A stretch of 63,423 nt of DNA, counting the filler, from Lenisia limosa (taxonomy: Eukaryota; Protista; Breviatea): the NCBI GenBank assembly GCA_001655205.1. It is 10 parts of 10 records of this genome, joined end to end, with 100 filler letters (N's around TTAATTAATTAA, not from the genome) between each part and the next. Parts side by side here need not be neighbours in the genome. Positions count along the whole stretch, not along the records: positions 20,878 to 34,973 come from LPNZ01006316.1; 9 more parts are not named here. One strand, written 5' to 3'. Below the pieces are notes generated by a model. It saw only the letters and a list, made by a program, of their open reading frames with translations, was not told the DNA's origin and did no database searches. Position numbers and translations under genes: made by a program. Positions 1 through 63,423 of the stretch are shown here, one piece after another. The first letter of the stretch is position 1; each line of letters begins with the position of its first letter.

Positions 1-3000
1 TATTATACACGGATTGGGTCTCGACGAAGGACTGGATGTCGTCGTCACTGCCGTAGGAAAACAGCCCGGCGGGAAGGAGCCACAATGCAAGATAGTGTTT
101 CTAAGCAATGAGAAATAAAAGATAAGGTTGTATCTGGCCGAAGCCGTTAACGCCAGAAAGGGTAGTATCTCTATTGTAAGGTCAGAAAGGGTAGTGTTAT
201 ACCTTATCAGATTATGTCAACACATTTAGCGACCCCCCCTCCCATCCCCATTTACAGCGCTAGTACGCTCCATGGGCTGGTAAACCAAAGGCATAAACAT
301 GCCAGTGTTGGTCTGGCCGTTCTCTCCAATAGAATATGCCCAGGCAAAGTTAAGGCGATGCAGCGTTCCTGCGACTTGCATGACGGATGAGGCATCCTGA
401 GCGATCAATACTCAATTACGACTTATCCATGGAATATCATAATAGACCATAATAACACAAAAATCCATAAAAATAAAATCAGAATGCTTCCTCCAACCTA
501 TAGTATGAATATGATATATTTTGCTTTTTGCATATGATATTATTATACATTTTATATCCCCCCCCCCCCCNNNNNNNNNNNNNNNNNNNNNNNNNNNNNN
601 NNNNNNNNNNNNNNNNNNNNNNNNNNNNNNNNNNNNNNNNNNNNNNNNNNNNNNNNNNNNNNNNNNNNNNNNNNNNNNNNNNNNNNNNNTTGTTGAGGGC
701 CCCATCAGAGTTGGCCTGAGAGAGGCAAGACTTGTACAGACCTATAGGAGTTAATGGCAATAAGGCCAGGTTCAATTCTAGATCTCCATTTGTGAAACAC
801 TCTATATCTCATTTTGTGAAATAATGGTTCAACTCAAAAGGGTGAACAACAAAAGATGTAGTTTCTTAAGTCCATACCGTTGATAACTGGCCAATGCTCG
901 TGCATAATGTCCGTCACGGTTTTGGTCAAAACTGGCATGTTCTGGGGGGGGGAGTAAAATNNNNNNNNNNNNNNNNNNNNNNNNNNNNNNNNNNNNNNNN
1001 NNNNNNNNNNNNNNNNNNNNNNNNNNNNNNNNNNNNNNNNNNNNNNNNCAACCCCTTCTTTATCTTAATTAAAAGCTGCTAAATCTGACCCAAAAAACAA
1101 AAGCCCAACCTTCATTAAGTTGGTGTTGCGGTCTTTCTGAGCTGTCACCGCATGGGTGTCCATGTATCCTCCACAAGAGTATCTAAAAGAGCATTAAGAT
1201 TGCAAAAATGAGAAAGAAATAAAGGTGAATAAAAGTGAGCGTTATTGTAACATAGAAATGAGAATTCATAAATGAAGTATTTATCTGGACTATCATTTTA
1301 TAAGAGAAATTTAATATCATAATATTCACAAAAACATTTGTATAATACTCTGATATCTGTATTTCCAAAATCATCAGTCCTCCACTTACCNNNNNNNNNN
1401 NNNNNNNNNNNNNNNNNNNNNNNNNNNNNNNNNNNNNNNNNNNNNNNNNNNNNNNNNNNNNNNNNNNNNNNNNNNNNNNNNNNNNNNNNNNNNNNNNNNN
1501 NNNNNNNNNNNNNNNNNNNNNNNNNNNNNNNNNNNNNNNNNNNNNNNNNNNNNNNNNNNNNNNNNNNNNNNNNNNNNNNNNNNNNNNNNNNNNNNNNNNN
1601 NNNNNNNNNNNNNNNTTAGGGATGTAAGAACGTTGAATATGTAATCAAATAGGAAAGTTAAAATGTTGACTGCTGAATAATTATAACACCCATCACAACA
1701 CCCCCTACGCGGCCGTCAAATTCGGTGTCGTCACAATCGTCATGGTGATTGTGGTGCACAATCATGGTGATGACGAGCACGATCAGGAGCACTGCCGCAA
1801 CAATCCATCCTAGGGGGCGGGGGGTTAACGAAGGAAATTTCGATGAAGAATATTGGCGTAAAGATCACGAACCGAATAATCTGAAACTCCAAACAAAAAA
1901 CAAAAAACAAGCAATAACAAACACAGGCAACTTATTATTAAATTTTGATACGTTCCGCGCCCTTATACGTTTAATTCAATCACGTTTAAAAAAAAGAAAA
2001 ACAAAAATACAAATAGAAAGTAACTGGTAGAAAAATAATTTCAATTCAAAAAAAGACGTCCGTTTTCCACAGTTAAACAACCTAATCCAGAAAAAGAAAG
2101 GACACTAGGCTTAAGGAAAGAGTAGAAATCTGTCAATAAAACAAAACAAAAAATAAGCTCATGAAGGAGGAGAGAGTTGGCAACGGACCAAAACCCGCAA
2201 CCATGCACATGATAACAAAGGGCTTGATTGCACTACAACCGTGGTTTTCCTACCAATAAGTGGCACAATCTTGTTGGGCTTCTTGGCCGAAGGTTCCAGT
2301 TCATGGTAGTCCCCGGAAGAGGAGTTGGATTCCGCTCCTATCGATCATGAGTAAATCATTCGAATTTACCGGTTAAACCAAATTTCACAAAAGCTGGATG
2401 AATATAAATAAGAAATAGTAAATAAGAAGTGAAAGGGGGATGAGGAGGGAAGGAAGGGTCGAGAGAGAGTGTGAGAAGATGTGGTAAGCGAAGGCAAACT
2501 TCCAAATTCCGCAAAATTTGACACATTCAGTAAGTAATGATTGTGGTAACAGACAATAATGCACCTACATACCCATGGGTGTGAGCATAGCGGGAATACC
2601 CGTGTCAAACAGTCAATATAGTGACTAACCAGTGCCTCCGCAATTCAATAATAGATAGATTACACACCAACTCCTTGTCAATAGGGTTGTCAAAGGGTTC
2701 TAATCAATTCAATTTTTTGGATTTATAGGTAAACCTGCGGTGTTTATATATATAAACCCCCTTTGATTTACTTTGTTGTTTTGTTCGGACCCAAGGAGAG
2801 AGACGGGAGGACGGGAGGGAGAGAGCAACAAAAAAAGAAGTGATATTTTTCTTTATTCCCAATTTCTCTCTGGTGGTTGTACCACTATTCAATGGTTCAA
2901 GATGGTTTTCCCAAGATTTCTAATGAATAATTTTCTCTTGCTCAAAAAAGATATCTAAGAAAGGCAATCTAACAACTAGGGGGAGGTGAAATCTCAAAAA

Positions 3001-5341
3001 AGAACAACGAAATTAAAGTGATATCCATAAACATAATAGGCTTAGACCTCCGATCGATCTGGGGTGGATGCAAGGAAGGGCGGGAGGGGTGAATCTGGGC
3101 CTCCAATGCTTGANNNNNNNNNNNNNNNNNNNNNNNNNNNNNNNNNNNNNNNNNNNNNNNNNNNNNNNNNNNNNNNNNNNNNNNNNNNNNNNNNNNNNNN
3201 NNNNNNNNNNNNNNNNNNNNNNNNNNNNNNNNNNNNNNNNNNNNNNNNNNNNNNNNNNNNNNNNNNNNNNNNNNNNNNNNAAACCCCAAGAACCAAAAAA
3301 AACCAATTTGATTGTGGTGGTGGGGTTAAACACGGTCAAAGCCCCGCACCGGGCGGGGTGACAAGGGCTAAGTCGTCTCTGAGGGGAGATGATTGGTCCG
3401 GTTCAAGCACACTGAGCTGGGGGTCTGGTCGGCCCGGGCTAGGGGGTCAGTTCAGTTCAGTTCTTCTTGTAAATACTGGATGTGTTACTTTGTATAGATG
3501 AATTGCAATGTACAATCAAACTAAATCTTTATCCAAACAAGAAACACTTTCATAACACTCTTGTTTTTGGCAAGAATATTAACCTTAATTGCTATACCCC
3601 CCTCCCCCCGTACCTCTGATTGATACCACCCGGAAATGGCTGGATTGGCCGAATGGGCGAGTCAGCAACTGCGTCAATTGCGTCCAAGGAGGCGGGGGAT
3701 CGATACCTGGCGTCGTCAAGTTTTTTATCTTGTCTTAATGTGACAATATTCTGGTGGAACCGAAATAATACTGAACGAAACCCAATCAATCATACTCAGC
3801 CGAAATGGGGCTATGAAGGGCGGAATGATGAGCAATCAAACGGTCCTCATCACACTGGGCGTTGGGCTCGCCGCTGTCACGCACCAGCATTTCCAGGGCA
3901 ATTGGACTCGAAGAATGGAGGGACGGTGACATGGAACCAGGAGGAGAGGACATATTGGGATAGGGCGAGGAGGGAGCTGGGGGGGGGGGGGGNNNNNNNN
4001 NNNNNNNNNNNNNNNNNNNNNNNNNNNNNNNNNNNNNNNNNNNNNNNNNNNNNNNNNNNNNNNNNNNNNACGAAACAAATAATTTGAAACAAGGGGAAAC
4101 TATACTGATATAATATGTTTGTTGAAACCATGTGCGAGAATAGCAGAGGAAATGATACTCTTCGCCAAACCCAATAAAAAAACAAACAAGAAAATGCGGT
4201 TCCGTCAACACCGCAACGTGTTAGCAAGGGCTTCACATGGTCCAAAAGAAATTAATCTATGTTTTTTTGTCAACCCATTCTGTTTTTGGGGCGAAGTAAA
4301 GCCCTATCAACATGGTTAGTACGAACCTGGGGAGGCAGGTAGTGGGTGCATTCGGGGACTGATGGGAGGGGCTGTGGAGGTCAGTAGAAGTACTGATAAA
4401 ATACTTGTAATTAGGATTTCATGACACTTATTATTAGTATATTTTCAACAAAGAAGAAGGGCATTCACACCCTCTCATAAGGCCCATGTACAAATAAGGG
4501 AACTAAAGTTGTGACGATCAGTTAATTAAAACGTATGCTCTAAACAACCAAAGAGCATTCCAATTGTCACCCTTCAAATGCGGAGCCAACAGAGTTGATT
4601 TTGGGGGATACCCCCCCCCCTCGTGACCTGTACAGACGCCCTGTAACCCCTGTGTATTACTAACCAATCGATTTTGGATATTATTGATCAATCCACCCAC
4701 CAGGAACGTTCGCGAAGTTGAGGTGCCTTGGACTCACGGACGAGGCTCTGGCCGAACTAAATGAGGTCACAGAAATAACGGTAAGAGCCCGATATGGTTG
4801 GGCAAGACGGCAATTATATCAAAATCTATCGTTTGGGTTTCACTTCAGTCCGAAAAAAGACAAGAAAAGTCGATATGTATCAACTTTCCTTTTTTTGCCC
4901 CCCCCCCCCCCNNNNNNNNNNNNNNNNNNNNNNNNNNNNNNNNNNNNNNNNNNNNNNNNNNNNNNNNNNNNNNNNNNNNNNNNNNNNNNNNNNNNNNNNN
5001 NNNNNNNNNNNNNNNNNGGAATGTCAAAGGGTCTCATGGGAGTCTCAGGGGCACTGCCGGGGTGTGAGTGGTTCTGAGAACACGAAATTATGCATGAAAG
5101 GAAATCTAAGGGAAAAAGAATCCATGGGGTGCAAATGGAAACGGCTGAGGCGAGACATGGTTCCGCTCCGTTCCTGACAAACAATACAATCTTGGGCTAT
5201 TACAAGTAATCTGCCTTCAATTCACATTTGTAAAAAAAGTTCACAAAAATTGCAATTAAAGAGCAAGAAATGGTGCTATGTCTGCATGTTCAACACCAAC
5301 CTGGGCGAGTCCACAGCAAGATCCACGCCACGACCGCCGCC
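1..5341 (-). CDS. M13 (neprilysin/ECE-like) type II membrane metallopeptidase, multi-exon, partial at both ends
   Basis: Minus-strand GT-AG exons: 1709-1809 GWIVAAVLLIVLVITMIVHHNHHDDCDDTEFDG (signal-anchor), ~1121-1183 YSCGGYMDTH, ~887-952 NMPVLTKTVTDIMHEHWPVIN, ~690-752 GLYKSCLSQ. These match the M13 N-terminal pattern (TM - C..F..YsCGGW - Y.SC). Upstream exons (2.3-5.3 kb) are low-complexity S/P-rich. The HEXXH motif would lie left of the window. Confidence 0.65.
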
Positions 5342-5441
5342 NNNNNNNNNNNNNNNNNNNNNNNNNNNNNNNNNNNNNNNNNNNNTTAATTAATTAANNN
5401 NNNNNNNNNNNNNNNNNNNNNNNNNNNNNNNNNNNNNNNNN
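5342..5441. other. Artificial contig linker 1 (44N-TTAATTAATTAA-44N)
   Basis: Exact 100-bp structure with a palindromic six-frame stop at 5386-5397; repeated 9 times in the window. Confidence 0.97.
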
Positions 5442-5507
5442 TGAGAGTCTAGGTCTCAGGCACCCCCTAAGGCTGAACGAATTACACTAAAAATAATTAC
5501 ACTCTAG

Positions 5508-8500
5508 GTTTCATGGGCCCAAGCATTCAAGCCTTCCGATCTGCCGCCAGCCCTATGCTCCGACATTTGACAAGGTGTGTACTATGGGACTTTTTTTTTG
5601 TTTTAATGGAGGAATATGTTGTCTCATTTATATATAGCATACTATACATCTAAAAGTAATTCATATCCCCTCCGTAAAGAATAAAGCAGTCGAGTGTTTG
5701 TACTTTCCTTACTTTGCAACAGGGAAACAGCAAGACGGTTCCCTCCGATGCTTCGTCCTACTATGCGGGACCTCGCAGCCGTGACCGCTGTGTCCGTAGC
5801 ATCCTTCGTTGTCGCCGGCCAGTTTAATAGGCAAAAACCCTGGACAATTGCTCTCAGTATGTGTGGTCACACGTAGTGATATGATACTTTATATCCACTC
5901 GTGTGATAACTGACCAAAAAGTCCCAATGATACTCTCTTTCATCATTTCGACCGAAAGTCGATATATTATCACTAGTATATATCATATACTTATATATAT
6001 ACATATGCATAATAGTATAAATATAAACATTCAAAATATTTATAGAATATATATGTATATGTGGGTCCTCAAAGCTCCGGACATCATTCAAAATTCCCGG
6101 ACACATCAAAACTCCCGGACAGCTTGAAGTTGACACCTTGTATAGGCCATTGCTAGTGTTTTTTGAAAAATGCTTCGACAGATACATAGAGAAATGGACC
6201 TCCTAATGTTCCCTAACTTTTTTTTCAATTTTGAACAAATGTCAAAAATCTGTGAATTTGGTCTCTCGGGGGTCCCCCTTTTCAAAAATTTGTACCCCTC
6301 GGAGTGATTGGTTCCGGGTTCCCATTTGCTTTGGCTATGTAATGGTGAATTTTGAGGAAAAATTGAAAAAAATAGCACTGTCTACAGGTGTAAACTTTCC
6401 CGGATAGTTGCCATTTATTCCTTGAATGTGGCCTTTTATAACGGTTTTTGCTTGTTTTTGACCGTTTTTGGACCGTAAATAGAGAGCTTAGGGACTTAAT
6501 TTGGTTTTGACCCGATAATATGTTAAATTGGGGTTTCATTATTTGATTAAGATTGAGATTACTTTCAAAAACAGAAGGGAAATAGGGTTTCTGGGTGGTT
6601 TATGGTGATTTTGTATGGAAAACTCAAGCTGTCCGGGAGTTTTGATGTGTCCGGGAATTTTGAATGATGTCCGGAGCTTTGACTATACATATACTTCATA
6701 TGATCGTATCTTGAACACCTCAATCCAGAAAATAACATTTCTCGATAAATCATTGATAATTTCGAACAAATCTTTTTTGAGTGAAGTCCTATTTTGAATA
6801 TCTGCTTCACCTCCAACACACTTAGGAAATTCAGCGAACAAAGTATGTCTGCCTATGTCCGTGTATAAGTTCTTAGACCAGCCGGTGAGCACATATCACT
6901 TTTTGGCATTTTTCACACGTGTGGTGCAGTGGTATGATACGTCGTGAGTATGAACACTTGTGTTGTTTAAGTTCATTATTTCGACTTGAAAGTTGACCAT
7001 ATGTCATATTACTTGTGGATACTTGATAAAATTGGATGCATTTGCTACTGTTGGAACTATTTGATATTCTCAATTGGTGGTATTTTTGATGTATTTCACC
7101 GTAATCCAGCCCCCCTTCCTCCCCCTGCCTTTGATAGCGGGAATTGGTCGGAGCGTCGTCCTGAAGTGGCACAATTCTGACAGCGGAGGCAAAGTGGTTA
7201 TGGTGGGGGGGGGGGAGTCTTTCTTTCATNNNNNNNNNNNNNNNNNNNNNNNNNNNNNNNNNNNNNNNNNNNNNNNNNNNNNNNNNNNNNNNNNNNNNTA
7301 CAGTGACGGAATAATCTTGACTGATTTGCTAACAGTTTTACCAGAGACTTATTGTCCTATCATACGTACTCAATTCAAACTATTTCATAGATGTAGCTTC
7401 ACTGTTCGGAGTCGATTCATTATGTACACCCGAGGGACTTGAGCTCAACTTTAACTCACATAATACTCCTTTTTTATTATAATATGTCTTACATTCTAGT
7501 CTTTAATCGGTGCTAATCTTGCCGTATTTGGGCTTGGTATGTTGCCCCATCCCGGAGTAAGGAGACTTCTTTTCAAAGCCGTTTCAATGGTATGGTGCAT
7601 TTTTAGAGCAAGAGTAACCTTGTTTTATTTCTCATCTCTATACTCAAAGGTTCCGTGTGATTAATTGAAAATTGATTGATATTAAAATATAACCTCAATT
7701 TCAGACACTAAATTTTTAATTTTTCCTGTTAATTTCTTCAAAAGCATTCATTACACCGAGCCCTAATATGCATAATGATATCTATCCATCTAGCCCATTA
7801 ATCGCACCCCTCTGACTGCGTTAACATCTTCGTTCATGCATGGAACCCCAATGGTAGGTCTTGGTAGAAGTATTTGCATGCTGGGGAGGCAAACAGCTGT
7901 GTGCACAGAGTTGTAAGGTAAATGATTTGGTGAATTAATATTACTGTAATCCAACATCTGTGGACAGTTTCTGCTTAACACAATCTTTTTTTTATTTCTA
8001 TTTGATATTTTGTGACTGTATACATTATACAGTGATTTTGGCAATATACTATAATATAATATATATCATCTGTATCAAAAACTTCTGCCATTTTTTAATG
8101 CCTTAGCATGTATTTTCCATTCTTTACAATTTTTGCATTTTACTTCTTATTTTAACTATTTAGCACCTTTTAACCAATGTGTGGGCTTTGAACGTTATTG
8201 GCCCTGGCGTAGCTACTGTGTATGGGGATTATGGTGTGGACTCTGTATGGGTTAGATACTGCGGAAGATGCAGCATTAATGGTGTAGTTATTGGGGTTAG
8301 GGCTTCACTTCGGTCCCAATAATACCGGGGAAATATCGATAGCTTTCGAAGATTATCGAGAAATTCAGTCTTTTTTCGAAGTGAATTGTAGTACGTAGAA
8401 ATCTCAAGTAGTTTTTATGAGGGGAAATCATAAAAGTAGTACTCCGTGAATTCATTTGTTTTGTGTTTTGCGGGAAATGCAACCCATTCTGACTTTTCCC

Positions 8501-11308
8501 AGGCTTGGAGGTCCCACGTTTCTCGCGTCATATATCACCCTAGCCGGATTCTCTGGAGTTATATCGTCAGCTGCGCGTTGTGCGTTCTCGCGATACCATG
8601 TGGCCAGTATTGGGTGGGTGGTGGTGGTGATGATGATTTTTGATGATGATGTTTGTGATGATGATTGATGGTGGTGGTGATGATGATGATGATGTTTGTG
8701 ATGATGATTGATGGTGGTGGTGGTGATGGTGATGATGTTTTGATGGTGATGATGATGATGATGATAGTGATGATGATGATTTTATGATTGATGATGATGA
8801 TGATATTTTGGTTATTGATGGAGTGGAGGTGATAATACAAGTTTCAAGGGTGGTTTGGTCTAGGGTTCGAATTTTGTTGACTTTCTAAAACAGGTAGAGC
8901 GATACTGTATAAGTACTAGATAAATACCGCAATAAGTACCTAGATAAAGATCAATATCACTGTCAGTTTATAAACTCTCTTTATTATCCTTTCTGTATCT
9001 ACAGTGATCGGGATAAGTCTTGACTGATTTGCTGTGATTTCCCAAGGGAAATATGTCAACTTATCCTGGTCACTGTATTTGTTTCCCTTGATTTGATTTC
9101 ACGTGCATATTTTTCTCCACAGATTTATATACGGAAATTTCTCAATTCCCTGTATTCTTTGAAAATGTAGTGCTTCTGGCGCAATCTTTGGCGTTCTTGG
9201 AATGCATGCGGTTAGAGGGGAAAGACGTACACAATTAGGATACTTATGACAACATTTGAGATTCTCAAGGAAATATTTTAAATAGTCAATGTGATTCCTA
9301 GATGTGACCGTTCAGTCTTGTCCAATGTTCCTTGGGATATTATATAGGAAATGCAGGCAGTCAGTGTGTATCTGTAGGACAATTGAGAGCGTTGTTCACA
9401 GAGGAAGGAGAGTTACTGAACATCACATGGGAGTATCAGAATACGGTTACAAACACCAAACAGATTATAGGGATGGAGTCGTTTTGATTTATTTTGTTTT
9501 CTTTTCTTTGTTTTTTGACCTCCCAGCTGCTCAATCGTGACAAGCAGTTCCGGTTTATTCTCTTTCCGTTCTACCTCTTTACGGTCCCAAATCGTGAGAG
9601 GGGAGGTTTTGTCTGAATTGAATTATGTAGTAATATTTAGTTCATCTTATTGTTTCACTTTGATCGAACACTGTGGTGAAATCGATAATCTGATCTTCCT
9701 CTATCCTTAATGTAACTCTATATTATACTATACGCTGAGTAAGAAACAGTTTGACACGAATGCCCACTGCCCAATCTTGAAATATTTTACCATCTAACTG
9801 GAAAGCATATTATTATTTTATCCTCGTGAAGAGTATCTGATCGTTTTAGTCCTGATTCTTCTCATGTGCTTTGATGTGTACGGAATTGCCAGGTTTGCAT
9901 TCTTTCTTAGGAGAAACATTAGATATTTGAGTGAAGACTTTCATGTCTGAATTTAAGTTCTTACTACAATATGGGTATCTTCAAATTGACAAAAATCCAC
10001 CTTGTGTACATGTACGCTGAAGAAATCTTAGGGTTTTCTTAAAGAAAAAGACAGAAAATAGTTTTATTCAGGAAATGATTTTAAGGGAAGGTGAGGCATG
10101 AATTTTTTTACAAAACCATTCATTTATAAGATATACATACGCTTTTCAGGAAAACTTTACCCCGAATTGCACTCAATCTTTAGAGGCCGAATGAGATTCG
10201 ACCACTTCGGCCATCTTGGGGGTGCGATTTCAGGCCTGGCCCTGGCTCAGTCAATGATAATCGTAGGGGAAATAACTTGGGCTTCCCCGCGGTTCAAATG
10301 ACCAGTTAAATATCGATATTTATCGAGGATTTATCGAGAAATCCAGTCTTTTTTTGGGAAGCCCTTGATGTAATAATTGTCGATGGAGTGAAGGAGGTGG
10401 CGAGTATAGTTTAGAGGGGTGGAAAAGTGACAGGAAAAGGGGGTGAAAATCATTTAGACTGGAAGGAAGGGTGCCTAACAACAATGAGAAAAAACATAGA
10501 GTTTAAGAATTGCTTTGACCGCCCCTCTACTGCCAAAACATTATTACATTTATTCCCATTGTACTTTTCTTTACTTCAGTAAAGAAGATGATCCCCTTTT
10601 CCGGCACCCTCCTGTTTGTTGTTGCTTGTTTTTTTTTTGTTTGTTTGGAGTNNNNNNNNNNNNNNNNNNNNNNNNNNNNNNNNNNNNNNNNNNNNNNNNN
10701 NNNNNNNNNNNNNNNNNNNNNNNNNNNNNNNNNNNNNNNNNNNNNNNNNNNNNNNNNNNNNNGCGGCGCGAGCCTCAATATGTTGCCGCTCCTGAATTAC
10801 AGGTGGATTGGGTTCTGAACTTGGGGAACGTGGAATATCAATAATATGTTGGATATGTAGCTAACACGGGTGGGTACATACGGTATATACTATACTAGCT
10901 AGATGATACGTTGTCTGGAACAGGGGTATCATTAGGGCTTCACTTCGGTTCAAAAAACAGTGATAAAATATCGATATTTATCGAAAATTTATCGAGAAAT
11001 TCAGTCTTTTTTCGAACCAAAGTGATGCCCTACGTATAAAATACATTTTAATTGAAACACTGACCAGTATTGCAATAACGAGTTGCCCCCAATTATGATA
11101 TGTCAATATGCATATGTATAATTTTCCCCTCAAATCCACGAACATTATACATTTGCCACAGCTCCATTCATCTACAATTCTTCCCATTCCTCTAATATGT
11201 CATCATCAGACCCCCACCAAGCCCTTTGAAATGACCCATATTGTGACGCGGGGCGGCTCGCTGGAGGATGAGGTTGAGAAGGAGTGGAGACGTATCAGCA
11301 GAACGTAG
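5508..11308 (+). CDS. Rhomboid intramembrane serine protease, PARL/Pcp1-like (about 12 exons; start codon uncertain)
   Basis: Phase-consistent exons give LIGANLAVFGL, TSSFMHGTPM|HLLTNVWAL, HVASIG|ASGAIFGVLG (GASG catalytic Ser, exon from 9171) and RFDHFGHLGGAISG (catalytic His at ~10212). Last exon TPTKPF...RISRT* ends at 11308. Confidence 0.85.
6066..6685. mobile_element. ~620-bp non-autonomous DNA transposon with ~60-bp TIRs (family M3)
   Basis: tcaaagctccggacatcattcaaaattcccggacacatcaaaactcccggacagcttga (6069-6128) is the reverse complement of 6624-6682; right end reads ...TTTGACTA-TA; a second partial copy lies at 30481-30802. Confidence 0.85.
8298..8390. mobile_element. MITE family M1 copy (intronic, right TIR degenerate)
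   Basis: TAGGGCTTCACTTCGG...ATCGAGAAATTCAGTCTTTTTTCGAAGTGAA. Confidence 0.75.
8615..8835 (+). repeat. (GAT/GGT)n compound microsatellite in a rhomboid intron
   Basis: Long run of gat/ggt triplets with an internal duplicated block. Confidence 0.9.
9000..9077. mobile_element. Tc1-type MITE family M2 (TA-CAGTG...CACTG-TA)
   Basis: TA CAGTGATCGGGATAAGT ... ACTTATCCTGGTCACTG TA; related copies at 38655 and 47825. Confidence 0.8.
10279..10366. mobile_element. MITE family M1 copy (degenerate)
   Basis: GGGCTTCCCCGCGGTTC...GATTTATCGAGAAATCCAGTCTTTT...GAAGCCC. Confidence 0.65.
10933..11032. mobile_element. MITE family M1 copy (near full length, 100 bp)
   Basis: TA-GGGCTTCACTTCGGTTCAAAAA ... TTTTTCGAACCAAAGTGATGCCC-TA. 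Confidence 0.85.
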
Positions 11309-11713
11309 CTGCTTGTCACAGTATTTATTTATTTCCTATTGAAACAGAGTTGCATTTGTTATATTGAAGAGAAACATTCAATATTTATTTTTTCACAAAT
11401 AGTATAGGAATTAACTCCCCTTTCAAGCCCCCCTCTCCTTCTCAAAAAAACAAAAAAATAACTTGGAGCTCCCCTGTATCGTCGCAAACTGTGACACCCT
11501 GATTGAGAACCCATGTCCTTTTGAAAAAGTTGAGCGGTTATCCAAAAACAAAACAAAAATCGTTTGTTTTCCAAAATAGCAACACATAAAAAAAATATCA
11601 AAAATCAGTACAATTGTTGTTTTCTACCAGTCCCACAAAGTACCACTCAAAAAAACATTCAACCCAAAAACTCTGTATTATTGTATCTTTACGAAAGAGC
11701 AGGCTCCAAAAAT

Positions 11714-11813
11714 NNNNNNNNNNNNNNNNNNNNNNNNNNNNNNNNNNNNNNNNNNNNTTAATTAATTAANNNNNNNNNNNNNNNNNNNNNNNNNNNNNNN
11801 NNNNNNNNNNNNN
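11714..11813. other. Artificial contig linker 2
   Basis: 44N-TTAATTAATTAA(11758-11769)-44N. Confidence 0.97.
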
Positions 11814-14367
11814 GTAGCATCACAGCCAGGCCAGAGGGAGCCCCGTGAAATCACCCTGGCAAACGGTGGGAGTTGGAGGGAATATGTTTATTTGTCTCTG
11901 CCAATGTCTTCATAAATATAATGTTATGGTAGTCTTCAGGATACCTCCCTCTCCCGTGTTTGGACGTTTTATATTTACCATTATTCTTGTTTGGTAATGG
12001 ATTTCTTTCTCATTCATTTTTATTTTCTTCTTTCATAACTCCTATTGTCACCCCCCCCCAGGCCGTAGAGCAATTCAAGAGGTTGCCTCGATTCTAAAGC
12101 TTGGAAACCATCATGTTGATGCTGCTCAGAGGTACTTGGCACTTTTGGAGGCCCGTCTTTTTATTTTTCAAATTAGAGCAGTTCTTTGACCATTTCATCA
12201 TCTATTATCTGAAATTGGCTTTGTTTATACCAGGCTTGGCCCCTTAATTGTAGCCACTTGAGATAATATTTTGGTGTTTTGTATCATTTACCCTCTACCA
12301 GGTTATACGTTTTGGCCGTCCAAAACAGTTTCACACAGGGTCGACGCACGAACCTTGTTGCTGCATCATGCCTGTACATCGTGTGCAGGAGGGAGAAAAC
12401 CCCGCACATGTTGCTTGATTTCTCAGACGTAGTCCAGGTGGAGGGGTATCAGTTTAAACATAAGAGAGGGGACATTTCATCATTCATTACAATCTAAGTT
12501 GTCCCAATTCCAGTTTCTCATGCCCTATTTCCAATGTTCACGCTCAAGGTGTCTACATACGTACTTGGTAACACGTTCCTTAAGCTAATCCGGACGCTGA
12601 ACCTGTCTCTCCCGATCACTGATCCTTCTTTGTACATCTTCCGATTCGCTTCAAAACTGAAGCTTGACGAGAAAACCCATCGCGTTGGAGGAAACCCTCC
12701 GTTATTTTCTGCCGATATTAGATAATAGTTTTTTTTGGTTGAATAAATTTCAATTTGTCACCCCTAGGTGGCCATGACGGCTCTGCGGCTTGTGGCTCGG
12801 ATGAAGCGAGATTGGATCCAGGCCGGACGACGACCTGCCGGAATCTGCGGGGCTGGTGGGTGGTAGTATTATGCTGGTACAAGGCTGAATTAAACTATTG
12901 ATGTCTCTTTGTGGTTACACCCATAATATGAAGCCAAATGATTTATCACCCCCATTCTCACCCCCAGGTTTGCTCCTTGCCTGCAGGGTTCACGGCTTCA
13001 ATCGAACGCACCATGAGATCCTGGAGGTGGTGCGAGTGTCCTATACTACTCTAAAAAAACGGTGGGACTGTCAAATTGTATTGATATTGATAGAGGCGAT
13101 TGTGCAATAAACATATCTGGCTTGACCGCAGAGATAACTCTCTTGTTGTATCTCTTATAGACAAGACTTCATAACTGAGATATAAAGATATTTCGTTCAA
13201 AATGTCCGGACCACGGGTATCAGACTGACCATCCAGAATGGCTGAATTCCACCATACAGTTGCCGGAAAGGAAGTCAAAAAGAAGCTCTCCAGCAACCGC
13301 AAGGAGGCCAAGAACAAAAACGCCAATCCCGACAAGATCGTAGATCCACTGGAGAACATGTCAGACTGTGAGGAGGACAACCCTCCTTGCTACAACCAAA
13401 ACCGCAAGAAGGAAGAGAAGGGCATTGTTTGTATGTGGGTCTGCATATTTCAATCGATTAGCCTCCTCGTTTCGAAATTTTGTTTCTTCACCCATATTTT
13501 TCTGACCAGTGTAGTCAAGCCGCGAGAGGAACTTATTTGTGAGTCGTGGGCATTAATTCTGTACTTTTGAAAATGACTGATATTGTTTTTTTAAAAAAAA
13601 AACAATCACCGTTAAATAGCATTATTTAATCGTGTTTTTCATGAAGTAAAGCCAACGAATGGATTTATCCGTTTTGTTTTTAGCATTTCTTCTTTGCCTT
13701 ATATCTGCCCCAGTGCCTGATGATCACGAGTTTTCTGACAGCGAATTTGGGGACATTTTCCTGACTGAGGAGGAGTCTCTCGAAAAAACTCAAGTTTGGA
13801 TGTCCGAGAATAAAGTNNNNNNNNNNNNNNNNNNNNNNNNNNNNNNNNNNNNNNNNNNNNNNNNNNNNNNNNNNNNNNNNNNNNNNNNNNNNNGATATAT
13901 TAGACCGCGCTCTAACATTTTGTTATTCTTCAATGATATTGTTGGATTTATTTCCTTGTGGTTGTTACCCAAATGACCGCTAAGGATTACCTTGAGGAAC
14001 AGCAGCGCAAGCAAGACTATGAAGCGAAACATGGCAAACCTAAACCGAAAAAGGTAATGCAGCAAAGCTTCTTTAAACCTATTTCCTTTGTAACTTGATC
14101 TGTGATTGCTTTTTTACTTTTGTTTCAAACTCATGCTATTCTAGCGTCCCCCCTCAGACGGCTCAACCGGGCAAAATGCCAAGAAAGTGCTAAAGGTGGA
14201 GGGGCTAACCTATTTCATCTGAGTTTTCGCTTGTTGTTTCATCTTTTTTTGGTCATGAAAGGAAGTCTGACGCCGTATAGGAGAAGAAGCCAACAACTAA
14301 AATCAATTTCGATGCTCTTGGTGAGCTCTTTGACGATGATAGTGCCTACGACTTCCTCAATACATAA
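11814..14367 (+). CDS. BRF1: TFIIIB subunit Brf1 (TFIIB-related factor), 5'-partial (Zn ribbon missing at the linker)
   Basis: Spliced exons read ...[46 protein letters not shown]|[10 protein letters not shown]...[12 protein letters not shown]...|[40 protein letters not shown]..., then [19 protein letters not shown]|DYLEEQQRK and [16 protein letters not shown]...NT* (last exon 14281-14367). Collinear with the Brf1 cyclin folds and C-terminal TBP-binding blocks. Confidence 0.95.
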
Positions 14368-14647
14368 GCTTGACGTTACCGTTTCTCCCATACTACTGGG
14401 TAAGCGTTTTGATCTTGATACCTATGCTCGCTTTCCCCAAGGTTTTTTGCACTAACCTGCTCAGGCCATACGCCCAGGCACCATTCTAGATGTTTGGTTA
14501 TTTCCTATCTGTTATTACCCCATAAATATATTACGTTCATTCGTATATTTCTAAGTTGCTACGAGGAATGAAACATACAACGATCGAATCAACTGAAATA
14601 CAGAGAAAATAAATACATTTTACTATACATGACCTGGACACCAACCC

Positions 14648-17600
14648 CTAACTTCTTTTCTTCCCCGCAGCACGTGACTAGAAAAATAAATTATGAATCT
14701 CATTCTTGGAAGACATCCAAAGTTTATAATTGCTGATGCCATCACCTTACCTGAGCCAAGGAGGTGTTTTGCCGACGGTTATGTGAGGCTACATAGCTAC
14801 CACCAGAAGAGGTACCACCGCTACCTGCTCCTTCTGAGGGGCCTACAGCGTCAATGGAATAGAAATGGGAAACAACGAAAGGTCGAGTTCAAAAATCACA
14901 TTTGGAATTAACCAGCACAAAAGAAACCACTTCCGTCTTGAAAAATCCACGCAATTATCCATTACTAGTTTTCCCCCTCCTACTCATAGCTTTAGCCATT
15001 ATCTTCTCTTGCTCCAGCTGCTCAACCTTTTTCTTCAGGTTGGAAATCTATGACCGTGAACAGTGGTTACAGGCAAATAAACTCTTCTTATATTTATGTT
15101 ATTTCTTTCCATACTGTCAGTGACCCAAGCCATTATTCATCCTCCGTACTTCTGCCGCCTGAGAGTTGCATTCCGTGTTCTTGGCGGCAAGTTGTGCGTT
15201 CAATTCGGTGATCGATGCGGCAACGTTTCGGTTCACCTTGGGGGGGGGGGGGNNNNNNNNNNNNNNNNNNNNNNNNNNNNNNNNNNNNNNNNNNNNNNNN
15301 NNNNNNNTCAATCGTGTCACAAAGTATGAGAAATAAAAAAAACAAGGTTGTACCTGGCCGAAACTGTCCACACCATCACACTTATCAGAGATATTTTGCA
15401 ATAGCATAATATCATCGTATCACATGGTGCGTATTCTGACAGCAAGCCAACCTCAGCCAGAGAGTCGTGGAGTTCTCTTTTGCCATCCTCTAGTGCCTGT
15501 TTAGTACGGCGGGCGTACTGTGGGGGTAAATCAAGGATNNNNNNNNNNNNNNNNNNNNNNNNNNNNNNNNNNNNNNNNNNNNNNNNNNNNNNNNNNNNNN
15601 NNNNNNNNNNNNNNNNNNNNNNNNNNNNNNACAAAAAAAAAACACCTCTGTTGGCTGACAACACATGTTGGTAACAACAAAACAAAGCCCAGGTCAGTCG
15701 CTTCTGCAGCACCGCATCCCATCACTGCAGCATACGAAATAAGCCCCCAAAAGCTCAACAAAAACGAAGGATATTTCGATTTTGACATTTACTTAATAAA
15801 ATAGACTTCATGAAAAAGAGTAACAATAAATCGATTAACTCTTGGGGGTTTGGTAAAAGTATGTATTTATGACATATCATATATGATATATTATCAATAG
15901 GATTCCAGCAAATACCATCAGCAGCACAATATTACAATAACACGATGCAGCTCTACAAACCTCGGCAGAAAGCCTCTTCTCAACCTCAGATTGTACCCTG
16001 TTTAGTGACACAAGGCAAATAGACAATACTGGGAGAGACAATTTGATTGGAACTTTCGAATTACAATAAAAAACACAGGAAATCATCAATACCAAAGGAA
16101 GACACCAAAGCATGAATTGAAGTCTAATATCGCAACACACCTGCAGTTGAAGTCATTCAGCTCCTTGGTGAACTGCTGTCTTTCAGTTTGGGCCACCTCC
16201 TTGGCCGACATCAGCTGCTCGTGCGTGACAGTGAGCTTGGTCGACTGAAGTCGATATCAGATCAGATTCAGTGCTGCCAAGAAGTTGTTCCAACATGAGA
16301 AGCACCAAACTATTCTGAGCCACTCTGCTGGGATGCAACAAGGATCCCCGTCTTTTTGCAAGAGATGTTACCCCCCCCCTCCTCGACCTTTTCAGCAACT
16401 TCCGATTCAAGAGTGGCCACACGCTGCTTCTCAACATTGAGGTCCATCCTGGGGTGGGAGGGGGGTCAAGAGTGACGAGGCAACAAAAGCTCAGTTATCA
16501 TACATCTCAAATGAACAACACTCTAAGTCAGTCGTGTCGATTCGTGGGTAGTTTCTTTAGCATACCTTGCCTGGCTGTAGTCCGACCTGCACTGATCCAG
16601 CTCCTGGCGAAGCTTCGATAATCTACAGCGTAAAACGAAGAAAACATTAAACTTCATCTTGCTAAAGCGATGACCAATTTTCAATATCTCCACCAAAACT
16701 ATCACAATTACTGGACTACACATTGAAGGTCAATATCATGGAGTACTACAAAATCAAGCCCCACGTAGAAGAAGAGTCAGCAGCCCGGGTACGGACACTC
16801 TCGAGTTCGCCCTCAGCTGCCTCTCGTTGGATGGTCACCTGGAGGGTTAGACGGGGTATATCAACATCATGATGATTTTTTTAGAATTCATTGTTTTGTG
16901 AAGTATAATAACATATATCAGATATCATATATTATGAAGTCTTCACTTCGGTTCAAAAAAGTCTGAATTTCTCGAAAACTATCAATATTTTACCGGTCTT
17001 TTTCGAACCGAAGTGTAGCTCTATACATGCATAGCTATATAATATAAATGATCGTAGTTTGGCTAGGGGTATTATTGCCGAAAGAGCCCACCTTTCTTGC
17101 CAGGTTCTCGGCATCGTCACGGGCCGCGCGCAACATTGTCAACTCCTTGTTAGTGTACTCCATTTCATTGTGCAGACGCTCCACACGGGCCTCCAGACTC
17201 TTTTTGTCTGCCTCAAGGTCTGAGTTCCTGGGGGCATGGGACACTGTTCATACGAGGAAAGGGGAAATGGAAGAGAACTAAATGGTATGTTTGACCAATA
17301 TCTTAAACCATCTCTTTTATATAATATATAAAATACAAAATACAAGAAATGAAAATTTCAGATAGCAAAACTAAAAAAGCCCATGCAGATTTAAGCCCAC
17401 AAAAGAATCCCTTAGTTTCCTTAACTGAATCACCAAACAGACTGTTGGACAATCACAACCTTTGCAAAGCAAACCACACTCCCCTCTCCGCTAAAACAAC
17501 CTAACCCTTGATCAATAAGATTACAACAACGCCAACCTCCTCTGAGCTGCCTTCAGCTCCCCGTCCAGCTCCTGAAAGATCAACAGAAAAGATGAGATTA

Positions 17601-17957
17601 ACACTAACCTGGTTCGAGGCCTTTGAGTCTGAGCTCTCTTCACTCTTCTCTTTTTTGTCCTTAGAGGACTTCTCCTTCTTATCTCTCTTAGACTTGGACT
17701 TTTCCTCTTTCTTGCCACCATCATCGCTTTCCTTGGTGTAGGTGGAGGGGAATGAACCGGTTTTTCCATTAACTTCGCCTGTCCACCTTTTTTAATTAGA
17801 AAAAGCTCTTAAAAGACGGGGAGGCGTCATGAATCCAAGCCTACCAGCCTCCTTCTTTGCCTTCCTGGACGTTTGTGATCACATCGCCCTTGGAGAAGCT
17901 GATCTGTGTCGCTTTCTTCGCAGAGAAGTTGTGAAGGGCAATTCGGTCCTTCCCCAT
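14648..17957 (-). CDS. N-terminal SH3 domain + K/E/S-rich linker + long coiled-coil protein (about 13 exons)
   Basis: MGKDRIALHNFSAKKATQISFSKGDVITNVQEGKEGGW|WTGEVNGKTGSFPSTYTKE is a canonical SH3. It is followed by phase-consistent heptad-rich exons (ELDGELKAAQRR|NSDLEADKKSLEARVERLHNEMEY...) and a final exon SRAAGKKRS* (TAG at 14650-14648). Confidence 0.85.
15645..15728 (+). repeat. Dispersed non-TIR repeat family M5 copy
   Basis: ctctgttggctgacaac...acaacaaaacaaagcccaggtcagtcgcttctgcagcaccgcatcccatcac; related copies at 35425, 41566, 42995, 51600, 51795, 59802, 60383. Confidence 0.75.
16937..17023. mobile_element. MITE family M1 copy
   Basis: CTTCACTTCGGTTCAAAAAAGTCTGAATTTCTCG...TTTTTCGAACCGAAGTG. 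Confidence 0.8.
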
Positions 17958-18463
17958 AATTATGCAGATAAACTTAAGACCTGTATTCAAAAACCTAGCT
18001 TCAAATGTGAAATATAATCGGGGATTTATTACCTATGAACACAAATCGTTTCCAAATGCAATCAAAAAATTCAAAAAAAGTTCTCTTTTATACTCGTTTT
18101 CCTGGAGTGACTATATAGTTTCTTTTTTTGCCCCCGCTTTGCTCCTTTCATCCTCCTTTTCATCACTATGGCAGTTACAGAGTTCCAAAGTGACCTTAGA
18201 GCACGGACCAAGGAAATTCGACGGAGTCAGACTCAGATCACAGACCCTCTTGCCCTCTATACCGTGAGTTTGCTGTTGAGAGAGATGAGTGAAGAGCAGA
18301 TAGGGATTATATTTAAACCACCAAAACTTGGATCCATCAGATGAGTAATAATTTACATTCAAATGAGTAGAGATTTTCACAAAGGTGGATAACCCGTTAT
18401 TTGAATTTTGAAAGTGGAGTAAAAGTCCTTGTGACATTATCAATCCGTTATATGACTCTCTAG
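17958..18463. promoter_or_regulatory. Probable bidirectional promoter / 5' region between the SH3 gene and the ZNF830-like gene
   Basis: Head-to-head genes separated by no more than ~500 bp; no specific motif identified. Confidence 0.35.
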
Positions 18464-20518
18464 GGGAAACAATTATCGTGCAAATGCTGTAAGGTCGACA
18501 TCAAAAGTGCCCTTAGATGGAATGCGCATATTTCTTCGAAATCCCACGTGGAGGTAAGCAACAATGCCATCAGAACTCTCTCCTGTCCAAACTCTTCTCA
18601 AACATGATTCAATTGATGTACTAGTATCATAAAAATAATAAGAATAATATAACTTCACCTACTCCTTGTCACCTCACATTTTCTGCTTCTTATTCGTACC
18701 TAATTTTGCATAAGTTAGTGCAATTTTTCACAGTAGTTGAATCATTCTAAACCCAATATTTGTCCAGTTTTTTTTTTTGAACTGAAGCTTCTTTATGAAG
18801 GGATATCAATTGTGTTGGAACAGAAGTTTTGCGTCTGTTTACTCTGATTCTTCCCTTCAAATTTATGCCCTTAGGCTGCCCGCACCTTCCAAAGTGCAGC
18901 CCCCGTGAAACCGAAGAAGGTTGCACGGCCGGTCAAAACCGCGACCATAACCTTTCATGATGACGAGGGTGTGTAAGGGGCACTTAGATGACGAGGGTGT
19001 GTAAGGGGCACTTAGATACTTCCAGCGGATCTTAAATGACCAAGGCTTCTTGTAATTATTTTGATGATCGAGCATTCTCTGGGAGGACATATCGTTATAA
19101 TCCTGAGTAGCTTATCAATAAGAGTATAAATACCCCTGACTGCTTAGGTACACTTCCACCCGAGTTTTTTGATGAAAAGAGGAAGCCGAAAGAAGAGGTT
19201 GAAAAGGCCCCTGTTTCCCTTCCGCCTGCCAAGATCTTTGGCCAAGGCGCCGCCGTGCTACCTAATAGGGCACTGAAGAGAAGTGGGGGAGGGGGGTAAA
19301 TACAAGAGGCGCAAAACATAGATATTTTTAATCATATAAAGGCCACACTTCTTTTCATTTCAGCCCTTTCTTGAAATTTCCATAATATGGTATAATATTG
19401 CATATGACATTTAAATCTCACCTCCAAAGGTTCTGAGGAGCAAGCAGAGACACCTTCAGCAAAATCTGGTTTGCCATTGTTTTTGCAGTTTAATATCATA
19501 CGACACCTCTTGCCCTTATTTCACTCTTGCTTTTGTTTGGTTGTTTCTTGCTTGTTTCTTCCTTCTACTTTACCTGTTGTCACAAACCCAGGATTGGACC
19601 TCCCCGAGGGTTTCTTTGATGACAAGAAGAAGGATCTGAAGTTGCGAGGCAAAGTGCTGGAGGAGAAGCGAAAAAACCAGTTGGCCTTCATTGTTCTGAC
19701 TCTAGACAAAACTATGATGATTTCCAGGCGATGGTCACAAAGCAAGAAGATAAGAACATTTCCATTCGGACCACATCGGCACAGGAGGTGGGAATTGATG
19801 GACTGCACATGATAGGCGGTGTAGTTCTCCAAATTTCGGAGAGGGAGAGATCAAATAATTATCAAAAACTAAGGGATTGGGAGAGGGGCTCCTCATCCCA
19901 CAAGTAAAAAGTCTCAGCCTCTTAGAATATTGAGGACATAAATATTTGCCCTGTGACCCTCTAGGAAGCCAAGAAGGTTGACCTTGACAATCACGATCAA
20001 ATCAAGTGGGGGGTAGATGCGTGCTTCATGTAACAGTACATTTTACATCAACCTCTTTTTTTTTCAATCGAATCCCACCAAATGTTCTTTGACTTGAAAA
20101 GTTAAAAAGACTCTTTTCTGAAAATGGGTTACTTTGTAGTAAGTCGCAAACATCCATCGCCACCATCAAAGAGAAGGAAGACAACATTTTGATGAGGAAA
20201 AAGCAAGAGTTGATGGAGAAAAAGAAGGCTATGCAGCTCAAACAACAAAAGGCAAAGGAGGAGGTGGAGGGGATGGGGGGCTTATACTTACTCTCCCTTG
20301 GTCTTGGATGTCTTGTTTCCCTATTACTATTATTCTACCAAAATCAACTGGCCTGACCTTGAAGTGATACCCACCCTTACTCCCTAGGCTATCAAACAAG
20401 GTTCAAACTCAACACAGCTGTCGTCACTAGCCGAAGCCACGCGATGGGCTGGAGACGAACTGGATGACGACGCTCATGATGATGATAGTGATGACGACTG
20501 GAGACGAAGGGCTCTGAG
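18464..20518 (+). CDS. ZNF830: ZNF830/CCDC16-like spliceosome-associated zinc-finger protein (first and last codons unresolved; read-through stop at 20621)
   Basis: GKQLSCKCCKVDIKSALRWNAHISSKSHVE (U1-type C2H2 finger), two LP.(G/E)FFD motifs (TLPPEFFDE, DLPEGFFDD), YDDFQAMV, a coiled coil and a terminal DDDWRRRAL, in the order seen in ZNF830. Confidence 0.8.
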
Positions 20519-20777
20519 GTGTGTTACGGGTGTAGGAGCAATCAACATTGATGCTATTCAGTTATCATGTACCGCAATATTACTGCCTGAAAAAAATGAT
20601 AGTACGTATTGCTGGAAATGAGTGGGCAGGTACTTCAATACAGCCAATGAAAACAGAGCGTTGGTCTTTGCCACACTGACACAGAAATAAACACTTATAG
20701 CAGTATAACTAGTGGACTAGTGAATCTCAAACAGTTGTATTTACTAACTACTTGCTGTGTGTTCAACCCTCCTCTGG

Positions 20778-20877
20778 NNNNNNNNNNNNNNNNNNNNNNN
20801 NNNNNNNNNNNNNNNNNNNNNTTAATTAATTAANNNNNNNNNNNNNNNNNNNNNNNNNNNNNNNNNNNNNNNNNNNN
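20778..20877. other. Artificial contig linker 3
   Basis: 44N-TTAATTAATTAA(20822-20833)-44N. Confidence 0.97.
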
Positions 20878-22049
20878 GAAAGGGTGGAAAAATATAAATG
20901 ATGGGGGTTATTCAACTATCCGCTCTTACTCGCAATCTGAAAAAAGTGAAATAAGTTATGGTTCCAAAATGCTTGCTGGAATAGGATAAATGACATATTT
21001 TGACTCCCCCACATTATTGTAGAATAGCCATATTTTGTGTTGCTCAGACAGAGTGAAGTCAATGGCGGTCTTTCGGCTGCACATAAGCCCATAACATTTC
21101 AGCACTTAGCTGTAATAAGCTCATTTTGTACTTTGCTATTTTTGGGTGTTTTGGAACTAAATACAAGCCTGACGCTATTTAAAAACCGTACAATGTAAGC
21201 TTTGTATTAAGAGATAAAGGGACCTCTGAGATGAAGAGAAAAAAGAAATTAGCTAAATCCACCTCCCAACAGGATTTAGCTAAGTACAAACAAGTAATTA
21301 GTGAAAATATTTTGCCAAGTACAAAATGTGCAAATATAGCCAAGTGCTGAAAAGTTACGGGCTCCAGATGGCAGAAAGAAATGTTCATCAACCCCAATTT
21401 CTTATACAAAATCAACACAAATAAAAAACCCTTTATTTCACTCTAAAACTCCATTCAGTATGCTCCATAAATACAAATAATAAGAAAGACTGCCTATGAC
21501 GCCAATGGTTCAAAGAAGACTCCAGTTTTTGGTATGATTTATGGACTTCTTACTCTTAATAAATAAAAACATGAATCACTGCAGTTAGAAGTTTCTGATA
21601 TTGCAGGCGGGGTCACGCAAAAGCCAAGGTTATTCTTTTATTGATTCTCGAAAGCCTGATCAACTCCAGTAAACCAAGTTTAGATCGTNNNNNNNNNNNN
21701 NNNNNNNNNNNNNNNNNNNNNNNNNNNNNNNNNNNNNNNNNNNNNNNNNNNNNNNNNNNNNNNNNNNNNNNNNNNNNNNNNNNNNNNNNNNNNNNNNNNN
21801 NNNNNNNNNNNNNNNNNNNNNNNNNNNNNNNNNNNNNNNNNNNTAGTTTAAAGCTCTTCTCCACATGCTTCCGTCATCTCTCTTGTAAAAAAATATGATT
21901 AAAGTTGTTTACACAGAGATTAAAGCCATTACAATCAACCTAATGCTCCAATTATGGTTGAAAAGCGGAAAAATTAAGTACGAGCCAAAAATATTGCCCA
22001 TTTCGGGGCTTTGACTCCCCAACGCCTTGGGTGTAATGAAGGTTGGGGT

Positions 22050-25000
22050 GCAAGGTAAGGTCAATTTCCATGATTAAGGTTCAATACGCTTCTTGTATTT
22101 TCAGGTTTTTTTTTAACATTTTAAAGCAGGTTGGTAAACCAGAAACTCGGCTCGGATTCCCAGCCAGTCTGTGTATCTCAATTTTCAAAATAAACTCATC
22201 AAAATCCTAATAACTAGTCTAAATGCAGATGCAGAAACCAAGGAGAAAAAGAAAATGGAAGTGTAGAGCAAGATTGTCATCTCTGCTAAAATACCATTTT
22301 ATAAATTTAAGCCTGAGAATTAAATGTGCCCAATATAAACATAAACTAAGGCTCAGCAGCAATTTGACCTCAACCTTAAGACAATATTGTTGACCTCAGG
22401 TACTCTTCAACCTCTGATAGCGGGATTCACGAAAATACTTTCCAGACGCATCTCTCCAAGACTCTACAAAACGAGCAAGCAAGGTATCAAGAGCGATTAC
22501 TGAGTACTTAGGGAAAGTAAAATCAGCCTTCCCCTTGCTTGCACGACCCTGTCCTCATCCTGAATAGCAGAGTTACTACGTGAAATGCACTGTTCATAAG
22601 CGCGTCTCACTCCAATAAGTCTAGTGTAAGAAGTTCTATTGCCGTAGCGAATAGTTCTGTTAGTAGTGCTGCCTCTTCTTCCCATCATGAAATAATTCGT
22701 AAGTTTGGTTGAAGAGGTATAATATACAAAAAAAAATCTAAATATCATCCCTTTATCCAAAGAGATAAATCTTCTAGATGAGCGTCATCTAAAGAATGGC
22801 AAAAATAGCTAAGCTGAAACATCATATTGAACATCTTGGCTCTGTTTCAGCCTCGTTCGTCCCTCAGAACCTCCTTTAAATAAACGCGGAAATCCTAGAA
22901 TGCAATATCCCCTTCTGAACATATAGAATTATCAGTTTTTAAGAAGTTTTGGGGTGATCAGTTTTTTTTCTGATCTGTCCAAGGTGTGCTTCCTCTTCAT
23001 GTCCCTTCTTTTTGACCCTTTTATATGGAAATCGTATAAGAAGACAGTTCAAGATGATTCATTCTTTTCTATTGATCTTCTTTTTGGTTGGTTGAAATCC
23101 CCTGCTCCCAGCCTTAACATTCAGAGAGTACCTTTTGAGGATGATTGACTTCAGCTTTTCAAGGATCTTCTCAAGTGTACTCTAAAAGTTGCCGGGTTCC
23201 TCCTTTAAATCTTCTTTATTGTTCTCTGTAGTGCTTTGCAATTAATCATGTGTAAATCAATTATCATATACCCTAGGGAAATTGGAAATGTCATAATTTT
23301 CGGGAAATGTGTAACATTTTTTCACAACGACCACATTTTAAAACAAATGTCATATTTTATGCTAATATCATGATCCTGTGGGACAAGGGGGACAGGGGGT
23401 AATAAGGAAGGAGGAAAGAAAGGAAACTTTGGTGACACGTCATCTGAATGTCAAAAATATGACGCATAACGCCCAATTTTTGGTAAATGTCATAAATATG
23501 ACTTTTTCATATAAATATGACGTTATTCATATTGGTACGTCACCTGACCGTGAACATCGGACCTTTTTTCGTTTGTTTCATCATAATTGCGATATATATA
23601 TGTATCTCAAAAATTGCCCATTTTTTCTTTAAAAATGGCTGTTAAATAAGAGAAGAAAATTTCTTGGGGTAATAACATACACAAAAAATCACTGAACTAA
23701 ACTGAACTTATTTCATTTATGTTGACTCGATCTTGATTTCTCTTTTGAAAAAACGTTGGGGTGGTGGAATTGGCTTACGCAAATGTTGTCCCAACCCCTG
23801 TTCAACAAAACTCGGTTCTCTTTTGTTTTGTTTTCATAAAGACGATGTCAAAATAATTTGAAAAAGTTTTTAGAATACTGGAAAGGTAATTGTCAGAGGT
23901 TTTCCTTCAAACCAGACACTGTTTTGAGCGAAACATTTTTTTTTTTTTTTTTTTANNNNNNNNNNNNNNNNNNNNNNNNNNNNNNNNNNNNNNNNNNNNN
24001 NNNNNNNNNAAAAGCTTTGTATTTAGTTGCACAAACCCCAGATCACTGGAGTTTCTGGATCTAGAAGGTACAGATGAGTATGTTTCGTTGAAATTTTGTA
24101 CCGATTTACAGCCAATCGAACTCCTTTGCTCTCAGCCTTAACATTCAAGAGTTTCGTTTGACTGGAGCTTTTAAAGGATCTTCTCAAGGGTATTCTATAA
24201 GTTGCTGGGTTCCTCCTTTACTCTTCTCTTCTTTATTTTCTCTGCAGTGCTAAGCGCTATAAACAAAATATAAGCAGTTAATCATGATTTCAGGAGTTCA
24301 GTTGCTCTCAGCTTCCTCCTCAACTGATCGATCACGCTGAAGACCTGTCCTTTGGGGAGCAGAACAACGCAAAATATGACTATTCTCTAAACAAATGGGG
24401 AACAATGAGCCAAAATATGGCATATATCCTATTCCCGCTGGTAAAAAATATGATTAATGTCATATTTTAAGCTTCCGCAGGTAAAAAATATGATAAATGT
24501 CAATTTTCTGGAAAAAGTTTCCTGGGAAAATACAGTGATTTTTGTACTTCAACAACTCTTCGTAACACTACATCTCTATTTATGATTTGCTTAATACTGG
24601 AATCATCAAGACTCTTTTTCTATTCCCGCGGGGTTCGTCAAAAGTCTCTAGTTAGTTGCTGTACAACAACGTCATGCCTAATACTGCTAGTTCGTCGCAG
24701 AGAAATCTGAAAAAGTATTTCAACCAACCAAAAAGAAGATCAATAAAAAAATAATGAATCATCTTGAACTGTCTTCTAAAACGATTTCCACTCTATAGGT
24801 CAAAAAGAAGGGGCATTAAGAGGAAGCACACCTTTGACAGATCAGGAAGAAACTGACCACCCTAAAAGTTCTTGAAAACTGATGTTTCTTTGATAAGAAA
24901 GCTTAATAAGCGTCTAAGAAGCAGTCCTCGACTGCAAGTTTCCAGCATTCAGCAGTAAGAGAAGAAATCCTTCGTTTTGACAAGAAAGAACCTGTGACAG

Positions 25001-25760
25001 TCAATCAGCATAAATACACTAAAACATTCTTGTAAACAAGATCTTGCTCCAAAAAACGCCAGTTCTTCAATTCAAGGCAGTAAGAGGATCCAATGAGGAA
25101 AACCATCGTTTAACTTTGAAAGAAAAAAAAAAAAAAAATAATAATAATAATAAAAAATCACTTTACATTAGTTACATATTATGTAGAATCCTTTTTAAGT
25201 GGCAACAAAACCTGACTTCACCTTTTAGAAAGAACAGAAATGAAACACTATAACATAATTACGCATAAATTGAGAAACTGGCTCTGCTTCACTGAATGCT
25301 GTAGTAAGAGATGTTTTATATATCACAAATTTCGACCCTTTTGCTTGAGATCACTCAAAATATGAAATTTCTCATATTTCATCGTGTATCAGATGATAGC
25401 TCATATCCCCTCGACGCAGACCTCGGAGATATGGCATTCGGGATTTCTTGTTGTTTTGCAGGTTCCTCGGTTCTCACTCGGCTATGCCTCGTTCGTCCCT
25501 CAAAACCTCCCTAAAACAACCGCGGGTAAAAAAAAGAAGATAAATGTCATATTTTCTCATCATATTCATCATATATGACATTCCGATGACGTGTCACCTC
25601 ATATTATCCCCCTTTGTCCCCTTTATCACGTAAATGATGTTTTATGCTTCTAATAGTTGGATCAGAGCGACAAAATATGATTTTTCGCGAAGAAAAAAAA
25701 AAAGACACCAAAACGGAAAATATGACTCTCATTTTTCCGAGGGTATATGATTATAACCGA
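22050..25760. mobile_element. Cluster of decayed, mutually homologous TE fragments in direct and inverted orientation
   Basis: 22950-23100 is an inverted copy of 24718-24860; 23100-23260 is a direct copy of 24120-24260; 23375-23465 is an inverted copy of 25555-25630; gcctcgttcgtccctc occurs at ~22852, ~25487 and ~32191; any reading frame is broken by stops. Confidence 0.6.
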
Positions 25761-25929
25761 GAACAAAATTAAAACCGCGAACGTTTTCTTTCAATGATCA
25801 GGGGTAAAAACATATAGATACATGCAAAACACTACCTTCATATTGAATATTTTACATCAAAAACACAGAGTATGGACTAAGATCGCTCTATGGTAAAGAA
25901 AAGATGGTGTTTCCAGAATGATAAATGCC

Positions 25930-27090
25930 TTACTGGTGTGCATATGATATTTTACTTCAATTTGACGACTACTTCGTCCATTAGCTTCATTATATTGGCT
26001 CAACATTGAAAATTTGGAAAAAAAAACCCGTTACATAAGGTTCTTAATATCTTAAACCACTGTATTTTCTCCAGAAATGAATTTCAGATTCGAATTCTCT
26101 GAAAAATCTGCTATAGGGACACTTTCAAAGAGGGGGGTTTATTATTTTGTTAAAGGAAACTGGGTGACAACCCCAGCCCGGTTCGATTCTGATCAAAAGA
26201 TCATTATTTTTCAAATTGTTTATCTTTTCTTTTTTGCCAAAATTGCTTGCTGCTATTGATGATCCTGTATGGTAACTGGTGATTTTTTTCCCCCCTAAAA
26301 AGGGTGTTGAAAAGAGGGTGTTATTGAAGGGATTATTTGTTCTATTTGTAGCTTGCTCTTTGTTTCTCGCGGTTCTAAAAACCAACCAAATATCATATTT
26401 GATAGTCCCAATTTCTTGTTGGTTAATACGTTCATACATCGGAACCATCCTTGGAAATCCCTTCGGGAAACATTCAGTATAGTATATAAACAAAAAAATG
26501 TTCAAGAGAACCTACCTCCTCATATAGCAATAATAAAACCTAACAAACCTTGACCGAAGAACTAAAAAGAAGGGTGTTTCCATGTTCCTCGGTTCAAAGA
26601 GATCAGGATGATTACATACCTATAACAGTAAAGCTCAAATTGAATAGGTTGGTATTTAAAACCGCGAACATGAATAAAACCGCGAACAAGCCAAAAATCG
26701 ACATAAATCGCTTCAATAACACCCTTTTTAGTGTNNNNNNNNNNTCAAAAAAAAAAGAAATTTTGAGCAAAAAAAAAAGAGATAAAAAAAATCGAAAAAA
26801 AAAGATCTTTTGATCAGAGTCGAACCCAGCCGGGCCCAGTTTCCTTTACGCGAAAATATTTTTGAAACCCCCCTCTTTCAGAATAATAGCATTTTGAGCC
26901 TATTAAAGTGCCCCACTATAGAAACGCAGATTTTTAAGGAGAATTCGAATCTGACGTCCATTTTTGGAGAAAATGTAGTGGTTTTGAGGTATTTAAGTCA
27001 ACTTTTGTAACGGTTTTTTCAAGAATTTTCCTTGTTCAGTCTCTATAATAGAGCCAATGGACGAAATAGACGTCTGATTAAGGTATATAC
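25930..27090. repeat. Pair of ~440-bp inverted repeats (25930-26372 and 26655-27090) enclosing a SWR1 exon
   Basis: Reverse-complement matches include gagaattcgaatctga, cccagtttccttta, gatcttttgatcaga.tcgaacc, cttcaataacaccct and gccaatggacgaa.tag.cgtc. Confidence 0.8.
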
Positions 27091-30000
27091 TGCGTCAATA
27101 ACCCATTTACCGTTCTGGAATGGGGGGGGAGTTTTAACTATATATATGTATACTATATAGAATATCATTTTTGTAAAATCATCATATGATATCATTAAAT
27201 TTGTCGGTTTCTGGGAATGGATAGTGGAAGTACAGCATAAAATAAGATACCCAACTTTGAACACCACCTTAATCCAATCATTTTGTGTACATCACCAGCA
27301 TACATTTTTGCATTACTCGAAACCATTTAGGTTGCTAAGTAACATTTAATTTGAACAAAAAACAATACTCTGCAAACTGACTTTTATGACCAGTAAAGAA
27401 TTAAAAGTTTAACATTTCATAACTAAAGAAGTTTGTAAAAACTGACGATTGTTAGTAGAACTACTCTTCTTGTTCTTCTCAAAAAAGCAAAACATCCCAA
27501 GAAGTGCACGCCAACACCCTTCAGACCCGTGTTGGACCAAACAACACCAATGAAGCCTTCCTCCACTGCAATGCCAAACTGCCCCGCTTGCAAGTCTTGC
27601 TGTATCTCCATTGTAAGTTTTAAACAGAAATTCAACCTATTTTTGAGTAAATCCCTGTGCTTGTGTTTTCCTCAACTCTACTCCTTATTTTATTTCTCCA
27701 CTCTGTTATTTTCTGCTCTTCTGATGTTGTAGACTACTGTTGGAAGCGACAAGGATGCCGAGAACGAGGTCACGGAACTCCTCCCGTTATTGATCCCTAG
27801 ACTCCTCCCAGACCTTCAAGGAAGAGAGGTCCGTTATTGATCCCTAGACTCCTCCAAGACCTTCAAGGAAGAGAGGTCCTTGACTTGGCTCCACAATATG
27901 TGGGAAATCTCGTTTGGAAGCTTTAAGGTGGTTCAGTCTTTTTTCGCTTTTGGAAAATTAAAATAATAGTGTGTTAAGTAATTAAAATGAGCCTTCGGGA
28001 TAATTCCGCAGGGTAGTTTTTCGTAAAACAGCCCTGACATAGAAATTCTAAAAACGGGTGAAAATTCCCTGGAATGTGCCTAACCGAGGCTATCTGAGGC
28101 TAATACTACAATATATCGACGATGAGTAGGTGTTGGTTTTGCATTGTCACTTAAATTATTCAAATTCCTCATCGTGTTTAAACCCCAAAAAGGTGAAAAG
28201 CGAAGCCCAAAAACGTCTAAAATTAGAACAACCTCGGAAGTCGGGAAAATGGGCATTTTTACGTTTTTCTACTCGACGCTATTTCATACAAAAAATTACC
28301 CTGCGGAATTGTCCCGAAGGGTCTGTTTAATTACTTACATTTTTATTACTATTTTCCAAAACCAAAAAAAGGACTGCACCACCTTAAGGACACCAATAAA
28401 TGCCGCTATACTTGTTCCTCATCACTGCTAATCACGGTCACGCTGTTGTTTGTATTTTTTTACCTTTATTAAAACCTCAGCCATCATACTAAGAACCACG
28501 TTGAGACCCCCCAACCTCCGCAAGGCTCTTATGAAGTAGACCTTCCATTGCGTCCTCTCGGGCTGCCTTCAATGATTTTCGGTTTCAATCAAAGGGGACT
28601 CTTATTGTTGCCTCCAGAGAAGACTTTCAACCGCAATGTCTTCTCTAAGAACCGCGATATCATTTACAAGTCCGTAATGAAGGTACCGATTAGCAAATAG
28701 AAAAATTAATAATATTCATAGGAATGGGAGAATAAAAAGTTCGATTTCCACAAGTCCTTTCCCACTGGTGAGAAGATTTGGGTCCCGCTGGTCCAAGGTT
28801 TGTTTTTAGAAATAGTAGATATGGTTGGAATTCAACCGATTCCCTCACATTTCTTTGCAATCGTAGTAAAATCGTCGATTTTGCCATCCTCCACCGTGAT
28901 ACCCCCTCCAAGTCCAAGTCCAAGTCCAAGGCCGGTGTTGAAACTCTGAACGTCTTTGCCAAGGCCCCTGATCCCATCGGCTCGGCTATCTGCCTTAAGG
29001 CTACAAGAATCTGGAATCAGCATTGAAGAACAGGAACGAGGGCAATAGAGGGCGATTTCATTTTATTATTGTTGTTGTTGACCAAACCCAACTTTTTTAC
29101 AGATTCACGACAATGACGTACATTGAGGCCGTATTGCCATATTCCCTCGGAAACGCAAACATATACACATAGGAATTGGAACGTCATTTTTTCCTGTGGA
29201 TTTCATTATTTTTTTCATATTCTTCGAAGCATTATTTCTCAAAACTTCGTTTTGAAAGTACAGTTCAGCTAGCTAACTCAAGCTCCTTTCGGGACTAGGG
29301 GGATAGTGGGAGTAAGAAGGGGGGGGGGGGAAGAAGCCGAGNNNNNNNNNNNNNNNNNNNNNNNNNNNNNNNNNNNNNNNNNNNNNNNNNNNNNNNNNNN
29401 NNNNNNNNNNNNNNNNNNNNNNNNNNNNNNNNNNNNNNNNNNNNNNCGAATGCCATGATGTAATATCATATACTCTATGGAATATTAGAAATGTCATATT
29501 ATAAGTAATCTCAAGCAAAAAAAGGTCAAAATTCCTCATAAATTTTTATTTTTTTTTTACTCCTAAATCCAGTGAAGCAGAGCCAAGAAGACGTCCAGTG
29601 AAGCGTTTTGCTCAATTAATGCGTAATTATGTAAGAGTGTTTCTTATCTGTTCTTTCTAAAAGGTGAACTCAGGTTTTGTTGCCACTTAAAAAGGTTTCT
29701 ACATAATTTAACGAAAGCGATGCAGTATTTATACAGTGGCGGGCNNNNNNNNNNNNNNNNNNNNNNNNNNNNNNNNNNNNNNNNNNNNNNNNNNNNNNNN
29801 NNNNNNNNNNNNNNNNNNNNNNNNNNNNNNNNNNNNNNNNNGTGAAAAACCCCAAAACGGTTTATGGGTTATATGTAAGATTTTTTGGGGGAAATTTCTA
29901 ATTTGTGAATATTTTTGAATGAACTGAACTGAAAATACCAAGTTACCTTTTAAAATGCTTTTTTTTTTTAATCTCTCCACCTTTTTTACACGTTATACTA

Positions 30001-33000
30001 TGGGTAGAGGTAAAGAAATTTCACCCGAAATTAGAGGCCAAATAGAAATGTTGCACAGGGTTCTCTAACTCCAAGATTAAAACCTGGATCACACAAGATC
30101 TTCCAACAGGATCTATTGCCACAATTGTCAGCAAGTTGAAGATTAAAGGAACTATTAAAGTTGAGAAGTGGAAGGCCACGTGCTTTGACGAAGTCCAACG
30201 AACTGCACCTCCGATAGATTCGAGAATCTGCCAAGCTCCCTATGTCAGTCCATGCTGCTGTTGTATCCCAGAAACTTGGTAAGACCGTCTCGCGTTATAC
30301 TCTTCGTCGTGTTGCTAAGAAATATGGTTACATTGTCGAAGGGTCAGAAAGAAGCCTAATTATCTTCTTGAATAGTTTTGTTCATATTTGTTAATTAGGG
30401 TTGCCCAATCCCCCGATTTAAATCCAATTGAGCATGTTTGGGAAATTCTGAACAGAAGAGTAAGGGCACGNNNNNNNNNNTGTACAAGGTCAAACTTTCC
30501 GGTTAATTGCCATTTATTCCTTGAATGTAGCCAATATCACGGTTTTGGTTGTTTGTGGCAGTTTAAGGGCCGCAAACGGGTAGCCAAGTGACATAATTTG
30601 GGTTTGAGCCAAGAATATGTAAAAACTGCATTCTATCCTGTGATTATGACTGAAATTACTTTCGAAAATAACGGGGAAATGAAGTTTGTAGTACTTTTAT
30701 TAGGGAAATGAAGTTTATAGTACTGTTATAGGGAAAATTCAAGCTGTCCGGGGGAGTTTTGATGTGTCCAGAGATTTTGAATGATGTCCGGAGCTTTGAC
30801 TATTATTTTTATTTTATTTTTTTCAGTGAAATGGCAAAATTTTTAAAGTGAAGTTCAGCTTAACTCATGATCCTTTCGGGACAAAGGAGATAGTGGGAGT
30901 AAGAAGGGGGGGGGGGGGANNNNNNNNNNNNNNNNNNNNNNNNNNNNNNNNNNNNNNNNNNNNNNNNNNNNNNNNNNNNNNNNNNNNNNNNNNNNNNNNN
31001 NNNNNNNNNNNNNNNNNNNNNNNNNNNNTATGAATATGATAAAATATGATACAATCCACAGGAAAAATATGATGATTTCATTGTGATTGTACTATATTTT
31101 CTTTCCCATTGTCACTTTAGAAAGAAAATCTATCTTAAGAACACCAAAAAAAAAGGAAAGGAGAGTAGTTGGCTTTGGGGAATGGGGATAAAAAAAGGAA
31201 GAAATCTTCAGATAACTTCCAAATGAGACGCAAGAGAGGCATAGGACAGGGGGGATGAAGATCAGTTTAGGGATCAGATCAATGATGGAAGCAGTGAGAT
31301 GCAAAAACTGCTTGAATGCAGTGTTCAACTTCTTCAAATGCTCTAAATGATCATAACACATGCAGAGCAACCAGAACAAGAGGAAAGGAGATCATTCAGA
31401 AGATCAGGAATTTTCAAATGCTCTTAATGATCATAACACATGTAGAGCGGAGTAGGAAGCAACCAGAAGAAAAGGAAAGGAGATCATTCAGAAGATCAGG
31501 AATTTAGACGAAAAGCAAGTCATTTTAAGAAAGAAAGTAACCTAATAGAGTTATAAAGAAGGTCAGAGGCATCAACATGCTTCATCAGGTGGTTGAAGAG
31601 CTTTCAAAATCTATTGATTTTGCTTCACGTAGACTTAAATCGTGAAGAGAACTTCTCAGCAGCTTCCGTGGAGAGAAGAGAAGTCAGGAGTTCATGGGAG
31701 ACAAACCACTCCTCATTTAAGTTAGTTGGCATCCTAATTGAGGCAAAAAGAACGACAGAAGCTCTACAAACCAGCAATCAGCATCCAAAATCCTTCAATT
31801 CTCACTTTTGAGAGAAGTGTGTATTTAAAAGCTAATAATAGCCAAAAACAGAAGCAACAAAAAAGGCAAACGAGAAAAAAAATCTTGATAATTAAATTGA
31901 ACTGAGGTTATATTTCAATGTTTTGTTGCAAACGGATCACCTTAAGATCATGTTTTGATAAACCGGCTAAAGCATCCTCTCCGTTATCTTTCGCCTTTTA
32001 AAGTGTAAGGACTTTCTTTTGCAAGACAATTTTGGGCCAATATGATAAAATCTCTGTAAAAAATGTCGTTTCCAATCATTCCCCTCATGTGTATGATTGC
32101 TCATATCTACTCGTCGCAGCCCTCGAGGATACTCGTTAATATTTTTATTTGATTATTTGCGGATGTTCCTCGGGACTCTCTTAACTAAAGCCTCGTTCGT
32201 CCCTCTGAACATCCTGTAATAATCAATTATATTCACCGAGCATATCCACCCGTGGAATATGTACATATCATACATGACGATGACCCTAAATTGCGATTGA
32301 TAATCTCCAAATCTCCATTGGAGATTTAGACAACAATTTTCCGCATATCTCATAATAATTGGTCAAAATTTCATCAATCAGGTAATAGAAAAAAAAAAAG
32401 GAGGTGAGGGGGGTTCAACGTACAACAATACCTTTCTCAATTGCATCAAAACATTTTTCACATCTAAATATGAGCCACCATTCAGAAATTTCAAAGTTAT
32501 TTTATAAAAAAAACTTGAGTTGATGAGAGCCCTAAAAACTCATTATACAAAACAAGTTGCCTCCTTGAAAGAGGTACATTTAAAACACTCTCTGTTTTTA
32601 AGGGAAGTTCTGACTCAACATCCGATTTTAATCTTCTTAGCACAAAAGGTCTAAGGATACTATGGAGTTTAGACAAAATGCTATCACATTCATTCACAAA
32701 ATTAGTATAAAAAGAAACCAGAATCACCCTCGACAAGAGAGGTGAGAGGATGAGAAAAAAAAGCACCAAAGGCTCCTTGAGAATCAAAAATATGAGGTAA
32801 AAGAAAGTGCAATAATGACCACAGTTCGAGTAAAGAGTTCTATGAAAAAAAAAAAAAAGGTAACTTGAAGAGGAGTACCTGTTAAAAGCAATCTTCTCAG
32901 AGCAGGAAACGAAACTAAAGTTTTCCACCTTTGTGAAGAAGAATTTTTGAGTTGGTGGGCTTCATCTAAAATGTAATACTTCCATTTCTAATTAAAACTC

Positions 33001-33464
33001 ATCAAGGTTACCTTTTTTTTCAAAAACTGATGATCTTGCACAGCAACTGTATATGATGTGATACAAATATGAAAAGCATTTGACTTCATGAAAGACAACC
33101 GTTTCATTTGCCTCTCTTTTGAACTCCCATAATAACCAAGCACTTTGAACATTGGGCACCATTTTTTTAATTCCAGCTCCCAATTGACAAGTACAGAGGT
33201 AGGAGCCACAATTAAATGCGGTCCCCATAATTTTTCTTTCATAACCAAATGACTTAGGAGTGCAATAGTTTGAATTGTTTTACCTAGCCCCATTTCATCC
33301 GCAAGAATTCCATTTCTTTTCTAATATTTTTTTTAAAAAAAAACTTTTGAATACAAAGATATTAACCAGACTAAACCATCATGTTGGTAGGGTCGGAGCC
33401 GCCCGAAAAAACGATTGCTTGAAAGAAAAGGAGCTGGCACTAGAACCTTTGAGCAAAAAGACAT
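26540..33464 (-). CDS. SWR1: SWR1/SRCAP-type Snf2 chromatin-remodelling ATPase (N-terminal ATPase lobe recovered; HSA and HELICc exons not found)
   Basis: [18 protein letters not shown]|[25 protein letters not shown]...[25 protein letters not shown]...|[15 protein letters not shown]...[11 protein letters not shown]|[15 protein letters not shown]...|[18 protein letters not shown]...|LMQLRK|[11 protein letters not shown] (last exon begins 26619). Introns are 24, 24, 25, 22, 23 and 5812 nt. A further possible exon (LGFCVTPPAIS) lies near 21600. Confidence 0.9.
27460..29026 (+). CDS. Hypothetical multi-exon gene nested antisense inside the giant SWR1 intron
   Basis: GC-richer exon-like blocks with GT/AG borders at ~27460-27612, 27732-27928, ~28486-28682, ~28755-28797 and ~28866-29026 ([52 protein letters not shown]). 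The exact splicing model is ambiguous. Confidence 0.55.
27979..28333. mobile_element. ~355-bp TIR element (family M4) with TTAA/AATT-type flanks, in an intron of the nested gene
   Basis: taattaaaatgagccttcgggataattccgcagggtagttttt versus the reverse complement of aaaaaattaccctgcggaattgtcccgaagggtctgtttaatta. Confidence 0.75.
29732..30470 (+). pseudogene. Tc1/mariner transposase relic (frameshifted, internally deleted) with left end TA-CAGTG at 29732
   Basis: [19 protein letters not shown] (from 30000), [10 protein letters not shown]..., [21 protein letters not shown], then directly [21 protein letters not shown] (Tc1 DD34E third-residue motif); most of the catalytic core is deleted. Confidence 0.9.
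30481..30802. mobile_element. Partial copy (right half and TIR) of family M3
   Basis: ttgccatttattccttgaatgt as at ~6405-6430; ttcaagctgtccggg...gatgtccggagctttgacta as at 6624-6684. Confidence 0.8.
31320..31505 (+). repeat. Imperfect ~100-bp tandem duplication
   Basis: ttcaaatgctct.aatgatcataacacatg...gcaaccagaa...aggaaaggagatcattcagaagatcaggaattt occurs twice. Confidence 0.85.
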
Positions 33465-33789
33465 GCAAATCACCAAAAATATCAACGATATGTTTCAAAA
33501 AAACACCTCACCAATGACATTTCAAAAATCACCTCAAATAGGATGAAAAAAAGAACCCCTTGGTGGTTGTGAGCACATATTTCATATTTATATACGATAT
33601 GTATATAGTTTTACTTCTGTCGATTTATGATAACCCTTAATAGTTCAAATTTATATATTTTTGCAATATTTCATTTTCACCCTTTTTATTACTCCTGTAG
33701 AGCAGGTAACAAAGTCAGGATAATGTCTTTGATTTCATTTTTTCTTCTGTTTTTGAATCACCCCATTTTAAAACCTTGACTAGACCACT

Positions 33790-34720
33790 TTCATGTTCCT
33801 CAAGGACAATATTAGATTATTGCCCATGTCACCAGACCCCGCAAAAACGACGCTAAGGACACTGCGCATGTCGCTCCTACCAAACTTGCCTCCAAAGCTC
33901 TTGATGCCCTAGGTGCTGATCACTGTTTCATCGAACGTCAAGTTTGGCTTAAGATCAAAACGCTTTCGTAAGCAAGTGTATTTGTAATACACATTGTGTT
34001 AACTGAAAATTGTGTAGAATACAGAAGATTCTCATTGTTTGTTTTATAAAAACTGATGATTAACAGATTTAGCAGCACGATAACGACTTTGATTCCTCTG
34101 CTCACGTTGACAGCATTGACTTTAACCTTGTGAATCCAACATGGCGCCAAGAACATCAAGAAGTCTGTGGCACTGCTCCTCAATGGCATTGACGTCAAGG
34201 GTAAGAGTATTTGGGAAAAAAAAACAGAAAAAAGGCTGTCTGTAGTATCTTGAATGGTGATTGTAATCTGATTTGCGGAGGTGGTCTCGTCAGCTGACTT
34301 ACACTCTTGCCAAATAAAGCAGCCTTGACTGGGGTACCGGAGAGACAAATAGAGGTGATGATGCAGTGTCGTTTGGTCCTTCAAGGTGACAACAAAAACA
34401 AAATGGGAACATGTTCAAAAAACTCTATCAAAATGCTTCATCATTGGTGATAGGCAAGGTGAAGTCTCTGGTAGAAGTTGAGGTTCTGAGTGTGGAGATC
34501 CTTCTTAAAGGAAACTCGACGGCGGCATTTCGGGTGGATTGACTGTCAAGAGAAGTGAGAACTGGGGTGAAACTGTTCTCAATTTCTTTCTGATCATGTA
34601 AGAAAACAAAGAAACTGGAAAGACCTTACCATTTGCGCCAAAAACTCAGCCTCTGCAGGATTCGATCTGACAAACTGATGGAAGGCTCTCAAGGTTATTT
34701 TAATGATGAGAAAAGATTAC
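33790..34720. CDS. Unresolved coding-like exons (a + strand chain at 33790-34250 and a - strand chain at 34230-34720)
   Basis: + strand: IIAHVTRPRKNDAKDTAHVAPTKLASKALDAL...QHDNDFDSSAHVDSIDFNL|NIKKSVALLLNGIDVK with a 22-nt GT-AG intron; - strand: LRAFHQFVRSNPAEAEFLAQM|KEIENSFTPVL; no family recognised. Confidence 0.35.
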
Positions 34721-34973
34721 AATTGCGAACTCAATGCTATATCCCTGCCCATTTACGATCTTTCATGAACATTCCCTATCTAAATACAAGGGATTACCGA
34801 AAAGCAGTCTTTGAATTTCTTAGCTGCTGTTCCGTCTTTTAACTTGAATTGTTTCACTCATTACTACGACAAAAAAAGAGAAGAAAAAAAAACGGTATTA
34901 TATTATGTATCGTATATCATTTGCGGCCGTTCAAAATTCTGGTTTTTTTCGCTAATTCTGGTGTTTTCTTGTT

Positions 34974-35073
34974 NNNNNNNNNNNNNNNNNNNNNNNNNNN
35001 NNNNNNNNNNNNNNNNNTTAATTAATTAANNNNNNNNNNNNNNNNNNNNNNNNNNNNNNNNNNNNNNNNNNNN
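34974..35073. other. Artificial contig linker 4
   Basis: 44N-TTAATTAATTAA(35018-35029)-44N. Confidence 0.97.
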
Positions 35074-35090
35074 CACTGATCACTTTTCAG

Positions 35091-38000
35091 GTGTCACCCC
35101 GTTCCGTGCCGCCTTTTGTGTCGTCGCTTCTGTTGACCCAAGACGAGTGGGGGGGAGGGGGACTGAATATTCAAATAGTGCTCTGTAAAGATATATTGAT
35201 GATCATTGTCCAAACTTACCAGAAATTGTCAACATTAACCGAGGATTTATCGAGAAATTTAGTATTTTTCGGTACCGTAGGAAAGCCCTAACCATTACAG
35301 ACAGCCCGCGATCCCTGAATTGGGCACCTTCACGCTCCCGATGCTCCAAGCCAATACTGATACTCTCAGGTGGGGGGGTTCACAGGTGTGTATGGGTTTG
35401 CCTGGGTTGTTTATTTCTCAAAAACCTGTGCTAGAGAAGCGACTGCCCTGGGCTTTGTTTGTTTTGTTGTTCTCNNNNNNNNNNNNNNNNNNNNNNNNNN
35501 NNNNNNNNNNNNNNNNNNNNNNNNNNNNNNNNNNNNNNNNNNNNNNNNNNNNNNNNNNNNNNNNNNNNNNNNNNNNNNNNNNNNNNAGGCCGAATCCGAG
35601 GCGGTTTTTACAGGCGTTTCAAAGGAAGGTTTGTTGGCTTTTTGTACGTTTGCAGGTAGCAAAATACATATCATTTAAAGGGCTTCACTTTGGTTCGAAA
35701 AAAGACTGAATTTCTCGATAAAACCTCGAAAACTATCGATATTTTATCAGTCTTTTTCGAGCCGAAGTGAAGCCCTACATACATATATTACATATTTTCA
35801 TACATATCATCCATATCATATCTATAAAACATAATGTTAACAGCAATCACTATCGAGGGGTGTGTCACACTATCGAGGGGTACACCTTTATCCCGCTTTT
35901 TGATAGATTGTGTGAACAACTTTTCCTCCATGCAGTGAAGCCTCTTATTCTCTTATTGTTTGTCATCTTGCAGAGGATGAGGCCCCTTTTTCGCAGCCGC
36001 TTTTCTCACAACTTTCGCTGGATCTTTCTGAAGAGGTAGGGTAATGGTGGAATTTATCTTTGTGCAAGACAATTAGGCCTTCCCTACGGTCCCAAAAAGT
36101 CTGAATTCTTGATATATCTGATTAACATCGACATTTCAGTCCATATGGAGCCCTAAAGATAATGTGTATTTATTTAATAGGGACAGCATGATTACGTTTG
36201 TAGTCATCATCATAGTGAGATAACCATTTTACATACACCTAGTTTTGATAGGAAAGAGTAACTGCGGTAAGTTCTGCTAAGATTGACTAAGATAAAGCTC
36301 AATATCCGTGTCAGGACTTATCGAGGTCAGAGTCCATACATATTTGAGTAGAGTTCTATCTGACCTTTTAAGGACACAGTTCCGACCACAGCTGTTGCTT
36401 CAATCCCCCCAAACAATCCAGTTCTCCCCTCTCTTGTCCCCTCCGCCTCCGCCTCCAGCCCAGCTGAAGACTCATTGAGGCAGCCAAAATTCGATGGCTC
36501 GTCTGAAGAGGGCAAGGAGTCTTCTTTCATTGACAAGGCAAATCCGTTTTCTTTGAAGGAGGACGTAGAGTCTTCCTCCATCCTGGGGGAGAAGTCCTCT
36601 GCTGTCATGGAGGAGGGCTGCAGTGATGTGTCCATTGAAGGAAAGAACAAAGAAAAGCCCCACAAAGTAGCAGCAGAAGAACAAAAAGAAGAAGAACGAG
36701 AAGAAGAAGAACACGACGTACAACAAAAAGTACAAGAAGAAGAACAAGAACAAGAACAGGAAGAAGGAGCCAAGCCCTCAGCTTCGGAGCCACGCTCACG
36801 CCCCCTCTTCACCAGTCCCAGCGACGACGCCCTTGATAAAGCTCTCCACAGCTTCCACACCCACTCTTTCAACACAGAGTCCGCCGTCGTTCTCACCGAG
36901 GAACTGCCGGCCACATCGCTGTCCGGAGGAACAGTGTCGAAAAAGGAAAGCTATCCACTTGCCGAAGCTGTCATCTTGCCAAAAAAGGAAGGTCATGACG
37001 AAGCGGATATCATGTCGGAAGTTTCGTCGGAAGCAGATGAATTGGACCAGAATTCGTTTGCTTCTGAGGTGGTTCCGCCAACCTTGCCCGAAGACTTACT
37101 CTTTGGTGGAAACTCCTTTGATGTGGTTTTGGACCGAGCCATGCCCTCCAATGGTTGGGAGGGGGGGGGGGTACCCTAAGGAGGGAAGATGGGGGGANNN
37201 NNNNNNNNNNNNNNNNNNNNNNNNNNNNNNNNNNNNNNNNNNNNNNNNNNNNNNNNAATTCTGATAAATCCTTGATAAATCCTTGATAAATTGGATACCT
37301 AGTATTTCATATTGACTTACCTTTTTTCATATGTCTTATCAATGGGATTTGTGATACTTCTCTCTGAATAATCCACTTCTTTCCACTCTTACCTTTACCA
37401 GCCCCCTCTACCTCCATGAACCAAGAATCCCCAAATCCTCAATCTCCAGCTGACATGGTGTCTGTCCCCCCCACGCAGCCAAGCCCCATGTCGTCCCAGG
37501 GGTCCCCGGGGGACCTGGTTTCCTCCCTCCTTGCCACACCGCAAAACCTCGAGGTCGAGCCTAATCGTTCCATTTCCGCCCAGAGCATCCCCAATCCTAT
37601 TGACCAGGATCAGGATCTGGTCAAAGATCGAACTGTCATGGTGACACAACTTGCCACCCAGGTCTCACCGGGTGGGTTGGTGTTGTCAGAATCTAATCAG
37701 GAGAATAGTGGGGCAGGCACCCCCCAGAATCCTTTTTCTTCATTATCCATTCCCACCACCATCGACGTGGTTCAGAGTAATGAGAAGGAATCACAGGACG
37801 GGAAGAGTGAGAAAAACAACGAAAGCAACGTTGTTGTCATTGCCACACCAGGTGATTTGCAGGAAAAAGCGGGTGACAGTGCAACCAAGTCTCCAACTGC
37901 AGAAATACCAGTAATAGAAAAGACGACTGTTGGAAATACTCCACATCATATTGGGGTTGATAGTGGTGAGCAAACCGAAGAAAAAGACGAAAACAATGAG

Positions 38001-41000
38001 GTAGAGAAAGAAGATGAGCAAAGCAGAAAAGAGGAAAAGCCGAGTTTGAAAGAAACGGACGTAATTACCCCTTTGCTCCCCTTACCAAGCCCGAGTTTAT
38101 TTGATGAAGCGCGTACTCTTGACATTCCCAATGTAAGAGCTATTGGTTTTTCTGTTGCTTTTGGCTTTGTTTGTTTTGTTGCTGGGCTTCTTTGTTTAAA
38201 ACCCCCACTTATCCTCTCAGAAGTCCCCTGCCAAATCTGAGGTAATGTCCCCGTCAGTGGTCACGCCACCATCGTCACCCAAAATTTCCCCTCAAAGTGT
38301 AGGCAGTTTATGTTTTGNNNNNNNNNNNNNNNNNNNNNNNNNNNNNNNNNNNNNNNNNNNNNNNNNNNNNNNNNNNNNNNNNNNNNNNNNNNNNNNNNNN
38401 NNNNNNNNNNNNNNNNNNNNATGTTTCTTAAATGTTCCAACCCACTAGACCCCCGTTGCTACCCCTGCCTCTCCAATCGGCCTCACTACACCTCCAAGGA
38501 AGGCCCTAGTGAAACCGTTCACCTCCCCCGTCCATAGCCCCCTTAGACACAAGTCACTACTGTCAACCCAGGTACATCTTTTAGTGATTGAGTTCCCCCT
38601 CATACCCAGCTTCGTCTGAGGCATAATGCATTGCAATTAAATAGCTTTAGTATTTACAGTGACCAGGATAATAAGTCTTCACTGTACATGTACATAGCAA
38701 ATGTAAATTAAATCGGTCAAGACTTATCTGGGCACTGTATATAGTAGGATGTTTTGATAATAGTACGCGGCACGGGATATCAGGTCATTCCACTCTTGGG
38801 TGTAATGGTCTTTGATATTGATATCAAGGGCTTCCCCGTGGTCCCAAAAAGACTGAATTACTCAACAAATCCTTGATAAATATCGGTATTTTTTGTTTTT
38901 TTTCAGACTATATGGTTGGTTCAGTAGTTCAGTTCAGTTCAGTTCTTTTTATTTTCCAGGTTTTAGCTGCATTGGAAGATGATGAAGAGGAAGCACCTAC
39001 ACATCACATTTTTGCTGACGAGGATGCTGAACTGTGGGGGTGATATTTGTTCTTCAATTTGGGTGAACTTTGAGAGGGATTGAGTTTCACTCTAATCAAT
39101 AGCACTCTTATTAGCGCCTCACGTCGGTTCGAAAATACTCGGGAAAATATCGATAGTTTTCGAGGATTTAGCAAGACATTCAGTCTTTTTTCGAACCGAA
39201 GCCCCAGCTCTGATACAAAGACCAAAATCGAAGAACAACCCTCCAGAAACACTCTTCATGTCATGTTTCTCACCCCTGCCACATGGGGCCTCATTGTTCC
39301 GTTTCATATGATCAAGGGTGTAGTATATGACATCCATTTTTACTCCGAAGGGACGAAATGAGCACGCAGCCTATGACAGCGAACGGACTTCCAAAATCTG
39401 GGTCCCGAACCAACTTGAGAGGGGGATCTAGGTGAGGAATAGGGGTAGAGACAGCTCTTCAATTTAAGACGAAATTCCATTAGTATGACCCTCATACTCC
39501 ATCCCCCCCTCCCGCAGCAATGCCCCCTTTTTTTTGTTCCAAAGCGTACATTTTCACCTCCCCCCACCCAGGGTACCGTCACGGGGTCCCTCACGAACGG
39601 GGTCACCGCCTGACCTGGCCAATCCCTTCCTCAGTGGCCGTAATGCGTCAGGACTCTTCAACCCCTTCGCGTCATCATCGGCAGCAGTGGACAAGTCCGG
39701 GGCCGAAGAGCGTTCACAACTTGTGCCTGAAATTTGTGATAGTGCGCGCGGGGGGGGGGGGTTATGCCTGAGATATGACTCATTTTAACATCAAAAAAAT
39801 GACCCAAATTAATAGCATTAATAATAACCCAACTTAATAGCATTAATAATGACCCAACTCAGACTCGACAATCGAAGACCATAATGATGACATGTTTGCA
39901 TTTTCCTCACAGCCCGTCCCGCGGAACCAGCCAGTCGGTTTTCTCTTCGGGTCCCAGGTCAGAGATGTTTAGTGTGACACATATAATAACACTGTTGTCA
40001 ATAATCTCAGAAATGAAATATTGATAAAGCTGTAAACAACATGCTTGTAAATAAACAGGGTGACTCAGATTTGGCTTTTTTGCTGATATTGTTTTCAGAG
40101 ATCTAGATGTCGTCAACAACAACAACATCATCATCACCATCACCATCATCACCACCATCATCATCATCATTCATCACCATCATCATCATCATCACCATCA
40201 TTGTTGTATTTATCATCACCACCACCACCATCATCATCACTTTCTTATGTCATCATCATCATCATTCATCGTCATCTTACCGCGATGTAGAAATCAACAG
40301 ACAACCTCACAGCCTTCGAGCAGCAGCTTTCGCAGGAGGTGGTTAATCGAAGAATCTCTCCAAGAAAACCTGCTTCTCAGGTAGCGATTCACTTTCGGTT
40401 CCACATTGACTACATTTTCGATTAAATCCTCGATAAATATCGATATTTTCCATGCATTTTGTGACCAAAAGCACAACTCTCAGGTTGGACCGATGTTGAG
40501 ACGCTAGATATTATTTTGCGGAATCGTAATTGAGAAAGCAATCTTATTCAGTTTGATATTATTACCTGTTCAAACAAAAGAGCTTTATATGATACAATAA
40601 AATGGTTTGTATGTTGAAACAGTGATGANNNNNNNNNNNNNNNNNNNNNNNNNNNNNNNNNNNNNNNNNNNNNNNNNNNNNNNNNNNNNNNNNNNNNNNN
40701 NNNNNNNNNNNNNNNNNNNNNNNNNNNNNNNNNNNNNNNNNNNNNNNNNNCTCAACTCACACGTCTCCGCGTCGGATATGGAGTCCCCAGGTAGCCCCGT
40801 TCGCACTCAGAAAAAGGTGGGGACTCGGATTTGCCTGGTTCTTCATATTCCATTAGTAGCGCTAAATGCCCGTAAAACTCCCTAAAACTCTCTATTTGTA
40901 AATATCCCTTCCGAAATTCCCATAAAACCCCAGGGTGCCGTCCCACAGTCCCCTCTTCGACCAAAAACCAGAAACCAAGCCAAAAATACCCCTCCTTCTG

Positions 41001-42172
41001 TGAGTTGTGCGATTGTTAAAGAAGTTATATCTGGTGTACAATACAAACCTTCAGGATACAGTTACGCTTATAAGATTGGAACATCAAATCATACATATTA
41101 TAGTAATAGTATCTCACCATCATTTGTCGCTCTGTGTACACAGCTTTCTGTGTGTCTTCCCAAGTACAAAACAATGCATGTTGCGTTGTAAGTTTTGCTG
41201 TTTTTAACCCTCCCCCTGTGTTTGCTGTTTTCAACCCTCGTGTGTTTTTTAACTGTTTTCAACCCTCGTGTGTAGCCAGCAGATTCTGTTCTTTTACAGT
41301 TATACTCCAACAACTAATTCATTAGCGACAACCCTCCAACAATCCCCCTTCCGATTATCATGACTCCCTCCAGAAGCCAAGTAAAAGTCGCATTACTCCC
41401 TCAAAGCCGCCCAAGTCGCCCAAGCCTAAGAAAACNNNNNNNNNNNNNNNNNNNNNNNNNNNNNNNNNNNNNNNNNNNNNNNNNNNNNNNNNNNNNNNNN
41501 NNNNNNNNNNNNNNNNNNNNNNNNNNNNNNNNNNNNNNNNNNNNNNNNNNNNNNNNNNNNNNNNNCTCTGTTGGCTAGCAACAAGGGTTGTGAACAACGG
41601 AACAAACAAAGCCAAATAAACAAAAAAAAGCACAGTCCCGTTGCTTCTTCAGCACCAAGGGGGTGGGGATAAGACTCAGCACCAAGGGGGTGGGGATATA
41701 ATGCATTCCTTCTCTTTGGTTCGAAAAAGAACAAGAACAGAATATCAATGTTTATCATAGATATGCCAACTAAATCAGTCTTTTTACGAGCACAGGGAAG
41801 GCTTTTTAACACTCCTCGTCATGAGCTTTTATTTACTCTAAGAAAATTTCTTACTTTATTTTTTATTTCTCAATATATATTTACTCGGTTAGAAAAGGGG
41901 CCGAAGCGGACCAATCATCAACGTCTCCCCGGATGCACCCGTTTCCCCCTCCCCGCCACCAAAGGTACCCGGGTTTTAGTATTATTATTACCCTGTTTTC
42001 ATACATACAATAACAATAACAACATCACACCACCACAATCATGATCATCAACAACATCATCATCATCAACATCATCATCAACGTCATCATCATCATCATC
42101 ATCAATATTTAGTCAGCTCTCCGCCGAGGGACCTCTAAAGCCCCCGACATCATTTGGAACGAGGACTTGTAG
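35091..42172 (+). CDS. Large, mostly disordered acidic/Ser-Pro-rich protein with two NPF motifs, 5'-partial
   Basis: Long exons 36373-~37170 and ~37400-38140 (E/S/P-rich) plus many phase-compatible small exons; DLANPFLSGRNASGLFNPFA near 39620-39670; probable last exon LRRGTSKAPDIIWNEDL* ends 42172. Confidence 0.65.
35678..35777. mobile_element. MITE family M1 copy (full length)
   Basis: GGGCTTCACTTTGGTTCGAAAAAAGACTGAATTTCTCGATAAA...TTTTTCGAGCCGAAGTGAAGCCC-TA. Confidence 0.9.
36074..36155. mobile_element. MITE family M1 copy (old, degenerate)
   Basis: TAGGCCTTCCCTACGGTCCCAAAAAGTCTGAATTCTTGAT...GGAGCCCTA. Confidence 0.55.
38655..38739. mobile_element. Tc1-type MITE family M2 copy
   Basis: TA CAGTGACCAGGATA...GACTTATCTGGGCACTG TA. 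Confidence 0.75.
39112..39205. mobile_element. MITE family M1 copy
   Basis: TAGCGCCTCACGTCGGTTCGAAAA...TCAGTCTTTTTTCGAACCGAAG. Confidence 0.75.
40110..40275 (+). repeat. (CAT/CAC)n compound microsatellite, intronic
   Basis: Direct reading of the sequence. Confidence 0.9.
42010..42105 (+). repeat. (AAC/CAT)n compound microsatellite, intronic
   Basis: Direct reading of the sequence. Confidence 0.85.
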
Positions 42173-42569
42173 GAGGATATGATATGAGAGGAACACACTT
42201 TTTAAGAAAGATATTAAATAAAACCTAGGGGGTACTTCAAGTGTTTTCTACTAAAAACACAATTATTGCTCAATGTATTGCAAAAAGTCCTGAAATCTAT
42301 TAAATACATTCTGGTGGTTCAAATATCCTTTAACAACATCTTTATTTGAAATGAAGGAATTCAAAAATTGAGACATTAATTGTGATAATTTGGATATCTT
42401 ATTGTGACATTTGGATATCTTATTGTAAAACAGCAATTTCCTTGATATGCATTTTTATTGTTTTTATGCTTATTTTTTGACTTTTGACAGAATCTTCTAC
42501 AAATATGATATGATCTATCATCACAGTAGACATGGCATATTTTGTTAATTTGTCCATAGTTTCTTGCTA

Positions 42570-44006
42570 ACCCTCCTGCAACTAATCGAAAAGTTGCGCG
42601 AATTGCAGCGAAGAGGTACCCCGCCTGATGAAGTATAAAGTGAAGGGGGGTCCGTGCTATTAATTTATCAATTGGTTTGAAATTTGAATTGAGACCTATT
42701 GTAACGAGAACGCCATTTCAGACACTTTCATTTCTAATTTTGTCAATTAATTTCATCAACATTTCCCTCATAAGTATAAAATTGAGNNNNNNNNNNNNNN
42801 NNNNNNNNNNNNNNNNNNNNNNNNNNNNNNNNNNNNATCCCTTTCCCCTCCCCGTTTTTGACTTGGGTATAGGGCCAGCTTCCCGACGACGTTTTGCCTC
42901 CAATTGAAAGCAAGCCCCTGGATGCCGACCCCTATCCCATGGAGGTGTGGTGATGTTGTTGTTGTTGTTGATGATATTCTTTGTTTTCTATTTCTGCACC
43001 ACCCAGAAGCGACTAGCCTGAGCTTTGTTTGTTTTGGTGTTTTCAACTCTCAGCCTATAGAGTTGATTTTGGGGTTCTTTCTGTTTCACAATATTACATT
43101 TTACCCCCCCCCCCTCACAGCTTCGGCCGAGAGTTCTCTTCAAAGTCTGTCGGCCTTGTTACGCGACTCTTACTGCACGGAAGTGGGGGAGGGATTTGAA
43201 GGGGAGAAAGTAAGCCAAAAACATTTCTGTTTTTGACAATGTTGGTTTGTCCATACTCAATTTTTTTTACACTTGTTACGAATTTACCTGTTTACGCATT
43301 TAGGAACACCAATGGCAGGCTGAGTTTTATAGGTGAGCTCTGGGCTCAGTATAATTATGAGTAATAATTGTTATTATTATAATCTTCCAAATCTGTCAAT
43401 ATTTTCGAAAATATTAATTACAACCTTGGGTATTAGATGGGACTGAATGGAAGATTATGTGAAGATTAATGTTTCAATTTGCCTCCACCCCCTCACTTCC
43501 GCTCACCTTCCAGCCCCCATGTTTGTTCCCCGGAGTAGGGCTGATAACCTGGTTATTACTGGCATGATGGCGCGAGGGAGGAGGTGGGGGGGGGGATTAT
43601 CTATATAACCGCCTGACTCTAAGATCCTAGCTTCAATAGAGACTTTATATTTGGTAACAGTGGGAGTGATATTGTTTCAATTTTGTTACTGCTTGTTTAT
43701 GTTTTGTTTTTTTTTGTTTAGAGTTTCACATTATTCGGTTCTTAAATAGTACTGTTAAGCCAATATTTTCATCAAGATTTCCTTCGTTTTACTCCCCATT
43801 AACACCCATAGTCCCAATGTCAACATTTTCGTTTTTTTGTTTATTTTTCGATATCTAATTTTCCCCATATAGACACCCCATAGTCCCCATGCCGACACTA
43901 TCCGAGCTGTCAGCCCTCTCTCCCGAACCCGTCGTGGGACAAAAAGTTCTACCAAGCCCCGTAAAAGCCGCTAAAAAGGCGCCCTCTCCTTCTAAAGTGA
44001 GGGGTA
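42570..44006 (+). CDS. Hypothetical multi-exon gene fragment with a CxxC (KVCRPCY) motif; may continue across linker 5
   Basis: Exon-like blocks QLIEKLRELQRR, GQLPDDVLPPIESKPLDADPYPME, LRPRVLFKVCRPCYATLTARK, PTLSELSALSPEP...KKAPSPSK with GT/AG borders. Confidence 0.45.
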
Positions 44007-44113
44007 TATATATCATATTATAGTATTGTGGTCACTGTAAATCATATCAGATATGTATTATATATACATGTATATATAGCTATATGATATGCTTATGATA
44101 CTATCATTATACC

Positions 44114-44213
44114 NNNNNNNNNNNNNNNNNNNNNNNNNNNNNNNNNNNNNNNNNNNNTTAATTAATTAANNNNNNNNNNNNNNNNNNNNNNNNNNNNNNN
44201 NNNNNNNNNNNNN
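44114..44213. other. Artificial contig linker 5
   Basis: 44N-TTAATTAATTAA(44158-44169)-44N. Confidence 0.97.
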
Positions 44214-44230
44214 CCCCCCCCCCCCCCAAG

Positions 44231-46809
44231 GCTGATAACTCCACAAAGACCTCACCTCTCGCCAAGATTCTGGACTCTCCAAAAGACGAAGAAGGTGGGT
44301 AGTTGCCTTTTTTGGATGTGACTTGATTTTTATCTGTTTTATGATTATTATGTTTTTTTATGGTGAAGTTTTTGTTTCACCTTATATTCTCATTTTTACC
44401 CCCCCCCCCNNNNNNNNNNNNNNNNNNNNNNNNNNNNNNNNNNNNNNNNNNNNNNNNNNNNNNNNNNNNNNNNNNNNNNNNNNNNNNNNNNNNNNNNNNN
44501 NNNNNNNNNNNNNNNNNNNNNNNNNNNNNNNNNNNTCGCCCCTCATCCACGGCTCTGACTTGGTACTGGCGTCTTGCCACGTAAGCCCCGGGTCCTTCTA
44601 AAAACTCTCTCCTTCTTTCCTCTAGTTGTATCTAGGGCTTCACTTTGGTTCGAAAAAAACCGATAGTTTTCGAGGATTTATCGAGAAATTCAGTCTTTTT
44701 TCGAACCGAAGTGAAGCTCTATTTGTATCTTATAGTTTTGAGATCCCCCCCTCCTCTTCAGTTTTATTTAATTATTTTAGGATTTTTTGTTTATTAATTT
44801 GTTTCATCCACATGACTTGGTATTGCTCTTATACCCACCACCACCACATCATATTATAACTTTATTTGTTTGGAGTTTCAGATTATATACTTCGTGATTA
44901 GTACCTTTACGCCAAAAGTCCTTATCGAAATTTCCTTCGTTTTACACCCCCCCCCCCACCCCCCACACACACTATATCTAAGTTCTCACTATTTTAGTTG
45001 AAATGGCGGAGAGTNNNNNNNNNNNNNNNNNNNNNNNNNNNNNNNNNNNNNNNNNNNNNNNNNNNNNNNNNNNNNNNNNNNNNNNNNNNNNNNNNNNNNN
45101 CGATCTGGTTGTTCCTCTGCCCGCTGTGAAGGTGTCGGTAGCGGCATTCGGCCTGACTGTTGGTATGCGGGGGGGGGGAGGGGAGATTTCTCTTCTGCTT
45201 ATTCGTTTGCTCTTTTCAACTAAGAAGTAGTCCAAAACAATAATCGGTATCATATATTATACTACTATATACATATGATGATCTTGATCGTATCACCGCT
45301 CTGTACAGTGGCATCTAGCTAAGACTGGCTTGAGTAATATTCAGGTGATACATAGTTACATCAATTAAAAACGATCAAGATATAAAGCAGTAAGAGATAA
45401 ATAGCAGTAATAATATATAAGTTTGAAAAAAAGCAGAGAATGTTACATACCGAGTTGACTGCAGCATTCAACAGCTCCTGAAGGTCCATTCGGAAGTAAT
45501 CAGCCATTGGTTTTTCTCAGCTCATCAAGTTGGCCACAGCAGACATCGGGCTGAATATAATCAGTTTATCAGAAGTTTACACGAGTAAAAACTATGAACA
45601 AAAAGGATATTCAGAAACCTGGTACAAACCATGTAGATTTCAGTTGAATCATAATTTAATTAATAATTGATCAAAGAATTTAAAGACCAACTTTTGACTT
45701 GAGAACCAGCGCTTGTATATTGATTAAAGTCTGAAACTCCGCTGCACTGAATGGACATATTAAGTTTCTTTTACAAAATAAATTGTTTATACACTGTCAC
45801 AGGGCAGAGCTGTCGTCTGATATTTTCAGTCACTCTGTTCTCTGCCCCCCCCCCCTTACTACTGTTATTTTATTTTATTTTGTTATTTTTTACTGCGATA
45901 TTAATTTAATTTGGAATTCTTTCACCCTATGTTTGTAATTGCGTTTTTCTGTTTTTGGTTTCAGCTTTTTCGCGTGGAGTATNNNNNNNNNNNNNNNNNN
46001 NNNNNNNNNNNNNNNNNNNNNNNNNNNNNNNNNNNNNNNNNNNNNTTTACCCTCCCACCCAGATTACCCGGCCGAGTGGCGAATGGGGCACTCAACGAAT
46101 CTGATGTACAAAATCCGCAACAACACCAGCACACTCCAGGTACGTGCTTTCGTAGGAGTTTATAGCCGCGTTATCATCATAGTTTATAGTATTATATTAA
46201 ATAAATGCTTTTTATTACATTTTACATGTTTACAAAGAGTTTACTCCGATGTTTGATTTTATTTGACATTTCAGATCATCGCGGTGCGGACAAAGCCCTC
46301 GTCAGACTTCAACATTCAGGGCCTTACTGAAAGTAGGAACTTGGGCTCTTCCAATAATCAATAATGGTGGCCTTTTTTGAGCCTCTTTGCTCAAATGTGA
46401 TCAAAGTAGTATTTTCATGGAAAAATAAAAATAGATGCATTTTTTGCAACTACAGAAGTTTTTACTAAAATGTGAGATATTACGATATGAGGTGATTTCG
46501 GATTTGTCGATATTAGAATTTTTTTACAAATATGATGTCGGAATTTTAATTTTTGTATTCTTAGGATTTTTTACTATAATAAGGACGACATCTAACATAT
46601 GTCTACGGCTTGGATCAGATTCTCCTAGTTTAATTATTTAAAAAGAAAACACAGTTCAAAATCGTCTTTCATTATCATTATTGTTCCAAAAATATAGATA
46701 CAGATAGTATATATCACAAAAAATGACATCTTCAGCGAAAATTGCGATTTTGCCCTACTGCGACTCTTCATTGGAGTACGCCATGACCCCAAGGAAGGCC
46801 GGACAGAGG
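44231..46809 (+). CDS. TRAPPC11: TRAPPC11 (Gryzun)-like C-terminal region, partial
   Basis: DLVVPLPAVKVSVAAFGLTV|DYPAEWRMGHSTNLMYKIRNNTSTLQ|IIAVRTKPSSDFNIQGLTE|TKIAILPYCDSSLEYAMTPRKAGQR parallels the TRAPPC11 C-terminal pattern LP.V.V....L.V..D.P......L.VKY.L.N.T...Q......PSD.F...GL....L.ILP......Y...P..AG as I recall it. Confidence 0.7.
44633..44721. mobile_element. MITE family M1 copy
   Basis: TA-GGGCTTCACTTTGGTTCGAAAAAA...TTTTTCGAACCGAAGTGAAGCTC-TA. Confidence 0.9.
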
Positions 46810-46884
46810 GTGGGGGATCTAAGGTCTTTGTTTCTCTTCTGTATCGTTTCAAAGACTGTGTTTTACACTCCGCCCTCATGCGGT

Positions 46885-46984
46885 NNNNNNNNNNNNNNNN
46901 NNNNNNNNNNNNNNNNNNNNNNNNNNNNTTAATTAATTAANNNNNNNNNNNNNNNNNNNNNNNNNNNNNNNNNNNNNNNNNNNN
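46885..46984. other. Artificial contig linker 6
   Basis: 44N-TTAATTAATTAA(46929-46940)-44N. Confidence 0.97.
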
Positions 46985-47210
46985 AGTCCCCTGTTCCTTA
47001 ATCACCCTATTGAAGGTTTGACTTCTGTCGAAAGAATGAAATTCTTGATAAACCTTCATAACAACGATATTTCCAGTATTTTTCAAACTGAAGTGAAGCC
47101 ATTAACTCTCTTTTCTCCTACCATCTATTCCTAACCTGTCCTTAACTATTCCTTACCCCCCCCCCCCCANNNNNNNNNNNNNNNNNNNNNNNNNNNNNNN
47201 NNNNNNNNNN

Positions 47211-50200
47211 NATCCCGTCAAACTTGCCCCCTGAGCGTCATGCTCCCTTCAGAAAGCGCCGCATTGTTGCCGCAGTTTCTGACCGAACGATTGCGTTCCT
47301 GCAATCTGTTCTGAGCCTCCCGGGTACAGGTCAATTGGTGCTGAAAAGTGATGCTGTTGTGGCGTGTGAGGTTGGTGGGCTTTGATTGGTTTTTTTGTTT
47401 TTCTCTTTGTTTATGCCTATTTTCAGAATTCCATCCCTTCCTCCCCTTCCTATTGTAATTATAACAATTAAGTGGTTTAATTTTTAATTATTTTTGCCAA
47501 AGAGGTGAATTTTATTTCGTAGTAGGGTCTTCTTACCAAACACATAGGTGCTAATTCTTACACATAGGTGCTAATTGATGATGCGCTTCTTCGGCCCCAA
47601 GCCTTGAGCTTCCTCACCAAAGTGGTGGACGCTTTCCCTGATGTATGCACTGATTCTATTAGAGCTAGAGATTTTATTACACATACGGAATATCCAACTC
47701 ATCGTTGTTTTTTTTTAAAATATATAATAGAGTGGTCTCTTAAACAGTAACTTCTGCTGAAGTCAAGGTTAATGACAATACTGTCCTGATCAAATTAGAA
47801 ATTCAGTTTTTACATGATGACTTTTACAGTGACCAGGATAAGTCTTGACCGATTTGATCTATGATTTCCCAAGGAAAATGAGCCAGGACTTATTCTGGTC
47901 ACTGTATATGATATAGTTAAAATATCTATCATTTCATTTCTAACCATTCAGCATGACATAGCCATCAATATAGTCGCATCAATGGCTAGTGTCCTTGCGA
48001 CCCTGGCTGGAAGTGAGCATTTCCCCGAGCCTGTTGGCCGATCTATTCTACCAGACGTCATCAAAGGCGAACCAATCAGGTCCAGTGCTGGTTTCAACGA
48101 AGACGAGCTTGCCGACTGCTTATTGGAAGTCATGCTCCTTCGTAACGAACTAGGTACAGGCTATCCCTGTGTAGCGGACAGTTCCGATGCAATCCCCCGT
48201 ACGCCCTCGCCTCAGCCCTTCACTGTCCCCGGTTATAGCACCGAGAAGCCAAGTACTGAGCTTCATCGCAATCCCATTTTTGCAGGCTGTCAGACTCTTC
48301 AGACAGCCGTATCGGACCTTGTGGTTTGGCCCAAAGCCTCAGGTGTTGTGCACACCCTTCCTGGCTGCCAGCTTTTTGACCTGATTCCCGAGCTGATTTC
48401 CGCAGTCCATGGCAGGCCGAAGCTCCAGGCTGTTTTCGTACAGGAATCTGGGATGGAATCAGCTGCCGTTCTTTCACGACGAGTCTGCCTCTGGAAACCG
48501 CAGTCTGACAACACAACGTGGGTGTTGCAGGTGACTACCGATCTTCTCACTTGTCTCCTATGTACGTTCGAGGCTCTCTCTGTGGGATCCTCAGTGGCTG
48601 TCGATAAGGTCAGGAAAATGGCCATTTTGACCCGACTTGGTCCTCTCTTGGCTCAAAGTCCGCTATTGAAGACGCCCTTCATCATCCCATTGATCCATTC
48701 CTTACTGCAATTTGCCGTGCAAAGCTCTAGTGTCGGCCCCTGCTTTTCCCACTGTTGGTCCTCTGATTTGCCAACTCCAAATGGTAAAACGGGAGGACAG
48801 TAGTACTTTTGGTTTAAATTTCTAAGCAAAATGTTAGGGTAAATTAATAGTTTTTAGTTTTGAATGAGTTGCTAGACACTCCTTTTTCATCATTCATCAT
48901 TCATCATCAATTCAAAATTTGCTATTTATTGCTCCCAGTGATATGTTCATCTTCTGTAGCGCCGTATCCCGAAGCATGGCCAAATTGTGCCGTCTGTGGT
49001 GGTGCAGCCTCGCCAAAAGACGCAATTTCAGGTTTGAGCCTTCTTGGCTAACATTTCCACAATACACAGCATTGATACCTCGCTTATGTATTACACCAAT
49101 TATGGTACAACATCTCTAAGATGTGGGGTTTTTTACGGCATACCATCTATATTCACCTGAGTCGTACACTCAGATACATCAAATAGTCATCTATTCATTG
49201 AATATTATGATGTTCAACTGTGGTCCGAAACACTTCGCAACAATATCGATAGTTTCTTATATTTTTTCGAGAATTTGAGGACCAAAGGGAATCTGCAGAT
49301 ACCATAATATTACATTTATTGAGCCACTGACCCCGATAGTGAAGTTGTCCGACGTATGCGGTGCTGTCGGTATCTGTGTCAACTATGGAAACGGTTGTGG
49401 CAAATGTCGAAGTAGCGGGACTGTTATCTGGCCTGAAGCCGTGGTGATAGCCTTCCGTTTGTGTAGTCAGTCGATTGAGGCCTGTCGAAACGAGGTTGGG
49501 TGAATGACATTTTTTTTGTTTTCCATGAGAAATTCAACTGAGCCAGTATATTATTTAAGTGTGTTATCGAGTTTTACTTTGTAAGAAACCCAGAAAGAAA
49601 AAAACTAAAATTTTGAGTTCTCAATTAATTTGATTGAGGTATACACCGTATTCCTCCCATCTCATTCTCAAAGGAAGTGATCGTTTCTGAGTCTCCTGTT
49701 ATGCCAAAGGTTGAGCCTTGTCCAGCCGTTCCAATGCCACTACCAATAGAAGGTTGGTACTCATCAGACTGTTTGATTTGTTAATATTCATGGATGTTTT
49801 TTTCTATATTATATTGACAATTTATCGATTACATATTTATATTCCATTCTTAATACTGGCGGAAAACCTTATTTCCCGCAACTAGCTTTTAAATTAACTG
49901 CCAAGAAGCTTTATCCGATAATTAACTCCTTTAGAACCAGCAAGTGATCATCAAGAAGGGCTTTCGAGCTTCCCTATTCCTTCTAACGGATTTCCCACGA
50001 TCAACAGTGACATGTACGCACAGTAATTTTTGAATCATTTAACAACGTAACTTGCAAGTTACATGATGATTTTTTTTGGTACCATGTTTTCCTTGATATT
50101 GTTATGTGATCTTGTATTTGTTTGACATATTTCTTGATCGCTTAGTGACTCTGGACAACTTTCGGATTTGGAGTTTTCTTCCCAAGTTGGAGGGAGGGGG

Positions 50201-51525
50201 GACCTGTTAAATTCTACAATGAATTACCCTGGATTGTGCATAACCCATGATTTTGTTATTACTATTTGTATGAAATTTAATGCTCAACGCAGGCGGACAC
50301 CCCCCTGTCGACTCCTCGATCTCAGCATGCAACCGACTACAACAGTGCAACACCCGCACCGTCTCCGTCATTTGAAGACCCCCCTGTTCAGGTATGGAGA
50401 GGCTTTGGTTCGAAAACGACTGAATGATAAATCCTCGAAACCTATCGATATTTACCGGTTTATTTTGAACCGAAGTGAATCGCTAGTTATATTACATGGC
50501 TTTCACGCCTTGAGTGTACAGAAGACATCGATGTTCACTACATTTTTGTTAGCTTGTTTCTTCTTCCTTCAGAGATTATATTGTCATTCTTTTAGATTAT
50601 CGTAGCGGCGGAGGCGCAGGCGTCCATTCTGCGCCTATCGGCGTGGCTTGCCGCAATCATGCCGTCAAACGCTCTGGCACTGGCCCAGGCGGGCTTCATA
50701 GAGGAGATTGTCTCGTGGCTTAGAAATGTGAGTTTGTTGATGATCAGATCAGAGTTTCACCTTTTCTGAAATACTCGTTACAAGTTGGAGACAAATGTAC
50801 AAATGATTATTGTATTGTTAATAATGGGAAACAAAAAGCTATTCATTTGTCATTTTCTGCATTACTACATTTTGTGAACATTTAGCCCCTGCTCTCTGCC
50901 CCAAACTGCATCATCGCTAACCTGGCGCTGACCGCTATCGAACTTGTTGGAGCTGCCTCTCTGAACCCTCAAGCCGCCAGGGTGTTGCTCTCCTTACCAG
51001 TCGGCTGGTTCTTTGAATGGGAGTAATATCTAAAGTAAACTATGTTTTCAATATTTTAGTTCTTGGAATTGTCAATTATATTTTCCGCAAGCCCTGTTTT
51101 TACTCCAACCCAGATCAACCAACTCCCCGTCATGCGGCACGACCTTGCGCACTGGTTGTTACCCCATGAGCGGCAATATTGCCCGCCTATGAAAAGAGTG
51201 GGGAGACTGGATAGGTCTTTCATATATTATATATGGAAGAATACTTGGTGTGGGAAAGTAGCAGTCACGCTTTCTATTTTAATATTTTTGTACCTTATTC
51301 ACATGCATTTCACTTTCAACATTCACAGTGANNNNNNNNNNNNNNNNNNNNNNNNNNNNNNNNNNNNNNNNNNNNNNNNNNNNNNNNNNNNNNNGATTCA
51401 TATTCTCTTGATCCAGAAACTCTTTTCTGTTCTCAAAAATCTGTGACGGGATCATCTTTACTAGTTTTTAGGTCACACAGCCCCCGAAAATTCGACCCAG
51501 CCAAGGGATGCCCATGTCTCCAGGT
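47211..51525 (+). CDS. Large helical-repeat (ARM/HEAT-like) hypothetical protein, partial
   Basis: Exons VLIDDALLRPQALSFLTKVVDAFPD|HDIAINIVASMASVLATL... (long exon ~47951-48720), AAEAQASILRLSAWLAAIMPSNALALAQAGFIEEIVSWLRN|PLLSAPNCIIANLALTAIELVGAASLNPQAARVLLSLP; Leu/Ala amphipathic helices; no specific family recognised. Confidence 0.6.
47825..47906. mobile_element. Tc1-type MITE family M2 copy
   Basis: TA CAGTGACCAGGATAAGTCTTGACC...GGACTTATTCTGGTCACTG TA. Confidence 0.85.
50397..50485. mobile_element. MITE family M1 copy
   Basis: GGCTTTGGTTCGAAAACGACTGAAT...TTTTGAACCGAAGTGAATCGCTA. Confidence 0.7.
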
Positions 51526-51687
51526 ATGAGTTGACTAAGCAGGAATGATTATTAAACAGTTGTTTATTTCTTTTCTATTTCATAATTGAATTTTTTTTTG
51601 GAGTGATAGGATGTGGTGCACAGAAGCGACTGACCTGGGTTTGTTTTGTTTTGTTGTTATCAACCCTCGTTTGTTGTCAGCCAACAG

Positions 51688-51787
51688 NNNNNNNNNNNNN
51701 NNNNNNNNNNNNNNNNNNNNNNNNNNNNNNNTTAATTAATTAANNNNNNNNNNNNNNNNNNNNNNNNNNNNNNNNNNNNNNNNNNNN
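51688..51787. other. Artificial contig linker 7
   Basis: 44N-TTAATTAATTAA(51732-51743)-44N. Confidence 0.97.
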
Positions 51788-51869
51788 GGGGGGGGGGGGA
51801 GTAAAATTGGAAATATATGAAACAAAAAAGCCCAAAATCAACTCTGTTGGCTGAACACACGAGGGTTGA

Positions 51870-54800
51870 TTAAAATGGATAATGGATAAGGGCTCTGAGA
51901 GCTACTATGGACAGAACCAAAAAGAGTCCTATGATCAAGCAAGCCAGGAGGGCGAACCAAAGGTAGGCGGTGGAAACGGTCTCGTTGAGAACAGTGCTGC
52001 GGACAAAGTCAATAGTGGTCAAACTGCCTTCACGCTCAAAGAAGAAGTCTAAAGGGTGAGGCGCTTCTCTTTCAGGCAACACAAGGGTCGTGATGTGAAG
52101 TGACCAAGTCAGTATCCCGTCATAGTCCATATCGAGGCATAAGACGTACCTGGTGAGTCGTGCTTGACAGGCTCGCCCTTGGAGATGACAAACTGGAACT
52201 TGGCCTCAAACTCATGAAGGGCTTCCTCCTAAAGCGTTAGTGTCGGGAGAGAAGGGATCATGAGAAGGGCATTGCTATTTGCAAAAAATATATCGAGAAT
52301 TTAGGATTACGTGAGAACATGCGATAGAGACACAATGAAGATCAAGAGGTCGCATGCGAACCTTGAGGTAGACGGCTGGGCCAGTACGCATGACCTTGCC
52401 AGTGTCGGGAATGCGGAGGAAGCGGGAGGTGAACATAAGCTCCGAGCTAAACCGTGAAGAACCATTTGACAGGATTTTTAAAGATATGTAGCACCGCGAA
52501 GAAGCCCTCAAAAAATCTGGTAAAAAGCCGACCTAGTTGCCTCAGTCACATCGCTGAACACGCCGTTGTAACCTTCTCCTTGGATCTGAACCGTCAAATC
52601 AATTTCAACCAGCAAACTGCCAAATGCACAAATTTTTTTGAGACCCAGATTTTCCCTGGAACACAGCAAGACAAAACGATCACCCCCCCCCCCTTACGTG
52701 CCAGTTTTTGATGCTACCAACGAGGTCAATGTTGCCACAGTACATGCCGGTGATGTAGGTGGCGGAGGTGTGGACCTTGAAGTTCTTGGACTGGAGAGTA
52801 AGACCATTCATGTACTGCTTCCACTACCTCCCCCCCCTCCTCGCTAACCAGAACAAGGTTGGAAGTGTGTCCGGGCTTGATGTGGAAGTTGACCGTTTCG
52901 CCGTTAGAGGGAGAGAGCTTGCTAGGCATTTGGGCCTTGACGTGAACAGTAGAGGGGGATTGGCTGCAACGTTAACAAAGACGAGAAGACACATAATGAA
53001 ACTCAGAGTGAAGAGAAGTATGTATATTGAAGAAGCAAAATAACCCGCAAACGAAGGAGGGAAAGCAATGGCAGCCAGCATGTCGCGACGCGTGTAAGAG
53101 GTCAGCTCAGCGAAGTAACTGACAGAGTTAGACAACAGCAATGCACAAGTGATCAGGAATCACGGCAATATTCATACTGGGGGAGGGACTTGTCGACAAT
53201 GACTTGGTTATCGGAGTCAATGATGTATCCAGCAGATTGGTCAGTGGTGCCGTATTCGAGGGACTGGGAGATAAGATGCAGGCCTGTATTAGGAATCGTA
53301 ACACAAACCACAGAAAGAAATGAAAAACGTTCAACTGAGTCTTTTCCCTGATACCTGGTGGAGGACAAGACTGTTGCTGTGGACACATGCGTTCTGATAA
53401 CGTAAAAAAGAGGGGATTTATTTGAAGTAAGAGAAAAAAATAGGTAAAGGACGAGAGAAGAGGAAAAAAGAAGTACTAAAACAAAAAATCAGTCGATGAT
53501 GAAATGGCGATTCAACCTTTTTTCCATGTCAATGGGTATTATGAAAGTTTCTCTTTGAACCATTCCACGTTGCCAACATACAGCAGCAAAGCCGACGGAG
53601 GTGGCGAACATGTCATATTCTCCAACGCGGGGAACCTGAAAAATGTAAAAGCGGAAGGAAAAACCATGATATCGAAAGAAAACTGATTATTTTACAATAA
53701 ATTCTTTGAATCTTCCGCACAGTAGTATGCTTGCTAAGAGAAGAACAAAAACACCCACAAATCCCTACCTTGTTGGTGTAAGAGAACTCGTACTCAGAAC
53801 CATGGCAAGTCATGTGGATGAGCTGCAGTGTCACATGTGCCTTACAAAAGACAAAAGAGTAAAACATAGAGCAACCTTGAAAAGAAAATAACAGGATCCT
53901 GAGCTGCCACTCAAAGCATCATTGAGACAAAAGGTAATTAAGCAAAAAGAGAGTCTCAAGTTAGGTGGCTTACATCCTTGCAAGAGGCGCCTTGACGGAA
54001 CAAATCGCAGTGGCAGAATTGCTTGGCGGTTCCGGTGATGAGAGTACCGTAGTTGCCACACTGGGAGATGTTATTGAAAAATTTAATTTTTTAAAAAAGA
54101 AGCCCAAAATCAACTCAGTTGGCACACGGTAGGGCAATGAGCCTTCAATAACACACAACATAACCATGAAACAGCCATGACACCTGTGACAAGGTTTCCC
54201 GATCAAAACTAAATGCATCCAAGATGAACATCAGCAATTCACATTCTTTTATCTATGCTTGTGACCCGCTTACGATATAGGGGTCGCGACGCATGGCGGA
54301 GACCTTGACCTTTTCGGGCCATGGGCCCACACCAGCAACAAAGACCATAACCTTGGTCTGAGGGGGGGGGGGAGTCAAATCAAGAGAATTTCGTGGTAGT
54401 GGATTGGTGTGAAGGAATAGAAGAATCAAAAATAGGGTATTTCAAGATACCATGACATATAAAGCCAAGGCTCCCCCATACCAAAGCCTTGGGAGCAACA
54501 TAGGTAGCAAAAGAAGAAGTGCGGAGAGATACAGGGGCTAATGAGTTAGTTAGAGCCACGAAGCAAGCAAAAAAGAGGATAATAATAATAAAAATATGTC
54601 ATAGATCAAGCATACTATGCTTGAACTTCTCAAGAGTGGCAAGAGTGTTCTGAATTTCCATTTCTTCGCAACCAACCTGTTGCGATTAGAGAAAACCCAA
54701 ACAAAAGTTATAAAGCATTTTCCACGTTTTTTTAAAGCAATAGAATGCTGCTCACATCAGCATCGCAAATGAGGACTTCAACAAGAGGTTGACGGAACCC

Positions 54801-56806
54801 TTCATTGTAGACCTCAGCGGGCTCCCAATAAGCTCCAACCTGGATGATGTCTCCTGCGAGGCCATAAAGGGGCAAAAATAAGACAATGATATGGTATGAT
54901 GTACCAAAATGTGACAGATATAAGCCCATAATGTGTTTAAAGTTGTCTGACGAACCGGCATCAGCCTCAACAAAGAGCTGGACGAAAGAGCGGTGGAGAT
55001 CAAGGTTGACAGCGGAGGGGATGGCGGCACCGTAGACAACGCTCATCTTAGTCTGCTCGTTCTCGGCTCTGCCAGAATGAATATGATATGCAGTGAAACG
55101 GTTTCAACTTTATGTTGCAAACCAACTTCGACAATTCAGAGTATGAAAAAACTCTCTCATAGCAACGTCCTCTCAACTAATCCCAGGAGCTCACGTGACA
55201 TGTGTGGGGATGATTCTGACGGTGGTGATCTGAACATCTTGAGCAGCATCACTGGTGACGGGAGTGGTCTGCATGGAGGTCTTGCGCTGGGCCTGAGGGG
55301 AGGGGGGGTGAGTTCAGTTTACCTTGAGAAGTTAAAGACAAGGTCAAAAAGTTAAAATTCAGGATTAAAGATTAATGTAGCCTCACATTGATGTAGATGG
55401 GGACTTCACTTGGGTAGAGCATGCCGTACTTTCTGACCATGCGGCCTTCAGCGGAAACCATAGGGCCGCTCAGAACCTTGAATTGCGCTCCGGTTGGCAT
55501 TTTCTATGCGGTCACAGATATGACACAAGTAAGTTGCTGTAAATTTTGTGAAAGTTAAACGGCTGCTTGCGAAGATAAAAGAGAAAAATAAACACAGTGA
55601 TTCTCCAATAATGCCATGTACCTTGTGAGTAGTGGAGCAAGAAATTGCGATGGGCTTGCCAAGAGTGACAGCAATCTCCTGAGTGCAGCCATTGTAGGTT
55701 TGGCTGTGAAGTCAAAACGCACAAACAGAATGCAAGAGAGAGGAAAAACAAAAAAACAAACATACGGGAGGTACTTCTGAACGTGGATGGAGTCGAGGCC
55801 ATGGAAGGACTTGTTCTCAGCAATAAGGTGATGGTTGACTTGGAAGAGCATGACACATCCTTCGTTCCAGTCACTAGAAGATTAGCCAGATCTGACAGGA
55901 CATATGTAGCTCCATTTGTCTGGTCCATTGCAACGATGATCGAATCCGTCAGAAGTAATTAAGCAACCGCCCTCACTCAACGTCAACGGCAGCGAAGGCA
56001 GGGTTGGCGTCGGAGAGGTAGGACAGCTTGGTGGCTTCCTCGACACGGGGTTGGGCCATGATGGTCACGCGGAGGGGCTCGGGAGAAGATCCGCCAGCCA
56101 TGAACTGACAAGTAAGATGTCTTTGGCATTCAAGACTGAATGGAAAGCAAGCTTTACGCAATATATCCTCCAGCTCATGTAACAGGTGGACCCACAGTAA
56201 AGTCGGCCATGAGGGAAGAGAACAGATGGTTCTCCTCAGGGACAGGACAGTGGTAGGCAATTGCATGTCCAGGGGCAACTTGGGAGTAGGTGTGGTCGCC
56301 AACATCAGTAATAACTACAGTGTCACACTATCCCTGACTTGAAAGGCTATTTAGGTCGAGCCACGAGAATGAAAGAAAGACTTACGATGAAGGGATAACT
56401 CCTTGTACTGGACAACAACCTTGATGGTGGTTCCTTCCTTGTTAGCACTGAAGTAGTCGAACTACACCAGTGACAAAACAAATAGCCACAAATACACGTA
56501 TTACCCTCAACTCCAAAGCGTACCACAACATCTTGTCTCTTGCCGTTATCGTGGAAAGCAATACCTTCGTCAAACTTCCAGGGAACCATTGTGCGACGGT
56601 ACTGCTGTGTCAGATGCCAAAGAAAAGAAAAGTTCATGAATGGGAGGGAGATTCATATGTTTTAATTCGAGACTGGAAATAGAGATGTTAGATTCGATCA
56701 AAGCACCCACCTGGGAAACAAAAGACTGATCATTGTCATTGAGAGATCCTCCGAAGTATCCGATATCGGTGCCAGCAAAGTCCGTTCCGTCAATATTGAA
56801 GGTAAC
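51870..56806 (-). CDS. Type I single-pass surface protein with one EGF-like motif and a C-terminal TM helix, about 20 exons, 5'-partial
   Basis: Chain of largely phase-consistent exons with strongly C-ending codons; CGNYGTLITGTAKQFCHCDLFRQGASCKD (EGF-like, ~53975-54061); last exon ...STAYLWFALLACLIIGLFLVLSIVALRALIHYPF* (TAA at 51872-51870). Confidence 0.75.
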
Positions 56807-56907
56807 CTAAGGAATGCCAATTACATATAATTTGAGACAGGTAAAAATATAGTTGATATTAAATATTATACTATCTAATATATATTTGCGGCCTTTCAAA
56901 ATTCCGT

Positions 56908-57007
56908 NNNNNNNNNNNNNNNNNNNNNNNNNNNNNNNNNNNNNNNNNNNNTTAATTAATTAANNNNNNNNNNNNNNNNNNNNNNNNNNNNNNNNNNNNN
57001 NNNNNNN
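56908..57007. other. Artificial contig linker 8
   Basis: 44N-TTAATTAATTAA(56952-56963)-44N. Confidence 0.97.
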
Positions 57008-58063
57008 TAAAACTCATTTTCCAAACACCCGCCTCCCCTAACACCCTTTTAGGAAACAAGGAAAATGTTGAAAACGTACAAACAGAGTCTATTGCACCAG
57101 TTACCCTGTAAGCTGAAACCACAGGGGGGCATACCCAGGTTTCACTCCGATATATCAATGATTTATCGAGAAATTCAGCCATTTTCTTGATAGGAGAGAA
57201 GCCCTAGGATACCCCATCATCAGACCCACCCCCCCCNNNNNNNNNNNNNNNNNNNNNNNNNNNNNNNNNNNNNNNNNNNNNNNNNNNNNNNNNNNNNNNN
57301 NNNNNNNNNNNNNNNNNNNNNNNNNNNNNNNNNNNNNNNNNNNNNNNNNNNNNNNNNNNNNNNNNNNNNNNNNNNNNNNNNNNNNNNNNNNNNNNNNNNN
57401 NNNNNNNNNNNNNNNNNNNNNNNNNNNNNNNNNNNNNNNNNNNNNNNNNNNNNNNNNNNNNNNNNNNNNNNNNNNNNNNNNNNNNNNNNNNNNNNNNNNN
57501 NNNNNNNNNNNNNNNNNNNNNNNNNNNNNNNNNNNNNNNNNNNNNNNNNNNNNNNNNNNTGATTGATTGATGCTGTACTCTATTTCCGCTCAATTACTTC
57601 ATACATTGACAGCGATAAGTCCTGACACGATTCACTAAAGATAGAGCTTAAAATCAGTGTTATTATTCATAGGTTTTCATCACAAACTAACACTAGCTAG
57701 ATTACTGGTCAAGGGATTCCACTCCTCATATATATGTACTAAATATATCGTCTGTACTTTGTATATTGGGGTGGTGCACGCTATTCCTGTTATTGCCGCG
57801 TCGGGCCGCGCGGCTTAAATTTTTTGAAGTGCTGAGAGTAAAACTACAAAAATCCAGAAAAATTCAACATGAAATGGCGCGAAGCGACAAAAAAAAATTG
57901 GCTATTTCAACTTTTTTTATTAGTGTAACTAATGTAATCACTGCTCCTTGGTGATTTATCTGTTTATCGGAACCCCAGGTTCTTTGGGTATTTAACACAT
58001 TCCATTGGGAGAATTGAGAAGAATTGAATTGTTGTCAAAAGAATCAAAATAGAAAATAAAGCA

Positions 58064-59690
58064 ATGGGGAAGGAGTCGCTTTACTCCGCAAGTTACGACC
58101 TGCAGAATGCCAGGTCCAACTCGACCCTGCTCTCCCCCTCCGAACGTCAAAACGAGCAGCACAAGCACCAGGAAGCACATGCCGACGAGATGCTGCTTCT
58201 TCTCTATCACACTTCGATCACCGAAGCCAGCCATTACCTTGTTGTAAGCGAACAGTGCTGATGAGCTCATTCCCAGGTCCTCTCTTCAATGTACTTCTGT
58301 CTTGCTATCGCGCTCTTTGTCCTTGAGAAATCGTTTGAGATCTTGGTGCTCTTCTGGGCCCTCTCGATCTTCACGGTATGTGATCCGATCTATTCAGATT
58401 CCCCAAATATTCTCGTTTAATGATCTGTCCGTATGTCAAAACGATTCTGATTTGGCGGCATTTGAGTGAAATAGCATATAAAATTTGAATCTTGCTTCTT
58501 CTCCCTGGCTTCCTTCTTGTCTAACTCAAAGTATTTATCCGCTGAGCCGAGTGGTATGATTTTATTTGCAGGAAAGACTCTCACAACTAGTGTCATAAAG
58601 ATTGAGGTTTTGAGGTTTAACTGCTGCTTGCTTGGCGTTTTTTTTTTGAAAACGCCTGTAGTTGCAAAAATTATCCATGTCATAAGTTTTGCAGTTGACT
58701 TTTTTTTATTTTTTTAACGAAAACAACCTTCCAATTGTAGATAGGCCATTTTCTGGAACTGCTTTGCGAAGAAATTGTTGAAGTTTGAAAATGAAACGAA
58801 GAACTGGTGTACAAATAGTTATCTTTTTCAGCGAGATATTTCCCAAGAGAGAAAAGCCCTATTTTGTTTTATTATTTTTTTTCTTTGTTGTGGTTATCTG
58901 TTATGTTTTTTTACAACGTTTTCCTCAACAGAAAACTCTGAGTAACAAAAGATGAAAACACTCGGATAATAAGAGAACGTCAACACAAACCACTCCTCTG
59001 TCAACTTAAAGGGATCAAGTTTTAATCGATATACAAATACAGGACCGAGGCAAATTAGTAATACAGGTCCGCGGATAATAAGTGAATTCAGGTCCGCGGG
59101 AAATATATGTAGAGGAAAACCGTTTAAGCTTGTTATTGTCAGGCCTACAACCACTTCTTTGTCATCAATGCAAACATCTCCTTTGTCCATAACCCAAAAC
59201 CTCTATATTGTCACAAATGCAAAACCTCTATATTGTCACCATCCATTTACTCTCCAGCTCTTCCAACGCTATGCTGGAGAGCAGATCTACATCCGATGCA
59301 AAGACAGTGTTTTTAATGTGGGTCGGGGGGTTATAGAGGGAGTGTTTTGCGTTTTCATTGGGAGGGGATTATGTTGTTTTTAACATGGGGGTGTTGTTTC
59401 CGTGTAGAGGAGTTTGTATTGTATTTTCAGTGAATGGGGAATGTGTAGAAGGGACAGAGTATTTGGTTACTTCTAATGTCTCCATAATAGTCCAATTTCA
59501 CAACCCAGGTCTTTATGATGGCTACGATCTTAGCCCACGTTTTCCTCCTCTTCTTTTCGTGCATGCGATCATCGGAGCTCACCCTACAAACCTACAACGG
59601 ACCTGTTTTGGGCATTTCCGTTATTGCCGTTTTGAGCAGCGTTATTCTAAAGAGCTTCATAGCGTTCAGCTTGATTCCGGTTCTAACGTG
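58064..59690 (+). CDS. Multi-pass membrane protein of unknown family, 3' end unresolved
   Basis: MGKESLYS...HYLV|(33-nt intron 58244-58276)VLSSMYFCLAIALFVLEKSFEILVLFWALSIFT|(22-nt intron 58376-58397)IPQIFSFNDLS|...|VFMMATILAHVFLLFFSC...VLGISVIAVLSSVILKSFIAFSLIPVL; several hydrophobic helices. Confidence 0.65.
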
Positions 59691-60282
59691 GGGGGGGGGG
59701 GGNNNNNNNNNNNNNNNNNNNNNNNNNNNNNNNNNNNNNNNNNNNNNNNNNNNNNNNNNNNNNNNNNNNNNNNNNNNNNNNNNNNNNNNNNNNNNNNNNN
59801 NCTGGCAACACACGATGGTCGATAATAACAAAACAAAAAGCCCAGGCCATTCGCTTCTGTAGCATCACATCCCATCACTCTATTGGGGGGTTGCTTCACA
59901 CGCAGTGATAATTGACCGACAAGTCTCAATGATACTCTGTTACACTCGGGATGAACCGTTGTGTTATATTCGCTCATCATTTCGACTTGCAAGTTGCTCG
60001 TACTATCAGATCACAAGTGGATATGGGTGTACATTTCGACATCAAAGTCGCACATAACCATATCATATTACTTGTTTTTGAAAAGGAGAAATAATATTCA
60101 TTAGAAATCTAGGGAACAACATTCACAAAGAATATCGGTTTTTAAGAACACGAAGTAAATATATCAATTATTTGAGGAAGAAAAATACAATTACCACAAA
60201 ATATGGGTCCACTTTTTTCTCACTTGTACAGGTTTATCCACTTCTTCCTCAACCACCATGGCTACAAGGCTGGTGACAACGG

Positions 60283-60382
60283 NNNNNNNNNNNNNNNNNN
60301 NNNNNNNNNNNNNNNNNNNNNNNNNNTTAATTAATTAANNNNNNNNNNNNNNNNNNNNNNNNNNNNNNNNNNNNNNNNNNNN
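60283..60382. other. Artificial contig linker 9
   Basis: 44N-TTAATTAATTAA(60327-60338)-44N. Confidence 0.97.
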
Positions 60383-60469
60383 GCTTCTGCAGCACCGCAT
60401 CCCATCACTCCAAGTAAAACGAAGTAAATTTCAATCTCACGAGTCCGAACACCCATTTCCTCTGTTTCA

Positions 60470-62309
60470 CCCCCCTACATCCAGAGACCGCTTCAAGATT
60501 GGCAAGTTCAACTGTCTCAATTAAAGGGGACTTCTTGAGGTGAAAATACTTGATGGAGATGACGTTGGCAAAGGGCGGCAGTGTCAGCAGGTAGTATTCT
60601 GGGATGTGAGTTGTATTTATGGCTTCATTTCGGTTCGGGAGATAGTTTTCGAGGATTTAACGAGAAATTCAGGCTTTTTTCCAAGGGAGGAAAATCCATC
60701 GAGAAGAGAAAATTAGAATACGTATTCTGGATTGTGAGATTTACGCTCATATGCAAAGATGATAAATAAAACAAGGTTATATCTGACCGATGCTAAGAAA
60801 ATATTCTGGATTAAACAATAGTATTTGACCGACCTTCATGGATGCACAGGCGCACTTCCCCCGAAATCTGCAGGTTCTTTAACCCGTTTAATGTGATGAC
60901 GTTTGTTTTGGAAACTATAGGGTTACAACAAGACGGTGATGAAACGTAATACTCATCACAATGGGTGGAAATAAGATATAATGTCGATATTGATAGGCAA
61001 AAACCAAATATTCATGTCACCACGTTTGTGAGATATTGATTATCGAATCTCAACAACATCACATTTAGAAGAGTTGTGATGATTGCTTAACATCAGTCTT
61101 CAACATGACACAGTATATTATTTTCACTGGTAGGTATCTGGGTCCCAGTATTGCATATAACATTAACAAGTAAACGAGACCTTTATATTCGGTTCCTCAA
61201 GACATTACAAATACCAGTTTATCGAGATAGCTGTCTTTTCTGGAGCGATCGTAAAGCTTTACTACTAAAGAAACATCTCCCATCAAACTTTCAACAACAG
61301 AAGTGACAGTAAGCGCGCCAAATCCAGGGAAGTCATTTATGGTTACTGAAGCTGAAAAGATGAACATCGGAAAAGGCGAATCAGGGATTAAAGCAGTCCG
61401 CTAAACCAGAATAAAACCTCGGAGTGTAGGATTTTTCCATGGATTTAGTATAGCGCTTATGACTAGTTTTGACCAAAATTCTTTAGCGGCCTGCTTTAAT
61501 AATAAAACAAGACTGTCTCAGTGAATAACTATGAATATTGGAGTGTTCTGCGAGAGAAAATATTCCTAAGGATATTTGAACGTACACACCAGCTAGGGCT
61601 TCACTTCGCTTCGAAAATACCGGTAGAATATCGATAATTTTCAAAGATTTATCGAGAAATTCAGTCTTTTTTCGAAACGAAGTGAAGACCTAACACCAGC
61701 ACATCAACCTGACGAAAAAGTCAGGATTCACATTTTTTAAATGGGAATCCATAGTTGTATGGAAATCCGAAGAAATCCATGGGATTACCAAATACTACAA
61801 GGTAATTCAAGGTTGCTGCACCGTAGTTTTTATGGGCAACCAAAGGAGCCTCATCAGCAGGAAAAACAAAAATGACGATCAAGATTGCGAGAAAGACCAA
61901 CGGCACATGCCTCTCTTACAGTCGTAGGGATCCTTAAAAAAGAGCTGCTCCACTTGAATAAGGCCTGACAGCGAGGAGTAGTCAACCCCTGCTCTGGCTA
62001 TGATGTGAAGAAAAAATTCATCCGTAGAACAACATACCTTTTTCGATCTGGAGCTTTCCAGTAACGTATCGTAAAGATGTTAAGTGACTTAAGGCCACAA
62101 TTGTGGGCGACTTAAGGGTCAGGTCCCCTTCGATTGTTGAACATCCCGATAATTCGAAGACCTCTTCTTCTTTATAGGTACCACTACTACATGCTAAAGC
62201 AATAACAAGGTGCAAATTACAGCTTACGTCCTCCAGCATAGGCCAGCAAGGCATTAGAAAACAAAAAGTGGATAAAAACCAAAAGTACCAGCTTCATAGA
62301 ACCGGCCAT
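60470..62309 (-). CDS. Secreted/surface protein with receptor L-domain-type repeats, 3'-partial
   Basis: Signal peptide MAGSMKLVLLVFIHFLFSNALLAYAGG, then CSSGTYKEEEVFELSGCSTIEGDLTLKSPTIVALSHLTSLRYVTGKLQIEK (L-domain consensus L..C..I.G.L.I......L..L..L..I.G.L.I); later TLNGLKNLQISGEVRLCI and ETVELANLEAVSG. Confidence 0.7.
61594..61692. mobile_element. MITE family M1 copy (full length)
   Basis: TA-GGGCTTCACTTCGCTTCGAAAA...TTTTTCGAAACGAAGTGAAGACC-TA. Confidence 0.9.
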
Positions 62310-62594
62310 AGCAGCAAACTGCTAGCAGGCAGCAGTGACAGCTGCTGTGGCAACTAAAAAAACCTCTGGTTCAAATTGTTCTTTTCGCTTCCTCTTACAA
62401 ACTACATGTTTAAGGATAACAGGATAGGACTGGTTGTTTATTTGAAGATTTGAAGATGTTTATTGCATTTTATACTAAACTTATCCGGGGTCTGCATAAA
62501 CCAAAAAATAACATTTAACAGTCAGAAAAAACGAAGAAAAGCACGTTTCAGAGTATTTTAATTATTGTTGGTTGAACCGGTTTGACGACGAAAG
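62310..62594. promoter_or_regulatory. Short (~285 bp) head-to-head intergenic region, probable bidirectional promoter
   Basis: Start codons at 62309 (-) and 62595 (+). Confidence 0.4.
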
Positions 62595-63272
62595 ATGCCG
62601 AACACGCAGGTGTACTCCGCTCCTGGTGGGTTTGTCACTCTGCTACTTACCTTTCAGTGGTTTTCCGCAACCTTTCGCAGAAACAATCGCTAGCAAGCTC
62701 ATTAGATTCGCTCAAATACCTCAGCGATGTCTTTGACGATGCCTTCGACAAGATCTCCGCAAGGGTTTGCTTGATGCTTGATGACATCTGTGTTCGAAGG
62801 GGCTTTCTTTGCCCCAGCTTTACCAATAATAGGGAATTTGTTTTGAATCTAAGTGATTGTCTAGGGGTATAACATGGTAGTTTCACATCCATATCTTAAT
62901 AGATTATTAAAAAGTAGTTGGTGTATTTGTGACAAGAAATTTTTAAAGATAGGAAATGAGACAATATTGGTCTTTGAAACTCCTTTATATGTTTACATGA
63001 ATANNNNNNNNNNNNNNNNNNNNNNNNNNNNNNNNNNNNNNNNNNNNNNNNNNNNNNNNNNNNNNNNNNNNNNNNNNNNNNNNNNNNNNNNNNNNNNNNN
63101 NNNNNNNNNNNNNNNNNNNNNNNNNNNNNNNNNNNNNNNNNNNNNNNNNNNNNNNNNNNNNNNNNNNNNNNNNNNNNNNNNNNNNNNNNNNNNNNNNNNN
63201 NCGACAAGATCGAAAAGATCGCATCATCAACCACTCTTGCCACCACCGTCTTGTCGTCTGCGAAGTACCCGG
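62595..63272 (+). CDS. WASH1: WASH complex subunit 1 (WAHD domain), 3'-partial
   Basis: MPNTQVYSAP|(32-nt intron)VVFRNLSQKQSLASSLDSLKYLSDVFDDAFDKISAR|...DKIEKIASSTTLATTVLSSAKYP matches the WASH1 N-terminus (Q.Y.VP.I..DL......+.D.L.YL..V..D+F.RIS..V...KIEKI.......V.SSAKYP). Confidence 0.85.
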
Positions 63273-63423
63273 GTAGGGCACGGGTATTTATCGAGACACA
63301 CAGAAAGCTGTGTACACTGTAAGGAAAATGATGGCCAATTAATATTAGAGTATATTAATCCAATATCTCTATAGTATAAGCGTGATGGTGTGGAAAGCTT
63401 CGGCTAGATACTACTTTATGTAT

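What the first reader, a model, noticed from the sequence alone, without database searches (positions are those of the whole stretch)
32492..32718. Two consecutive non-canonical GT..TG micro-introns in the SWR1-like gene
Seen in sequence (minus strand): exon ...[10 protein letters not shown] must join [18 protein letters not shown] by removing GTTTCTTTTTATACTAATTTTG (32718-32697, 22 nt), and ...[10 protein letters not shown] must join [20 protein letters not shown] by removing GTTTTTTTTATAAAATAACTTTG (32514-32492, 23 nt). Each carries an in-frame stop if retained. I found no nearby GT-AG pair of the right phase that spares conserved motifs. The GT..TG excisions give a spacing matching Swr1/SRCAP as I recall it (F.....T...L..G.......LMQLRK, gap-free), and their lengths match the gene's canonical introns (24, 24, 25 nt). 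Both end in TTTG shortly after a branch-like CTAAT/ATAAC. Established: TG 3' splice sites are known mainly as rare alternative acceptors beside an AG. Inference: obligatory TG acceptors in two adjacent introns of a conserved chromatin remodeller point to a spliceosome with relaxed 3' recognition, or to a dedicated class of micro-introns, in this lineage.
Basis: partly seen in the sequence, partly recalled or inferred. Interest (0 to 1): 0.85.

Follow-up and report, generated by a model that had tools for sequence, protein, structure and literature searches.

The report
Two micro-introns without AG acceptors
A conserved chromatin-remodeller gene can only be read if two tiny inserts of about 22 and 23 bases are cut out, and neither ends in the near-universal AG; RNA proof that they are spliced could not be obtained here.

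Summary
On the minus strand an SRCAP/Swr1-type SNF2 gene is split by three 24-25 nt GT-AG micro-introns. It is also split by two inserts of 22 nt (32718-32697) and 23 nt (32514-32492). Both inserts start with GT, carry an in-frame TAA, shift the frame and end in TTTG.

I scored every in-frame excision against a profile of 120 homologues. This recovers the three canonical introns exactly. It puts the 23-nt GT..TG excision in the top tie for the second insert. For the first insert no GT/GC-AG option exists at all, but its 3' end is unsure: TG at 22 nt, or GA at 25 nt.

An independent assembly of the DNA run reproduces the sequence at depth 39. The gene continues beyond a 5.8-kb transposon-laden intron, so it is not a truncated stump. 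A polyA RNA run holds a share of the locus's 31-mers that fits removal of all introns.

Most likely (about 0.6) these are real spliceosomal micro-introns with non-AG acceptors. The organism is unidentified; it may be a fast-evolving animal with ultra-short introns.

The parts
33345..33437 (-). Exon Ea: [31 protein letters not shown], start of the SNF2 ATPase lobe. The ORF may begin at ATG 33464.
   Evidence: Translation; aligns to homologues; ATG located.
33321..33344 (-). Intron i1, 24 nt, GT-AG, phase 0.
   Evidence: the profile test recovers this excision in the top tie.
33012..33320 (-). Exon Eb, 103 aa, with the GLGKT Walker A motif.
   Evidence: Pfam SNF2-rel_dom E 6e-23; 66-69% identity to homologues.
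32988..33011 (-). Intron i2, 24 nt, GT-AG, phase 0.
32865..32987 (-). Exon Ec: [11 protein letters not shown]...LLLTGTPLQ, with the DEAH box.
32840..32864 (-). Intron i3, 25 nt, GT-AG, phase 0.
32719..32839 (-). Exon Ed: [40 protein letters not shown], plus the first base of the next codon.
32697..32718 (-). The alternative 3' end is at 32694 (25 nt, GT..GA). In-frame TAA at 32704-32702. CTAAT lies 4 nt before the end.
   Evidence: None of 996 in-frame stop-free excisions has GT/GC-AG ends; the profile prefers 25 nt by 4 bits. GC is 0.18, like the canonical introns.
32515..32696 (-). Exon Ee: (V)[60 protein letters not shown].
   Evidence: Pfam SNF2-rel_dom E 2e-11; alignment.
32492..32514 (-). 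Insert i5: GT..TG, 23 nt, phase 0. In-frame TAA at 32499-32497. ATAAC lies 4 nt before the end.
   Evidence: Rank 3 of 1445 excisions, in the top tie at 90.8 bits. The best canonical rival (GT-AG, 32539-32514) ranks 163 at 82.2 bits. GC is 0.13, against 0.42 for the rival intron.
32432..32491 (-). Exon Ef: [20 protein letters not shown].
26620..32431 (-). Intron i6, about 5.8 kb, GT..AG, phase 0. It holds N gaps, repeats and a decayed Tc1/mariner transposase. GTAT stands at both junctions.
   Evidence: tblastn and profile hit to the next exon; sequence; DDE_3 hit; repeats.
26560..26619 (-). Exon Eg: [18 protein letters not shown]..., the direct continuation after LMQLRK. Its 3' limit is not determined.
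   Evidence: tblastn 65-76% identity to the residues that follow LMQLRK in 8 homologues; profile E 4.8e-7.

Best explanation
i4 and i5 are genuine spliceosomal micro-introns of a functional SRCAP/Swr1-type gene. They are cut out of the pre-mRNA like their 24-25 nt GT-AG neighbours, but at acceptors that are not AG. i5 ends in TG. i4 ends in TG (22 nt) or GA (25 nt). Proposed mechanism (inferred, not shown): in introns this short the branch site lies only 4-6 nt from the 3' end. Both inserts end in TAAYTTTG, and canonical i2 ends in TAATTAG. The second catalytic step may therefore take the first G a few bases downstream of the branch adenosine. That would keep the terminal G that pairs with the first intron G and tolerate U instead of A at position -2. 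Shown: the genomic sequence, the need for excision, the lack of a homology-preserving AG acceptor, the intron-like composition, and the continuation of the gene downstream. Inferred: that the excision happens in RNA, the exact cut sites, and the mechanism.
For: Removing the two inserts gives one open 296-aa frame that is 57-62% identical to SRCAP/domino/Swr1 proteins. The i5 junction is gap-free. A profile of 120 homologues ranks the true GT-AG excision in the top tie with the right length for all three control introns. It does the same for the 23-nt GT..TG excision of i5. For i4 no GT/GC-AG excision exists among 996 in-frame options. Both inserts share the canonical introns' length range, 5' GTTT, T-richness and GC of 0.13-0.18, against 0.30-0.42 in the exons. 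Exons downstream of i4 stay open and homologous: Ee, Ef, and Eg beyond a 5.8-kb intron. At this base composition, about 100 codons without a stop have a chance near 6e-4 (my own calculation). Logan's separate assembly of DNA run X1 gives one 2848-nt contig over 32096-34943 with no differences, at the single-copy depth of 39. PolyA RNA run X2 holds 0.61 and 0.72 of the sampled 31-mers of two windows. The expected shares are 0.63 and 0.74 if all introns are removed and the exons are fully covered. They are 0.72 and 0.87 if i4 and i5 are kept, a misfit of z -2.6 and -4.0.
Against: No read or contig across either junction was seen. The k-mer argument fails if the mRNA is only about 83% covered. 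It also cannot tell the GT..TG cut of i5 from the 26-nt GT-AG alternative. The profile prefers 25 nt (GT..GA) for i4, so 'two TG acceptors' is not secure. The locus lies in repeat- and gap-rich DNA. No HSA domain or helicase-C lobe was found in the piece. None of its six intron positions is shared with bird, limpet or butterfly orthologues. A second, intact copy elsewhere in the genome cannot be excluded. Constitutive non-AG acceptors are very rare in known eukaryotes.
Confidence: 0.6

Rival explanations
1. This is a dead or dying copy. The locus is a pseudogene or null allele whose two acceptors mutated from AG to TG. Its transcripts, if any, retain the inserts and are not translated. A functional SRCAP/Swr1 gene lies elsewhere.
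For: The context is repeat-, gap- and transposon-rich, with a 5.8-kb TE-laden intron. No HSA domain or helicase-C lobe was found in the piece. No ancestral intron position is retained. There is no direct RNA junction evidence.
Against: All 296+ codons, including about 100 codons downstream of the first defect, are open. They keep every ATPase motif and show 50-75% identity per exon to an annelid orthologue. Under neutral decay, two hits that both change A to T at position -2 of adjacent introns, with no other lesion in about 1 kb, are very unlikely (my own reasoning). DNA depth equals single-copy depth. The RNA 31-mer share fits removal better than retention.
Confidence: 0.15
2. i5 is spliced canonically elsewhere. 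A 26-nt GT-AG intron (32539-32514) is removed instead, and the T-rich 23 nt are read as FFYKITL. Only i4 would then be non-canonical.
For: This excision is in frame and stop-free and has a typical length. It gives LYND, which resembles the LYDD of homologues. It fits the RNA 31-mer shares as well as the GT..TG model does.
Against: It scores 8.6 bits lower on the homologue profile, at rank 163 of 1445. It deletes EFLGLSSTQ, which matches EFMSLSSTK/EFMSLSDTK of homologues. It leaves the product one residue short. The removed stretch has exon-like GC of 0.42, while the retained one has intron-like GC of 0.13.
Confidence: 0.07
3. Sequence or assembly error: the true genome has AG at both acceptors.
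For: The scaffold is a draft with many N gaps. Run X1 may be the very data the assembly was made from, so agreement with it is not independent (warning).
Against: A different assembler (Logan) gives an identical 2848-nt contig at depth 39, with no variant listed in 32270-34870. Two separate A-to-T consensus errors in non-homopolymer positions of Illumina-type data are improbable.
Confidence: 0.03
4. The inserts stay in the mRNA and are bridged in translation by programmed frameshifts at the in-frame TAA codons: +1 at TAC-TAA in i4 and +2 at AAA-TAA in i5. This would resemble Euplotes-type recoding.
For: Both inserts hold a TAA in the upstream frame, and i5 has the AAA-TAA motif known from Euplotes (from memory). 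The shifts would lead into the conserved frames (sequence).
Against: It needs two different shift sizes. It would add 7-8 hydrophobic residues at each site, where excision gives gap-free or near gap-free alignment. Both inserts start exactly with GT and match intron length and composition. The gene groups with animals, not ciliates, though weakly. The RNA 31-mer share disfavours retention.
Confidence: 0.02
5. The inserts are removed by another route. Either they are U12-type (minor spliceosome) introns, which tolerate odd termini, or they are cut out at DNA level like ciliate IES or dicyemid somatic elimination.
For: Minor introns are known with non-canonical termini (PMC10639083). Dicyemids are reported to eliminate DNA in somatic cells (PMC6543705).
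Against: The 5' ends are GTTTCTTT and GTTTTTTT, not RTATCCTT. The branch-like motifs lie only 4 nt from the 3' end, and the introns are far shorter than any U12 intron. No TA..TA or other direct repeat bounds the 22- or 23-nt excisions (sequence). The DNA contigs show no joint that skips them.
Confidence: 0.03

Closest known systems
TG dinucleotides as alternative 3' splice sites of U2-type introns in human (Szafranski et al. 2007, PMC2374985; abstract seen)
   Same: GT at the 5' end, TG at the 3' end, and an otherwise U2-like intron. The terminal G is kept and only position -2 changes.
   Different: By that paper's title and abstract the human cases are alternative sites. From memory, not read here, they sit beside an AG used in the same intron. 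Here the non-AG site would be the only acceptor that keeps the protein. i4 has no in-frame AG at all, and i5's nearest usable AG destroys a conserved motif. The introns here are 22-25 nt.
Ultra-short GT-AG introns of dicyemids and myxobolid myxozoans (PMC13644364, PMC6543705, PMC2222250)
   Same: Length of 22-27 nt. The splice-site motifs are reduced to little more than GT(a) and AG. A-residues lie close to the 3' end as the presumed branch site. The genomes are repeat-rich and fast-evolving. The three canonical introns of this gene fit that description.
   Different: Those surveys report AG acceptors and rest on annotation pipelines that accept canonical sites only. Non-AG acceptors were not described. 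Those papers stress conserved intron positions, whereas this gene shares none with other animals.
U12-type introns with non-canonical termini (PMC10639083)
   Same: A non-AG 3' end is tolerated.
   Different: There is no /RTATCCTT 5' motif and no TCCTTAAC branch site at 10-15 nt from the 3' end, and the introns are much too short. Membership is rejected.
Euplotes-type programmed +1 frameshifting at AAA-TAA (recalled from memory: Wang et al. 2016, Lobanov et al. 2017; not read here)
   Same: An in-frame TAA, preceded by AAA in i5, at a point where the conserved frame changes.
   Different: It would need +1 at one site and +2 at the other. Excision, not read-through, restores the alignment. The inserts begin with GT and look like introns.

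Membership tests
U2-type (major) spliceosomal intron | 5' terminal GT (or GC) | tested here: met
   Both inserts begin with GTTT at the frame-restoring boundary, as do i1 and i3. Slides of 1 nt give equal protein scores, so GT is chosen by analogy.
U2-type (major) spliceosomal intron | 3' terminal AG | tested here: not met
   i5 ends in TG. i4 ends in TG (22 nt) or GA (25 nt). There is no GT/GC-AG excision for i4, and only homology-destroying ones for i5.
U2-type (major) spliceosomal intron | Branch-site-like motif with A shortly upstream of the 3' end | tested here: met
   CTAAT (i4) and ATAAC (i5) lie 4 nt before the end. Canonical i2 has TTAAT 3 nt before its end. This is a sequence resemblance only; branch use was not shown.
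U2-type (major) spliceosomal intron | Absent from mature mRNA, with exons joined precisely | tested here: inconclusive
The 31-mer shares of 0.61 and 0.72 fit removal (0.63/0.74) better than retention (0.72/0.87), but only if the exons are fully covered.
U2-type (major) spliceosomal intron | Length and composition like the genome's other introns | tested here: met
   22 and 23 nt against 24, 24 and 25 nt. GC is 0.13-0.18 against 0.08-0.29 for the introns, while the exons have 0.30-0.42. The sample is only three canonical micro-introns.
U12-type (minor) intron | 5' /RTATCCTT and a TCCTTAAC branch site 10-15 nt from the 3' end | tested here: not met
   The 5' ends are GTTTCTTT and GTTTTTTT. The only A-rich motif lies 4 nt from the end.
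Tandem or alternative TG acceptor (human type) | TG used next to a competing AG acceptor of the same intron | tested here: not met
   No AG lies within i4 or i5. The next downstream AGs are out of phase (i4) or 34 nt away and out of phase (i5).
Swr1/SRCAP/domino subfamily of SNF2 ATPases (the host gene) | SNF2 N-lobe with the [19 protein letters not shown] and LMQLRKVCNHP motifs, and best matches to Swr1/SRCAP | tested here: met
   Pfam PF00176. All top named hits are SRCAP, domino, p400, Swr1 or PIE1.
Swr1/SRCAP/domino subfamily of SNF2 ATPases (the host gene) | HSA domain upstream and a split helicase-C lobe downstream | tested here: inconclusive
   Neither was found in 20878-34973 by tblastn or homologue profiles. 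The piece may simply end too early or be too divergent.
TA-bounded internal eliminated sequence (ciliate type) | A TA direct repeat at both ends of the excised DNA, and an IES-free copy in somatic DNA | tested here: not met
   No TA..TA spacing of 22 or 23 nt fits i4 or i5. The DNA contigs show no skipping joint.

The most novel reading that the evidence does not exclude
In this ultra-short-intron lineage the spliceosome may pick the 3' splice site by its distance from the branch point (the first G downstream) and no longer require A at position -2. Constitutive GT..TG, and perhaps other non-AG, micro-introns would then be a regular genome-wide class. GT-AG-only annotation would have missed them, which may contribute to broken gene models and low completeness scores in such genomes.
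Probability: 0.25. Interest if true: 0.8.

Novelty: new variant of a known kind. Interest (0 to 1): 0.55.

Why it matters
The AG at the 3' end of introns is one of the most invariant signals in eukaryotic gene expression. Known TG acceptors are described as alternative sites. An essential, conserved gene that depends on non-AG acceptors in two adjacent 22-25 nt introns would show how far 3' site recognition can be relaxed when the branch point and acceptor are almost fused. It would also give a natural system for the role of position -2 in the second catalytic step. In practice it would mean that gene prediction and RNA-seq mapping restricted to canonical sites under-call genes in genomes with ultra-short introns.

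Tried and rejected
1. Laying RNA contigs. The X2 RNA contigs that hold 61-72% of the 31-mers did not appear. They may have been filtered, or five short gaps may have pulled likeness under 90. Nothing can be concluded from this.

2. Finding the organism's own protein or transcript product. I searched with exon Eb, by exact look-up, with the representative library and with two alignment queries seeded with all window exons, for lengths of 232-737 and about 720-2290 aa. No hit was above 76% identity even on short stretches, nor above about 65% over more than 200 aa. The genome and its RNA are not in those collections.

3. A junction pattern scan of JGI metagenome contigs found nothing.

5. Intron-position conservation as support for old spliceosomal introns failed. 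The annelid gene has no intron in this stretch. Bird, limpet and butterfly share four positions, none used here. i5 lies 2-3 codons from the conserved FMGQxK|TK intron but not at it.

6. Taxon identification failed. Identity is about 58-64% to animals, algae and amoebae alike. The ML tree places the fragment in Metazoa next to an annelid on a very long branch, with weak support. Dicyema japonicum fits in genome size, GC and repeat content. However, its published runs date from 2018, not 2016. A myxobolid myxozoan is equally possible.

7. Pfam on ten ORFs upstream (33783-34839) gave nothing. Rfam on the whole piece gave nothing.

8. Pseudogene, frameshifting, U12-type and IES readings were considered and ranked low. 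The reasons are given under the rival explanations.
Full report
**What is there.** The piece (20878-34973) is AT-rich (GC 0.31-0.40), full of N gaps and repeats, and carries one recognisable gene on the minus strand. Exon-sized open frames between 33437 and 32432 translate to the N-terminal ATPase lobe of an SNF2 protein (Pfam PF00176, E 6e-23 and 2e-11). Its best matches are all SRCAP, domino, p400, Swr1 or PIE1 proteins.

The frames are linked by three canonical micro-introns:
- i1, 33344-33321, 24 nt, GT-AG
- i2, 33011-32988, 24 nt, GT-AG
- i3, 32864-32840, 25 nt, GT-AG

They are also linked by the two inserts of the finding:
- i4, 32718-32697, 22 nt
- i5, 32514-32492, 23 nt

Both inserts start with GTTT, are T-rich, contain an in-frame TAA, change the frame and end in TTTG after CTAAT or ATAAC.

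It is 57-62% identical over its full length to homologues from animals, fungi, plants and protists. The alignment is gap-free at i5 and has one extra residue at i4.

To test the boundaries objectively I built a profile from 120 homologues. I scored every in-frame, stop-free excision of 0-89 nt around each junction.
- For the three canonical introns, the GT-AG excision fell in the top tie with the right length in all three cases. The ties are one-base slides that give the same protein.
- For i5, the 23-nt excisions came first. GT..TG ranked 3 of 1445 at 90.8 bits.
- The best canonical alternative for i5 is a 26-nt GT-AG intron at 32539-32514, rank 163 at 82.2 bits. It deletes EFLGLSSTQ, which matches EFMSLSSTK and EFMSLSDTK in homologues. 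It would also make an exon-like stretch (GC 0.42) the intron and an intron-like stretch (GC 0.13) the exon.
- For i4, none of 996 options has GT/GC-AG ends.

The acceptor of i4 is therefore non-AG, but TG is not certain.

The next exon, [11 protein letters not shown]..., lies 5.8 kb downstream at 26619. It follows a ...TTATAG acceptor in phase 0 (tblastn with eight homologues; profile E 4.8e-7; sequence). The gene thus continues across a long GT..AG intron (i6). That intron holds gaps, repeats and a decayed Tc1/mariner transposase.

About 100 codons downstream of the first non-canonical insert remain open and homologous. At this base composition that has a chance near 6e-4 (my own calculation). 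Under neutral decay it is also unlikely that the only two lesions in about 1 kb are both A-to-T changes at position -2 of adjacent introns.

Against a healthy gene, neither an HSA domain nor the helicase-C lobe was found in the piece. A second copy elsewhere cannot be excluded.

**DNA and RNA evidence.** Two public runs of one study hold the locus.
- Logan's contigs of the DNA run X1 include one 2848-nt contig over 32096-34943. It has no differences and sits at the single-copy depth of 39. The TG ends are therefore not a slip of one assembler, although X1 may be the data the assembly came from.
- The polyA RNA run X2 holds 0.61 of 117 sampled 31-mers of 32300-33500. It holds 0.72 of 83 sampled 31-mers of 32430-33300.
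- If the mRNA is fully covered, the expected shares are 0.63 and 0.74 with all introns removed. They are 0.72 and 0.87 with i4 and i5 retained (z -2.6 and -4.0), and 1.0 for contaminating DNA.

The data fit full splicing, but a partly covered unspliced RNA fits too. The shares also cannot separate the GT..TG model of i5 from the canonical alternative. I treat this as weak support only.

**Context.** None of the six intron positions of this stretch is shared with orthologues. The annelid gene has no intron here. Bird, limpet and butterfly share four old positions that this gene lacks.

The exons contain about twenty GT(N18-25)AG strings, including a perfect 22-nt one inside conserved codons (32553-32532), and about as many GT..TG strings. 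Terminal dinucleotides clearly do not suffice to define introns here. Composition and a branch motif close to the 3' end must contribute.

Both inserts end in TAAYTTTG, and canonical i2 ends in TAATTAG. In all five micro-introns the cut falls after the first G downstream of the last A-rich motif. This suggests, as inference only, selection of the acceptor by distance from the branch point with tolerance of U at -2.

**Organism.** It could not be named. The fragment sits on a very long branch inside Metazoa, next to an annelid, with weak support. The only animals reported with introns under 30 nt are dicyemids and myxobolid myxozoans (PMC13644364). The Dicyema japonicum genome matches in size, GC and repeat content, but the run dates do not match. 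Myxozoans are noted for wholesale loss of ancestral introns (PMC10639083). Neither literature mentions non-AG acceptors. Their pipelines accept canonical sites only.

**Comparison with known systems.** The closest precedent is TG as an alternative acceptor in 36 human genes (PMC2374985). The difference is that here no competing AG exists and the site would be constitutive. U12-type introns, ciliate-type IES and Euplotes-type frameshifting were each tested against their defining features and do not fit (see the membership table and the rival explanations).

**Verdict.**

| Reading | Probability |
|---|---|
| Real micro-introns with non-AG acceptors | about 0.6 |
| Defective copy | about 0.15 |
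| Canonical alternative for i5 only | about 0.07 |
| Sequence error, recoding or other removal routes | under 0.1 together |

The remaining few per cent are left unassigned.

If true, this is a new variant of a known phenomenon, of real interest to splicing specialists and to annotators of ultra-compact animal genomes. It is decidable with one properly parameterised RNA read mapping or an RT-PCR.

Noticed in passing
window 26620-32431 (minus strand): A 5.8-kb GT..AG intron splits LMQLRK|VCNHP, a site with no intron in the bird, limpet, butterfly or annelid orthologues. It holds N gaps, repeats and a decayed Tc1/mariner DDE_3 ORF (30388-30468, plus strand). Both junctions carry GTAT (AAG|GTATTG ... 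TATAG|GTATGT). This could be a TA target-site duplication of a transposon that landed in an exon and is now spliced out.
   Followed up: partly
window 32553-32532 (minus strand): A perfect 22-nt GT..AG string (GTTTTGTATAATGAGTTTTTAG) lies inside the conserved exon, coding VLYNEFL. Splicing it would create a stop. The exons hold about 20 such GT(N18-25)AG strings, so end dinucleotides and length alone cannot define introns in this genome.
   Followed up: partly
window 33437-26560 against loci L001-L004: All six intron positions of this gene stretch are lineage-specific. The four positions shared by bird, limpet and butterfly are absent here: EKG|W, KRx|GW, LHK|VL and FMGQxK|TK. i5 lies only 2-3 codons downstream of the last one.
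   Followed up: yes
window 26054-26106 / 26932-26984 and 26172-26235 / 26771-26834: Two nested pairs of inverted repeats (83% and 77% complementary) flank the short exon [11 protein letters not shown] (26619-26560). The exon appears to sit between two oppositely oriented copies of a repeat.
   Followed up: no
window 29274-29330 and 30861-30917; also 22850-22889, 25486-25525, 32190-32229: Dispersed repeat families occur here. One (91% identical copies) ends in a poly-G run directly against N gaps, which suggests that assembly breaks at this element. Depth in DNA run X1 rises from 39 to 190-590 over 31490-32270 and to over 2000 at 34870-34973.
   Followed up: no
window 33464-33446 and 33500-34973: The open frame upstream of the ATPase lobe reaches back only to ATG 33464 ([14 protein letters not shown]...). 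No HSA domain or other Pfam family was detected in the 1.5 kb upstream on either strand. The protein may lack the usual N-terminal part, or its exons are too diverged to see.
   Followed up: partly
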